Assembly (NCBI GenBank): GCA_051047955.1
Contig: JBPGPT010000023.1
Location: forward strand, 186,001 to 250,000
DNA: 64,000 bases
Origin: Cystobasidiomycetes sp. EMM_F5
Lineage: Eukaryota
Direction: 5' to 3'
Position numbers and translations under genes: made by a program. Under the pieces are notes generated by a model, which saw only the letters and a program-made list of their open reading frames with translations, searched no databases and was not told the DNA's origin. Positions within the stretch are counted from its first letter, which is position 1; each line of letters begins with the position of its first letter. Shown here piece after piece: positions 1 through 64,000 of this stretch.

Positions 1-1320
1 GGGTGAAGAGAAGCAGACGAAGCCGAAGCCACGAGACACACCCTTCTCGTCGCGCATAATCTTGCACGATGAGATGGTGCCGTAGACTTGAAACTCGGCA
101 GTAACCTTCTCCTCGTCCATGTCATCGTCGAGGTTCTTGACATACAAGTTGACGCCCTGATACTTCAAGGTCTTCTCGAACTTTTGCGCGTCGTACGACT
201 TGCGCAGTTCCTCCTCGCGCTCGCCCTTCTTTTGTGCGCGAGTTACGAACAAAGTCTCGTCTTTGAAAGTGGACTCGTGCAGGCTGTTGAGCGCGTTCTT
301 GGCAGCGTCATGATCTTCAAAGTTGACAAAGCCAAACTTGAGTTCCTTGCCATCGATAGTGAAGGTTTGTGGCTGAATGACAGCAGAAGTGACTGTACCG
401 TGCTTCTCGAAGAGAGTCTTGAGCTCTTCCTCGGTTGTGTCGAGCGAGAGGTTCTTGACGTAGAGGTTGGTAAATTTGGATTTGGCATCATCAATCTTTG
501 CCTGGCGCTCCCGCTTGGGAACGTAATGACCGACATAGACGACCTTGTCTGCCAGCATCATGTTGTTTACCTCGGCAATGGCCTTGTCGGCAGCCTCGGT
601 GGTCTCGTAGTGAACGAATCCATATCCGCGAGACTTGCCAGACTCGTCCAGAGCGACTTTGCACGAGACAACGGCGCCAAACTCGGCAAATGTATCATGA
701 AGAGCCTTGTTATCGATTGACTCGTCGAGATTCTTGATGAAGACGTTTCCAGCACCGGTCCTGCGCTGGGATGGATCGCGCTGAGACCACATGATGCGGC
801 ATGGCTTGTTCTTGATGAGGGAGTAATTGAGCGACTCGAGAGCGCGATCAGCTGTAAGTGAAGCAGTCAGTCGTGTTGGTCTGGACAAATCGCAACTTAT
901 ACGAAGTCGCAATAGCGCGCCTTCGTGCACAAACTCACCATCTTGGCTGTTGAGGTAGTTGACATACGCGTAACCGAGCGAACGACGAGTGACGGCATCA
1001 CGGCAGACACGGATGGAGATGACTGTGCCTACCATGCTGAAGATCTCGTACAGCATTGCTTCTGTCACGGTAGGGTCGAGCTCGCCTACGTAGAGGGAAG
1101 TGGATCCGGCTGTTGGCGCGGTGGATGAAGGGGCGGCCGTAGAAGTGGCAGACGATGCGGCGGCGTTGGACGACGACTGCGCATCAGAGGCATTACCAGT
1201 TGTGGCAGCATTGCCGCTGTCGTTGGCTGCTGCACCATTGGTGGTCGTTGAAGAATTTGCTTGCTCATTCGAAGCTGGCGTGTCAGCGGCGGCTGCCTTT
1301 GGCGACGATGGTGCAGACAT
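1..1320 (-). CDS. PAB1: Polyadenylate-binding protein, 5' part (runs off the window start); intron 852-938
   Basis: ATG at 1320; Ala/Ser/Thr-rich N-terminus, then RRM1 SLYVGELDPTVTEAMLYEIFS...IRVCRDAVTRRSLGYAYVNY, PCRIMWSQRDPS and RRM2 GNVFIKNLDESIDNKALHDTFAEFG. Confidence 0.97.
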   Translation of the reverse strand, partial: MSAPSSPKAAAADTPASNEQANSSTTTNGAAANDSGNAATTGNASDAQSSSNAAASSATSTAAPSSTAPTAGSTSLYVGELDPTVTEAMLYEIFSMVGTVISIRVCRDAVTRRSLGYAYVNYLNSQDGEFVHEGALLRLRISCDLSRPTRLTASLTADRALESLNYSLIKNKPCRIMWSQRDPSQRRTGAGNVFIKNLDESIDNKALHDTFAEFGAVVSCKVALDESGKSRGYGFVHYETTEAADKAIAEVNNMMLADKVVYVGHYVPKRERQAKIDDAKSKFTNLYVKNLSLDTTEEELKTLFEKHGTVTSAVIQPQTFTIDGKELKFGFVNFEDHDAAKNALNSLHESTFKDETLFVTRAQKKGEREEELRKSYDAQKFEKTLKYQGVNLYVKNLDDDMDEEKVTAEFQVYGTISSCKIMRDEKGVSRGFGFVCFSSP

Positions 1321-2210
1321 CTGCTCGGATTGAACGTCAGCAGTGTGTATCTACGCGACCCTTGAGCGCAAAGACGCGTGTACACCATCCGCAACGCTCA
1401 GATGGCACCCATCTTCACGTCCCGTTGATTTCTGCACTCAGCGCCTGGACTGGGCCTTTTTTCGACTTACGTTTTGGATTTGAATCTGGAAAACGGGAAG
1501 GGAGTTGGGATTTATCGACGAGGCCTAGCTGAAACAGTCCTAATGAAAGGGTGTCGTCCGCTTTGGAAGGCGAGGCTTGCAGCAGTCTTGAGGGTACGTT
1601 TCAGTGGCCGACTGTGAAGGGCTTATGCAGGTTTTTATAAGGGCGTTTTCCGAAATTTCGAGCTGGGCGGGGCGGCGACGACTCGAGACGGCGTGCAGGT
1701 GTGAGGCTGCTCTGCGTATCTCCTCGCTGGGTTGTGCACTGCAGCTAATTGGGCTTTTGATATGTTTTGCTTGTTTTTTTGGGTTTTTGTGGATTTGGTG
1801 GGAGCAGAAAGCGAGAGCGTGAAATTTGCCCTTTGACCAGAAAATTGGGCAAAATCCCGAGAGCAGCGATATTGACGACGATAAAACGTTAGATGTATCC
1901 GGAAACACGGCTTACACTGATGTGCCGACTCTCGCCCGTCTGGCCTAATTTCTCGCAGTTCAAACAGGCTAATTCGATGCAAAGTTGAAAGAGACTGACT
2001 TTGATGGCTCAAACTGATAACAATGTGCGAGATATGCTAATATCCCTCGCCTCTGTATTCCGAAGGCATATACTCATCGTCGTCCTATGCAAGAGCCTTC
2101 AGGGAATATTACACAAAGTCATCATAGTAAGGCTCGGTATATATATATACGCTTGCCGTGCTACTCGTACAACAACACGAATGGACTTCACCGAATTGAC
2201 TGGTCGTGCC

Positions 2211-3098
2211 TCATCGCCCCAACCTCCCTCGTCCCAAATTCCGCGTAAGCTTCTCCGACCAGCTGCCTGCTCCACCTAGACTGATCTCGGGCAGGCTGCC
2301 CGTAAAGCTTCCAGCTTGTACGCTTGCCGTCTGACTCTTCTTTAGCGAACCGAATAGGCTCGCTATACTGTCTATACTTGTTTCCTGTACGTACCCTCCG
2401 ACGACCATGCAGGATAGGAGTGCATGCACACGCTCGAAATTGAATATGAGGTCCAGTTCACAGACATTCTCGAAACACCGATCTAGTGCTTCCACAAAGA
2501 CCTGTAGAAGTATCGTTGCATCGTTAGCATATCCAGGTTGAAATTACCTATGAGAGGTGGACGATGATTAAACTTGCCTGCAAGGAAGACATTGTAATCA
2601 GCATCCTGATTCTCATATACGAAGCAGATCAGCCTACCTGAATCAAATCCAGTATGCCCAGTTCGCTCTCCGCTTCGTCAACGCAAAATACAAAGTAGAG
2701 GGTCGCATAATGCCGATAGATGATTCGCAAAACTTCATCCGCTTGGCCATCCCGTTGCTTTACTACTTGCTGCGATTCGGCGTAGCCTGCAATGTCGTGC
2801 AGCGGCATTTCGACAAAGTTGCACAAAGCATCAGACCGTTCGCGAACAAGCTCGAAGACGCGCTGCACTTGGGCGAGGCGATACTGAGCTGAGAAGGGAG
2901 TGAAGAATTTAGACAGTCTGCAGAATCAGCGTATTTTTGCGTCAGCAGAACCAGTCAGCTGTGTCATTTTCGATCCGTCATGCCTTGTCTGCGACCGACC
3001 TCGCCTTGCCAGCTTGGTTGACTGTCAACGACAAGGAATCAGCTTGCTGTTGATGCCGGATGAATCACAAGCCTACATATGAGGACGCTGTGAATCAT
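2211..3098 (-). CDS. APS3: AP-3 adaptor complex sigma subunit (spliced; first two exons 22 nt each: 3077-3098, 3000-3021)
   Basis: Spliced MIHSVLIFNQAGKARLSKFF...IIYRHYATLYFVFCVDEAESELGILDLIQVFVEALDRCFENVCELDLIFNF; the ESELGILDLIQVFVE signature is typical of sigma-3. Confidence 0.92.
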
Positions 3099-3263
3099 GG
3101 TGGACGCACAGTCGGTCGGGCAACAACTAATGGTATGACAGCACACAAAGTCGTCATGCGTTGTCCCGACGATGAAGTAGAGCAACAGAATGACTGAAAT
3201 GGGGACATCACAAGAACAACGTGCCCCTATAAATGTGCAGCTACTCTGCTCCAGGATTAGAGC

Positions 3264-5005
3264 CTACTCCACCTTGACTACCTCTTCCTTCTTTGGCGAG
3301 ATGGAAAAGTAGCTGCTCAGAGTATTCTTCTGTACTGCTTGCTCCTTTTTCTGCCTTTTCGTGGGTGGAGCATTTGGGTCCTTCACTCCTATCTCCATAC
3401 CTTTCTCTGCAAACAGCTCGAAATCCGCCTTTTGGATAATGCCTCCGGTTGCTTCTTTGTGACCGCGTGCAAAGTCTTCGCCTACTCGCTCCATAAAGCC
3501 ATCTCCGGTCTATGTCCGTGGCATCAGCTTTATTGTGAATTGATAAGGAATAATGCTGCCGTACCAAATGCCCGTACTCCTTCAGCAGCTCAATCAGATT
3601 AGGTCGCTCATTCTCTGGCAGCTTGCGAAGCTGACTTTTCAAACGACAACTGAAGGATGTAATGTGTGGATCAGGATTGTGCCCTGGGTTCTCGACCATG
3701 ATCATTTGCAGGTTTTTTGCGTTGTTTAAAGTTCCGCTCCAGCGAGTTGCGATAACTGGATGAACTAAATATCGCGCAAATCCTCAGCTCAGGCTGATGA
3801 TCTATATGTGGGCAAATGGCAGCCGATTGACTAACCTTGGTAGCCGCTGTCTATTCTCAGCAGAGCGACTCTTCCATCTTTACTGAACTTCGGAGCCGTG
3901 TGCGTACACCGCTCTACCTCTCTGTTGACTTTGTCTCGGGCATCCTGCAGCACGTTGGATCTTCCAATCTCATCAGGATCGTTTGCTTTGAACAGTACCT
4001 TCCATGCATCTATAACGTTATATTCCGCCGTTCTGCGTGCTGAGGGCAGGCGGTAAGGGATAGTCAGCTTCGTAAAACATGTCATAGAAAGCTATGCGCA
4101 CGAGCATTGATTGCTGAAACGGCAGCATTCAGGCTCTTCTTTCCCATACTCTTCGAAATTTGACCGAGTTCAATCATTTCCGCACTCGCTGGCCATTCCT
4201 TACTGGGATTTCCCCAGTCGATCTCGCTCGGCCCGAGGTCACCAAAGACTCCAAGCAGACAGTACCAGCCAGTCTCTTCTGACAACTTCGGATGCAACGT
4301 GCGGCAGGTAAGGTATGTGAGCAGGGAAGAGGTGGAGATGGGCGGCGAATGGCAGGCCGACAGGACTTGACTCTCCTCCGGCCACGAATCAGACATGTGG
4401 TGATCGATGATGAGTGTGCGCAAGTTTGCGTTGATGGCAGATTGTCGCGCTAGAGGCGGGCCTGGTCTGCTGCCTTGGTCCACAACAATGATCCGCGCTT
4501 CTCGAGTGTCTGAACTCGTCGTTGCTTCGGATAGGTTGTCCACAATGATCTGTTCCAATCTTGTCTGTTCTACAGCACTGAATATGCTGGTACCCTTCTG
4601 CAGCAGATGAACCTTGATGAGGTCATCGGAAAGACCCAGTTGCAACAACGTCTTATAAAGAATCATGCAGGAGGATACTAAAGACCACAAGTTTAGCCTA
4701 TAACAGTGAAGACTCTCATACGGGTGCTCACGCCCATCAGCATCCTTGTCTGGCACCAAAATCGTGAGCCTCTGCTTCTCAGCGCTGTGGTTGCCACCAA
4801 TATCAGCGATACAATATCAGCCCCAGCAGCCTTCCACTCACCATTCTCTGATAAAAGCTCTCGCATTTCGCATTTGATCCTGCGGAGCCGGCCAGTCTTG
4901 CCATTGCCCTTCGCCCAGAACAGCATTGGCCTCCAGCTTGATGCCAGTCCTGGCCTTTTTGGAAGGGTTCGATGTGGATTTCGGAGACGCTGCTCGCTTG
5001 GGCAT
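3264..5005 (-). CDS. DHH-family phosphoesterase (RecJ/NrnA-like) with DHHA1-type C-terminus, multi-exon
   Basis: After splicing: VPDKDADGLSS (motif I), IIVVDQGS (II), LIIDHH (III), LGVFGDLG (IV), TSFSCR and GHKEATGGII (DHHA1-like). Confidence 0.85.
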
Positions 5006-5318
5006 GGCTGAGTGTGCAGCAGATGTATGGAGAGCGATGGCGAATATTGGATGCCGCAAAGACTTGCTCGACGTCGATATCGGCAGCAGGATCAGCGAGC
5101 GCATAGAATGTCGTAAAGCAAGCGGGGCAAGGTCAATGGTGACCAAAGTCTCGTTTCAGTCTACCATGGAGCGTAATCGCATCAATAACAACATAATGAG
5201 AAGCTAAAATGGGAAAGCCTATAGCGGCCGCTTTGCCCTATTGATAGTCTGAATTGCGAAGACTGCGGATACCGTCGGTGTTCAGTGACGTATGCTCCTC
5301 AGCATCATCGAGCCCTGC

Positions 5319-8220
5319 TTAGACGAACTGCAGGCAAGCGGTAAGACTAAAGGCAGAATGGATGTAAGCGTAATACAAACTCACATTGAGTATGTCGTAA
5401 AGAGGCGGCAGTAAATCATCCTCATTTCCCGACGTAAAGGTATGATGTTGCCAGCCCTTGAACTCATTTGCATGTCGCTGAACAGCATCCATCGTCCGCT
5501 GCCGGAAAGCTGCCATGTCGAAATCCGGATCCGACTCCGCGTCTCCCGAAGCCGTTGACCTGACCGCAAAACTTTTCCGCGTACGAAGCCGTGTCATCTC
5601 GCCGTCCTCCCACGCATCTATGTGACGGACATCGTCGCTGTCGTCAGCTAATGACGAGCCGCCTTCGTCATCACCAAAGTCGAGCTCGTCTTCGCCTTCC
5701 GCGCTTGTAGTAAACCAGCGCATATTGACAGGATCAAATACCATATCACCCACGATTCGCACGCCTCCTAGCTGCGGTGTCGCGCCTTTAGGCATAGCTG
5801 GATGCTTCGCTAGCAAAGCCGCTGCCATCGTTGCCGCAGCAGAGGGTGCTGGTGTCTGCCCTTTGCTGGCAAGGACCGTCGACAGTGGAGACCTGGCAAG
5901 GCCTGGTCGCTGAGGTATTGGACTGATGACAGGCGAGATCAATGCAGGCCTGGAAGACGACGCGAGCACATTATCAAATTCTCTGAGGTCGGCTTCATTG
6001 CCTTCCCAGGTCATCGACGTCGGATTCCACTTCATCTCGCCTTGCACTGTCGAGAAATTTCAGAATACGTACACGGAAAAAGTTGGCGGAAAGCTTCTGC
6101 TTACCCTTGGCTAAACCTGCACTGCTAAGGCCTTGTATCAATTGCAATTTTGGCTTTCTCTTTTCGGTAGGTACCGCAGAGCTAGTATTAGGAGGCTTCC
6201 GATTGTCGATCGAAACTCCGCTCGGCCCAGCTCGAATAGGGACGGCGCGCTTCTGAGCAATTGCAAGTCTGCTCGGTGCGCTTTCCACCCGCTCCCTCCG
6301 CGGCTGTTGTTGCTGTGCGACCGGAATCACACTGACAAGAGCTTTTCCTGCTGAAGCTGAAGCAGTGCTGCTTTGTCTCCGGCGAGGAGCCTTGATCAGC
6401 TTCCTCTCCTGCTCTTCATTCACAGGGAGATCATCAAAGCCTGCCAATTCCAACCCATCGCCAAAACTGGTCCGAGGCTTGACTGAGCCGAGACCTTGCG
6501 GGATGCTCTGGCTTCGTATGACAGCCAGATTAGCAATGCTAGCAGCGCTGTTAGATGGACTAAGCACCGGTCGACCCAGTGCAGCTGAAGAGCGACCCGA
6601 AGGATCCGCTGCAGCCCTAGTTTTGGCAAGTGATGAGAGCGTAGGCTGCATCAAGCGCGAAATTCCGCTTGACGGTCCCGATGATTGCGAGCCCGTTGGT
6701 GTTGCCGGACGCGAATAACTAGAGATGGTGGAGATGAGTCTGAGACGGGTACTCGGCTTTGCCTGTAGCGTCATTGACGAAGGCGAATCCTCGTTTGCTG
6801 AGGATCGTCGAGCAAGAGAAGATCTCGTGGGATTGGAGTATGATGGCGAAGCAGGTCTGGAAAGCATTTGAGAGCTCTCTTTCGCTACGTTCATGAGTAA
6901 AGCTGAACTTTTCCGTCTGAGGACAGCGCGGGGCGTGGGAGCATTGCTCGAAAGTGGACCGGTTGCAAACTGCTTGTGTAATAGCCTGGATTCATTCCCC
7001 GCATCCTCGCTGATCTCAGCAACACCTTTAGAGCTCGAAGGGCGTATGAGCCGTCGAAGGCCTGCACCACCCGCGACTTGTTTGTCCGATGCCGAACTAT
7101 CGATGCGGTGACGCTGCTTCGGCTGTGCTATAGCACCTTTCGATGCAGCCGAAGATAAAGTGTTCATCGACAAGCTGCGCTTCTTGGCCATGACTTTTGC
7201 TAAACGTAATGGGCTGAAGTCGGCGGCGGCGTCGGTAATCACTAAATCATCTTCAAAACTATCGTTAGATCGGTCTGTGATGCTGGCTGGAATGGCCGGT
7301 GTGGATGCACCGGATACAAGCGTGGTTCCGGCCGTCATACGCACAGGAACTGCTAGTACATTGTAACTGGCCGCTGTTGTAGTTATCCTGGCCGCCATTC
7401 TCTGCTTGAGTAGCTGCTTCAAGCTTGTGATTGGGGTAGCTTGAGGTACTATTTGTGATACGTGTGACGAGGGCGGCATGATCAGATCGTCAAAGAGACC
7501 ATCGCCCTCCTCCTCGCTGAATGATGATAGCTTGTCCGTTATATCGTCAATGGCCGGCGTGGAGTGGGCGGCAGAGCCTTGCTGCATTTCGATAATGCTG
7601 CCTTTCCCGGCCAGCAAACCTGATTTATTGGCAGAAATTACAGGTATTGCTGCAAAGTCGTCACCCCAGTCGTCCGCGTCATCGTCACGGGTTGACAATT
7701 GCTGTCCAAGATTGTCCGGCATCACATGTTTCGCGAGTAATAGAGATGCGGATTTGGCTGCAGAAGCATCCAGTTTTGACTGTGCTAGCTGCTGTGCGAA
7801 ATCTGCTGGCAGCTGGTTGGCTCGTATAGTATTGCTGCGAGCGTCGTTATCGGAATCGTCATCGAGGTCATCCCGCTGGCCTATTGACATTGACGACGTG
7901 TCGGGCGCAACACGGCCAACACTACTCGCGTGCACTGCTCCATCGGTGTCACTAGCTTCACTGTCGAAAACGAACGATGAGCTGGCCGTGACTGATGATC
8001 TTGCATCGACATCCTCTGAGCTGTGCGACTGAGTTGACCGACGGGACGCCGAACGGCCGTCACAGTCCTGGTGCTTGCGCCTAGATAGAGACAGGCGACC
8101 ACTGCCTAGGTCGAAGTCGCCGTCGTCGTTCCAGTCATTGCTCGACGTCGACTCCTTCCATTTCGTCAGGATATCCTCTGACGGTGTTGCGACTGTTCTG
8201 AGACTGTGAGTTGTTGGCAT
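5319..8220 (-). CDS. Byr4/Bfa1-like septation-initiation/mitotic-exit GAP scaffold
   Basis: Long Ser-rich disordered ORF (5995-8220) with GDGLELAGFDDLP, spliced to MKWNPTSMTWEGNEADLREFD...SRPALI, motifs I recognise from fungal Byr4/Bfa1. Confidence 0.75.
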
Positions 8221-9007
8221 GGTGTAGGCTGACAGTCCAGTGACGGTGATGGCAGCAGTCAGATGTAGTGACCAGTCAAGTCATGCTGCAGCGGCTCCAT
8301 GCCTGAACGGTTGGCTGGCAAGAAGTCCCGCCGCTGTTTACGCCCTGAAAAGCCATCCTGATCCTTGCGTATATAAATCCGAAGAAGCTGAAGTCAATAC
8401 TGAATTTGAGCATCTCCGTTTGATGGTCATTGCAGATTCAGCTACACATGTTGCCGCAGTCCGTTGTCTAGAAGGTCTGTGCGCCTACTTTGCAGAAAGA
8501 TCCCAGCCTCCACTTTACGCGACTACTTTCAATGTTCTCCACAATCCCGTCATAATTGCGAAGACTTAGAGCTTCTGTGGGCCTGCACACAGCATAAGCA
8601 AGGGCCCCGTTGCGGGTGTCTTATGCTCCTTAGCAAAGAGCAGTGATCTCTTTTTTTTTTGCGCTGATTGGGTGCTCGCCCTCGCGCCGTGAGTAGCGGA
8701 TGCAGCTGCGGTAAACATAGCTGGACCCTCGCTCTTCAGCTACAAGCGTTGACCGCTAGCTTATTGGCATCCGCGCTGATGCTGCTGCATGTTTTCAACA
8801 TAGGGCTAATTTACTCGGTAACGTCATGGCATCGAGCCCGCGGCTGCAGTAGCATGATCTGCGCTCGTTGTTTGTATCCGGCAAACACAAATGGGAGAAT
8901 AGTGCAATGGCGGCTCACATGCTTACCGGTATTGAAAGCTGCTGTTTCCTCTTCTCTAGCTCCTCTGCCTTCCTTTTCCGAATACACTCGTCGTGTCCAC
9001 TGAGGAG

Positions 9008-10555
9008 ATGCTAACACAGATCTTACTTGCTCTCGGCGCTGCTTCTGGGGTTCTAGGAGTTCCTTCATTGCTTGAAACTCGTAACAACGTAACGAGTGGA
9101 GGCTACGGAAGTTATGGCAATGCAGGCTACAAGACTCGTGTTGGCCCGTCAACAGCGCAATGCACGCAGCAATACTACGATGTGACTGTCACGTCCCAGA
9201 ACACCATCTTCACAAATGTCGCAAGTAACGCCAACGAGGTAAGTTCCTTTCTACCATAGACGTATGCCGCTGACATAGTATACGCTCGCGTGACAGACCT
9301 ACTTTACGTCCCTTCTGAGCAAGTTTGTTGCTCAGCTGCCCGCAACAACAGGCGACTTTTCCCAGAACTTCGTTGCATCGTCAAAGGCCGCTGTCACCAA
9401 TACATACAAAATATCCGGAACGTATTGCACACCGCTCAGCGGAGACAAAGACAATGGTGCGATCCAGCTCCTCGTTCATGGGTGAATCTACGGCCTTACC
9501 CCACGCAATTCTCGCAAATACTGATCCATCTGTATGCAGAATTGGCTTTGACTCGTCATACTGGGACTTTGCTGCCACCGGGCAGGATTACTCTTATGTT
9601 TCGGCCGCTGCAAAAGCTGGCCATTCCACCTTCCGTTACGACAGATTAGGTACTGGCTTGTCTCAAAAGCCTGGAGACGCCTACAATGTCGTACAAGGCG
9701 CAACAGACGTTGCGATTCTGAGCGAAATCATTTCCATGCTTCAAAACGGCAAAATTGCGGGCAAAAAATTCACCAAGATTGCGGGTGTTGGACATTCGTA
9801 TGGCTCCGTACAGCTCAATTACATCACTCAGAAACAGCCTAGTGCTCTGAGTACCGTGGTACTAACCGGGTTCTCGGCAAACACAACTTTTGTGCCGATT
9901 TACTTGACTTCAACTGCTTACTCGACCGCATCGCTTGTTGCGCCTGATCGCTTTCCCTCAAGCCAGTTTACCAACGCGTACTTTATCACTCTATCTGCCT
10001 GGACCAATCAACTCAACTTTGCGTACTGGCCATACTATACAAACGAAGCAATCAATCTTGCTCGTGCAACTGAGCAGCCAGTGACTCAAGGAGTGCTCTT
10101 TACGTAAGTCAATCCGCTGCCAATTAGCTTGAGCCCGCCGTTTATACGCAGCATCGTCTCTCAGCTTTGGTTCGTTGCCTGGTCCGGCCGCAAACTTCAA
10201 GGGAAATGTCCATGTAGTCACAGGTTTGTCAATTATACAGGCAAGGATCTGGTGTATCGTAACTGACTACTTTGGTCCACAGGAGACAAGGATTGGATTT
10301 TCTGTGGGCTCAAAGTACGTTTATATGCGCCAAAGGATGTCTAGGCACACTCTTGACCATTGACTTTCTCAGTGTATCGCGGGTGCCCCGGCTGGTTATT
10401 CGTCCATCCCAGCTGTCGTAAAAACCCTTTATCCGTCTGCAGCCAAATTTGATGCATATGTGCCTGCCAACGTCGGTCATGGCATTAATTTCCATGTGCA
10501 GGCGCCACAGGTCTACGCCGAAACTCTCAGCTACCTGAACAGCAACTTCTACTAA
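9008..10555 (+). CDS. Secreted alpha/beta-fold hydrolase, multi-exon
   Basis: Signal peptide MLTQILLALGAASGVLG; QLLVHG|IGFDSSYWD; YDRLGTGLS; nucleophile elbow GHSYGS; C-terminal NVGHGINFH. Confidence 0.85.
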
Positions 10556-10953
10556 TTCAAGGCAAGACTCACTCATATATATAGCATAGTAACAATCGCA
10601 GATGGACGCAACATGCAGAAGTGCTCCACCATCTGCCATCTACCAATTAATTTCAGTAGAGAAAGCTTCGTTGTACGCCGGCGACGAAATACAAAGACTG
10701 GCATTTCAATGAGCAAATGAGCTTGATATGTCATCGAGGCTGCACACGTCCAAAGGTTGTATCGAACAACGGATTAGGTTGAGCCTAATAGAGCTACTAA
10801 GTTTCGGCCGAAAGAATACATAAGCGCGCCCTGCACGCATTGTTCAAGATATCTGCCGTCTGCCAATACCTTTCTCGCTCATCAAGAGTCGTTTGTGTGC
10901 GCGGCACACGTCGTAAAGTTCGTAAAAGCGATTCTATCGCTCAAATAAATGAT

Positions 10954-12384
10954 TTACGATGTCTTCATCATAGCCGTAAATTGCTTCGCATTGGATGGAT
11001 CAGCAGTCAGGCGGAAGTCACCACCCTGTACCAAGCCATACAGCGTCAGTATTGGTGTTTCGCTATTCGCGTTGGCGTATTGGCTTACATCTCGCTGCAT
11101 GTCGTACTCGAACCAATGCACAGCAACAAGGTTTGGTAGAGAATTGCAGGTAGATTGTGACGAGACAACGGTCGCCCACTTCAGCTTGGTGCTGAAGTCT
11201 TTGGTCGAGCCAGTCTCGCCGATATGGAAAGGAAGGCCGTTGGCCTTCGCGTAGGTATCGTGGATGTCCTGGACGTGCGACGCCAGACTGCTATAGTCGC
11301 TGGTGGGGTAGAAATCTACGCCGACTACGTCTACATAGTCCTTTCCTGGCCAATAATTCGCATAGGCTGAAGCAGCGTCCCAAGCGCTCTGTAGCGAGAA
11401 GACGACATTAGCACAATTCGGAGACAAAAGGACGAGGCGTACATTCGGGCACCAGAACATCTTGGCAGTCGGGACAGCCGCCTTGACTGCTGCCGTAACA
11501 ATCTTCCAGCTCGCAATGTAATCAGCAGCAGTGCCGAGATAGAACGCTGATCCATCCCGAGCATCGTCACTATTGGGACTAAAGTACCAATTCTGGCAAA
11601 AGAGGATGCCTTGAGCATGTTTTACAGCTCGCAGTGCAATGCGTCAACGTACCATTTCATGACCAAAACGCAGATAGACCTCAAAGCCAGCATCCGCAAA
11701 GTGCTTGACGACCTTGGCCACTTGTAAAGCCTGCGTATTATCAGATGCAGTCATGCCTTGGAAGCCAAACGTAGGCATGATAGACAGTATTGGGATCGAG
11801 TTTGTGCCCTGCAGATAATCTGTCCAATGCAAGATTTCGGAACCAGTAAAGTATGTGCTTGTATCGCCTTTCTTGTATTTATTGCCGACCATGTGGGCAT
11901 ACCTGTTGTGGTGGATCGAGAGCATCAGCCATTGATATTGTGCGCATACGCTTATGATATGATGAGATGATACATACATGCCAACGTATTTTGCGGGAGT
12001 GCCGACCATTGTGTTGACTTCTTTTGGCTCCATCTTGAGGCCGGTTGTAGTGTATTGGTAGTCACCCGGTAACCAGCCCCAGTATACGCAGTTGCGCTTC
12101 AGCCATGTCCCGCTGTAATTTGAGGAGGACGCGACTGTCGAGTTTCCAGACGACGTGGTAGTGGTCGAAGAGCTGTTGTTGGCGACGAAAGCAGCTTTGA
12201 CAGTTTTACCTGTACTATCACTGGACGCGGCGGAAGAGGTGGATGACCCTGATGAGGACGACTTTGCTTTGCACTTTCTCCGCGCCAAAGAATTTCTGCG
12301 CCCGTGCGCATGGGCCGGTGCATAAAGTTCAGAAGCGGTCGCGGTGGCTATCAAGCCCAAGAGGCACAGGGACGTGGTGAGCAT
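10954..12384 (-). CDS. Secreted glycoside hydrolase family 26 (beta-mannanase/glucanase-like)
   Basis: Signal peptide, Ser/Thr linker, YLRFGHEM|NWY (acid/base Glu), YWPGKDYVDVVGVDFY, PFHIGETG (nucleophile Glu). Confidence 0.88.
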
Positions 12385-13114
12385 ATTGATGACGACGTGT
12401 GTATGAGGTGTGTGCTGTTTGCAGCGTAGGGAAGCGTGCTTTACTGCTAATGCTGACTGCGGCTGGATAGGCGAAGGAAGTTCACTGAGGCGATGTTATA
12501 GTCGAGTTGACGCGCGAGGGAAGATGATACTCAGAGAGTGTGGGTTACAGTATGGAAGTCGCGAGCCTGCGCGAGTCCACCACTGTTGTTTTTGGAGGTT
12601 ACTTCAGTTGGGAGTTGGTACGAAAGTGAGGCACTGCCAGCCTGGCGATGGTCAGGCCTTGGACATCTTCAGATCCCCAAGACTCAGTCTGTCAGTGCGT
12701 TCAGCTTAGGCCCAGGGTCTCGGCTACTTTTCTCAGGAATGTCAAAAAGTACAAAAAGGGCGGCGCGTCAGTTCGAGGTACGCGACGAGGCCCGCAGCGC
12801 AAGCATTAGCAATGTTTAATGCAGCGTCAGCTTATAATGCTGATACTGCACGCAGGCATAGCAGTCCATTCACATCTACGCGGTCACCGTCAGTCGCACG
12901 CTGTCAAGCACTCGACCCCTTGTCGAGGCCTAAGCGGGCTGGGTAGTGGTGGCAAATACACGGCGCGTACTAGATTACTGCGCAAGAGAACAAGTCGACT
13001 GCAAACATACAGGTTGCATGCGGGTTACATGGTCAATAAGAACAGTCTGCACAGTATCAAAGCCGCCTTTTGATGCTAATGGACGAAAGCACAAACATAA
13101 CCTGCACGCGCTTG

Positions 13115-15970
13115 TCACTTCTTGAGTGTTCCGACTGACGGTGTGATGGGAATTGAGCCCGAGTATCCGTGACGTTGCGACTGGCACTTACTACGGATGT
13201 TTGGCGCGTACTTCTCGACGACGTTGGCCTCGTGGAGCATCATGAATCTAGCCATGGCTGTCAGTAAAATCTCAGTAATGAGAGAAGAAGCCGATGCTTA
13301 CTCCTCAGTAGCATCACGTCCCTTGTAAAGAAGAATGGCTGCGAGGGGACCAAATAAAGTCAGAATCATGCTTGATCTCAGTAGTCAGGCCTAGGCACCT
13401 TTGGCACCGCCTATTCAGAAAGGACAAAACTTTATCAACAATATGCGCAGGACAGATCGATTCCAGCAAGACTTACCTGGATGATCCGGCAAGAACTCTT
13501 TGACCGCCAGGACCTCTCCATTGACGACAACCCAAGGATCCTCGTCGGTATTGTGCTTGGCTACGTCTTCCATAGTGTACTCCTTCATCACTGGCTTGTT
13601 TTCCGTGTATGGTACTTGCGCCATATTGTCCGTCTCATGGGGAGGGGCAGACTCGGCGGCAGAGTTGGCCTGACTGGACGTAGAGGCGGAAGGGCTGGCC
13701 GAGATCTGACCTTGAGCGCCGTCCCAGCTGAATTCGAGGATGGCCTTGTTCGAAGACGGGTCAATGCGAATCTTGGTCTCAAGGTGGTTTGCGACTGCGC
13801 AATGTATGCATGTTTAGTCAAGCTACCGGTATTTGAATCTATGTGAATGCCCACCTTGGTTCAAACGCTCGCCAGCAATCTTGCCGCTCGACATCTGTTG
13901 GAGAAGGTATGCAGCGGCTTCGTCGCCCGCGACTCTTCCGAATACGACACAGCCCAAGAGCGAAGAACCGCCAAGTCGGTTTGCACCGTGCACGCCTCCT
14001 GCAACTTCGCCCGAAGCATAGAGACCTTCAATCGGCTTGCCCTCGGTATTAATGACGCGGGCTCGTGCATCGACTTCAAGACCTCCCATCCTGTAGAGTC
14101 ATACATCAGCTTGGATAGCCTACATGATACTGACATTGCTTACGTATAGTGAAGTACCGGCTCCATCCAGGCTACATTGAAGATATCGTCCATCTTCCAG
14201 GTATCCTTATTGAAGAACTTCTTGCCCCAAGGATCTGCCTTCTTGCCAGACGCAATGGCATTGTAATCCTCGAAAGCCTTCTTGAGCTTCTCTTCCGAGA
14301 TGCCCATATCCTTGGCGAGGTCAGCACCACTTTCGAAGCGCTTCATCAGCTTGCGGCCGACGTAATGCTTGCAGTGCCATTCGATGCTCTTGGACGCCTC
14401 TCCATTCAAAATCAAGCGGACAGGATAAACGCCATTGTCCCAAATTCGTCCAGTAACCTAGGCGCAGTACGAGTCGCGTCAGACGTACGCAATTTAAGGG
14501 ATATGTCTGCTCACATAGTCTCGAGTACCAAGCTCGTCGCAGAAGCGATCGCCCTTGCCATCCAGCAGGATACCACCAGCACCTCGAAGAGCCTCAGCAG
14601 CCAAGAACTTGACCTTTGCATCCTGCTCGGCTGGATCAATAAGACCAGTCGGATGCACCTGCACCTTCTCGAGGTCGATGCCCTTTGCGCCAATAGCCAT
14701 ACCCATCTTCAAACCGTCACCGGTACAATGATCGCCATTGGTCGTAGACAGCTTCAGAGTATCTGGACGATGCTTGGCCAACATGCCGTCGGGGGCAAAA
14801 TCGGCAGCGTAGCCTGATAGAGCATTGCGTAAGCACGATCTCCACCATCCGCAGACCCGTGCAAACCTACCACCGGTAGCTAGGATGACTGCGCCCTTTT
14901 CGGTGTACTTCTTGCCTTTAAACTCGTACTCGACACCGACAACAGCACCCTTCTCTTGCAAGAGGCGGGTTACTCGAGCCTTCTTCAGGATCTGAACGCG
15001 CTCTGGCATCGTCTCGCAGTGCTTTTCCATAGCCTCCATGAGAGCATAAGTAATGACCATTCCGGCTGATGAAGCGTCGCGATTAGCATGAGCTACTGTT
15101 GTACAGGTATGCAGCTTACGGAACTGAGCTCCGCCACGGTGGGTTCTTTCGTACGAATGTCCGCCGAGACGACCGAGAATCGACAGGTCAAGCTTAAACT
15201 GCGCGCCGATCGTGGAATCACACATCAGCACAGCATATGTCAGTCATCGTAGGCGCAGCGTTGTACACACCTTATCCTGCAGCCAGTTTACTGCATCTGC
15301 CGAGTTTCCGGCCAAAACCTGAATCAGGTCATCCCTGGCCAAATCTTTCGCCGACTTCTTAGTGTCGTCGAAGAAGGCCTTGACGGAGTCTTTGATTCCC
15401 TGTTCCTGTTGTGTCCGTGTACCAGCACCATTGATGCCGGAAGTAGCTGTTTGGGCATGCAGTTTAAGCGATTGTTTCTCGCAAGACTGGCATCCGTGAA
15501 GCTTACCTTTGGTCGAGTTACCGCCAAAGAAGCCATTCTTGTCGAGAACTGTGCCACAGAGCCATCAGCGTCTGCGCTGCCTTGTCTGAATCTCGACGTG
15601 TGCCTTACGCAAGACGGAGCCACCTCGCTCGATTATTGTTGCGGCTGCGGATAGTCCAGACAGGCCACCACCGCTGTATGGACCACATCAAGGACAGCGT
15701 GTGTTTGGACATCGTTTGCGTTTGGATATGGCATGCCGCGGAGATATCCAGGACGCGTACGGCAGGTAGTGGAGGTTCAGAAGAGCCCCGATAGAGCGCA
15801 ACAAGGACCATCATTAGCTGGAATGGACGCAGCCAGGAGCAAGGCAGCACATACACGACGCTGTATCCAGTATAAAGACCCCACGCGGTGCGCCACCCAA
15901 AATCAGCCGAAGACTCTTGCAGAATGCGAGCCCATTACACGCACATTGTTCTGGGACCAGCGGCAGGCAT
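13115..15970 (-). CDS. FAD-dependent fumarate reductase (Osm1/Frd1-like) fused to a C-terminal cytochrome b5 domain; many exons including 6-nt and 12-nt micro-exons
   Basis: [13 protein letters not shown]ossmann motif, [66 protein letters not shown]; b5 domain [10 protein letters not shown]...[24 protein letters not shown]; ends IGTLKK*. Confidence 0.93.
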
Positions 15971-16306
15971 GCTGTAGAGTGCGATACTTCTGTGTTTTTT
16001 GAGTAGTTTTGCTCCAAAGTCTGCGCCGCTTGCCAACTCGCAAGTAGCCTTTGGACAAATCGCACAGCTCTGAAATTGGAATCCATTCTCCGGCTACTAC
16101 TCCGCCGGGTGGGGTGGCGACAGGCAGGATATGTCGAATGCTTTGTAGAGCCCTCGTCATGACTGGCTATGCATTGCATTGATCCACACATCACAAGCCA
16201 AGTCATCGCTTCTCTAGACATGGCGAGAGCGCCACAGCTGCCGCCACTATGGACCCCGCCCGTGCTGCTATGTTCCCTGCCATAGTCTTCCTGATTACTT
16301 CACCCT

Positions 16307-17514
16307 CTACGCCTTGTCCGTCTCGTCCTCCTGCTGTATCACTACGCCCGTCGAGCCCTTCTCTGCCGGTGGTAAATTCGCATGAAGGCCAGCTGCTTTG
16401 ATCTCGTCGATAGTAGCAGCCGCGCTCTTTCCCAAGGCGTCCGCATTCTTGTCGGTGCTAGGCGCTGTCTTCTCTGACTCGTACGACTGAGCCATGTCTT
16501 TGATATGCCTAGGACTGTTTCCACCATATTCGGTCGGAATCTCCAAGTCGGGCAGAACGTAACATCTCAGCATGATAACGCGACGTATTGCTTGAAGTTC
16601 GACTTACTTCATCCGCATGCCCAATCTCATGTACTAGCTGATTGCCGTAGCTGACAATGGTGAATTTGGCGACCGTCTCTTTCGACAGGAACAGTCTCAT
16701 GGCGGAGAAGACCCAGCCCATGACTGCAGGCACGTTTACAAAGAATTTGCGCTTCATCGTTTCCGGATAGTGCTGCAGGTATATTTCAGTACGCTAAGCG
16801 TGCCGTACTGACATCGAAGCAGGGCGGACCTTGGTCAGAAGATCGATAGCAGCTTTTGTGCCAGCTTTCACGCTTGGGTCCACTGTTATCCGACAGATGA
16901 GCATCAGCGCGTCTGCCCTACTCTAAGCACATCCTGCTCACTTCGGAAGAAAGAGACTGAATCGTAGTCGTGTACTTGTTGTGCAAGTTTCGGGTCGTCT
17001 AAGCCGTCGCCGCGGTAGGAAGGCAAATCCAAAGCATGCACACTCCGCTCCTGCAGGCCAATCCTCCATCTCAAGAACGCATCAAGAGGTTCAAACAATG
17101 CTTTAGGATTATGGGCAGCGGCACCTGTCAGAAACGGTTAGACTTTGTTGCAGAATAGGGGATTATCAACGCATGTCCTGGAAGCCATCACGGCGTACCG
17201 TAGATGTTCCAGACGATTATTTCGCCATCTGACAGCTTTGTTATCATTCCCAGACCATCGTATTGATCTGCGTGCTTCTCCTCGAACGCGGCCGAGCGGG
17301 GATTGAATTCCCTTCTCCACCTGAGCGTGCCCTCTATCCCAATCAGGGCTGCTTGTTGGTTGTCTGAATGAGCTTTCAGGTATTTTGCGATAATCAGTCG
17401 GGTAGGGTCGCTTGCTTCTAAGACATCCACGCCGTAAATCTCGCTGTGCCCGACTCGCTCGGTGATGGCAGGCAGCTTGGCCATGACCGCGTCAACCAGT
17501 TCTTTCGTGGGCAT
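16307..17514 (-). CDS. SFH5: Sec14/CRAL-TRIO family phosphatidylinositol transfer protein SFH5
   Basis: HSEIYGV, IIAKYLKA, TLRWRREFNP, VWNIYG, FLRWRIGLQE, QVHDYDSVSFFR, HYPETMKRKFFVNVP, IPTEYGG. Confidence 0.9.
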
Positions 17515-17600
17515 GGTGGAGAAAGCATTGGTTGCGAGCAGAGGGAGTCAAGGCTGATCGATGACCGAAGTGGACTTCAGTCTGTTCCTTTCCGACCCCA

Positions 17601-18910
17601 ATGGCCAGTCCAAACCGACGAGCGCACCATGCTTCAGCCCATGTTGGATCAGCTAGCACTCATGGCGCGGCTTCACAGGCCAACGCAGACTTGTTCAGGT
17701 CACTCGTATGGGACGGCTACGTCAATCTGAGTGTATGCATAGCGAGCAGTGACCTGACCGCTGGAAGCGATAGAAGCACAAACACGCTGTATGTGCGTGT
17801 CATTGCACATGCAATGCACAACGGGGGTAACAGCGTGATTTGGCTGAGACGGCTTGCGCGACATCCTAGATCCGTCCTCCAAGAATATCGTATCTCTCAC
17901 TGCTGATACCCGAGATTCGACGGACACTGCTGGAGATTGTGCTGGATGAGAATGCTCTTGCTGTGCTACGACCTGAGCAGATATGGTTTGACTGCGAAGG
18001 CGAGCCTTTGAAATGGTATGTCAAGACTCGAGCGAATAACGCATGTGGTCCATGCTGACGCTGTACGCCTGCAGGCACTGGCCAATAGGATTGATACACG
18101 ATTATCTTCGAGCAAACAACGTTCAACTCTCCACTTCTTCCGATCCTCCCAAGTCATACTTTCCCCCTGTCGCGTCCTCGTCTTTGACGAGAGCGGATCC
18201 GCAATTCTCGCAGCCACTTAGGATTACTATACACCTTTCCAACCCACCTTCCGACAAGCTCCTGTCATCCAATAGCATCGACGCTTGCCGGGCTAGCTTT
18301 ATGAACTTGGTAAAGGAAGCCGATGTCGTGCGATGGGGTTCAGTCAAACGCGTCACTGCACTTCGCAAGGTAGACCAAGATGCACTGTGGGAGGGTGTTG
18401 TAGCTCGTAAGCCTTTGCATGAAATTCGCCAATCACAATGCTTGAGCTGACGAGTATCAAACAGACGACTATGACAAATACTGGGCTGTCGCAAGCAAAC
18501 TAGTCCCCTCACCAGGCACTCGCACAGCATCACGAGTCACATCACCACCAATGACGACGGTCTCGTCGCTGGACGCTGGTATGCAGCTGCCGGACGCGGC
18601 AAATCAGCGATCAATCCCAATACGGGTCTACCTGCCACATGGTGGACCCGTAGTGCAAGACATCGTCCCAGCCGTGCATGCTGATGGAGTACAGACGCTA
18701 CAATCGGCTTTATCTTCCATGGTACCTGCTTTGTTTGGCAGCATTCCAGTTGGACAGGACATGACTGCGAGTTTTATCGCGTCTCGCAAGAAGCTGGTCA
18801 AGAGAGTCATTGTTCAGGGCATAGATCTGCCGTTGGATGCAGAACTGCCATGGTGCTCAACCTGCTTATGTTATCCGGATGGCTGGTTGAGCGTCGTTTT
18901 GGCTTTCTGA
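17601..18910 (+). CDS. ATG5: Autophagy protein 5, multi-exon
   Basis: FRSLVWDG, PRISYL, WFDCEGEPLKW|HWPIGLIHD, FMNLVKEADVVRWGSVKRVTALRK, IPIRVYLP, YPDGWLSVV. Confidence 0.95.
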
Positions 18911-19064
18911 AATTCAGGGCAAAGCAGTTGTTTGCATTCGCATTCGCTGATGCAGTAATGTAAAAGGCCTCTCTCGGTGCGCAATGTTGTTGTCTCAGAT
19001 AGTTGGGCTAATGGGTATTGAATGGAGCTTCGGCTTGGAGAACATGCTCCACGATTTGGGATTG

Positions 19065-20221
19065 CTACGTATCCATGATTACAGCTTTTGCTCTGTTGAA
19101 TATAACGTCTACATTGTCCGTACGCTTCTTGGTGGAGTCGTCCAACTGTGCCGAAATCACAAGTCAGTCGGAACAAGCAATCAAGTCACGAGAGACAGCG
19201 AATGTCATAGCTTACGTGTTTAGCGTCCTTGCGAGCATCCCCTTCACCGACGACCTTGTTTTCTTGATCTGTTTTCAAGTCCTTTTGACCTTCGTTCCGC
19301 ACAGCGCGTATCGCGACTCTGGCACTCTCCGCTAGTCTCGAAGCTGCCTTCGTTAAATTCCAGCGCGTGTCTAGATCGGGACTGCAGAGAAGTGCAATCC
19401 GGGAAGGACATAAGGCATTGGTGTATCGTGTCAGGGCAGAACGCATGTAGCCTCTTATTGACGTAGTAACGTACCGTGGAACTGGCACTCGCAGAGTCAT
19501 TTCGTCAACACGCTGAGGGTTCAGACCGAGGTCTACCGTTTCTTGAATTGCCTTTTCCACTGCTTTGACGCTCTGAAAGTTTGGCTATTAGCATAAAAGA
19601 AACGTATCAACTCTTCTACCCAAAGGTGGGCACGCACAGCTGGGTCGAAGATATTGACCATGAGTGCTTCCGCACCAGAGACAGATACTGTTGCGTACTG
19701 CTGTAGCGGATGTCGCTCTCCATGATCCAGCACACGTACGGCATCCAGCAAAGCTATATGAGGTAGCGGTGTGAAATAGATTTCGTTTATATCCGGGTTA
19801 TAAGCGCACCTGGAGACAGACGCCCCACTCTGCCGACGAGCAACTTCATATCTCTCTGCAGCTTTTCCACTGCGGCATCCATACTCTGCTCGAGCTTGTC
19901 TAGGTCGAACTGCTCGAGGGCGTCTTCGGGCGTCATTTCTGCTGCCCTTGCCTTTTTCCCTTTGGCAAGCACGGGCACTGGATGCGATTCGACGCGGATC
20001 TCGTCGTCGTCTTCCTCACTACTGCGTTTCTGTGACGAGGTCTTCATTGTAGATTTGCTCGTCTTCTTCTTGGACGCATATCTGACTTGCAGTCTTGAAC
20101 AGCACTGCGGACACGGCCATACCGCGGCAGACGTCGAAGCAGCCGCGTTCACCAACGGGGCAGCCGCACTTGGTCGCGCATACCTCAGCGCTTGCCTGGC
20201 TGCGAGCCTGATTACCGACAT
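19065..20221 (-). CDS. RRF1: Mitochondrial ribosome recycling factor
   Basis: Arg/Ala-rich presequence; VGRLSP|ALLDAVRV, LMVNIFDP, LGLNPQ, LRVPVP, AESARVAIRAVR. Confidence 0.85.
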
Positions 20222-20292
20222 ATTCTGTTGTCCAGAGTCAAGGCCGTGACGAGCTGCGTGTAATCTTTGGAACCTCGGGCTAATCTGCGACC

Positions 20293-21976
20293 ATGACTGG
20301 CCACTCCCTGTCGGATCGCTTACTGCAGGCTCTGCTGACTATACACCAGACGCCGCCGAGGCTGCTCGCTGCTCCTCCAGTCAGTCGCACCGGTGTGACA
20401 GCCAAATCCAAGAGAGCCAGTGTCGCAATTAGTAGGGTATCATTTCGTTAGGGCCATTGTTTATCCAGCTGACATGCTCTGTGCTTTTGTAGTCCTGCGA
20501 GTGAGGCCAACGCCGTCTTACCCCTCAACAGCAGACTATGATGCTGGCTTTCCAAATTCCTCTCCTATCCGGTCTCGCGCACAGTCGGTAGCGTCTATAG
20601 ACACAGAGTCTGGTAACCTCTCTGCTACTTCACATCGAATTCTGGACTTCTTCGCCCAGCCATGGGTACAGTCTGGAATACCCGAGATACTCTATATCAA
20701 GCGCGCAACACGCGCTAGCGATAGGTGGTCTGCGCAGGTTGCGTTCCCAGGCGGGAGGCAAGAGCTAGATGACGAAAATCCACTCTACACGGCCATGCGC
20801 GAGACTTGGGAAGAAGTCGGCATCGATCTAGCCGAGAAAAAGGATTTTGTCGAGGTTGGCCAACTCGATGACCGGGAAATCACGACGAGTCTGGGCAAAC
20901 GTCTGCTAATGGTACTCAGTCCGTTTGGTGCGTTCAAATCAAATTTGTAACTTGGTACGCAGTGAAGCTGAAAAAAGTCACATTTCGGCAGTCTTTCTGC
21001 ATACATCACCCCAAGCGCCTGTCCCTGAGATACAAGCAAGCGAGGTCGCTTCGGCACACTGGGTACCTCTGACTTGTTGTAAGCGGTGTATTCCTGTTGT
21101 ATGCTGGTGCTGACAGCACAACGTGCAGTACTCGCTCCGCATGTTCGCTGGGGAGACGTCAGAATAGACATCATGTCTCGTATCATGCCAAAAAATAGCA
21201 TCTTATGCCGCTTCCTCACTCTTCTCACTGGAAACATGCACTTCAAGTAGGGCATCTGATTTCTCGAGCAGGCGAACATGTCTGATCTCTCTACTTTTAG
21301 ATCCATCCTTCTACCAAATGATCCTGTTACACCACTTCAAGCCGAAAATGAGAAGAGCCTAGACCCAGCTGCCACATTTGCCGAACGTCTGCCACTATCG
21401 CTGTGGGGTCTTACGCTTGGTATGTCGCTCGACTTGTTGTCTCATATGGAATTGCCCGAAAGCAGTGAGATCAGCAGAGTCATTGCGGCCGATAAATTGT
21501 ACGCTAGCTCACCAAGCGAGCCACTATACGACATGTCGGCGCCACAGACGCCGCATAGCGCGTTTCCCCTCTTGCTTGCCCCTTCGATGACTAGCATCTT
21601 TCCTACGTTCTCCTACCCAGACATTAATCTCTTCATCTGGATGTTTGGGTTCCGCTACCGGCATCTCGTCAGGAGATGGGGCGAGCGGTTCAAAACGAGC
21701 TCCTCGGGATCTACAACACCTGCAATCCCACATCTGCGCCGCCGAGCTTCATCAGCTGCTGGCTTGCCGGCTACGCCTGGCGCTGCGGCTTCTCCGCATG
21801 GCGGACGCGTAAACTTTGCAGGCATGGCGCTGAATCAGTTCTATGCTGCAGTACGAAGAGCATTGATCGTGGCTGTGGTGGCACGCGCTGTGCTCTTGCT
21901 AGGTAGTACGACAGCCGCGACTCTATGGCTAATTCGCAAGTTACGTGACCGCAGAAAGCGCCTTCATTCATCCTAG
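20293..21976 (+). CDS. Nudix hydrolase (CoA-pyrophosphatase-like) with predicted C-terminal membrane anchor
   Basis: EILYIKRA...DRWSAQVAFPGGRQELDDENPLYTAMRETWEEVGIDL (Nudix box), LWGLT motif, hydrophobic C-terminal segment followed by basic tail. Confidence 0.88.
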
Positions 21977-22214
21977 AATGGAAAGATTGCGTTGTGGAGA
22001 GAGTGTGTGGCAGCATGTCTATCCTGTCAGATTTGTGTTGTTGTATCAGTCTGTAAAAATGTTTGCGCTACTTAGATTGCGGTCTCCTTTGCACTATCCA
22101 ACGACATTGGAAGATGCAAACTCGTCTGACCGATGTCTGGCCAAACTCCTCTTTGAACGTGTTTCTTTTTGGACAACAGACTCCGTACTCACTGACTGCA
22201 TCTGCTGTGCCATC

Positions 22215-23574
22215 ATGGCGGATTATAGCAATACTAACTGGTCTGGGCAGCAGGCAGAGTCGGGAGACTATCTGGGCGCCAACTACGCGTACGGCACCAA
22301 TGACCAAGAGGACGACGACCCAAACGGGCCAAGGGTCATTCGTGACACATGCATCTTCATCGACCATACAATGACGCTGCTGGGCTTTCAGCAATTCGCC
22401 AGAGATCGCCAGCTTCCAAAAACGGCGAGGCTCGACTTTGAAGCGTTGTTGCACTTTCTCGAGAGTTCGACGACTGATCTCCTGAATGTGACTGTCCGGC
22501 ATCTGGCAGCCAGTCCGCCGTTGGACGAACAGGATGCCGAAGATTTAGCAGTGTGTATCGGCAATCCGAGCAGGTTAATTGTATCGCCATTTGAGCTGAA
22601 TGTAGTCGGGATGACAGGCTGCCGACTATACGGTTCATCTGCTGGAGCGTATTATTCAACGCAAAAACCAACGGATCTTGACTCGCGAGTAGGTGCTCTC
22701 AATGTCAAGCCAAGCCTGAGTTTTCGAGTGACGACTCTCCTAGACAATGCGTTGCAGAAGTGCTCGCATTGCAGATTGCGACAACGTTGCTGGAAATGCC
22801 GGCGGAGAAATTGCCCAAGTATGCAACTTGGCCTCCGAGGATCGTGCTCGTCACAGGAGACGGCGGCCATCTCGAGTACCTTCGTGGCGGATTTACGAGG
22901 TACGAGGCTGGGTCACCCGTGATGTCCACGCCATTAGAATGTCTGAGCAATCTCTTGTCAGAATCATTCATTCCGCACTCCACAAAGGGTTTCCTGTGGC
23001 GGTATGGTCGTTTCGAGGCGCCAGAAGCGATCGTTGGATTAGGCTGTACAGCGACATTGTCGAGGATGCCAAGAAAGGTATGAAGGTCGGGCAGCTGCAT
23101 CTACTGGATCTCGACACATTCGCCAATGTCTTCGTAGCCGGAGTGAAGAATATCCAAGAATACCTACCGCCGCCTCCCCCTCCGAAAAAGAAGAAGAAGA
23201 AGGCTGGCGGATGGGGCACCAGTGGTACAGCTGATCCTGACTGGGGCAAACCGACGGCGGCAAACGATGCCTGGGGAACGCAAGGAGGAACAAACGCTGG
23301 CGAGAGCGCCAAGACAGATGATGCAGCTTGGGGAAAGAATGCATCCCCTTCGACCAAACTGGACAAGGTGGAGAGTGGCTGGGGTCAGTCATCTCCGAAA
23401 ACACCCAAAGACTCCAAGGCAAAGACCACCGGCTGGAGCTCAACGACGTCTCCAAAGACACCGAAAGATCCGCCCGCATCTACTACCGGCTTTGCAATCA
23501 CGCCAGCTGGCGGACAAGAGACAGCCGTAGCAGAGGAATCCAAGATCACAGAGGTGGACGATGACTGGAAATGA
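22215..23574 (+). CDS. NYN/PIN LabA-like domain protein with C-terminal WG/GW-repeat tail; join(22215-22550,22618-22688,22744-22899,22962-23574), 391 aa
   Basis: Three GT-AG introns give an unbroken frame: CIFIDHT...RLDFEALLHFLE...RHLAASPPL...DYTVHLLERI...EQCVAEVLALQI...IVLVTGDG..EY..GF..IIHSALHKGFPVAVWSF...LDLDTF, matching the order of fungal NYN/LabA-like motifs; tail has six W-G/G-W motifs. Confidence 0.75.
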
Positions 23575-23621
23575 CGGCCTTTAGGAGTTCACCATTTGCA
23601 TAGCATTTAAGCGTCGGCCTG

Positions 23622-25418
23622 CTACTCTACTGTGGTCTCGGATTCCACCTGGACTCGAATACCATACATCGTTTCGCCTTTGGCAGGATTTTCGATTTCT
23701 GGAGCGTCGCGAGTGTTCCAGCGCACTAGCTCAGCTGGAGATATGGGAACTACCGCGCTGGAAGGTGGGGCATCATATTTGCTCGACGATGATTCTGGTT
23801 GGTATGACGATGCGATAGACACGCTGGACTCGTTGACATTGAGAAGGTGCGGTTCGAGCTGCTTCTGTAATCTACGTGGTCAGTGTAGAAGACTACGACG
23901 GGTTGTTCTGCGCCTCACAAGCTGCAGGCTGATATTCGATCGCATTTGTTCTGACTTGGACGACCTCGACGCTAGAGGTGGTATTTGTAAGGTAGGGACC
24001 TGAGGATGCTTCTGTGCCAGCAGCATCTGATCCTTCTTCAGACTGCGTATAGCTTGAGAGTGGGACAGATCGAAATTATCGACAACTCGGAAAGAAGCCG
24101 TCTGCAATGTCCCAGACATTCGTTGAGGCGAACGAGCAGTGTTAAACGCTGTATCTGTCAGGCGATTGTGGGAAGCAGCACTCTGCCGCAAGCAATAGCA
24201 AAAGCTTAGTAGATAGAGGCTTGGTATAGCAGCTGACGATTTGCCGATGAATTAGGCATACTCCCAAGAGCATCGACGTGCTGACGCTGACGTACCGGCA
24301 GAAGCATTAAACATCTGCAGCGGAGATAAAGTAAGCTGCGGCCAGGACCATCGAGCAAAGTCTGAGGGCCTACATTCCATAAGGTGGCCGTCTGAAAAGT
24401 CGATGCATACGAGACGGCAGTAAACATGGTGAAGAACAGCGGAACTGCACAGGTTCCAAACGCCAGCTTGATGAGGGCAGAAATAAACTCATCCGTGCTG
24501 AAGAGCGCCTCAAATTAAGCCCGGATGGCGTGTGACAATTGAGAGCCTACCTCCTGTTAAAGCCACGCTTCATTTTCCGTAACGACCAACTCAGGAGAAG
24601 CGTCAAGGCGATATCCGTGACAACTGCCGACCAAAGCCAAAGCTCTGTTGGAGCCAGCAGCTGTTATGCGCGGGCGACAATCAGCTCAATGCGCCAAGAG
24701 GCAGACTACCGAAGCGTCCTGATACTTACGGCTTCCGGTCCGGTCACATTCTGCATATACTGGACTGTTGAGGTTCCAGCTCAGGGCAACCATCAATTTT
24801 CGCTACGCGGCTGACTCACAATTACAGTAAGTAAGCCAGACAGCACCAGCCAGACTGGATGCGATACCAACGCCAAGGACGGGCGACACCAGCACAGCCT
24901 TTTGTGACACCTTTGCGCAACGGATAGCCATGAATGTCTGGCATGCGCTAGCTGTGAGACCTTGAAAGAGTGGAGCGATGACATCCGCCAGGATATAAGC
25001 ATCTAATTTCGCAGTAGATCGATCCTGGTCGAGCATGTAGCTCCATATTTCCTGAAAGCAGGGAAAGAGACAGACGCTTTTTCAGCATTCATCATTGAAA
25101 AGACGCGAAACTCAGCTACCGCAGTGCTGACACCAATGCTGGCAAGATTGAGTGTCGTCGAAATCCATAGCAGTGGCCGTGAATATCTTCCGACCTTCGC
25201 GTTCTTGTTCAGGAGCAAAGACCCAGCCATAGCGGTTGCCATACCACCCAGGAAGACTTGTAGGATCCTGAGATTGTAGGGAGCATTAGATGTGGGGATG
25301 AAGAAACCCAAAGGAGATAGATCGCATACCATCCAATTACACATGGTCCTAAGATAACGTTTGCAACATCTTGTGGCGCACTGGGTGTCAACAGGTCATC
25401 GCCAGCAGTATCGGCCAT
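23622..25418 (-). CDS. Multi-pass integral membrane protein (DUF6534-like basidiomycete family), multi-exon
   Basis: Several hydrophobic exons (LQVFLGGMATAMAGSLLL, LLWISTTLNLASIGVSTA, WSAVVTDIALTLLLSWSLRKMKRGFN, ISALIKLAFGTCAVPLFFTMFTAV) and a polar C-terminal tail. Confidence 0.65.
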
Positions 25419-26365
25419 AGTCAAACGCCATCAACCGCAGTTATCTTTAACTCTTTGTTATTCGGTGGCTCTTGAAACGTCTCTGCGCTTAGGAACCGCT
25501 GTCCTGGATCAGCCGGTCCAACAATGGAGATGAAGAGTATTTTGGGTGAATGATTATCGCCAAAGGAAGCGCTGATAACCTGTCTTGTGCGGCACAGCCT
25601 CTATTCCCACTACCGACGACCAGCAGCTACCTCCAGGCCGAAGTTTGCAAGCAGGCGGTCAGAGGTGGATGCACGGTCGGTTAGTACGAATACAACACGG
25701 ACGTCTGTCGATTGCGATGCTAAATTACGTCCGCAGCTCCAGGCCAGGCCATCCGACTTTCTTATTTGCATGCCTCGCGCTGTGGATTTGCATTTGGCGA
25801 AAACTGCCTAAAGAGGCAGGCTCCACACTCATCTCCGCTGATGACGCGCGAGCTGTATCAGACAGTCGACATGAAAGCCTCTGAGGACGCATGTCGTCTA
25901 TGGGAGACATTATGGTCGTTGGGTCAGAGTTGCAACGGTTTTTGACAGCATTGATATAGGGTTTTGCCACTGACATCTTGCCGACTTTGTCGATCATTTG
26001 TTGCCCGTTGGGGCTCATTTCGCAACTCTCGCCCAGCATGCACTGACACTTGACCATAGCCGCTGCGAACGTTCAAGAGACACCGACGAAGCACGTATGC
26101 CTGGCTTCAAATATGTCCGGTGAAGGGAGACCCCGCCCGAACGATCCAAAGAGCTCGCCGCCGACCTATACAACTGGAAACTTACCGCTGCGAACGCTCT
26201 TGACGTAGCATCCCGCTAGCTTCTCTGGTAATGGCATACACATGGTCTGCATTGTGTACATGCTGGAATGAGAAATCGCAGCACGATAAAGCGGCAGGAT
26301 TTTTCTGTCAGGCAGACACAAAGACAGTGTATCCAACGGGACCTGCCCGCTTTCTATCAATCACA

Positions 26366-28388
26366 ATGCAAGAGCCAGTTGGACTAGGCTCTACATCCCC
26401 TTCGCTACAGTCTGCATCAGAGAAACGGCATTCTCGCCTTGAAAGCAAAAGTCTCAGCCTCGAAAACAAATTCAAGTCGAAGGCGACTTTCAAGCAGGGG
26501 GTACCCAGAAACATCGCAGGCTTCCTACTATCAATACTGGTGGTATTCGTGCTCGCAACGTATGTCATCCTGATAGGCGCCTCACATCTGTTCGGAGCCA
26601 ACGCAATCGATGTGATGGATTTGGACGAAGTTCTAAGAAGAGCAGGAATTCCAGAGTCAGCAGGTATTGGTTCGACCAATGCAACTCTGCAGCATCTCGG
26701 AGCCTCCGCTCCATACATACCAAGGATCGTACATCAGACTTGGAAAGTGGATCAGGTTCCCGATCAATGGCAACCTGTTCGTCAGCACTGCATGGATCTG
26801 CTGCCTGATTTCGAGTTCAGGATGTGGTCAGATATCGAAAGCCGTCGTTTCATTCAAGATCATTATCCTTTCTTTGTGAAGACATGGGATTCCTACCGTA
26901 AGTAACGGAGCGGACCATCATCTCGAGCTTAGGCTGACACGGCCTTACCAAACTAGCGTACAATATTCAGCGGGCCGACGCTATCCGCTACTTTGTTCTC
27001 CACAAATATGGCGGTGTGTACATGGACTTGGATATTGGATGCCGAAGGCACCCGGAGCCACTAATGCATTACGGAACGATCCTGCCCATCACCAAACCAG
27101 TCGGCATGTCAAACGATCTCATGTTTTCTCCTCCCGGCTCAGACTTCATGAACATGGTCATTCATAGTCTTCCTAACTGGAATCGTCGGTGGCTCTTGCT
27201 GCCTTATCCGACCGTTATCATGAGTACCGGTCCGCTCTTCATCTCCGCTATGTACGCTCGATGGTCTAGATCTATGAAGCATGATAATGGTACTCTATCG
27301 AGCACCAATAAAATATGGTTGTTACCTAAGAGCTTGTACGGTAAGCATATCTCGCCGGAAAACGCCCCGCACTCCTTCTTCTGGCATTAGTACGTACGAT
27401 CTTTTCGCAGCAGATATTAGTCGCTCAAGCATCTGCCTGCAGTTATGGTTCGACGTGGCACGCCGGAGACGCCGGTTTCATCAATCTAGTAAGTCGCATT
27501 CGCCGCTATGTAGACAGTGGAATCTAAGTTTGTTCGACAGTTGGGTGTGTATGGCTTCAGACTGTTGCTATTCGTCAGCTTCATTATGGTATGCATCGTT
27601 GGGGCATGGCTTCGTCATCGATCATCAAGTCCGCAGGCGGTATCTTTCGATGACAATCCGGCTTCGCATATCCAGCGCAAGTTTGAGGGCAATGCCGAAT
27701 CCAAAGGTAGGCGGTCATATGCCGATACTCACAAAACCTATGCTAATGTACAGCTCGAGCAGGATTCTGGACGGGAATTTTAGAGATTTTGCACAATATT
27801 CGAAAGGCCCCACTGGCATCTGCTCACCTGGGATCCGCCCAGAGCCCCAATTACCGCGACAAAGCAGAAGGGACGATACCCGTACATACGCGTGGGGGGA
27901 ACAAGAGGACTATACCGTCCCGCCAGCGGTCCAGAGATGTCGAGCGGAACTCGCAAACGAATCCACGTAATCATACAATATTTCAACGCGCATGGTCAAG
28001 TTCGTCTGTTTTCGAACCTAATCATAGTGCCGAGCGTCCGCAGCTCCGTCACACGCCTGCAAGTGATGTGTTTTCCCCCACGTCGGGAAGCAACCGCAAT
28101 GGGACTTTGCAGGTCCCAACAACCAGTTGGGAGACGAGATCATCGGATTCTGACGAGAGCGCAGCCAGTAGCACTGGACCACTTTTGCGCAGATATAGAT
28201 CTCGCACAAAGAAGGCCCGCTACTCAGACGAGTACTCGTCGTCGGAACGGCTGGACCGTCTGGCGAAATTGAACTCAGTGCAATGCCCGACGCCCGGTTC
28301 GCACATTCCCAGGTGTGCGCCATCTGCGCCCTACCCGAAACCGCTGTTGTCGCGGAAAGTGTCCAAGTCCGCGGAGAAACCAGAGTAG
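26366..28388 (+). CDS. GT32 mannosyltransferase, MIPC-synthase (Sur1/Csh1)-like, with long disordered C-terminal tail
   Basis: TM helix, IPRIVHQTWK, YNIQRADAIRYFVLHKYGGVYMDLDIGC (DxD), PVGMSNDLM, STGPLF, YGSTWH, second TM; splicing at ~27707 joins the 27789-28388 ORF. Confidence 0.88.
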
Positions 28389-28890
28389 TCGCACAGATTT
28401 ACCGCAATCGATAGTAAGAATAAGTCCCTGGGTGACATGTAGCAATAGCGAGACTATTACAAGGCAGTCTTCTTCGATCAGCATAGAGTGACGCCTGAAG
28501 AGTGAATAGATACACGTGTACATATGGCATAGTTTCAGTCGCAATCATGCAGTAGGAAAGAGCTTTTCTGTGTCAGTTGCCTTGCGCTTCGAGTCTTTAT
28601 GTTTGCAGCTTTCGCTCAAGACGTGCATAGCAGCAGCGAAGGTATGAGATGTATAACATATCGTCTGGGCTGCACTACCAAGTGGGTTCTTCTCCGCTTT
28701 TCTCCAGGCCATAAAAGCCAAGTGTGGCAATCTTTATGCTGTGCCGTTCGAAGTGCTGTGCCGATTATTTCATCGCCCAAGAGGTGGTGCGTAACTGCAT
28801 ATATTCCCTACTGGCTTCTACTTTCAGTCCACCTGCAGCAGCTTGAGCAGTAGCGCTTCGGTTGAGCGATTTCGTGCAGGCGGCCATCAT

Positions 28891-29755
28891 ATGCGTCAGC
28901 GTTGGCTATACGCTACAGCCTGCGCTTTATTGATGCAGGTAGCGATGGCCGACTACATTGCTCTCTTCGAGCGCGAGCATCAGGGAACGGACGAGGCTCG
29001 AAGTACCTCAGGTCGGTCCCGCAAGGTGAGCCGGACGACTACGTCAAAGCACGCGTCCACCAAGGCTGTCAAGTCCAAGTAAGCAGCAGCAGGAGGCTGC
29101 CACCGATGCGTCAAATCCGCAGCTCATTCGTTATTTCGACTGTGTAAACAGGCCTCAGCCCGCAAAGCCGGTTGGACCACCACCGGTCGTCAATGTCACG
29201 CTGGCCTATCTGCCTGTCGCTCAGCAATTGTGTCAGAACCACTCCGAGGTAGCCAACGGCGCGACTTTGAATGCCACTTGGGTATCGGGAGGCAGTCTCA
29301 CCAACACCCTTTACACGCGCTTCGCGACGGACGGATATTCCGGCTGGAACAATCTGGGATCAGCCTTCTATCCGAGTCCGGACGCGCGAGTACCAGACAG
29401 CTCAGACGACGACCCGTTATACAGGTATACGTTCCAGACGACAGTATGGCAGTACCAGCGGGGCATCATCTTCACTGTGCTGCAGTATGAACCAAAAAAG
29501 AATGTCACTCTGCCTGGCTTCAGCTCAAAGCCCATTAGCATTGTTGGCACGTGTAAGCCGGACCAGCCAAGTATGGCAACTAGCACCCGGAGCAGAATGA
29601 AAACGCGCATGGCTGCATCCCGAACTTCCACGAAAACGACATCCAGCAGCTCGTCATCGAGTCGCTCCAGCTCGAGCCGGCGGTTTAGCGCCCTAGATTC
29701 GACGATTGGCATTATTTTAGCTCAATTCATGTTGGTAGTAGTTCAGAAGGCGTAA
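28891..29755 (+). CDS. Secreted, possibly GPI-anchored protein of unknown function; intron 29079-29151
   Basis: Signal peptide MRQRWLYATACALLMQVAMA, beta-rich core, Ser/Thr-rich stalk, hydrophobic C-terminus (STIGIILAQFMLVVV). Confidence 0.65.
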
Positions 29756-29892
29756 GAGCAATCCGAAACGTCTTTGAAGCGTGAAGTTTGCCGTCATGTC
29801 CGATCGAGCAAATACTCGCATTAACAGACTGCAATGCTTTCTTGACCGCTCTGATTATCTGAAACGCTGTACATTTCGCACATATAGCTGCC

Positions 29893-32800
29893 ATGGTGCG
29901 CTCGTATCTGCGACACGGTCCCACAGAGGCCTTTGGCACCATTGCTGGAAATTCGGCAAACAGCATATTTGACGGCAAGGTCGCCTGGGTGCCCGCGAAC
30001 GAAGACGTGTTGGCATGTACGGTTGTCATTGTGCAGTAGGTAGCTCGGAAGGAACGGCTGAGAATTGTCTATTGTTATTCGAATAGGGAATATGAAGAAG
30101 GGCGAAATTCTTGCATCGTGGCACCAGCAAGGTCTGTATACCGCAGTAACCTGCATAGCTCGCTCGAGCGTAAAGGATACCTTTGCGGTAGGCTACCAGG
30201 ATGGAAGCATTCGATTATGGAGCGCCGCGAGCAAATCTGTCATTGTGACTTTCAACGGCCACAGAAAAGCCATAACTACCCTGTGCTTTGACAGTGCGGG
30301 CGCACGTCTGGCAAGTGGCAGTCAAGACACGGATATCATTCTGTGGGACGTTGCTGCTGAAGTAGGCCTGTTCCGGTAAGTAGAGGCAAACAGTGTCTAC
30401 ACTTCGCATAATTGACAAAGTCGTAGTCTGCGAGGTCACCGAGATCAAGTCACAGCCTTGGCTTTCGTTGCCCCACCACACGACGCCATTACGCAAGACC
30501 CAAGCATTAGCAACGAAGTAATTGCGCCCTCAAGCTTCGAGCAATTCCTCGTGTCATCCTCAAAAGACACCCTATTGAAAGTGTGGGATCTATATACACA
30601 GCATTGTGTGTCTACCAATGTTGCACACCGCACTCAAGTCTGGTCACTGGCAGTATTCGTCGACACTTCCACGAATGACACGGTAATCATTACCGGCGGA
30701 GGAGAGGGAGAAGCGAAAGCCTGGCGCCTTGACTTCCGAGTACTTGAGAGCCGCGTGTCAATGGACAATGAAAGTACCGAACCGGCCCGTGCTGTCACTC
30801 CTTTAACTTCTGGCTTGCTTCCGTTGCAAAGCCTGACGCACACGCACCGCATTGCCCAAGTCGCATATCATCCTGAAGAGCGTTTGCTGGCCGTACAGAC
30901 GACAGACCGGGCTATAGAAATATTGAGGCTGCGAAGCGCCGAAGAAATAAGAAAGAAGGCAGCGAGAAGACGCAAACGCGAGCAAGAGAAGCTAAAGGAA
31001 AAGGGAGAGGCGGCTGCAAGCGAATCCATTTCAACAAGAGAACCTGAGTGGAAAGATCGCCTAGCGAGTTGGATCGTCATCAGGACGCCTGGCAAGATTC
31101 GCTCTTTCGGCTTCGGTCTCGGTAATACAAATCTCAAGGGCGAAGTTAACATTATGGCAGCTCTCGCCAACAATGCTGTGGAGGTGTACCAGCTACCTCA
31201 GCAGCCGCTGAAGACTAAGAACAAGGATGCAGACGCCATTGTAGATGCGACACTACAGTACTCGTTGGATATACCCGGTCATCGAACAGATATACGCACA
31301 ATGGCATTGTCGTCAGATGATGAGCTATTGGCCACTGGCTCAAATGGGCAGCTAAAGATCTGGAACGTAAAAACGACTAAATGTCTGCGGACGATGGAAT
31401 GCGGCTACGCCATATCACTCATATTTCTGCCAGGCAATCGTCACATTGTCGTTGGCACAAAGTCCGGTGTCTTATACCTGTATGACATTGCTAGCAGCAC
31501 CCTACTGGAGACAATACAGGGTCATACCATGAGCATCTGGAGTCTGTGCTTACGGGCAGATGGAAAAGGCTTTGTTAGCGGTGGAGAGGACAAGGACGTC
31601 AAGTTCTGGGAGTTTGGAATCAAGGATGTAATCTTGAACGAGGATGAGATTGATGCTCCTCCTGTTAGTGATGCGGGTACGCTCGCAAAGAAGGCTGATA
31701 TTGATTTCATGACCCAACGATGCAGGCAATTCGGAAGACTCTGACAATGACGCACGTCAAGACTCTCAAGATGACGGATGACGTACTCTCAGTCACATAT
31801 AGCCCTGACGGCCGTCTTTTGGCAGTTGCTTTGCTTGACTCAACGGTCAAAGTGTTCTATGCCGATACCTTGAAATTCTTCCTATCGCTATACGGGCACA
31901 AGGTGAGCACATCTGCGTTATCGCTGCTCTGTCATGTACTGAAGCATGCTTTCAGCTGCCTGTCCTTGCTATGGATATATCGAGCGATTCTAAACTCATC
32001 ATCACATGCTCTGCGGACAAGAATGTCAAAATTTGGGGCCTGGACTTTGGCGATTGTCATCGTTCGCTTTTTGCACATGATGACACGGTCTTGCAAGTCC
32101 AGTTCGAGCCGGGTTCACACTACTTTTGGTCCGTATCAAAGGACAAGATGGTCAAGTATTGGGATGGGGACAAGGTGAGTTATTGACACTCAACGCCTTG
32201 AATCCGTTGACGTTGTGTTCCTTGCGTAGTTTCAATGTATTCAAAAACTCGAAGGACACCATGGGGAGGTATGGGCGCTGGCTGTGAGCCATAAAGGCGC
32301 ATTTGTCGCTACTGCTGCACACGACAAAAGCATTCGCATTTGGGAGAAATTGGACGAGCCAGTCAGTGGATCCATTGGCTCCTCGCACTTCTTTGTGGAC
32401 TCAGCTGATCCTGTCCGTGTAGTTGTTCCTGGAAGAAGAACGCGAGCGAGAGTTAGAGGCGATACATGATGCCAATGTGGATCGGGATCGCGAGCGCGAT
32501 GAACTTCGAGCCATGAAGGACGGCGATACTGGAGTAGAAGCATCTGCTGTAACGAAAACGACTACCGAGACTCTGATGGCAGGAGAGCGCATCATCGAGG
32601 CATTGGACATTTCGGAAGAGGATCGATTGTCTGCCGATGGATATGAGGACAGCAAAGCCGGCATGACAGAAGAGGCAGTGAATCGCATGGCTCCGCGTCA
32701 ACGACATGCTATATTCTCGATTTACACATCACATATCGAGCCGGAAGTGCACGTACTGAAAGTCGTGCAGAAGATCGCCCCTTCTGCATTGAATGATGCG

Positions 32801-33287
32801 CTGTTGGTGCTACCTTTTGCAAAAGTCGTATCTATGCTCAAACATCTCGATTATTGGAGCAAGAAGGTAAGCTGTCCGGCTATCTTATGGCGTCTAAATG
32901 AGTGCCTGATCAGCGATTCAGTCCCTCAACATTGCTCTCACTTCGAGAATTCTTATGATCTTGCTGAACACACATTCGTCACAAATCATTGCTACGCGTC
33001 TCATGCGAACTACGATACTTGAGGTACGAAAACACCTTCAAGCGGCCCTGGCAGTTCAAAAGGTAAATTCACAAGATTAGATAAAGCGTACGTACCCGAG
33101 ACTCACATTCGCATTGCAGTGTACGACTGGCTACAACTTGGCAGCATTAAAGCACGTCCGCCGGCAATACGTGTCCAACAAGACTAACGCATTTTACGAG
33201 AGCTCCGGCCTTGACGCGGATGCGCCAGTCAATGACATGCTGGATGGCTTGGTCAAGAAGCGTAAGAGGGCGATCGTAGTTGCATAG
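29893..33287 (+). CDS. DIP2: U3 snoRNA-associated WD40 protein Utp12/Dip2 (WDR3)
   Basis: [93 protein letters not shown], Utp12 C-terminal domain LLVLPF...GYNLAAL. Confidence 0.95.
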
Positions 33288-33578
33288 GTAGATAAGAAGT
33301 CAAGACCACACTCGCACTGCATGAGTGGCTTGTTTGCAATTATGTGCCTGGGCGGCGCGATTTTATGCAGGTCCGAATATGGCAAAAACAAACAGCAAGG
33401 CAGGACGCGACTGATCCATCACGGGGTCTAGCTTACAATGCGGGCGGCTGGTCAATCGAGTAAACAAGAGCAGTTTTGACACCGAACCCGCTGGTGGCCT
33501 TCCTTTCCTTTCCTCCATTCACGAATCTGCACGGTGACCTGACGAACGGCGATACTGTTAACGATCACCATCACAACT

Positions 33579-34775
33579 ATGTCTCGTCAGTGGATCTATC
33601 CAACACTCGTATCTTTGCTTCTATCGACCAATCTGCGAGCATGCGCTGCATCGACAAATGGCACTAGCACGCCCATCCCCCCGCGTTCGTCCCTTACAAC
33701 GCTGGCATCTCAGCAGCCTGACGCAGATGGCTGGGTCGTCCTCGACTCGTATGGTATCATGATGCACCTTGCAGAACGGGACGATAATACTTCAGATTGC
33801 ACCGAAGTTGGCTGCATGCAGCATATGGATGTTGCCGGAGATCTCCTGCAACCCCCTGAAAGAAATAGCGCCATTCGCACTTACCAGAGGAGCAGCAGAG
33901 ACTTAGTAAAGCGATCTGCGTTGATAGGAGTCAATTCTGTTAACGGTGAGCTGGTGCACAGTCTTCCGCTGGAACTGGACGAAGATGAGGTGTTCGCCGA
34001 TGACAACGAGCGCTCCGATGCAGACGGCGGCCAATCCGGCCGGACTACCCTTCTGGATCTGTTTAAGCGTGAGAGCAAGAAGCAATGCAGAAGCAAAAAT
34101 TGCAGAGCAAAGTCCAGCAAGAAGTCCAAAGGCAAATCTGAGAAAAACAAGTCGAAATCGAAGTCTGGTGGCAACGTCAAGGCAAAGGCATTTGCGTCTC
34201 AGGCAAAGGCAGTAGATGCAGATACAATCCAAAAGGTGACAGACGGTATTGCAGACGTTATGAAGGGTGCCACCATTGCGTAAGATCCACCTTTTGTCGT
34301 GTTAACATGTGAATGGTGATTGACGCCAATTTTTCATTGACAGCACGACCATCACATGGTACACTGGTCATGATCTCCTGAACCCATTTTGTGACAAGCA
34401 ATCCCGGTGGACACCTACGGACGACTCGCTCATCATTGCCGTCACTGAGAAATGGTCATTGCGACCGGCCTGCGGCGAATTCTTGGAGCTCACTACCGTC
34501 GATGCCAAGGATGGCGAGGAAAATCGTTCAGTCGTAGCGCGTGTCGTCGATCTGTGTGGCGGCTGCGCAGCGGGGAAACCGCATGCGGATCTATCCAAAG
34601 CGGCTTTCCTCAAGCTGTACGCACTGGACGTCGGACTCGTTAGAGGGTGTGAGTGCCGTCTACTGCATCATGCGTGCACTTCGCTAAGGTGTAAACCTTG
34701 TGTTCAGTAAAGATGCGCCTTGTCGCTCCTCCGAAGGTCTGGAGTACGCGCCTGTACGGTCCGAAGAACCTATGA
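33579..34775 (+). CDS. Secreted expansin-like / RlpA-type double-psi beta-barrel protein with long N-terminal pro-region
   Basis: Signal peptide; C-terminal TWYTG...C...IIAV...CGEFLEL...VVARVVDLCGGC...HADLSKAAF..L..LDVG typical of the DPBB domain. Confidence 0.8.
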
Positions 34776-35284
34776 ACGACGGTGCAATCAACTCGTACCC
34801 ATGGACAAGATTGCAACATGGCACGTTGGTGTCAGCTGGTCTGCGCCGCTTCCGTTCGTTAGGCATCACCACCTTCACGGCCACGGGAACATTCAAGCCC
34901 GTCAGCAGTCTCTTTCGACTTTCTTAACCGTATACCTGCATATACCTGTTGTGGTCTGCAAACTGCGGCTTTTTGTGCCGGACGTTGTCTCGATATAACG
35001 TTGTAGAATGTCATTTTGTTTTGCAAGGTCACGATCTCAATCTCCCCATTGGCATCCGTTGAACCCTTTTTGGCAGCCGGTAGGAGCAACCTCGTGTATG
35101 CGGCTCTAGCCTATTCGCACGCGCTGTGTTGCATCTAGTAGGTATGTGTAGTTTGTACATAATTACAAAGGCCATGGCGATCTGCTGTATAGCACACGAC
35201 AAGCAGCTTTGCCAACGCTACATTGGCAGCACGAATTCCGTATGTTCGTTTGTGGCAGTTGCCGCCAGTCTGCGCAGTGAACAA

Positions 35285-36462
35285 CTATAAGTGGAATTTT
35301 GACTTGCTGTATTGTGTCAATTGCGCCTAAAGGAATGCGGTCAAGGTTTGTCAGCTGAAAGTCTGGGAAACCGACGAGAGCGCCGCTACACATACCGCTG
35401 CAGCATCTGTGAACCAGAAGACTTCCCCTGGAGCGACTGGACGGACTAGACTTGCTGGAAGAGGAGGATCTGCACCATCCAATGCTTTATGTAGAATCTC
35501 CTTCTTTCCCTCTCCGCTGAGCACGAATGCAGCACGATACGCGTGCGCCAGTACAGGATATGTCAGGGTGATACGAACGGGAGGAGGTTTTGGAGAATCA
35601 TCCAGCCAGGCGATCCATCGTAGTTCCTCCTTCAAGAGCGGATGCCCTGGAAAGAGAGAGCATGTATGACCGTCTGGTCCGACTCCTAGGAGAACGAGAT
35701 CGAAGCGAGGGAAAGCGACTGCGTTCTTTCCGGCAAAATGCGTGATGAGCTGCTGCTCGTAGTCTCTGCAAGAGTAGGCAATCGTTTAGCGGGTACTGGA
35801 GTACGTTGTAGCCCAGCAGACATACTCTGCTAATTCCTCTGGATCATCGAGTAGATCGGTATTGATGGTGTGAATGTTTTCTCTGGGAATGGGCACCTTT
35901 GAAAACAGATTGTCGTTGTTGATTTTGAAGTTTGAGTCGGCGTGATCCAGTGGGACTAGGCGTTCGTCGGCAAAGAACACCTCCCTGTTAAGCATTCAAA
36001 GAAGAGAGCCGGGTCATGGAAGACGCAGCAAGCATATCGTCAGTGTCCATGCTTTTCAGAGTGCTTCAGACCCAGCCATGAACTATGCCAGGAACCGGAT
36101 ACGGCCACGGCGATGACCCTGGGCAGGTGTCTGCGAGTCCAGCGGGTCGTAGCGACGACACTCACCATTTTTCCCAGCTGACTCTCTTCTCGTCGACCAA
36201 ATGTCCCGCCAGCGTCGCTGCCAATGAACCGCCAGAGATAGCGAGCTTGAAGACTCCGCGCTTGTGAACGGCGTCGTTCTGGGCTGCAATAACAAACTCT
36301 GCGAGTCCTGCAGAGACCTGGTCTGGCGTATCGAAAGTGTAGAGCACGGGCGGAGTCGGGCTGTTCCGTTTTCATATGGTTGCATTTCCACTATCGGTCA
36401 GCGGGTTATCGTTTGCTGGGTTGGCGTTGATAGCCTTACCTGTGGGCGTGCGGCATGCTCAT
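35285..36462 (-). CDS. 6-phosphogluconolactonase (Sol-family), multi-exon; start 36462 or 36456
   Basis: [73 protein letters not shown]. Confidence 0.93.
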
Positions 36463-36725
36463 CGTAGTCACAGTAATATATGTCGTGCGTCGTTCAGAAT
36501 ATATTCCTGCTCAGCCTGGCAACTCGCAGGCCTTTTGAGTCGTCCGGGACTCAACGAGCAGTCCTCAATTTGGGGGATGCAATCCAAACTCGACTTTGGA
36601 CTGTCAACAGCTGCCAATGCGCGCAATTACTACGAAAAGAGTATGTGCTCCATCGTGGTGTGAAGATGGAGCCATGAAACCCTCAAATGATTCAGAACGA
36701 ATGGCTGGATAAATCATACGTCATA

Positions 36726-38078
36726 ATGCAAGAAGCCAAGGGTCTGTACGAAAAGCTCGCCAGGATACTAGACGAATGCTGTCTGTGAGTAGTCCTCAAT
36801 GTCGGAACGAGTCACATGTACGCTGACCCACCCCGTTCCAGCGAAGAAATAGCAATATCCCCATACATTATTCCATTACCTGATAAAGATGAAGAACCAG
36901 CCCTACCATCCCCGAGCACATCCCCGTCCGACACCTCTTCTAAACTCCAGCCCCGTGACCTCTATCCCCTCACCCTCTTTTCGCAAACCCAGCTCGTGAT
37001 CCCACAGAAACCGCTGTACGGTATCTTTGCGTACGCGGCGCAGAGGTTGGCTCGCGACTATCCCCGCAACACCGTCAGAGAGCTATTACAGTGCGTCAGA
37101 GCTTCATCAAATGCGCTTGTCTACATGCGAAGTTCCCCGGAAAGTCAACACAAACGACAGGATCTCGACAGCCTCACGCGCATCATGATGATACAGAATC
37201 CTGAACACGCTCGAGCGCTCAACATTCGCAAGATGCTTGTTCGATTTCAGATATTGCAGAGTGTCTGTGACGATGATATTGAAAGTAGGGCAGACAATGT
37301 CGTCCGAGCAGAACTCGAGTGGACAAGCCTTATCCTAGGCATAGCTTCTCATGCCAAAGTCGGTCTGCTCTGGCACCACAGACGATGGTTGTTGACTCTG
37401 CTAGCTTCCGGGACCACAAGCACATCTCCGTACTGCAGTATCTCGCGAGTTCGATTGCAGGTTGACTCCCTCAAAGCCGAGCTTGAGGTCGTAGACAAGT
37501 GCGCGCAAAAGTATCCTCGCAACTACATGGCCTGGTCGCATCGGAACTGGCTGCTGCACTCCATCGTGGGTGGCGGTGCAGACATGGTTCAAGGACAGCT
37601 TGAGAAGATGTCCGCACACATGTACACAAATACCAAGGACCACACTGCTGCACAGCACATTATACAATTTCTCTTGCTTTTACAGCGTCAGAGCGGCAGC
37701 AAGACTCTGTATGAAGGCTGTCTTGTCAGTATGCAGGAGACTGCATGCGATCTGGTGGCTCGCTACCCAGACCGTGAGACGGTATGGCTCTTTCTGCGAC
37801 AAATGGTGCAGGTCAGTGGGTTGAAGACGGAATTTGCTAAGCGGGGAGCGCTGTTGGCGGAAAGACTGGCCGATGGGGGTATGGAGAACCGAGCGAAGAG
37901 CGAGCTAGGGTATCACTGGACATCTGAAGAGGCCCACAAGGCTCGTCGATGTGCCATCCGAACATCCTTCTTTCTCGCTGCACTGAGCGGGGCTTCAAGC
38001 TGTCAGCACGAAGGAGGCGGACTGGCCAGTCTGGAAGCGAGGAGGGTATTGCGAGAATGTCGCGAGGAGAGTGAGTAG
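36726..38078 (+). CDS. Protein prenyltransferase alpha-subunit repeat protein (PTAR1/Ecm9-like)
   Basis: NPEHARALNIRK, HAKVGLLWHHRRWLL, KYPRNYMAWSHRNWLL, YPDRETVWLFLR PPTA-type repeats; short first exon from ATG 36726. Confidence 0.8.
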
Positions 38079-38443
38079 GACTATGCGCCTGTAACCTAGT
38101 CTTGTGCATGTCTCTTGTATATGTACTTTTCGATTATTGCCAAACATGGTTACTTTGTCGTCTGAGACTGGCCTGGTCTGTGAGCGAGAGCCAAAGTACG
38201 ACGAGGGCAAATCAAACGGCACCCAGCGAGCAGGACACCGGCAAAAAGCACAGCTGCAACAACGACAAGCTGGCTGGGCGAGTGTGACTGCAGCTGCTGG
38301 TCAGACTGGATACCGAGCTAGTCTGGATCCCGGCACTGGCTCGACTTTGGAAGTACAAAATCCAAGTTGAAACTGCGCGACGTGACTGCAGCGCACTTTG
38401 AGCAATACAGCAGCACGACAATCCATCAGCTGGGCGAGCAGCG

Positions 38444-41400
38444 ATGGCCAACAGCCCGCCAGCAGGTGCTCAGAACGGGCAGTCTCTGCTGCCAGGCCAC
38501 GAGCCATCAGCGCCAGGCTATCCTGGCTCGTCGGCGCACGAGTTGGGAGTTCAGCAACAGCTGCAATCGTCGTCGCAATTCATCAACAACAACAATAATC
38601 ACAACGGCTACAATGGCGTATTCCAGCCCGCTGGCCAAGCTATGGCTGCCGGGAGTCCTACGGCGGGTGCAGGATCCCCGTCTGCGTTTGCGAATGGAAA
38701 CATGCAGCAGCAGCAGCAGCAGCAGCAGTATGCAGGACAGTCTGCAAACAACGGGTGGCCTACTCTGCCCCCAGGTCTCGACAGAGAAAAGGTGCTAGCC
38801 CTCAGCCAGGTGGGTGGTATTTTCATCTGACAATGACAACGCGAAAGGCTGATGCTTGTCGTAACTGATTGTGGATTGTGAATATTGCAACAATCTACTG
38901 CCAATGCTCGTCATTCAGCGTCATCAACAACTCCGCGCAGCAGGCTTCACCGACCAGACTAGTCCCGAACTAGCCGCAATATCCGCTACCCTCACACAAA
39001 TGCAAAAGCACATTGCGCGCTTAAAGGTGATGCAACAGCAAGCCTTTGCTGCTCAGCAGCAGCAGCAGTTACAACAGCAGCAGCAACAACAGTCGTCTGG
39101 TGTTGCGCTTCCGCAAAGGACGGCCAGCGCAGGTGAGACACCCTCGTTTCAGCCAGGACCAGCGTGTAAGTGCCTTCGCCGTAATTCATAGCCGTGATAA
39201 GCTAAACCTCCATGATTCCTAGCTAATGGAGTCGCAAACGAACTCTCCCAGAATGGATCACAAACCGCTGGTACGCCAGGCAATAATATTGCCGACGGGA
39301 GTGTGTCCGGGACCGCCGTGAGCGCCTCAACGCCATCAGAAGTGCAACAAGCGGCAATGTCACCCAGTGCACCGCCTCAGCATCAGCAGCATGTTGTTAT
39401 GACTGCTCAACAGAGTGCAGCATTCAAAGCGCAAATATATGCCTTGCGTTTCCTCCAAAAGGGCGCGCCAATACCACCGCAGATTGCAATACAACTGTTT
39501 GGATCGACTACTTCATCTGGTACCTCGAGTCCTGCTGCTATAACGCCAGGCTCTGCTCCTGGTCTGAGGTCTGACACGCCAAAACAAGCGATAAAGACGG
39601 AGGACGGTCAATCTGGTGTAAATGGCTCAGTCGATCTAGCTGACCCAGCTACTTTGCAAGAAGGACGCACATCTCCCAGTAAACCGCAAGACAATACTTC
39701 GACAGTCGCTGTACCTGTACAATCTACATCGGCGGCAATTGTCGAGCCAGAAGTGCAGGTTGTCATCGAAGACGCACCACAAATCTCGGCGGAACTGGCA
39801 CCGTACAATTATTATCGCCATCCTCGCTCTGTTCTCGCAGCTCTGCGGGCAAACATGCAGGCCGTCAACCGTGTCGAAAACTTTGGCAAGAGTCCGCACG
39901 TGCCAAGCTTGCTACCAGCTGGGCTCGATGCTCACACATTGCAACAGGAGAGGAACCGCTTCATTGAAGCTCGGCTCGCGCAGCGAAAGCGGGAATTGGA
40001 GAATCTGCCCAGTCTCTTGGGTGAAGGTCCAATACAGGATGTATCCGACGACCAGTCTGCCAGCCAAAAGATCAAGGCGTTGATTGAGCTCAAGTCGCTC
40101 AATCTCCTCCAGCGGCAACGTACGCTGCGCGAAGACGTTGTTCGAGGACTCAACCAAGCCTTCTCGCTAAATATCGTAACGGATCGGCAAGCCTACCGCG
40201 CAAATCGAAAGATTACGCTCAAAGATGCTAGAATGGTTGATCAGCTTGAAAGGCAGCAGAAGGTAGACCGCGAGAACCGGGCCAAACAAAAGCACGTTGA
40301 TCAGCTCAATGCCATTGCCAAGCATGGAAGGGCGATGCAAGAAGCGCATGATGCAGAGAGAGCGAGACATGTGCGGCTCGGTAGAAATATCCTGCGATGG
40401 CACGTCGAGGCGGAGAAGGAGGAGCAGAAGCGTATCGAGCGAGTGTCCAAAGAACGCCTCAAGGCTCTGCGCAATAATGACGAGGAAGCTTACCTCAAGC
40501 TCATCGATACGGCGAAAGATACGCGTATCACCCATCTCCTCCGACAGACCGACTCCTTCCTCGATTCTCTTGCTCAAGCTGTTGCAGCACAGCAAGAGGA
40601 AGCCACCGATCGAGATGGATCGACTATGCCATACAATGTTGCTCAGCCTACTGATGATGGAACATTCGACGAGTCGGCCTTTGGGGCCCGTGCAGTGTTT
40701 GCCGAGGAGCCTACAGAGCAAGGCAAAGTGGACTACTACAATGTTGCGCACAAGATCAAGGAAACAATATCAGCACAGCCAAATATTCTCGTTGGTGGTA
40801 AATTGAAGGATTACCAAATCAAAGGCTTGCAGTGGATGATATCGCTGTTTAATAATCGCCTGAATGGTATTCTAGCAGATGAAATGGTAGGTGGCAGCTT
40901 ATACCTCCATTGCCTTTCTCGCTAACACGTAAAACAAGGGTTTGGGAAAGACTATCCAGACCATTTCACTCATTACATATCTCATTGAGAGCAAGCGGCA
41001 AGCTGGACCTTTCCTTGTTATTGTGCCGCTGTCGACACTGCCAAATTGGACATTGGAGTTCGCCAAGTGGGCGCCTAGCGTCAGCGTCGTGCTATACAAG
41101 GGCTCGCCGCCGATACGCAAGAGTGTTCAAGGACGGATGCGATCTGAGCATTTCCAGGTCGTTCTCACAACGTATGAATACATCATCAAGGATCGGCCTT
41201 TCCTCTGTCGCTACAAATGGATACATATGATTATTGACGAAGGTCATCGCATGAAGAATGCCAATTCGAAACTCTCTCAAACTCTTACACAGTACTACTC
41301 CTCACGCTATCGCCTTATTCTCACCGGAACACCCTTGCAGAATAATCTACCCGAGCTATGGGCTCTCCTTAATTTCGTGTTACCGAAGGTCTTCAACTCG

Positions 41401-43561
41401 CAGAAGTCATTTGACGAATGGTTCAACACACCGTTTGCGAATACGGGTGGACAGGACAAGATTGATATCAACGAAGAAGAGGCTCTCCTTATCATCAGAC
41501 GTCTACACAAGGTTCTTCGACCTTTCTTGCTTCGACGACTGAAGAAGGACGTCGAGTCTGAACTTCCCGACAAAGTGGAAAGGCTTATACGCTGCAAGAT
41601 GTCTGCATTGCAAACAAAGCTGTACAAGAAGATGAAGGAGTCTGGTATGCTCATCACCAACGATGCCAAGAATGGTAAATCGATGGGCATGAAAGGTCTG
41701 CAAAATACCATTATGCAACTGCGTAAAATCTGCAATCATCCTTTCGTGTTTCAGCCAGTAGAAGACCTCATCAATCCCGCTGGATCTACCAATGCTCTAC
41801 TGTACAGAGTGGCAGGCAAATTCGAGCTGCTGGACCGCATCTTACCAAAGCTCTTCTGCACTGGCCATCGGGTCCTCATGTTCTTCCAAATGACGGAGAT
41901 TATGAGTAAGTGGTTCCGCATCAGATTGTGAACATCACGAGCTGACTCTGCCTCGCCAGACATCATGGAGGATTACCTGCGGTATCGAAACACGCTGTTT
42001 CTGCGTCTGGACGGATCTACCAAGCCAGACGAGCGGTCCGATATGCTGACCCAATTCAATGCTCCCAACTCTCCTTATATGATCTTTTTGCTCTCGACTC
42101 GTGCAGGTGGCCTCGGCTTGAACTTGCAGACGGCCGACACGGTCATTATTTACGATTCAGACTGGAACCCACATCAGGATCTGCAAGCGCAAGATCGTGC
42201 GCATCGTATAGGCCAAAAGAAAGAAGTCCGGATTTTCCGATTGGTCACGGAAAAGAGTATCGAAGAGCAGATCCTAGCGAGAGCGAGGCAGAAGCTCGAG
42301 ATTGACAAGAAGGTCATTCAGGGTGGTCGCTTCGATAACAAGTCTTCAGCTGCTGAGCGAGAGGATTTCCTGCGAGCGATTCTGGAAAACAACGATGATG
42401 AGGACGAAGACTCTGCTGACCTGGGCGATGAAGAATTGAATGATATTTTGGCGCGCAGCGAGGAAGAGTCTGAACTCTTCACCAGGATGGACTTTGAGCG
42501 TGTGCGCAACGAGGATCAAATGTGGCTACGTGCTGGTCATCATCTCCCGGCGCCGGAGAGACTCATCACTGATTCAGAGCTACCGGATGTATACCACATC
42601 GAGCATCAGCTAGCACCGGTCGTCGACGAAGTACTGGATCGACGACGCATAAAGAACCCTATTCATTACGACGATGGTTTGACTGAAGAGCAGTGGACTC
42701 AGGCGATCGAAGACGAAGAGGACATGAGCACCGTCATCGAAAGAAATCGTCGTGGTAGACCTTATCTCGTGGACGACGATCAGGCGTCGTCGCTAGGTGT
42801 AAGCGGCGAATGGGAGTCTGAGATGGGCTCCCCTGGTCCTGGTGGGAAAAAGAGGAAACGAGCCACAGCCAGTGCTAGTCGAGCGACATCTGTCGATGTC
42901 ATGTCCCTCAACGGAGACGTCAAGGGAGCTGTACGTCTTGCAATCTTGACCACGGGGCAGGCTATTCAAATGTACGAGGCTGATCAGTTTCCCTCGCAGC
43001 CCAAGCGGAGAAAGACGGGTAAAGCATCTCTGGCCGAAGATCCAGAACACGTCCGAATGAAGGAAATAATGGAAGCTGGTCTGGAGGCCATTGAAAACAC
43101 TGACAATGAAGAATTCGGACATCAATGTGCCGGACTCTTCTACAAGCTCCCTTCGAAGAAGGACTATCCAGAGTATTGTAGGCATGATGCAATCTGTCCA
43201 CCTGATATTTGACTGACGGTATCACCCATACAGATATCATAATTCAGAAACCGATATGTCTTGATCAAATCACCAAGAAGGTCAAGGCCTGGAAGTGTAA
43301 GCTTGAGGGGCACATAGCATAATTCTTCAGCTGACACCTTGAACTACAGACGACTCACTTGAAGAGTATCGAGACGATGTCATGCTCATGTTCAACAATG
43401 CTCGAACCTACAACGAAGAAGGCAGCGTTGTCTGGAAGGACGCCAATTCTATGCAAAAGGCATTCTTCGACAAGATTGCGGAGATGGTCAACCCCAGCGA
43501 CAGCGTTCCGGACTCGCGGGTGCCTGTGGTGAAGCGGATTCCAGAGTCGGATGAAGAGTAG
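38444..43561 (+). CDS. Snf2/Sth1-family chromatin-remodelling ATPase (QLQ, HSA, SNF2_N, helicase C, SnAC, bromodomain)
   Basis: [11 protein letters not shown] (QLQ), [20 protein letters not shown] (post-HSA), [45 protein letters not shown], bromodomain [14 protein letters not shown]. Confidence 0.96.
38705..38728 (+). repeat. (CAG)8 microsatellite encoding polyQ in the Snf2/Sth1 N-terminus
   Basis: Eight perfect CAG units; an imperfect CAG/CAA run follows near 39054-39092. Confidence 0.9.
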
Positions 43562-43794
43562 TTTTGCGGGGAAGTGTTGGCGGAGGCAGTGTAGCGTTTA
43601 GACTATTGTGCAGCATGATGTCGAGGGGTGTCATTAGCGAGACAGGGCGTGTCACCAACGCCTGATTGTGCAGCCAAATTGACGAGATTTTACGGAGAAT
43701 GTCTATGACCCTGGTGGCGTTCAGCTTCGATCAAACCGGCTGGGATCTTGCTACCCAAGTGCAGCAGTTGTTTTCCTTCGTGACCCGCCGTAGC

Positions 43795-45597
43795 ATGCTG
43801 CAAGCTACTCGCAGGTCTGGCAGCTCGCGATGGTTAAGTGTCCTGCCTGAAAGAAGGCTGCCCGTCCATCGATGCACCTGTGCTTTTTCGTCGAGCTGCA
43901 AAATTGTGCATGAAGCGTAAGCGGAGATCTTACAGTCGAGTATGGCTGAAGCTTGTCTGACTGCTGATTCCCAATCCTGGTCCGGATCGAGCAGTCCGCA
44001 GCTATCCATCGGTGCCCAATATGCCAGACTTTTCGACGCATTGGCTGTAACTCCCAAACAGTCGAAATCCACAGGACAGGCTGATGGTGCAACACAACGC
44101 ACTGCAAGGCTCGAACCAAGACCCTACGGTCCTTCATTCTCGGCAGACGTGTATCATAGACCGCCCACGCAGGGTAGAATCCGACCGTCGCAAAAGCAGA
44201 CCCTTTACGACTCTGATGACCGCGAGACGGCCAAAGATGTCATGGACAGCTTCTGGCGAGATAGACGCGAGTATACGGAATCGTATGACTCAGATACCGA
44301 TGTGCAAGCATCACAAGGTCCAGCTATTCCTTGGGCAAAATTGCTTGATGCGGCCGCGGCTCAGTCATACAAGCCGCCAATTGATGACAATCTCGATGTG
44401 ATGGGCATGCAAGATACCGACGCGTTATCTCAAGTGGCCGTTGAGGAGCCAACCTCCTTCGAGACGCAGCTATCGGCGGAAAGAGATCTTGTCGAGCAAA
44501 GAGAAGCAGAAGCTTTGGGTGATGTGGACCAGCTGCGGGAGGAAGTCAAGGAACTGTCGTCGGTGAAAGAGATACTGGAATGGATGGGAGATCGAATCTT
44601 TTCGCTAACAAATCCGGAATCACTCATCAACAAGATTGATCAAGTCGAGGACGTGCCGAGTCCGAAGCTGGTCAAGCTCTATCCATACCTATTGGCCGAG
44701 ATTATCGACATGTTACGGCCGATATCGCCTCATGCTGCCCTTATACCGCTGCGACAGGCATCTAAGCATTCCGCAAAGTCTTACTTGTATGGCTGCGATA
44801 CCGCAGTCTACAATGCTACCATGAAAGTATACTGGGAACAATGGGGAGATGTAGAAGGTTGCTTGAGCCTACTGGAGGAGATGGAGAGGGGCGGCGTTTC
44901 AATCGGCTCGTCCATTGCGACCTTGACTACTCAGATCAGCGACGCCCTTGCTGCGGATGTGCTAAATGCACGACAAGCTGCGCAAGCAGGATTGGATCGA
45001 GACTCTGACGATGCAAATGAGGGCCCTCGTACTCATTCACACAAGCTTGAGCACCCATCAGCGGGAGACAGATCTGCGCGGCAAAGATCTCATGAATCGG
45101 AGCTGGAATACCTCGCAGAAAGCAAGATGTTCTTCGATAGGCTACAACGCCGAGCAGGCCACAAGATCGATAGGCTCATCACTGCTCAGCGACAGCGGGC
45201 TGCAGAGTATTTGCAAAAGGCGAACGTGGTATCGGACATGTATCGGGAGTCGGACAATAAAGGCGACCCTCGATCGCACGTCAATCAGCTCATCGATGCA
45301 TACGGCAGCATGCCCCGTCCGTCTCGCAATGCTTCTTTTGCAGGACGATATGCCCCTGTTGAAGGAGGTGCGGTCCAGTCACGCAATGCCCCACAAGACT
45401 CGCTTCTACCTGCCGCGTTGCCGTCGGACGAGGCCAACATTGTTCGAGAAGATACGGAAGCTTTGCAATCGTCACCAATGGAAGAAGTCCCAGACATTTT
45501 GGCAATGGCTATCAACGAAGTTGCAGCGGCACCACCTCCCGTACGACGGCGAGCAAGGCGCAGGAACTCGAAGAAAGCCGCAACGGCTCCCAAATGA
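43795..45597 (+). CDS. Mitochondrial Mtf2-like (PPR-like) protein
   Basis: Presequence-like exon 1 (MLQATRRSGSSRW...), intron from 43918; YPYLLAEII...PHAAL...SAKSYLYGCDTAVYN...W...D...LLEEMERGGV resembles the fungal Mtf2 C-terminal domain. Confidence 0.65.
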
Positions 45598-47065
45598 GAT
45601 TATCAAAGGCTTCACTGCAGGGTCAGTACGTCACGATTAGTTGCAGTCTAGCATAGTGTCAAGTGTCGTGCAGTCTAGCAACGATACGAACGGGTATCGA
45701 ATTTGTAAGAGTGGCATATTGTAGGCATCAACATAGTGTATCATAGGTCAAGGAGCATTACCAAAGAGCAAGCCTGATTCATAGTTCTCGAGCTCGGCAT
45801 TCGAGTCCGGAAGCTCCGGCCCGTATTTCTTTCGGATAGCCCTAAGTCACATCTGCAAGCTAGGCTTGACGCACTGTCGATACACGGTCTCGCTGAATCA
45901 CACCTGCAACCATGGGCAAGATTGTACATATCGTCATGATGGTTCGCAACGAGGGTACTTCTGATGCAAAGGTCGAGGAGTGGGCGTCCGAGGGTCTCAA
46001 GATGAAGGGTGTGTTACTTGCGGACGACATCAGATGCGATCCTTCATCAAAGCTGTGCAAATGTGATTGACGTATTCTTCCCGTCCTCCTATCAGACAAG
46101 ATCCCCGGTATCGATACCCTGAAGCTCGGACCGTGCTTGCCGTCCATGCAGCATAGAACTAAATTCACACACAGTACGAGGCAGGACATCTTTACTCATC
46201 CTATTCTGATCGTCTTCCATCTAGTGCTCTATGCCATCTTTGAAAGCGAAGAAGCTCTGAAGGTGGGTGCGGGGCGTGTACCTTTGTGTCCGACCTTATG
46301 GCGATATCTTGGTTCCGCGTAAGCTGACTTGATCTAAACTTGCCATCTGCGGTCAGGTATACCAAACACATGAGGTTCACGTCACGTCAGTCTGTTGCGC
46401 GAGGTTCGTTAAAGATGCCCAGCTAATACGTTTACCTGTAGCTTCCAGAAAATTGGCGTCAATGCCTTCCACGGTACGAGTTATCAATGAGGTCGCCTGC
46501 TTTGCTGTAGCTAATTCCCATCTGCCCACGAACAGACAAGACTGTCTTCGATTTGGAGCTCTAGCAGCATTTGCTTGCAGGGTAGATTTGATGTCTCCGC
46601 CTAGTTATAGCTATCGCTGTACTGCAGTCATATAGTCAATGCGTTGAGAATAAGTTAACATCTTTTTGAATTTGAATTGGATACGCAATGCTGAAGGTCT
46701 CCGCTACGGAAGCATCCCCGCTCTGCTTTTTGCGCACCGAAGCTGGGCAGAGGCTTTCACCACGTCAGGTGTGCAATGTTACAATGTCACAAGCCAGACG
46801 AAAGTGTCCTCTGCGCGACTCGCTGAAGTCGAAGCACAGCACATGTCCGCCGTTACAGCTGACGCCTGGACCCAACTGCGGCGGGTTTGCCTTGCAGCGA
46901 GGCTGGCCAAAACAAACAATGTCGCACACCAACATGGGCTTGTACAGCAGTAAACATGTCTAGCTAACTATGAACTGACAACCTTTGGCTTCAACTCCGC
47001 TAATTGCACTGAAAGTTTGGGCCACAATGGCGTACTCAGCTCGAGCTGGCATACACACTCCAGCA

Positions 47066-48984
47066 ATGGCTCGCGGGACAATGATGCACATCCAAGAGGT
47101 GTCCGATACGAGCAGCAGCGTTGCAGAGCACGACCTTGGCGACATGCTCGACTCGCCGGCAAGAGGGTTTCGCTATCCGGAGCGCCACAATAGCGTGTCT
47201 GCGAGGATACGTCAGATTGAACAGCGCGGGTACCCTTACGATGGAGGCAGCCCTCACCTGCAGTCCAGGCCTCAGGGTGTACTGCCAGGACAGCTTATGC
47301 CGCATTCGCTTGCGCAGACTGTCAGGCGCCCCCACCAACTCCCTCCTCCAGGCTCTTCGGCAACTCGATACTCGTATCGCGACCTATTGACGGCAGAAAA
47401 TCGGAGGCTTACCTTTGCACAAAGCACGCCTCTCATGCCCGATACCAGCTCTTCTTATCGCACGGGACAAGACTACTTTGATACGGCGCACACGTCAGAC
47501 CCGTTCGAAGAGCAAGACATCGTTGACCCTTATGACCATTCGAAGCCAGTCAAGTCTCCATTCGTACCCAGTTGGACTGCTTCCTCGCCCAATCCGACAA
47601 TCGAAGGCGACTCTGGCTTCGCTGCATCTTCGCCTCTCCTTGACTCGCCATACCATTTCCACGTCGGCTTCAATGCCCATGAGCCAAAGCGACTTACCGA
47701 ACAGCGCAAAGCGGCACGAATGAAGGCACTCGAGAGGGAGTTTGGCAAACAAGACTTGGAGAAATTTGGCGAATTTGGTCTACCGCTCGACAAGGAGAGA
47801 AGCGGAGAGATGACCTCCAAGGAACGACGAGCGTATGAAAAGGCAAAGGAGGGGCAAATGCAGGAGGAACTCGGTGTCGGCAAGGATGGCCGTCTGCTCA
47901 CGCAAGGCCGAATGAAGCGTATGGCTCTGCGGTGTGCACAGCATGTGCTGGGCCTCATTGCTATACTCGGTAGTGTCGGCGGAGCTATCGTACGCACTTA
48001 TCTGCACCACTCAACGTATGGGAACATGGCAGCTGACATGCGGATTGACAGTTTACTCATCCGGATATCAAGAATTTGCCTCCACCATCCGGAAAGCTAA
48101 CAAGCTGGCTACTATACGTCTTTTCTATTCTCTCTTTCATCGTCACTTTCTGGCTGTTCGCTGTACGGCCTTGCATACGGAAGCGGAAAGGTTTAGCGGC
48201 CACGACAGCGCCAGCGCACATCTCGGGCCATGGAGGCTTTGCGATCCCTATTGTTGGCCATCAAGGGCCTGCATACAATGTTATCGGTGGCCAGCAGACG
48301 TCGTCGAAGTGGCCATTTAGAGGAGGAAAGCGCAAAGGCCAAGGCAATTTGGTGCAGCAACCAATGACGGTCAACCTAGTGGTCGATCCTATGGCACTGT
48401 CGCGCGCAGCCGGTCTTTCTGCTCCGCCTTCTCGCTACAATCCACACGATGCTGAGGACGATAACGACGAGGCAGAGCATGCTGCGTACTATCGAAAGGT
48501 TTCTGCAGAACGCGTTTCCGGTCGTCCGGCATCTATCCCCAAAGACAGCAGAACGGCGCTTCTCAGCGAAACGGATGAGATTATAGAGTCTCTGACCGCT
48601 CCTGCTGCCGATCTTGACGAGGACATGGACTTTTACATTCCCGACAGCCGAAAGAAGAAAGGACAGTTTCGTCGGCCCCTGAATATGCTAGATACTATGT
48701 CTGCCATGTCGATGCAAGATCGGTGGCGGGCAGCTCGTTCTTCCATGCGCAGGCAAGCTGTCGAAGATGGTGTCTTGGGTCTTTTCTGGGCGGTAGTCGC
48801 GATCGTCTGCATAGCTTACGGAGGCACTTGTAAGCCGGGAAGTGGCAGCGGCTTCTGCGATCTGTACAACCTCTCCTTGGCAAGCGGAGTGCTGCTCAGT
48901 ACGTGCTTCTGGACCAGCTTCTCTCTAGACGTACTGGATCTTCGCCGGAGTCGGACTAGTCCTCGAATCGCGCGTACTTATTGA
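47066..48984 (+). CDS. Membrane protein of unknown function (four predicted TM helices, long disordered N-terminus and loop); start uncertain
   Basis: Two long ORFs (46985-48100, 48076-48984) joinable by an intron near 47990-48051; four hydrophobic segments; C-x8-C pair between TM3 and TM4. Confidence 0.65.
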
Positions 48985-49268
48985 GTGTATGTATTTTGTG
49001 ATCGTCCATAGCTTTAGTTTGTCGTTGTCATGTTTTCAACTGTCGCTGTTTGTTGATGTTTTTACCTATACATTCTCGTCATTTACGCGTCTTGTTGATT
49101 TCTCGATCGCGTCGGGAACCGACGTGGCTACTTTTTGGTAAAGCGCGTAAATTGTTTTTGGTTTAGACCAGCTCCGCGACGCAAAGGCAAAGAGCTGAAT
49201 ATCAAGACTGCCAGCAAGTCGCACATCTGATACTTGAAGGCTGTAGACCTCGTCTGTCGGACTCCGCC

Positions 49269-51634
49269 ATGGTGACCACTCGCCGCACCCCGTCAAAAGC
49301 AGCTACAGCTCAATTGGCGGCAGTCTCGCAACGCCGTAAAGTGTCCTCTAGAGCTCAGGCATCGCCGAGCACGACAGCAGACGAAAGCGATGTAGTTCCA
49401 GACAGCGAAGATGAGCGGATCGCAGCAAATGTGACCCCGACAAAGAAGCGCCAACGCACGTCGCCTAAAGCTGAAAGCGAGCAAGTAATGTCGCCAAGTG
49501 AGTGCATCATACAGATCAAGCAACGTCTGTCCCGCTGACATTTGCACAGTTCACATTTTCGTCACTCCCACCAAGGCCGCCGCTCTGTGCAGCGTCTCCC
49601 ATCTGCCAACCCCTCCAATAACACCGACTGTTTGTCTTGATCAGCCAGACGCGTTTACACCTGCATCCTGCTCTTCCAGCTCCAATGTATACGCACGCGC
49701 TCGCTCCCTTCTACGACTGTCTGCACCATCCGAAGCCGATTCTAAGCTGATCGGGCGTGATATCGAAAAAGCTCAGATAGAGAATTTCCTCGCACGAAAC
49801 CTCCCAAATTTGTATTCACCCTGCAATGAATGCTCTGCATCTGCTCCGATTAATAAGGCGCTCTACGTCTCTGGATCTCCCGGCACCGGAAAGACCGCTC
49901 TGCTTACGTCGGTACTATCAAAGATCGTGCACGCTGATCAGACTGTAAAGGTGGCATACATCAACTGCACAACTCTGCAGAATGCCAACGATGTTTGGGA
50001 ACGTCTTGCGGAAGACCTGTCATTGACTCGAACGCATGCAAAGAAAGGCAAAGGCAAACAACCTGCTTGGGAAGAGGGATCATTCCAAGAATCAATGCTC
50101 GACGACAGTATGCCGAAATGGTGAGAATGTTCCTCGTCTTACCTCCATCAGGCGGCTAACGAGGTGACATTGCAGTTTGGTAGTTCTTGATGAGGTCGAC
50201 CACTTGATTTCGCAACAGTCTACGCCGAATATCCTCTCTTCCCTCTTTAGCCTGGCTGCCGAGCAGGACTCTCGACTTGTGCTCATTGGGATAGCGAACG
50301 CCTTGGATCTTACCCAACGGCATCTCGCTCACCTGCAATATGCAGGTAGCTCCAAGAATGCCCGCCACGATCAACCAGAGCTACTGCACTTTCGGCCCTT
50401 CTCTTCCACAGAGATGGTAGCCATTGTAAAATCTCGACTCGCACCACTCCACGGACGCGGAGACAACTCATCGCTACCGCTCCCAATCATTATGCCACCT
50501 GCGCTTGAGCTCGCCGCAAAGAAAGTCTCGGCAGTATCAGGCGACCTGCGGATTTTCCTTTCGTTGATTCGAAAAGCTGTAGAGCTGTTTGAGCAGGAGC
50601 AGCGCAAATTATCAGCAGCCAATGAGGAAAGCGAGTCTACCTCTCCCACTTTGAAAAGGCGGAAAATAACGGCAGCAGCTGGGCAAACTTCGCCGAAGAA
50701 GGAGGATTCGCTCGCTCACTATGATGCAACGAATGCACCAAAATTGACACCTGCTCATATATTGAAAGCAACGCGGCTTATATCGCTTGCTACATCCAGT
50801 AGTGCGAGTACGACAAGTCAGGGTACTACTTCCCTCTCTGCTGCCGGTACTGCCTCAAATGGTCTGCTGGAAGCCAAGATTACCGACATTAATCTGCAAG
50901 GACGTATCGCTCTCGCAGCCTTTATCATTGCAGTTGAGCGCGTACAGACGAGACCCTTTGAGGCGACTTCTGCTCCAGCCATCGATGCGCAGACCAGGCC
51001 TGCTGATCTATACAGTCTATATCGCAGCTTGCTCGACAAGCACGATGTACTGCATCCCGTCAGTTCGAGCGAGTTTGGCGACCTGTTGAGCGGTCTGCAT
51101 ACAAGAGGTCTTGTTGGATTCCAGCGAGAACACGGCAAGACCACCTCTCCGAGAAATGGCAAGTCGCCATCTGGAAGGACCGGTTCACCCGCTACGCTCG
51201 CTCCTCCGACGCTCATGCGGAGATCATCTTCATCGTCCTCGACTGGATCCGGTCGCTCAAGATCTCCTTCCCCTTCCGCCAATCAAGCCCCGATTGTATT
51301 ACTGTATTCCTCCATGGATCTCGCTCAGGTCTTACGGAAGACCAAACCTGCAGAAGCGGCTTCTATCTGTTCTGCCATGCTGGCAAAAGAGGAGAAGCGA
51401 CTTAGACGGGTAAAGATGGCGTGGGAGAGGGCAGAGGCAGAACAAAGAGAGAGGCGAGACGCTCCTACAGCAGGCTTTCACGGTGATGGTCTCGAGAATG
51501 TGGATGTCGCGCTTGTGGGCAAGCGAGATCGACGTGGTACAGATCATGATGAGGACGACGACCTGCGCAATGCCGAGAATCACGAGAATATACCAAGCAA
51601 AACTGCCGATGACGATGACGATCCGTTCATATAA
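49269..51634 (+). CDS. CDC6: Replication licensing AAA+ ATPase Cdc6/Cdc18
   Basis: CDK-site-rich N-terminus, LIGRDIEK, LYVSGSPGTGKT (Walker A), YINC, VLDEVD (Walker B), LIGIANALDLT, LHFRPF, KKVSAVSGDLR. Confidence 0.92.
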
Positions 51635-51990
51635 TTGTTCAATAGAATGTAGCTAATGCTGTCAACACGAAGGCGGAGAAGTATGCTGTTGTCAACAGAA
51701 GTGATAGGTCATCGTCACCATTCGAAAACAGTACAAAAGAAACATAGAGCCTTTGCTCGTTTGCAACATCACTGTTCAGTTAAGCTTGAAGCAGATTCTC
51801 CGCAATGCATGGCGTATTGCGCTTGCACCCAGTTATGCTACAGGGGTGCGATGGCACGCGTTCGTCTATATGTACAAGTAGATTGTAGGTATGTTGCTCC
51901 CAGGAGAAGACAGGAATGTCACTGTTGGACGATCATAAGATCTTTAGATTGCTATGATCATTAGATCTTTAATTGCCGCACACAAGGCAG

Positions 51991-53106
51991 CTACAGGACA
52001 TCCTTGAGGGAAGGACTGTCTTCTGCTCGCGCAGTATGAGACTGCTGTTTACCCAGCGTATGCATCTCGTCCCGAATCCTGTCGCCCCGGTCTGTCTGTT
52101 CTTCGAGCGGATCTACATCGTGTCGTTGTTCTTGCACTGGTGCCTCCTCCTGCTCAATGACAATGTCATGCTCCTTGACACCTCCGTCTCCGTCTGCTTT
52201 GTCTTCACCTAGTTCGCCTGCACCGGGCGAGGTCGAAGCAGAGACTAGCGCATCAACGTCTGCCATGCTGACTGATGGATCTGGTAGCGGCACATCCTCC
52301 AACTCCTCCCCGACCAGCGCATCTTGCGGTCTACCCAACCAGTCTGAAAGGTACTGGACAGAGTCTACGTCGATGACTATCCGCTTGTGCTGCAGCAGAC
52401 TGTAGACGTCGACATCGTCAATCAGACGTACTTGCACTCCGGGTAGATTGCGAGTCGAAAGGTGGAACTCTTTGGGTATTTCAGAGAGGAGGAAGAGAGA
52501 GGAAGAGAATGCGGATGTGGAGGGTGAAGTGTAGAAGGATTCGAGGAGGAGTCTTGTTGATATTGTATCTGGGCGTGGCACGTCGGGAATAACGCAGAGC
52601 TGTGAAGACAAGGTATGAGCTTTGAGTGCACACGATTGAGAGGAACGAGTACACACCTCTGACCGTCTCCACCTCTCGCTCAGAGCTGTCCGGATGCCCA
52701 TCTCAAACACCTTTCTCGGGAGCCCAATCGACCAGTCCTTTGGCTGTTTGGCAAATGCCCGCCCTCCACCGCGTCTGATGGGACTGCGCACGCTCCCGAC
52801 CCTCGCCCTTCCCGACCCCTTCTGCCGCATAATCTTCCTGCTCGAGCCCTTGACCTGGGCCCTGTTCTTGTTTGCTGCGGTTCCCTGGCGGAGTCCGAGG
52901 AGGTGCGCCCTCACGCACTGGTGGAGTATATCTGGGCGAGGCTGGGCGTTGAAGATGTGCGTCGGTAGGGTAACGTAGCTGGGGGCGACTGCCTTTGACG
53001 TCGATGGGGGCCATGCTGTCAGTGGGAGATGGACGACTGGCGGGATGACGGGGGGCACAGCATGGGCGGACACAGAAAACAGACGCCGTGCGAGGGTGTG
53101 AAACAT
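51991..53106 (-). CDS. YML6: Mitochondrial ribosomal protein uL4m
   Basis: RPDILHQCV...RQGTAANKNRAQVKGSSRKIMRQKGSGRARVGSVRSPIRRGGGRAF, LPRKV, STRNLPGV; presequence MFHTLARRLFS. Confidence 0.9.
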   Translation of the reverse strand: MFHTLARRLFSVSAHAVPPVIPPVVHLPLTAWPPSTSKAVAPSYVTLPTHIFNAQPRPDILHQCVRAHLLGLRQGTAANKNRAQVKGSSRKIMRQKGSGRARVGSVRSPIRRGGGRAFAKQPKDWSIGLPRKVFEMGIRTALSERWRRSEVCTRSSQSCALKAHTLSSQLCVIPDVPRPDTISTRLLLESFYTSPSTSAFSSSLFLLSEIPKEFHLSTRNLPGVQVRLIDDVDVYSLLQHKRIVIDVDSVQYLSDWLGRPQDALVGEELEDVPLPDPSVSMADVDALVSASTSPGAGELGEDKADGDGGVKEHDIVIEQEEAPVQEQRHDVDPLEEQTDRGDRIRDEMHTLGKQQSHTARAEDSPSLKDVL

Positions 53107-53158
53107 AATAACCAAGGATGATTGGATGGAGGAGAGAGGTTTGAGGGAGGTCAGGTCA

Positions 53159-53206
53159 GCTTAGTCAGCCCCTTCTCTCTCCCTCTCCCTCTCTCGCTTA
53201 GTCAGC
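53159..53206. promoter_or_regulatory. Direct repeat of GCTTAGTCAGC flanking a CT-rich tract in the uL4m/eL43 divergent promoter
   Basis: Exact 11-mer at 53159-53169 and 53196-53206; core TTAGTCA is an AP-1/Yap-type bZIP site. Function is inferred. Confidence 0.45.
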
Positions 53207-53291
53207 ACCCCCTTTGGAAGAAATGAAAACTGATCGTGCGAGCCTTCCAACCCCTGCTTGACACCAACACCCCTGCATACTCGCACATACA

Positions 53292-53978
53292 ATGGTGAGC
53301 AGTGCTGCTGCCATCTCTCAATCAGACTGCGCTGACTCTCCGGATTCGCTGCCCTTTTTTCCCGCTCGTCTGGCATTCAATTTCGATGAAATACGAATGA
53401 CAATGAAATATCAATAATGGCAATTCGCGCTACAACGATGCCCGATACCCGCCCAATACGATACACGCTCTCTCTCATTCCAGGCTAAACGAACAAAGAA
53501 AGCCGGAATCAGTACGTTCAGCCATTGATGCACAGCTTGCACGACCCTGCACGACGTCCATCGGGGATGTTGGGAGCACGACTGATACGACTAATCTGCA
53601 GCCGGAAAGTACGGTACCCGTTATGGTGCATCGTTGAGGAAGGAGGTCAAAAAGATGGAAATCAGCCAGGTTTGTCACTTGCATCTGTCCACTCGAGACG
53701 ACATCATGCCGATACTTGTCGTCACTCCTCCTCTACAGCACGGACGATACAAGTGCTCATTCTGCGGCAAGGATACCGTCAAGCGTTCAGCAGTAGGAAT
53801 CTGGAATTGCAGTGCTTGCAGGAAAACTGTGGCAGGTGGTGCTTGGACTGTTGGAACCCCTTCCGCGGCCATTGTCAGGAGGTGGGCACTGTCCGATAAT
53901 TGACTATTCTACCGATTGCTGAATGGCACAATTCTCCACAGTACCGTACGACGACTTCGAGAGCTGGCAGATGCGTAA
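53292..53978 (+). CDS. RPL43: 60S ribosomal protein eL43 (L37a); five coding exons, first is ATG only
   Basis: [69 protein letters not shown]...[12 protein letters not shown]. Confidence 0.97.
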
Positions 53979-54658
53979 ACCTGTAGTACCTCATTGTTTT
54001 CACCATCGTGGCTTGCTGCAATGAAGGAAGTTTGGTAGCATATGTGGGGACTGTTCATCTCTCACTCGTCGACATTCAACATGCTACATCTGACCGCATG
54101 GCCGGTGGGCTAAGCCCTACGCGCCATGGCAAACATATGCACGTTTCAATCTTTCAAACAATTGGGCGCGCCCATTGCTGGTTTGCTGACCTGACAGACT
54201 GCAGACTCATGGCTGGCTGACGAGTTATTGTGTGCGAATTGCCTGCGAGACGTACTCACTGTCTCTGGTGATTTCCGCGCATTCGGGTAGGAACCCCCAC
54301 ACAAGATGGCTTGCGGCCGAAGAGCTTGCCCTTTTTTGCCATGCTGTACACCCAGACCAGCACTGCAGCTTACTGATCCGCTCTTGAAATCTCGTCAACT
54401 AAATTCAGCAAAATCAGTCGCCCTGAAGGCCGTCCTCCACATAGCTGAGACTTGCTAACTTCTCACAGACATTTCCTTATTGACAGTCCCGTATTCCTCT
54501 AGCTGCAAGCATCACAATACTGCTGTGCAGTCACCTTTTCAAACCCACAAGCATTCACTGTCGAGTGTGTCGTACAAATCGTCCCACTCTCGGTTAGGAG
54601 CACCTTGTCCAGTAAGATTATCCCACTGCAAACGTTTTTGGATTACATTCCCCCAAGT

Positions 54659-55621
54659 ATGCTTGCACTGCCCCTCCCCCGGAGTTACTCCTCTGCTTTC
54701 GTCGCACTGCTGGCAACGAGCGGCTTCATCCTATCAGGTTTGTCAGGCATTGCAGCATCGCGATGTTTCGTGATCCTGACGTGTCGCCGTCATCAACAGC
54801 AAGCGCCATTATAACGCCGAGGCATGCGCGGTTTCACCAACGAGCCGTTCCAGTTATACATCGTCCTACAGACTCACAGATACTGTCTGCAAGAGCCTAT
54901 GAAGCGGTATCCACGACAACTATCCCACCTCACAATCGGCTGCGGGAGCGCAATACACATCCTACTGGAGCGTTGGCAGCTAGAGACGGTCCAGTTGCTC
55001 TGCCAGGCGATATTTGGGACCTGGCAAAATGCACCAACCCTAATCCATGTGTAAGTGCACGTCAGATGGCCAGACTGCGCATGCAATGCCAACGCTGACT
55101 GCCTGTCACAATGCGCCCCAGTTCTCTAACGGAGTCGACATGGGTATCACTACTGTGAGTTCAGCTGTAACGCAGGTTGGGCTACTTGTCTACTAACAGG
55201 TTGTTACTCTGCTCGCAAGGACGCTTGCAATGCCTTGTCAGACTATTGGTGGATGGAAAGTCAGACTGACACCCTCACCAGTGGAGCTGCAATGTCTTTG
55301 CCTCTTAACGACGTAACCAAATGCCAAGCCAGCATGTAAGCTCGAAGTCGGACAGTGTCTATTCAATTCAGCTCATCCCCTCCTTTCGAAAGCACTCCCG
55401 TTGGTAATTCTCCCAGTGCCAGTTTTCTCCGCAAAGACATGCTCAACGGTCTCAAAGCAATGGCTAAAACGTGCGCAGACAAGAGTCAGAAGGCTGTCTA
55501 CTGCCGACTCGCGTATCAGGGCGGCAATCTAGACCTCTGCATCGCCGCACCAGGACAGTCTTGCTCGCCAGCAGGATCCGCATCGTCACTCAGTGCTAGC
55601 AGCGCATCGCACAGTACGTGA
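54659..55621 (+). CDS. Small secreted cysteine-rich protein (effector/toxin-like), multi-exon
   Basis: Signal peptide exon (SAFVALLATSGFILS|A), Arg-rich pro-region ending LAAR-D, mature part with 8 Cys over several exons with canonical GT..AG sites; the last acceptor is uncertain. Confidence 0.6.
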
Positions 55622-55825
55622 TCAGCCTCAATAAGCGATACAATGTTTCTCTCCATGTGGATGTATACAGAAGCTGTGCTTTACACTATTCTTCTAAAGA
55701 TGCTATATCACGCGGCAACTCTTTAGGGACTCGTCATCAACGGAAATGCTGAACAGATACAAGCTCGCTTAATCGTCTACTGATGTACTGATGTACAAGA
55801 AATATTCTCACGCCTGTGACTTGAT

Positions 55826-58650
55826 CTACAGCTTCGATTGAGGAACCTGTGGCTTGGAAGTAGAGGCCTTTCGGACCTCTGGATCGTGAATGTCGGGGTT
55901 CCAGATGATACCGTTAATGGCTGCGGGTCAATGACAATATAAGCTCGCGGCATTTTACTTGAACGCAGAAAGAATGCTTACGTTCCCTGACGGCAAAGTC
56001 AAAGAGAGCCCTGTACACGTCTCCGTCGGATCTGCCCAATGACGAATTGAGCAGATAGTCTGGTAACTTGAAGGCTTCCACGAGTGGCACTGCCTGTGGT
56101 CGGATGATAGTGAGCAGCTCGTCCACGCGCGACCGCAGCATCTCCGCTTGATCCGGGGAGAGGTAATTTGCTCGCATGAAGTCCGCAGCCTCCGTGTCCA
56201 TAGTATAGCATGCTATCATCTACGTCAGAACTTGCCATAAGTCCCATAGAAAGTCTATATTTCGCTCACCGAAAAGCTCAAACACCGTCGACATTATATG
56301 ATGCAGGGCGGGATGTGCTTTCAGCTTTTCATCGTTCTTGAGAGCATTTGCAAAGTTGAGGACCAAGTAGAATTGGGCGTGCGCTTTGCTAGCCCTGTAC
56401 ATTTCGACCAACAGGCTGTTCCAGGTACGCCTCTCGATATCACGCTTTCGTACGAGCTGTCCGACGATGTGAGCGGTACGGAAACCGAATGCATCGACAA
56501 ACATGTCAACATCGTGCAGATCACCACTGTACTTGATGTTTGCTTTGCGGTACGGATCAGCCTAATAGCCGATCAATCAGCATCCCTCTCTTGTAGGAGT
56601 AATATTCGGCATACCAGGTAGGCCTTAATGTAATCCATTGTTACGCTGCCATTTGATGGCTCGTCTCGCTTTTCAAAGATGGTCCTGAATGTCTTCATCA
56701 AGTATCTTGCAGTTTGCTGAGTCAACATATACCTGATGCAGATGTTATTCATTGCTTGATGGTAGAGCACAAAAGTGAAACTCACGAGTCGCCTTCCCAA
56801 GTAACTTGCGGCAAATAGTCGGCATATTGCTGACCCATACCAGCCGACGAAGAGTAACCGTGACCACCGCATGCCCTTCTACACTCTTCAATAGAGCCCG
56901 CAGCAGTAATTGTCGACAAACTCTTCAGAGCTGAGCTGAGTGCATGAGTGTCGGCAAGCAGAGAAAAGTCGCCACCTTTCATGTTGTCCAAGTTATCGGT
57001 GTATAATTTGAACATGGCAACTCCAGCTTTGAGACAAGATTTAGCATGAAGACGGTCGAGCCTGCGCCATGACAAACTTACTGAAATGGAAAGCGTACGC
57101 TTGAGCCAGGATGGGGAACAGTCGGTATTGCACCATTGAGTAATTTAGGACTTGAGTTTCTGCCGGCTGATCGAATGTACATATTCATCAGAACCGCACA
57201 GAAATAACGAGAGTGAAGCACTCACTCTCCGGTCATCGAGTTGGGGAGCATCTTTATCGGCAAACTGTCTTCGCACGGCACAATCTGCGGTGAAAAGGAC
57301 GATGTCAGAACGCAAAGTACTCTTGCACGAAAGCCTCCTGCTTACATCTGATAGCAATAGTGGCAGCCCTCGCAATGACATCCCGCGCAGATCTCACAAT
57401 CCCCGCACGGATGTAGACCATTGTTCCGTATGCCAGCTTGTCATGCGCCTATTAGGAGGTTGCGTCAATTGGGCCTCTGGCCGCATCATCTCGCATTATT
57501 GGAACTTACAGGCTTGGTGTACTTTCCGCTATTCTTGTCAATTTGACTGTACTTGGCGAAGAAATGGTTATGAGGGCTGAATACGCAGAATCAGTAAGGC
57601 TGTTGATTTCATGGCGACATCGCTCGCCTACATTCTGACATGGTCGAGCAGTAAAAACCCGTTATCTACCGTATTGAATCCGAACTTTGGGCCAATGTCA
57701 CCGATGGTGCATCCTGGCAAAGCTTCTCTCGTGATTGGATCACGGATCGGTACGACAAAAGGATGTGGTCCATAGTTTTTGCCCTTGATAACAAGCTGAG
57801 CCATGACGCAGGAATGGGTTGCAGTGCGACCGAGACCGCCAGACCACCATTTAGCGGAAGTCAAAGTAGGCGAGTGTAGCTCAAATTCCTGGTCTTCTGG
57901 TATATACGTAGCCGTGGTTTCCAGTCCTTGAACATTACTGCCATGGCCCAACTCTGTTTGAGAGTAGCAGCCGATGATTTCATATCTCTGTGACGGCTCC
58001 AAGAACAGCTTATGCTGCTCGTCCGTGCCCTGATCGCGCAGAGTCTTGGTCCACATACTTCGATGTAGATTGAATGTACCGGGAATATCGATAAGGAACT
58101 CTGCCATCATCGTATCTTCGTCGTTCCAACGATTCTCCGTAATCATTTGCGCCAAGCGCTTCTCCTGAAAATACCGTAACGAGTTAGCAGAATTATGAGA
58201 TAGTAAGGATTCTCCCGACCTTTCGCATGCCCATCTCGTACTTTTCCATCCGGCCTTGGTAGTGGAGGTTGGCCTTGTTGAATGCCGGCTCCTTTTCGAC
58301 GATTGCGAGTATACGATGCATGCGGTCGAGGTAGGCATCGCCATAGATGTAGGATGCCAGCTGGTCGACACCGAATGACTGTAACATGTGGGATTGCAGA
58401 CGTCAGTATCGTGTCTATTCTTCCGGAGCTTCCGGACTCGGCGACTGACGGCTCTGCTTCTTTCAATGTCCAGCAAGCGTTTCCCTGTGTGAACCACAGC
58501 AACATCAGCGCACAGTCTGAAGAATCAGCAACTCCAAGCCTCACCAGACGAGCCAGGGATACGAAGCTCTGACGAGATCTGGACGTTTACGGGCTGCAAG
58601 GGGTCACCATCCTGCCCGAGCGAGGTGAGATCGACTGTCTCCTGAGGCAT
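55826..58650 (-). CDS. POX1: Peroxisomal acyl-CoA oxidase, many exons, C-terminal PTS1 SKL
   Basis: IIGCYSQTELGHGSNVQGLETTAT, KWWSGGLG, GDIGPKFG..DNG, IEECRRACGGHGYS, TWEGD, LNSSLGRSDGDVY; ends PQSKL*. Confidence 0.95.
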
Positions 58651-58895
58651 GGTGCGAGGTCTGAGAGGTGTTGTATAAATGATGCTGCGACTTGAAGTTG
58701 TCACAATTCCAAGATGCTCGTCCAGTCTTTCTCTGTCGCGGCGATGGAAAATACCGTCACCACCGACCGGCTCAGCGCTGGCCGGGGCCGGAGCAGGCAC
58801 CACACAAAAATTGGTAGACATCTTTGGCGTGACACATCAGCAATGACGATTAGAGGACAATGGCTGCAGCTGTGCTTCGAGAAGACGCTGGCTAG

Positions 58896-60238
58896 CTACA
58901 ATCTGAGATACTGCGTGGGCTTCGTGACCATGCTAAGGTGGCTCGTTTTGCGGGCAAACAGCTGCTGCCAGACGATGTTGGCTTCTTCAGTCTAGACATT
59001 CAAGTCAGAACGTCAGCATGCCTTTCAGAAAGACGCCGTGGCTACTCACAGTCGGATCATGAAACGCAAGATCCTGCCACAACTCCTGCTCGGCGGCTTT
59101 GGCAGGTCCAAACAGCGATGCAGCAGCTCTGCCAGTCTTGAAGTCACCCTTTCCACCTTGCTTGCCCCCTCCATCTGCCCCTTCCTCTTGTTTGACAGTT
59201 GCATGTACCAGCTTGACATCACCATTGGCCTGTCTCTTGGCAGCAGCCTGTGCTTTCCTCTTATCACGAGCCGCAATCTGCGCAACAGACGTGCCTCCTT
59301 CGTCCTCTTCGCCGGAAGACGCACCAGATTGTCCTTCGTCGTCACTGCCGTCGAGCGCTCGTCGTTCTCTTCGGGCATTATTCCTGTCGAGCGCAGCGAT
59401 CCGGTCCAAATACTTCAGATGCGGCCGCATCTGAATGGTACGTGTCAGCGGTGTGAGATGCACTTCGTCTGCACGGTTCAGAGCACACGGCCATCAGCAA
59501 TGTCGACTGAGACCACCAAGATCAACAAGCTTTGCGCCTTTACACACCGTCCTTTACTATTGCACAAGCGTACCAAGTTTGGTCAGGCAGAGGCTCGCCT
59601 GACAACGTCATTCGACGCAAGGGCTTGTCACTTCCAGCTTCGTAAGCCAATTGCGCTTCTCTGCGTCCACGACCAGCTGTACTTTTTATTTTGCTACTGC
59701 CCAGTTCCCCGAGATCTGATTCCTGTTGGCCCCGACCCAATGCCTGCGCTCGATGCTCGTTGAAACGTCTCTCTTGCCTTCCTGCTTCGGCTTCAAGAGG
59801 TACCGACATTTCAAGGTGCCCGACTTTGGGCTTGTACCGCGCTGTAACTCTTTCGGTCGGCGGACGGTCATCGGGCGTGCCCTCATCAGGTCTGAGAGAA
59901 GGAGGTAGAAGAGGATGATGTGGGTGTCTTCCGGGAGGTCTATGTGGATATTGTAGAAGTGCAAGCGAGTCTGCCAGAGCTGGGGTTAGAAATACTGGCA
60001 GCGTCTTGATGACGGGGTCGTCTAAATCCGAGTCAGACTCTTCGTCGACCAGCATTCTGACGTGGTTGCTGTACCCTCGCCCCGAAATATCATCATCTTG
60101 CTTGACGTCTTGCCGCTGGCGCTGTTTGCCCTTGTGCGGCGAAGGAGGCCGTCGTCCTTCGTCTTTTGGCTCATCGTCTTCGCTGTCTGAGGGTGGCCTA
60201 AACAGTTGTTGTGTCGTGTCCTTGGACGTGGAAGCCAT
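58896..60238 (-). CDS. RPC37: RNA polymerase III subunit RPC5/C37 (Sin-like)
   Basis: DDPVIKTLPVFL...LALLQYP, ARYKPK, YACAIVKD|...HLTPL..TIQMRPHLKYLD. Confidence 0.8.
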
Positions 60239-60478
60239 ATTTGACAGGCGGAAAGGTATCAGTGAGACTGTTTGCAAGGTAGACTTTGAAACTTAGACGC
60301 AGAAAAAAACGGGGTCTCAGAAAGTAAGTACTAGCAAAGAGTGGAGGTTTGTCAAATGCAAGATCAACTATGTGCATATCTAGACCGAACGACGTCGCTT
60401 ATGCTATGCACAGATGTTCCCTAAACGAAGCAGATTAATTTGCAACAAATGCAAGTGCGTTTTATACAATTCGTTGAT

Positions 60479-63400
60479 TTATGCTTTGCCGTTGGTCTTC
60501 TTCTTGTTCTTCGATGTGGGTTTGTCGTTACCCTGGATGAATTTTACCAGTTCGTCTACCTCGAGGTGCCCTCGACTGCCAGTCCTGTCATCCGTAGCGG
60601 GCGAGTTCACACCGTTCGAGGCTTGTGATTTGTCGAGCAAGGCTCTCGATGCTCCCGAAGCCCCGACTCTGGCCATGAGCTCTCTAGCACGCGCAGGATC
60701 GCTCCCAATGCGCTTGGCTAGCTTTTCTACCCTGTCAAGGTCACTTCGCTCACGTTGTAAGGCAGCTTGCTTGACAGCAGATAAAAGGTTGCCAGCCTCT
60801 CTAGTACTTTCACTGTCTGCACCCATGCGACTCTCGTAGACTCGAAGAGCTTCCGCCAAGTATGGCTCGGACTCGGCAAGCTCGCCGCTCATGATGTAAC
60901 ATTGCGCAAGCTGGTATGCCGAGTTTGCGGTTATCAAGGAGTTTGGCCCGTATGCAGAGTTGGCGAGACTTTGCGCTGCACGATAATACGGAACGGCTGC
61001 ACTATATGGATGTATCCTGCTTTGCTTGATTATCGTAGCGGCCAAATACTAAGTTGACAAGATGTTAGATAGTCGGCAAGTAGCAGATATGTCACATAAT
61101 CCTACCGCAGATTTAGCCTTCTCGGGGTGATTGGGTCCGTACAAGGCTGCGCTGATTGCGACTACCTGTGGCAGCAACTTCATCGCAGCATCAATGTTCC
61201 CGACCGCGTGTTCATTGATGGCCAAGTCAGTGTAGCAGTGCAGCGTTTCCACGCTATCGAGACCATGCACGCGTTCGGAGACGATGACAGCCTGCCTGAG
61301 AAAGCGCACAGCCTGCTGCACGTAAGCCTCATGCTGCGCTCGTGCTTGCTCAAGACTTTCGTCGTCGGCGTATCCGCTGTCCATTCGCGCTCGCTTGCGA
61401 TCTTCCTCCTTTGGCAGGTTTGACGCAACTTCGGTCGTCTGGATCCGGCGTTGGAGCGACTGCGCCAACCGACTGTACAAGGACGCAATAGTGCGCCAGG
61501 CCTCCACCAGCTCGGGATGGGCGACGCTGTAAATCTGCTCGTACAATGTCATGGCTTCTGTGACGAACGCCTCGCCGTGCTCGATTGCACCGCGCAGATA
61601 GTACATCTTGCCTTGCTCAAACATCTCCTCTGCCAATGAGCTCTACAGACCAGGCGGTTGGTCAGCGTGAAATGAAGACCGACGTAAAAGAATAATCACC
61701 TTGAAGGGCGCTTTCTTGACCACGCCATACACGTTAATAATGTCTTCGGCGCAGATGCCATTCGCCTCCACAGTCGCCGGAATTGCAGATGTCACTGGTA
61801 CTTTACCCTTTTTCGAGCTGCCGTTAAGATGCGGCGCGTTAGTACCGGATGCCGCCGCGCCATTCGCAGTGACAACGGATGGCTTAGAATTTAAGTTGTA
61901 CTTCCGAAGCGACATTTGCACGCCAGTCGAGATACACAGCTCCCGTATGAGCTGAGCGCGAGCAAAGTCGTCACCCTCGAAATAGGATGATGTGACCGAG
62001 TAGCGGTATCGTTTGCGAATTTCGCACAGCACTTCCGCGCGAAGGCCGCTCGTTGTCGTGTTTCTCCAAGCATTCGAAGAAGACGAAGAAGGGTCGACAC
62101 CTCCGTCGATTTGATTCGCCTTTAGACCAAGCAAGCCGTTGAACAGGTGAGCAATAGCCTCGGACAGCTCGTACGGCTGCAAGCCAGCAATATAGCGCCT
62201 GATGACGTGTTTACTACCTCTTGTTACCATATCACGTATCAGTGTATTCTAGAGTGTTGAAATCGTTTTATTAGCCAAATTCGATACAACGCACACCAAA
62301 TCACGCACTCGGAATTTGCTAAGAAGTGATGCGATGTCTTCTTCAGCAGCTTCGGATAGTTTCTGGCCTTCGGGAAGAATGGAGGAGGAGTGGCACTGCT
62401 CTGCAAGAAGACCGAGATATCGGATGTTAATTCCCTTTTTGTGAAGTAGTTGTGAAAGATGTGAGCTGTCTAGCGGGAGTAGCTCGTCTGTTATGACGTC
62501 GCGGATGAAGGATGGAAGTATAGTGTCGCGAAGGAAATCGGAGGCTGCTCGCACATTCTTCGTCGTGCGTTCCTCCTCGTCAGGCTTGGCGAGGGATGCT
62601 GAGTGCTTCGGCCTGTCTGGCCTGTCCGCGAAAGCATCGGGATTGAATGTGAAATCGAAGTCACCGACATCGATAACAGTCTGTTTATGTTCCGGTGTCT
62701 TTGCATCCTCTTCGACGGCTGATTGCCCGGTTTCTTCTCCGTCCTTATCGACCTTGACGAACTCTTCAGAGGTCGCACTTTCAGGCTGTTCAGTCGAATT
62801 ATTGGCCGCATCGTCTCCGTTCGTCAGAGCGGAACCTTCAGCAACCTTGGACGTAGTCTCTGACGGTGACGCAGTTTGAAGCGCTACTTGCTCTTCAATC
62901 CACTCTCGTGTTTTTCTTGCGTGAAAAGTCTCGATAAGCTCGGGACGGAGCAGTGTAACGCGATGCGGGTACTCGTCTTTCTGCGGAGTGCTGTCCAACG
63001 GAGGTTCTTGGCTGTCTCCGTAAATCTTGCCAGTATAATCTCGCTCGATGAAATTCACATCGACAGGGAAGAAGCGATCTACACCATTCAAAATCATTCA
63101 GTAGCAAAGTACGCCGTGCATGGCCGCGCCAGACTTACAAAGCTCGATAACGTAAGACCGGCCATCAGCTGCGATGACGCCGTGCATTTCTGACGGTGTC
63201 CATAACTCGCTCGAACGCCCTTTTGTATCTGTTACTGTATGCTTGGCGAGGTGGAAGGTGCGGGCTATCTTCTCTGCAAGTGGGGCAAAGCGTTCTTCAC
63301 ACACGTAGCCTTCGTGGGGTTTATCTGTATTCTCGGGCCCGTATACAGACCGTAGGGGCATGATGGGCGGAAGGTCAGGTTGTATAGTGCCAGGAGTAGC

Positions 63401-64000
63401 TTTTCCTTTCCGATCATTTACGACATCGCCATGCATCTGATCGAGGTCCTCAACTTGCTCATTTGTCGCATCTGCAGTCTCCTTAGTCTCTTCTGGAGTC
63501 CTGTTGAAGATACCGGGAGGAATGGCCTGCGCAATCCATCTGTCGCCACAATAATCTACTACGGCAGTCGGAATGGTATTGATGCCAAGGAGGTCGGCAT
63601 CCTGCAGGAGCTTTGCTGCCCACAGGTCCTTTGACGCTGTCACGCGAGCAGCCTCGTGCCCGCCTAAATGCGTGAATGCGTCTAGCGAATCCTGGGCAAG
63701 GGTAAAAAGGATGTTGTTGACGAGGTATGATTTGCCTTCTCCTGCTTCGGCAGTGTTTAGACATGGAGCATCGCCTTTGGCGATGGCAGCTACGCCTCTG
63801 GCAGCAGCAGCGTTGAAGTCGGCATACACACGCACAGCATAGCGATCACGAATCATTCTTTCGTCTTGCGTTTTGCTGGCGAGCTCTCGCATCGAAGTGA
63901 GCTCTTCATTCCAATCCCTAGCGACAGGGAGGGAGTCTGCTGTCGTTGATCCGGTATGCAGGAATGCTGACTGTGAGCGGAGCGGATCCGCCGATGGTTC
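60479..64000 (-). CDS. CLU1: Clustered mitochondria protein Clu1/Tif31, 3' part (starts beyond the window end)
   Basis: RDWNEEL...RMIRDR, NNILF, TAVVDYCGDRWIAQ, GVIAADGRSYVIEL, YPHRVTLLRPELI, FNPDAF, LHKKGINIRYLG, C-terminal TPR-like repeats and GHLEVDELVKFI. Confidence 0.95.

Follow-up and report, generated by a model that had tools for sequence, protein, structure and literature searches.

What kind of protein does a gene encode that appears to join a NYN/LabA-like domain to a tail of Trp-Gly (WG) motifs, and might such a protein belong to the RNA silencing or decay machinery of a basidiomycete? The question is raised by a locus on contig JBPGPT010000023.1 of Cystobasidiomycetes sp. EMM_F5 (GCA_051047955.1), for which a sequence-only reading had proposed a PIN-family RNase coupled to Argonaute. 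The window, i.e., the whole stretch of DNA that was analyzed, comprises 64,000 nucleotides (positions 186,001 to 250,000 of the contig), and all coordinates given here count from its first letter.

As judged by a Pfam scan of 82 ORFs, the genes of the window are ordinary housekeeping genes. They include an RRM protein, AP sigma chain, ATG5, RRF, NUDIX, WDR3/Utp12, and PPTA, as well as a Snf2-type remodeller, Mtf2, Cdc6/ORC, uL4, acyl-CoA oxidase, RPC5, and CLU/eIF3-p135. Piwi, PAZ, Dicer, and RdRP families were not found among these 82 ORFs. The kinds of genes present, together with the short introns, are consistent with a fungal origin. The features of the locus are collected in Table 1.

Table 1. 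Features of the candidate gene, with positions in the window and residues of the predicted protein
Feature	Position	Strand	Description
Exon 1	22215..22550	+	aa 1-112; N-terminus of low complexity, followed by the beginning of the NYN-like domain (first strand, D50)
NYN/LabA-like domain (likely)	22329..23046	+	aa 39-216 after splicing; the span takes in three introns; placed by hhalign
Intron 1 (predicted)	22551..22617	+	67 nt, GTGTGT...CAG; frame shifts if read through
Exon 2	22618..22688	+	aa 113-135 plus 2 nt; placed by joined frame and codon score
Intron 2 (predicted)	22689..22743	+	55 nt, GTAGGT...TAG
Exon 3	22744..22899	+	aa 136-187 plus 2 nt; central part of the NYN-like domain with the VLVTGDG motif, then 8-residue insertion
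Intron 3 (predicted)	22900..22961	+	62 nt, GTACGA...CAG
Exon 4	22962..23574	+	aa 188-391 and stop; end of the NYN-like domain, short extension, Pro6-Lys6 linker, WG tail
Pro6-Lys6 linker	23167..23202	+	aa 257-268
Low-complexity tail	23203..23571	+	aa 269-391; rich in K, T, A, G, P, S, and D
SPKTPKD heptapeptide, two copies	23392..23469	+	aa 332-338 and 351-357; both lie 4-5 residues downstream of a GW

Gene model and homologues

The ORF list of the window contains no single ORF that spans positions 22215 to 23574. When the four exons are joined, they give 1,176 nt, that is, 391 codons plus TGA with zero internal stops (script over GT..AG pairs). All three predicted introns are of the GT-AG type, and the 391-codon frame opens only with these three canonical introns. 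The sequence-only reading had already drawn a four-exon, 391-aa model that is not visible as a single ORF; direct reading and the script confirmed it, with exons and frame unchanged. A codon-usage score, for which eight ORFs of the window with strong Pfam matches served as the training set, was highest in the model frame, out of six, for every one of the five coding segments, including the tail. For the tail, the score was 0.264 bits per codon in the model frame versus at most 0.079 in the other frames.

Homologues were sought by HMMER with exon 1 as the query against 1,835,955,588 representative proteins. At a cutoff of E ≤ 0.001, five proteins were retrieved, namely, the window's own ORF, one homologue (P0002), and three repetitive proteins. 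P0002 is an ORF-style fragment of 147 aa from another unannotated contig that covers exon 1 alone (E = 8.7e-19; 49% identity over residues 26 to 111). The two proteins share the start Met, and the similarity stops exactly at the donor of intron 1, after which P0002 continues with unrelated sequence; the start codon and the first donor are thus both supported by the homologue. The three remaining proteins (P0003 to P0005) are internally repetitive, were matched in 7 to 8 stretches, and were judged spurious. With one true homologue among 1.84 billion representatives, the family is therefore very narrow. Word-index protein searches retrieved only the window's own ORF, both for exon 1 (P0001) and for exon 4 (P0006), and metagenome loci searched with the exon 1 alignment yielded 143 pattern matches, none of which was confirmed.

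Three DNA-like contigs of sequencing run X1 cover positions 22217 to 22471, 22604 to 22841, and 23686 to 23836, leaving the tail uncovered, and one of them crosses intron 2 unspliced. That the gene model is wrong or the locus nonfunctional (a pseudogene, another splicing pattern, or an untranslated tail) is nonetheless quite improbable: although the contigs at the locus are only DNA-like, an in-frame alternative intron, whose splicing would take out 20 residues but spare the domain core and the tail, is possible at 23078 to 23137, and the representatives searched held just one partial homologue, such an explanation is opposed by the three canonical introns needed to open the frame, by the codon score in every segment, by the start and exon end shared with P0002 in a region of 49% identity, and by two heptapeptide copies in the tail (SPKTPKD) that diverge only synonymously. 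On sequence grounds, the locus is a real, lineage-restricted fungal gene with predicted introns.

Similarity to the NYN family and the catalytic positions

General searches contributed little to the classification of the N-terminal part. No Pfam family matched at E ≤ 10 in a scan of the exons as separate pieces (112, 23, 51, and 203 aa), and no annotated NYN protein was retrieved by HMMER with exon 1 from the 1.84 billion representatives. PDB sequence searches returned no match to the exon 1 profile or to the first 75 aa of exon 4; for exon 3, repeated weak matches to designed armadillo proteins (E ≥ 0.19) were dismissed as noise. In the ESM Atlas, exon 1 placed a NYN cluster at rank 8 (0.82), below DUF6621 (0.88). 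Both values lie under 0.9 and count as leads only. The DUF6621 lead was dropped, as no reference sequences were found in 5 genomes and a 151-genome sample, from one bacterial phylum (G126 in both). Exon 4 gave no lead in the ESM Atlas, with recognition below threshold. Structure prediction for exon 1 alone with a two-row alignment was unusable (mean pLDDT of 44.1).

The similarity to NYN is seen in directed profile comparison. The reference set consisted of PF01936 domains from bacterial genomes, with matches in 4/5, 27/61, and 45/61 genomes; 68 loci were fetched and 67 were used, one (L179) being dropped as cut. The frame-checked profile was built from 96 candidate ORFs, with 63 seeds and 67 domains kept. 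Searched with this 67-domain profile by hmmsearch, residues 1 to 262 ranked first of 1,003 sequences at 7.0 bits, while the best of 1,000 shuffles reached 4.2 bits, and the spliced model also scored above the reversed sequence. An earlier profile that contained wrong-frame ORFs had placed the model 19th of 1,003 (1.5 bits). By hhalign, residues 39 to 216 aligned collinearly with positions 6 to 153 of the 171-position profile over 143 columns (score, 37.4; P = 1.4e-5; probability, 80%). Shuffled controls (n = 80) had a mean score of 13.0, a standard deviation of 2.5, and a maximum of 19.9. The remaining controls scored 16.3 (PIN profile PF01850; 21/24 loci usable), 14.4 (receiver-domain profile; 30/30 loci), and 12.4 (reversed query), and the tail scored 7.9 against the NYN profile.

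The two halves of the domain each matched the corresponding half of the profile independently. Residues 36 to 135 scored 20.3 against profile positions 6 to 44 (maximum of 40 shuffles, 16.6), and residues 136 to 262 scored 37.1 against positions 112 to 153 (maximum of 40 shuffles, 16.9). When the reference set was split in two, scores of 35.9 and 31.2 were obtained with the same C-terminal block. A single block of about 50 residues (aa 167 to 216) accounts for most of the hhalign signal. The middle of the domain (aa 86 to 166) is without independent profile support, and the placement of profile positions D95 and D101 is therefore uncertain.

Beyond the collinear profile similarity, which extends over about 145 positions, the protein resembles the PF01936 family (e.g., human MARF1) in the first-strand Asp, the S/T-G-D motif on a hydrophobic strand, the following Phe, and the G..V.V strand. 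It differs from the family by an 8-residue insertion inside the S-G-D-x-D-F motif and by the replacement of two of the four catalytic Asp residues and of the conserved Asn and Lys. We consider a highly divergent NYN/LabA-like domain at residues ~39 to 216 to be likely.

Individual residues were mapped from the hhalign alignment, and their conservation was counted in the 67 bacterial PF01936 references. Two of the acidic positions are kept: profile D17 (conserved in 65/67) corresponds to D50, and S118-G119-D120 (63, 57, and 67 of 67, respectively) corresponds to T173-G174-D175. Replacements are found at N20 (64/67; M53 here), K91 (63/67; Q137), D95 (67/67; A144), D101 (57/67; T150), and D122 (64/67; G185, which follows the 8-residue insertion), and profile F123 aligns with F186. 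The protein thus carries two of the four near-invariant acidic residues (D50 and D175) and not the full set of four Asp, which makes an active RNase doubtful. The NYN active site of MARF1 consists of four clustered Asp residues (D358, D426, D427, and D452), and mutation of two active-site Asp residues strongly reduced the activity of the human protein (PMC6294520, in excerpt). The same excerpt describes the PIN domain of SMG5, which is without these catalytic Asp residues, as inactive. Three residues away from the D95 position is a glutamate, E141, which could be a substitute acidic residue, should the weakly aligned middle of the domain be shifted. We find a degenerate domain that only binds more probable than a working RNase, a comparison that depends on an uncertain alignment.

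The two claims of the sequence-only reading about this domain fared differently. Its NYN/LabA-like call gained from the directed profile comparison, in which the score of the model was above that of any shuffle, and found no match in the Pfam or PDB sequence searches. Its "PIN-family RNase" is weakened: D50 and D175 speak for it, and Ala144 and Gly185 occupy the other two acidic positions.

The Trp-Gly tail

The linker and the tail motifs are exactly as the sequence-only reading had described them. The tail contains seven Trp residues (272, 282, 292, 311, 328, 346, and 390; codons starting at 23212, 23242, 23272, 23329, 23380, 23434, and 23566), with spacings of 10, 10, 19, 17, 18, and 44 residues. 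Between residues 258 and 391, there are five WG and three GW dipeptides; six of the seven Trp residues touch Gly, one of them in a GW only. The last Trp stands in Asp-Asp-Asp-Trp-Lys, an acidic C-terminal context unlike that of the others.

This enrichment in WG is real and exceeds chance. When the tail was shuffled 100,000 times with its composition preserved, 23 shuffles reached five WG dipeptides, 51 reached six Trp residues adjoining Gly, and 2,408 reached a minimum Trp spacing of at least 10 residues. Translation of the window in six frames gives 531 ORFs of 60 aa or longer (56,722 aa) with 905 Trp residues and 31 WG dipeptides in total, and the ORF under study is the only one of the 531 with more than two WG per 134-aa stretch.

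Tandem Repeats Finder detected no DNA-level repeat in the tail apart from (GAA)6 at positions 23184 to 23202, which encodes the Lys run, and the Gly codons that follow Trp vary (GGC, GGC, GGA, GGA, and GGT). Thus, the WG motif appears to be kept at the protein level. Moreover, the two SPKTPKD copies differ at four of seven codons, all synonymously. Taken together, the WG statistics, the codon variation, and the divergence of the heptapeptides point to a peptide pattern that has been maintained, as opposed to a recent duplication.

In composition, residues 258 to 391 consist of 14% Lys, 13% Thr, 12% Ala, 12% Gly, 11% Pro, 10% Ser, 8% Asp, and 5% Trp. The residues I, L, V, F, M, Y, and C make up 5% (L and I together, 2%), with M, Y, and C absent, and Asn accounts for 2%. 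Judging by this composition, the tail is probably disordered, and the Lys run of the linker may act like the nuclear localization signals that it resembles. In WG/GW domains, W, G, N, S, A, and D are favored, and L, I, M, Y, and C are disfavored (PMC2910046, in excerpt). The tail is alike in that G, A, S, and D each contribute 8 to 12% and that L, I, M, Y, and C are scarce; its high content of K, T, and P is untypical of the plant WG/GW table in the excerpted part of that source.

Candidate roles in RNA silencing and decay

The reading that we tentatively put first is that of an adaptor, in which a degenerate NYN-like module is combined with a tail whose Trp motifs dock on a protein with Trp pockets from the machinery of RNA silencing or decay. 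The NYN/LabA-like domain, its nuclease activity probably lost, would serve as an RNA-binding or protein-binding module. The Pro6-Lys6 linker may provide nuclear localization, and the Trp residues of the presumably disordered tail, which follow one another at intervals of 10 to 19 residues and have Gly and small polar neighbors, would be short linear docking motifs. Their likely target would be the PIWI domain of Argonaute or CCR4-NOT, and the protein would thereby bring its NYN-like module, with any bound RNA, to that machinery. A link to RNA silencing is plausible.

Several known systems resemble parts of such an adaptor. Beyond its GW region, GW182/TNRC6 comprises a UBA domain, a Q-rich region, an RRM, and a silencing domain. 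This domain set is absent from the protein described here, as exon 4, which holds the whole tail, matched no Pfam family and 391 aa would be too short to hold it. In more general terms, the tail resembles those of GW/WG Argonaute-hook proteins (GW182/TNRC6, plant NRPE1 and SPT5L, and Cryptococcus Gwo1 and Gwc1) in having several WG/GW dipeptides in a hydrophobic-poor stretch containing Gly, Ser, Ala, and Asp, and it differs from them in having only six such motifs in about 120 residues and in being rich in Lys, Thr, and Pro. Cryptococcus Ago1 binds both Gwo1, described as "GW182-like," and Gwc1, described as a "GW/WG protein" (PMC6643885 and PMC4778953, in excerpts), which provides a basidiomycete precedent for GW proteins with Argonaute. 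The W-motifs of GW182 also recruit CCR4-NOT, according to titles cited in the excerpt of PMC6294520.

On the side of the nuclease fold, Caenorhabditis elegans RDE-8 is a NYN/Zc3h12a-type nuclease that acts in RNAi; we know of no GW tail in this protein. SMG5 carries a 14-3-3-like domain and not a WG tail. Its PIN domain is comparable to the domain predicted here in that a PIN-superfamily fold without the acidic active-site set occurs in an RNA decay context (PMC6294520, in excerpt); it is, however, of the PIN and not the NYN subfamily. MARF1 has endoribonuclease activity and uses a motif at its C-terminus to bind the decapping complex (PMC6294520, in excerpt), and it differs from the present protein in its RRM and LOTUS domains. 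In the excerpted text, the MARF1 study mentions GW182 as a control only and no NYN-GW fusion. The combination of a NYN-like domain and a WG tail in one protein was not found in the open-access literature searched.

A generic disordered tail without a dedicated Trp-pocket partner would be an alternative to docking, and we give it only slightly less weight. The NYN-like domain would then act alone in an RNA-related housekeeping or lineage-specific role, and the tail would combine a nuclear localization signal in the Lys run, Ser/Thr-Pro phosphosites, and Trp "stickers" for condensates or weak RNA contacts. Its richness in K, T, P, and S and its SPKTPKD repeats are not specific to hooks, the final Trp lies in a different, acidic context, and Gly-rich low-complexity stretches are known to yield false-positive WG/GW calls, of which the literature warns (PMC2910046, in excerpt). 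Against this stands the observation that Gly follows five of the seven Trp residues despite varied Gly codons and the lack of a DNA repeat, which argues for selection on the dipeptide and not on composition alone.

We see only a slim chance that the protein is an active NYN endoribonuclease tethered to Argonaute by a GW/WG hook, i.e., a nuclease effector of fungal RNAi. The NYN-like profile similarity, the retention of D50 and D175, and E141 as a possible third acidic residue are compatible with such an enzyme. So are the six Trp residues that adjoin Gly, the first three being exactly 10 residues apart, given that human AGO2 has three evenly spaced Trp pockets (PMC12477606, in excerpt) and that Ago1 of Cryptococcus binds GW proteins (PMC6643885 and PMC4778953, in excerpts). 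However, other residues stand in place of two of the four near-invariant Asp residues and of the first-motif Asn, the Trp-pocket residues of fungal Argonautes are variable (PMC12477606, in excerpt), and no Argonaute is encoded among the 82 window ORFs scanned. With similarly low confidence, we hold the more specific proposal of an undescribed fungal small-RNA factor, namely, a NYN pseudo-nuclease (or an atypical nuclease) confined to this lineage, for which a short WG hook at the C-terminus would be the means of docking on Argonaute.

As for the adaptor reading, its silencing version is a reasonable hypothesis about one gene that has one partial homologue. Argonaute-binding GW proteins are adaptors that decide what Argonaute does, and to our knowledge few of them are known in fungi. 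A small protein with a PIN-superfamily fold and a WG tail would be a compact candidate for a new effector of RNA silencing or mRNA decay in fungi, or for a regulator of these processes. Should the domain have no catalytic activity, it would be a further nuclease fold recruited as an adaptor, like the PIN domain of SMG5. If the protein does dock on Argonaute, RNA recognition by a PIN-superfamily fold would be linked directly to RISC, and the fast evolution of the gene would fit a role in genome defense.

Genomic neighborhood

The genes around the four-exon, 391-residue gene (window positions 22215 to 23574, forward strand) are listed in the table below. The Snf2/Sth1-type chromatin remodeller gene is broken into at least three ORF pieces. 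Together, the remodeller and the Mtf2 family gene are consistent with a fungal origin of the window.

Features neighboring the four-exon gene (window positions)
Feature	Position	Strand	Remarks
ATG5	18040-18907	+	HBR and UblB domains, two ORF pieces; just upstream
Ribosome recycling factor	19189-19584	-	Just upstream
NUDIX hydrolase	20399-20947	+	Just upstream
238-aa ORF	21260-21973		Immediately upstream; no family in Pfam scan
Snf2/Sth1-type chromatin remodeller, large	39216-43212	+	QLQ, HSA, SNF2-related, Helicase_C, and SnAC domains
Mtf2 family gene	43921-45594		

Exon 1 relatives and variants, and a candidate intron in exon 4

When exon 1 (22215 to 22550) was compared with the ESM Atlas, bacterial DUF6621 (PF20326) clusters occupied the top ranks (0.88, 0.87, and 0.84), with an NYN cluster below them (0.82). 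DUF6621 sequences were sought in bacterial genomes for a comparison of their relatedness to NYN domains, and none were found in either a set of 5 genomes or a subsequent 151-genome sample (one genome, G126, was common to both).

A single low-depth contig of sequencing run X1 differs from the window at two exon 1 positions: 22402 (G>A, Arg63 to Lys) and 22415 (T>G, synonymous). Lys also occupies the residue-63 position in P0002, the fragmentary homologue of exon 1. These two differences suggest that run X1 contains a close strain or relative.

Within exon 4, a good donor (AAG/GTATGA) and an acceptor (TCGTAG) are separated by 60 nt (23078 to 23137). This stretch is a candidate in-frame intron, and its splicing could remove 20 residues directly past the NYN-like core. 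Neither the NYN-like domain alignment nor the WG tail depends on it.

Tryptophans outside the WG motifs

The protein ends in Asp-Asp-Asp-Trp-Lys (23554 to 23574), and the context of this last Trp is unlike that of the WG motifs. With its Trp close to the C terminus in an acidic run, this end resembles some motifs for adaptor binding, as well as the acidic motifs found in Arp2/3 activators. The C-terminal Trp may have a different partner.

A further Trp lies at residue 9, in a polar context within the low-complexity N terminus (22215 to 22330). The counterpart of this region in P0002 (residues 1 to 40) contains two Trp residues. Taken together, these N-terminal residues raise the possibility that Trp motifs also occur outside the C-terminal tail.
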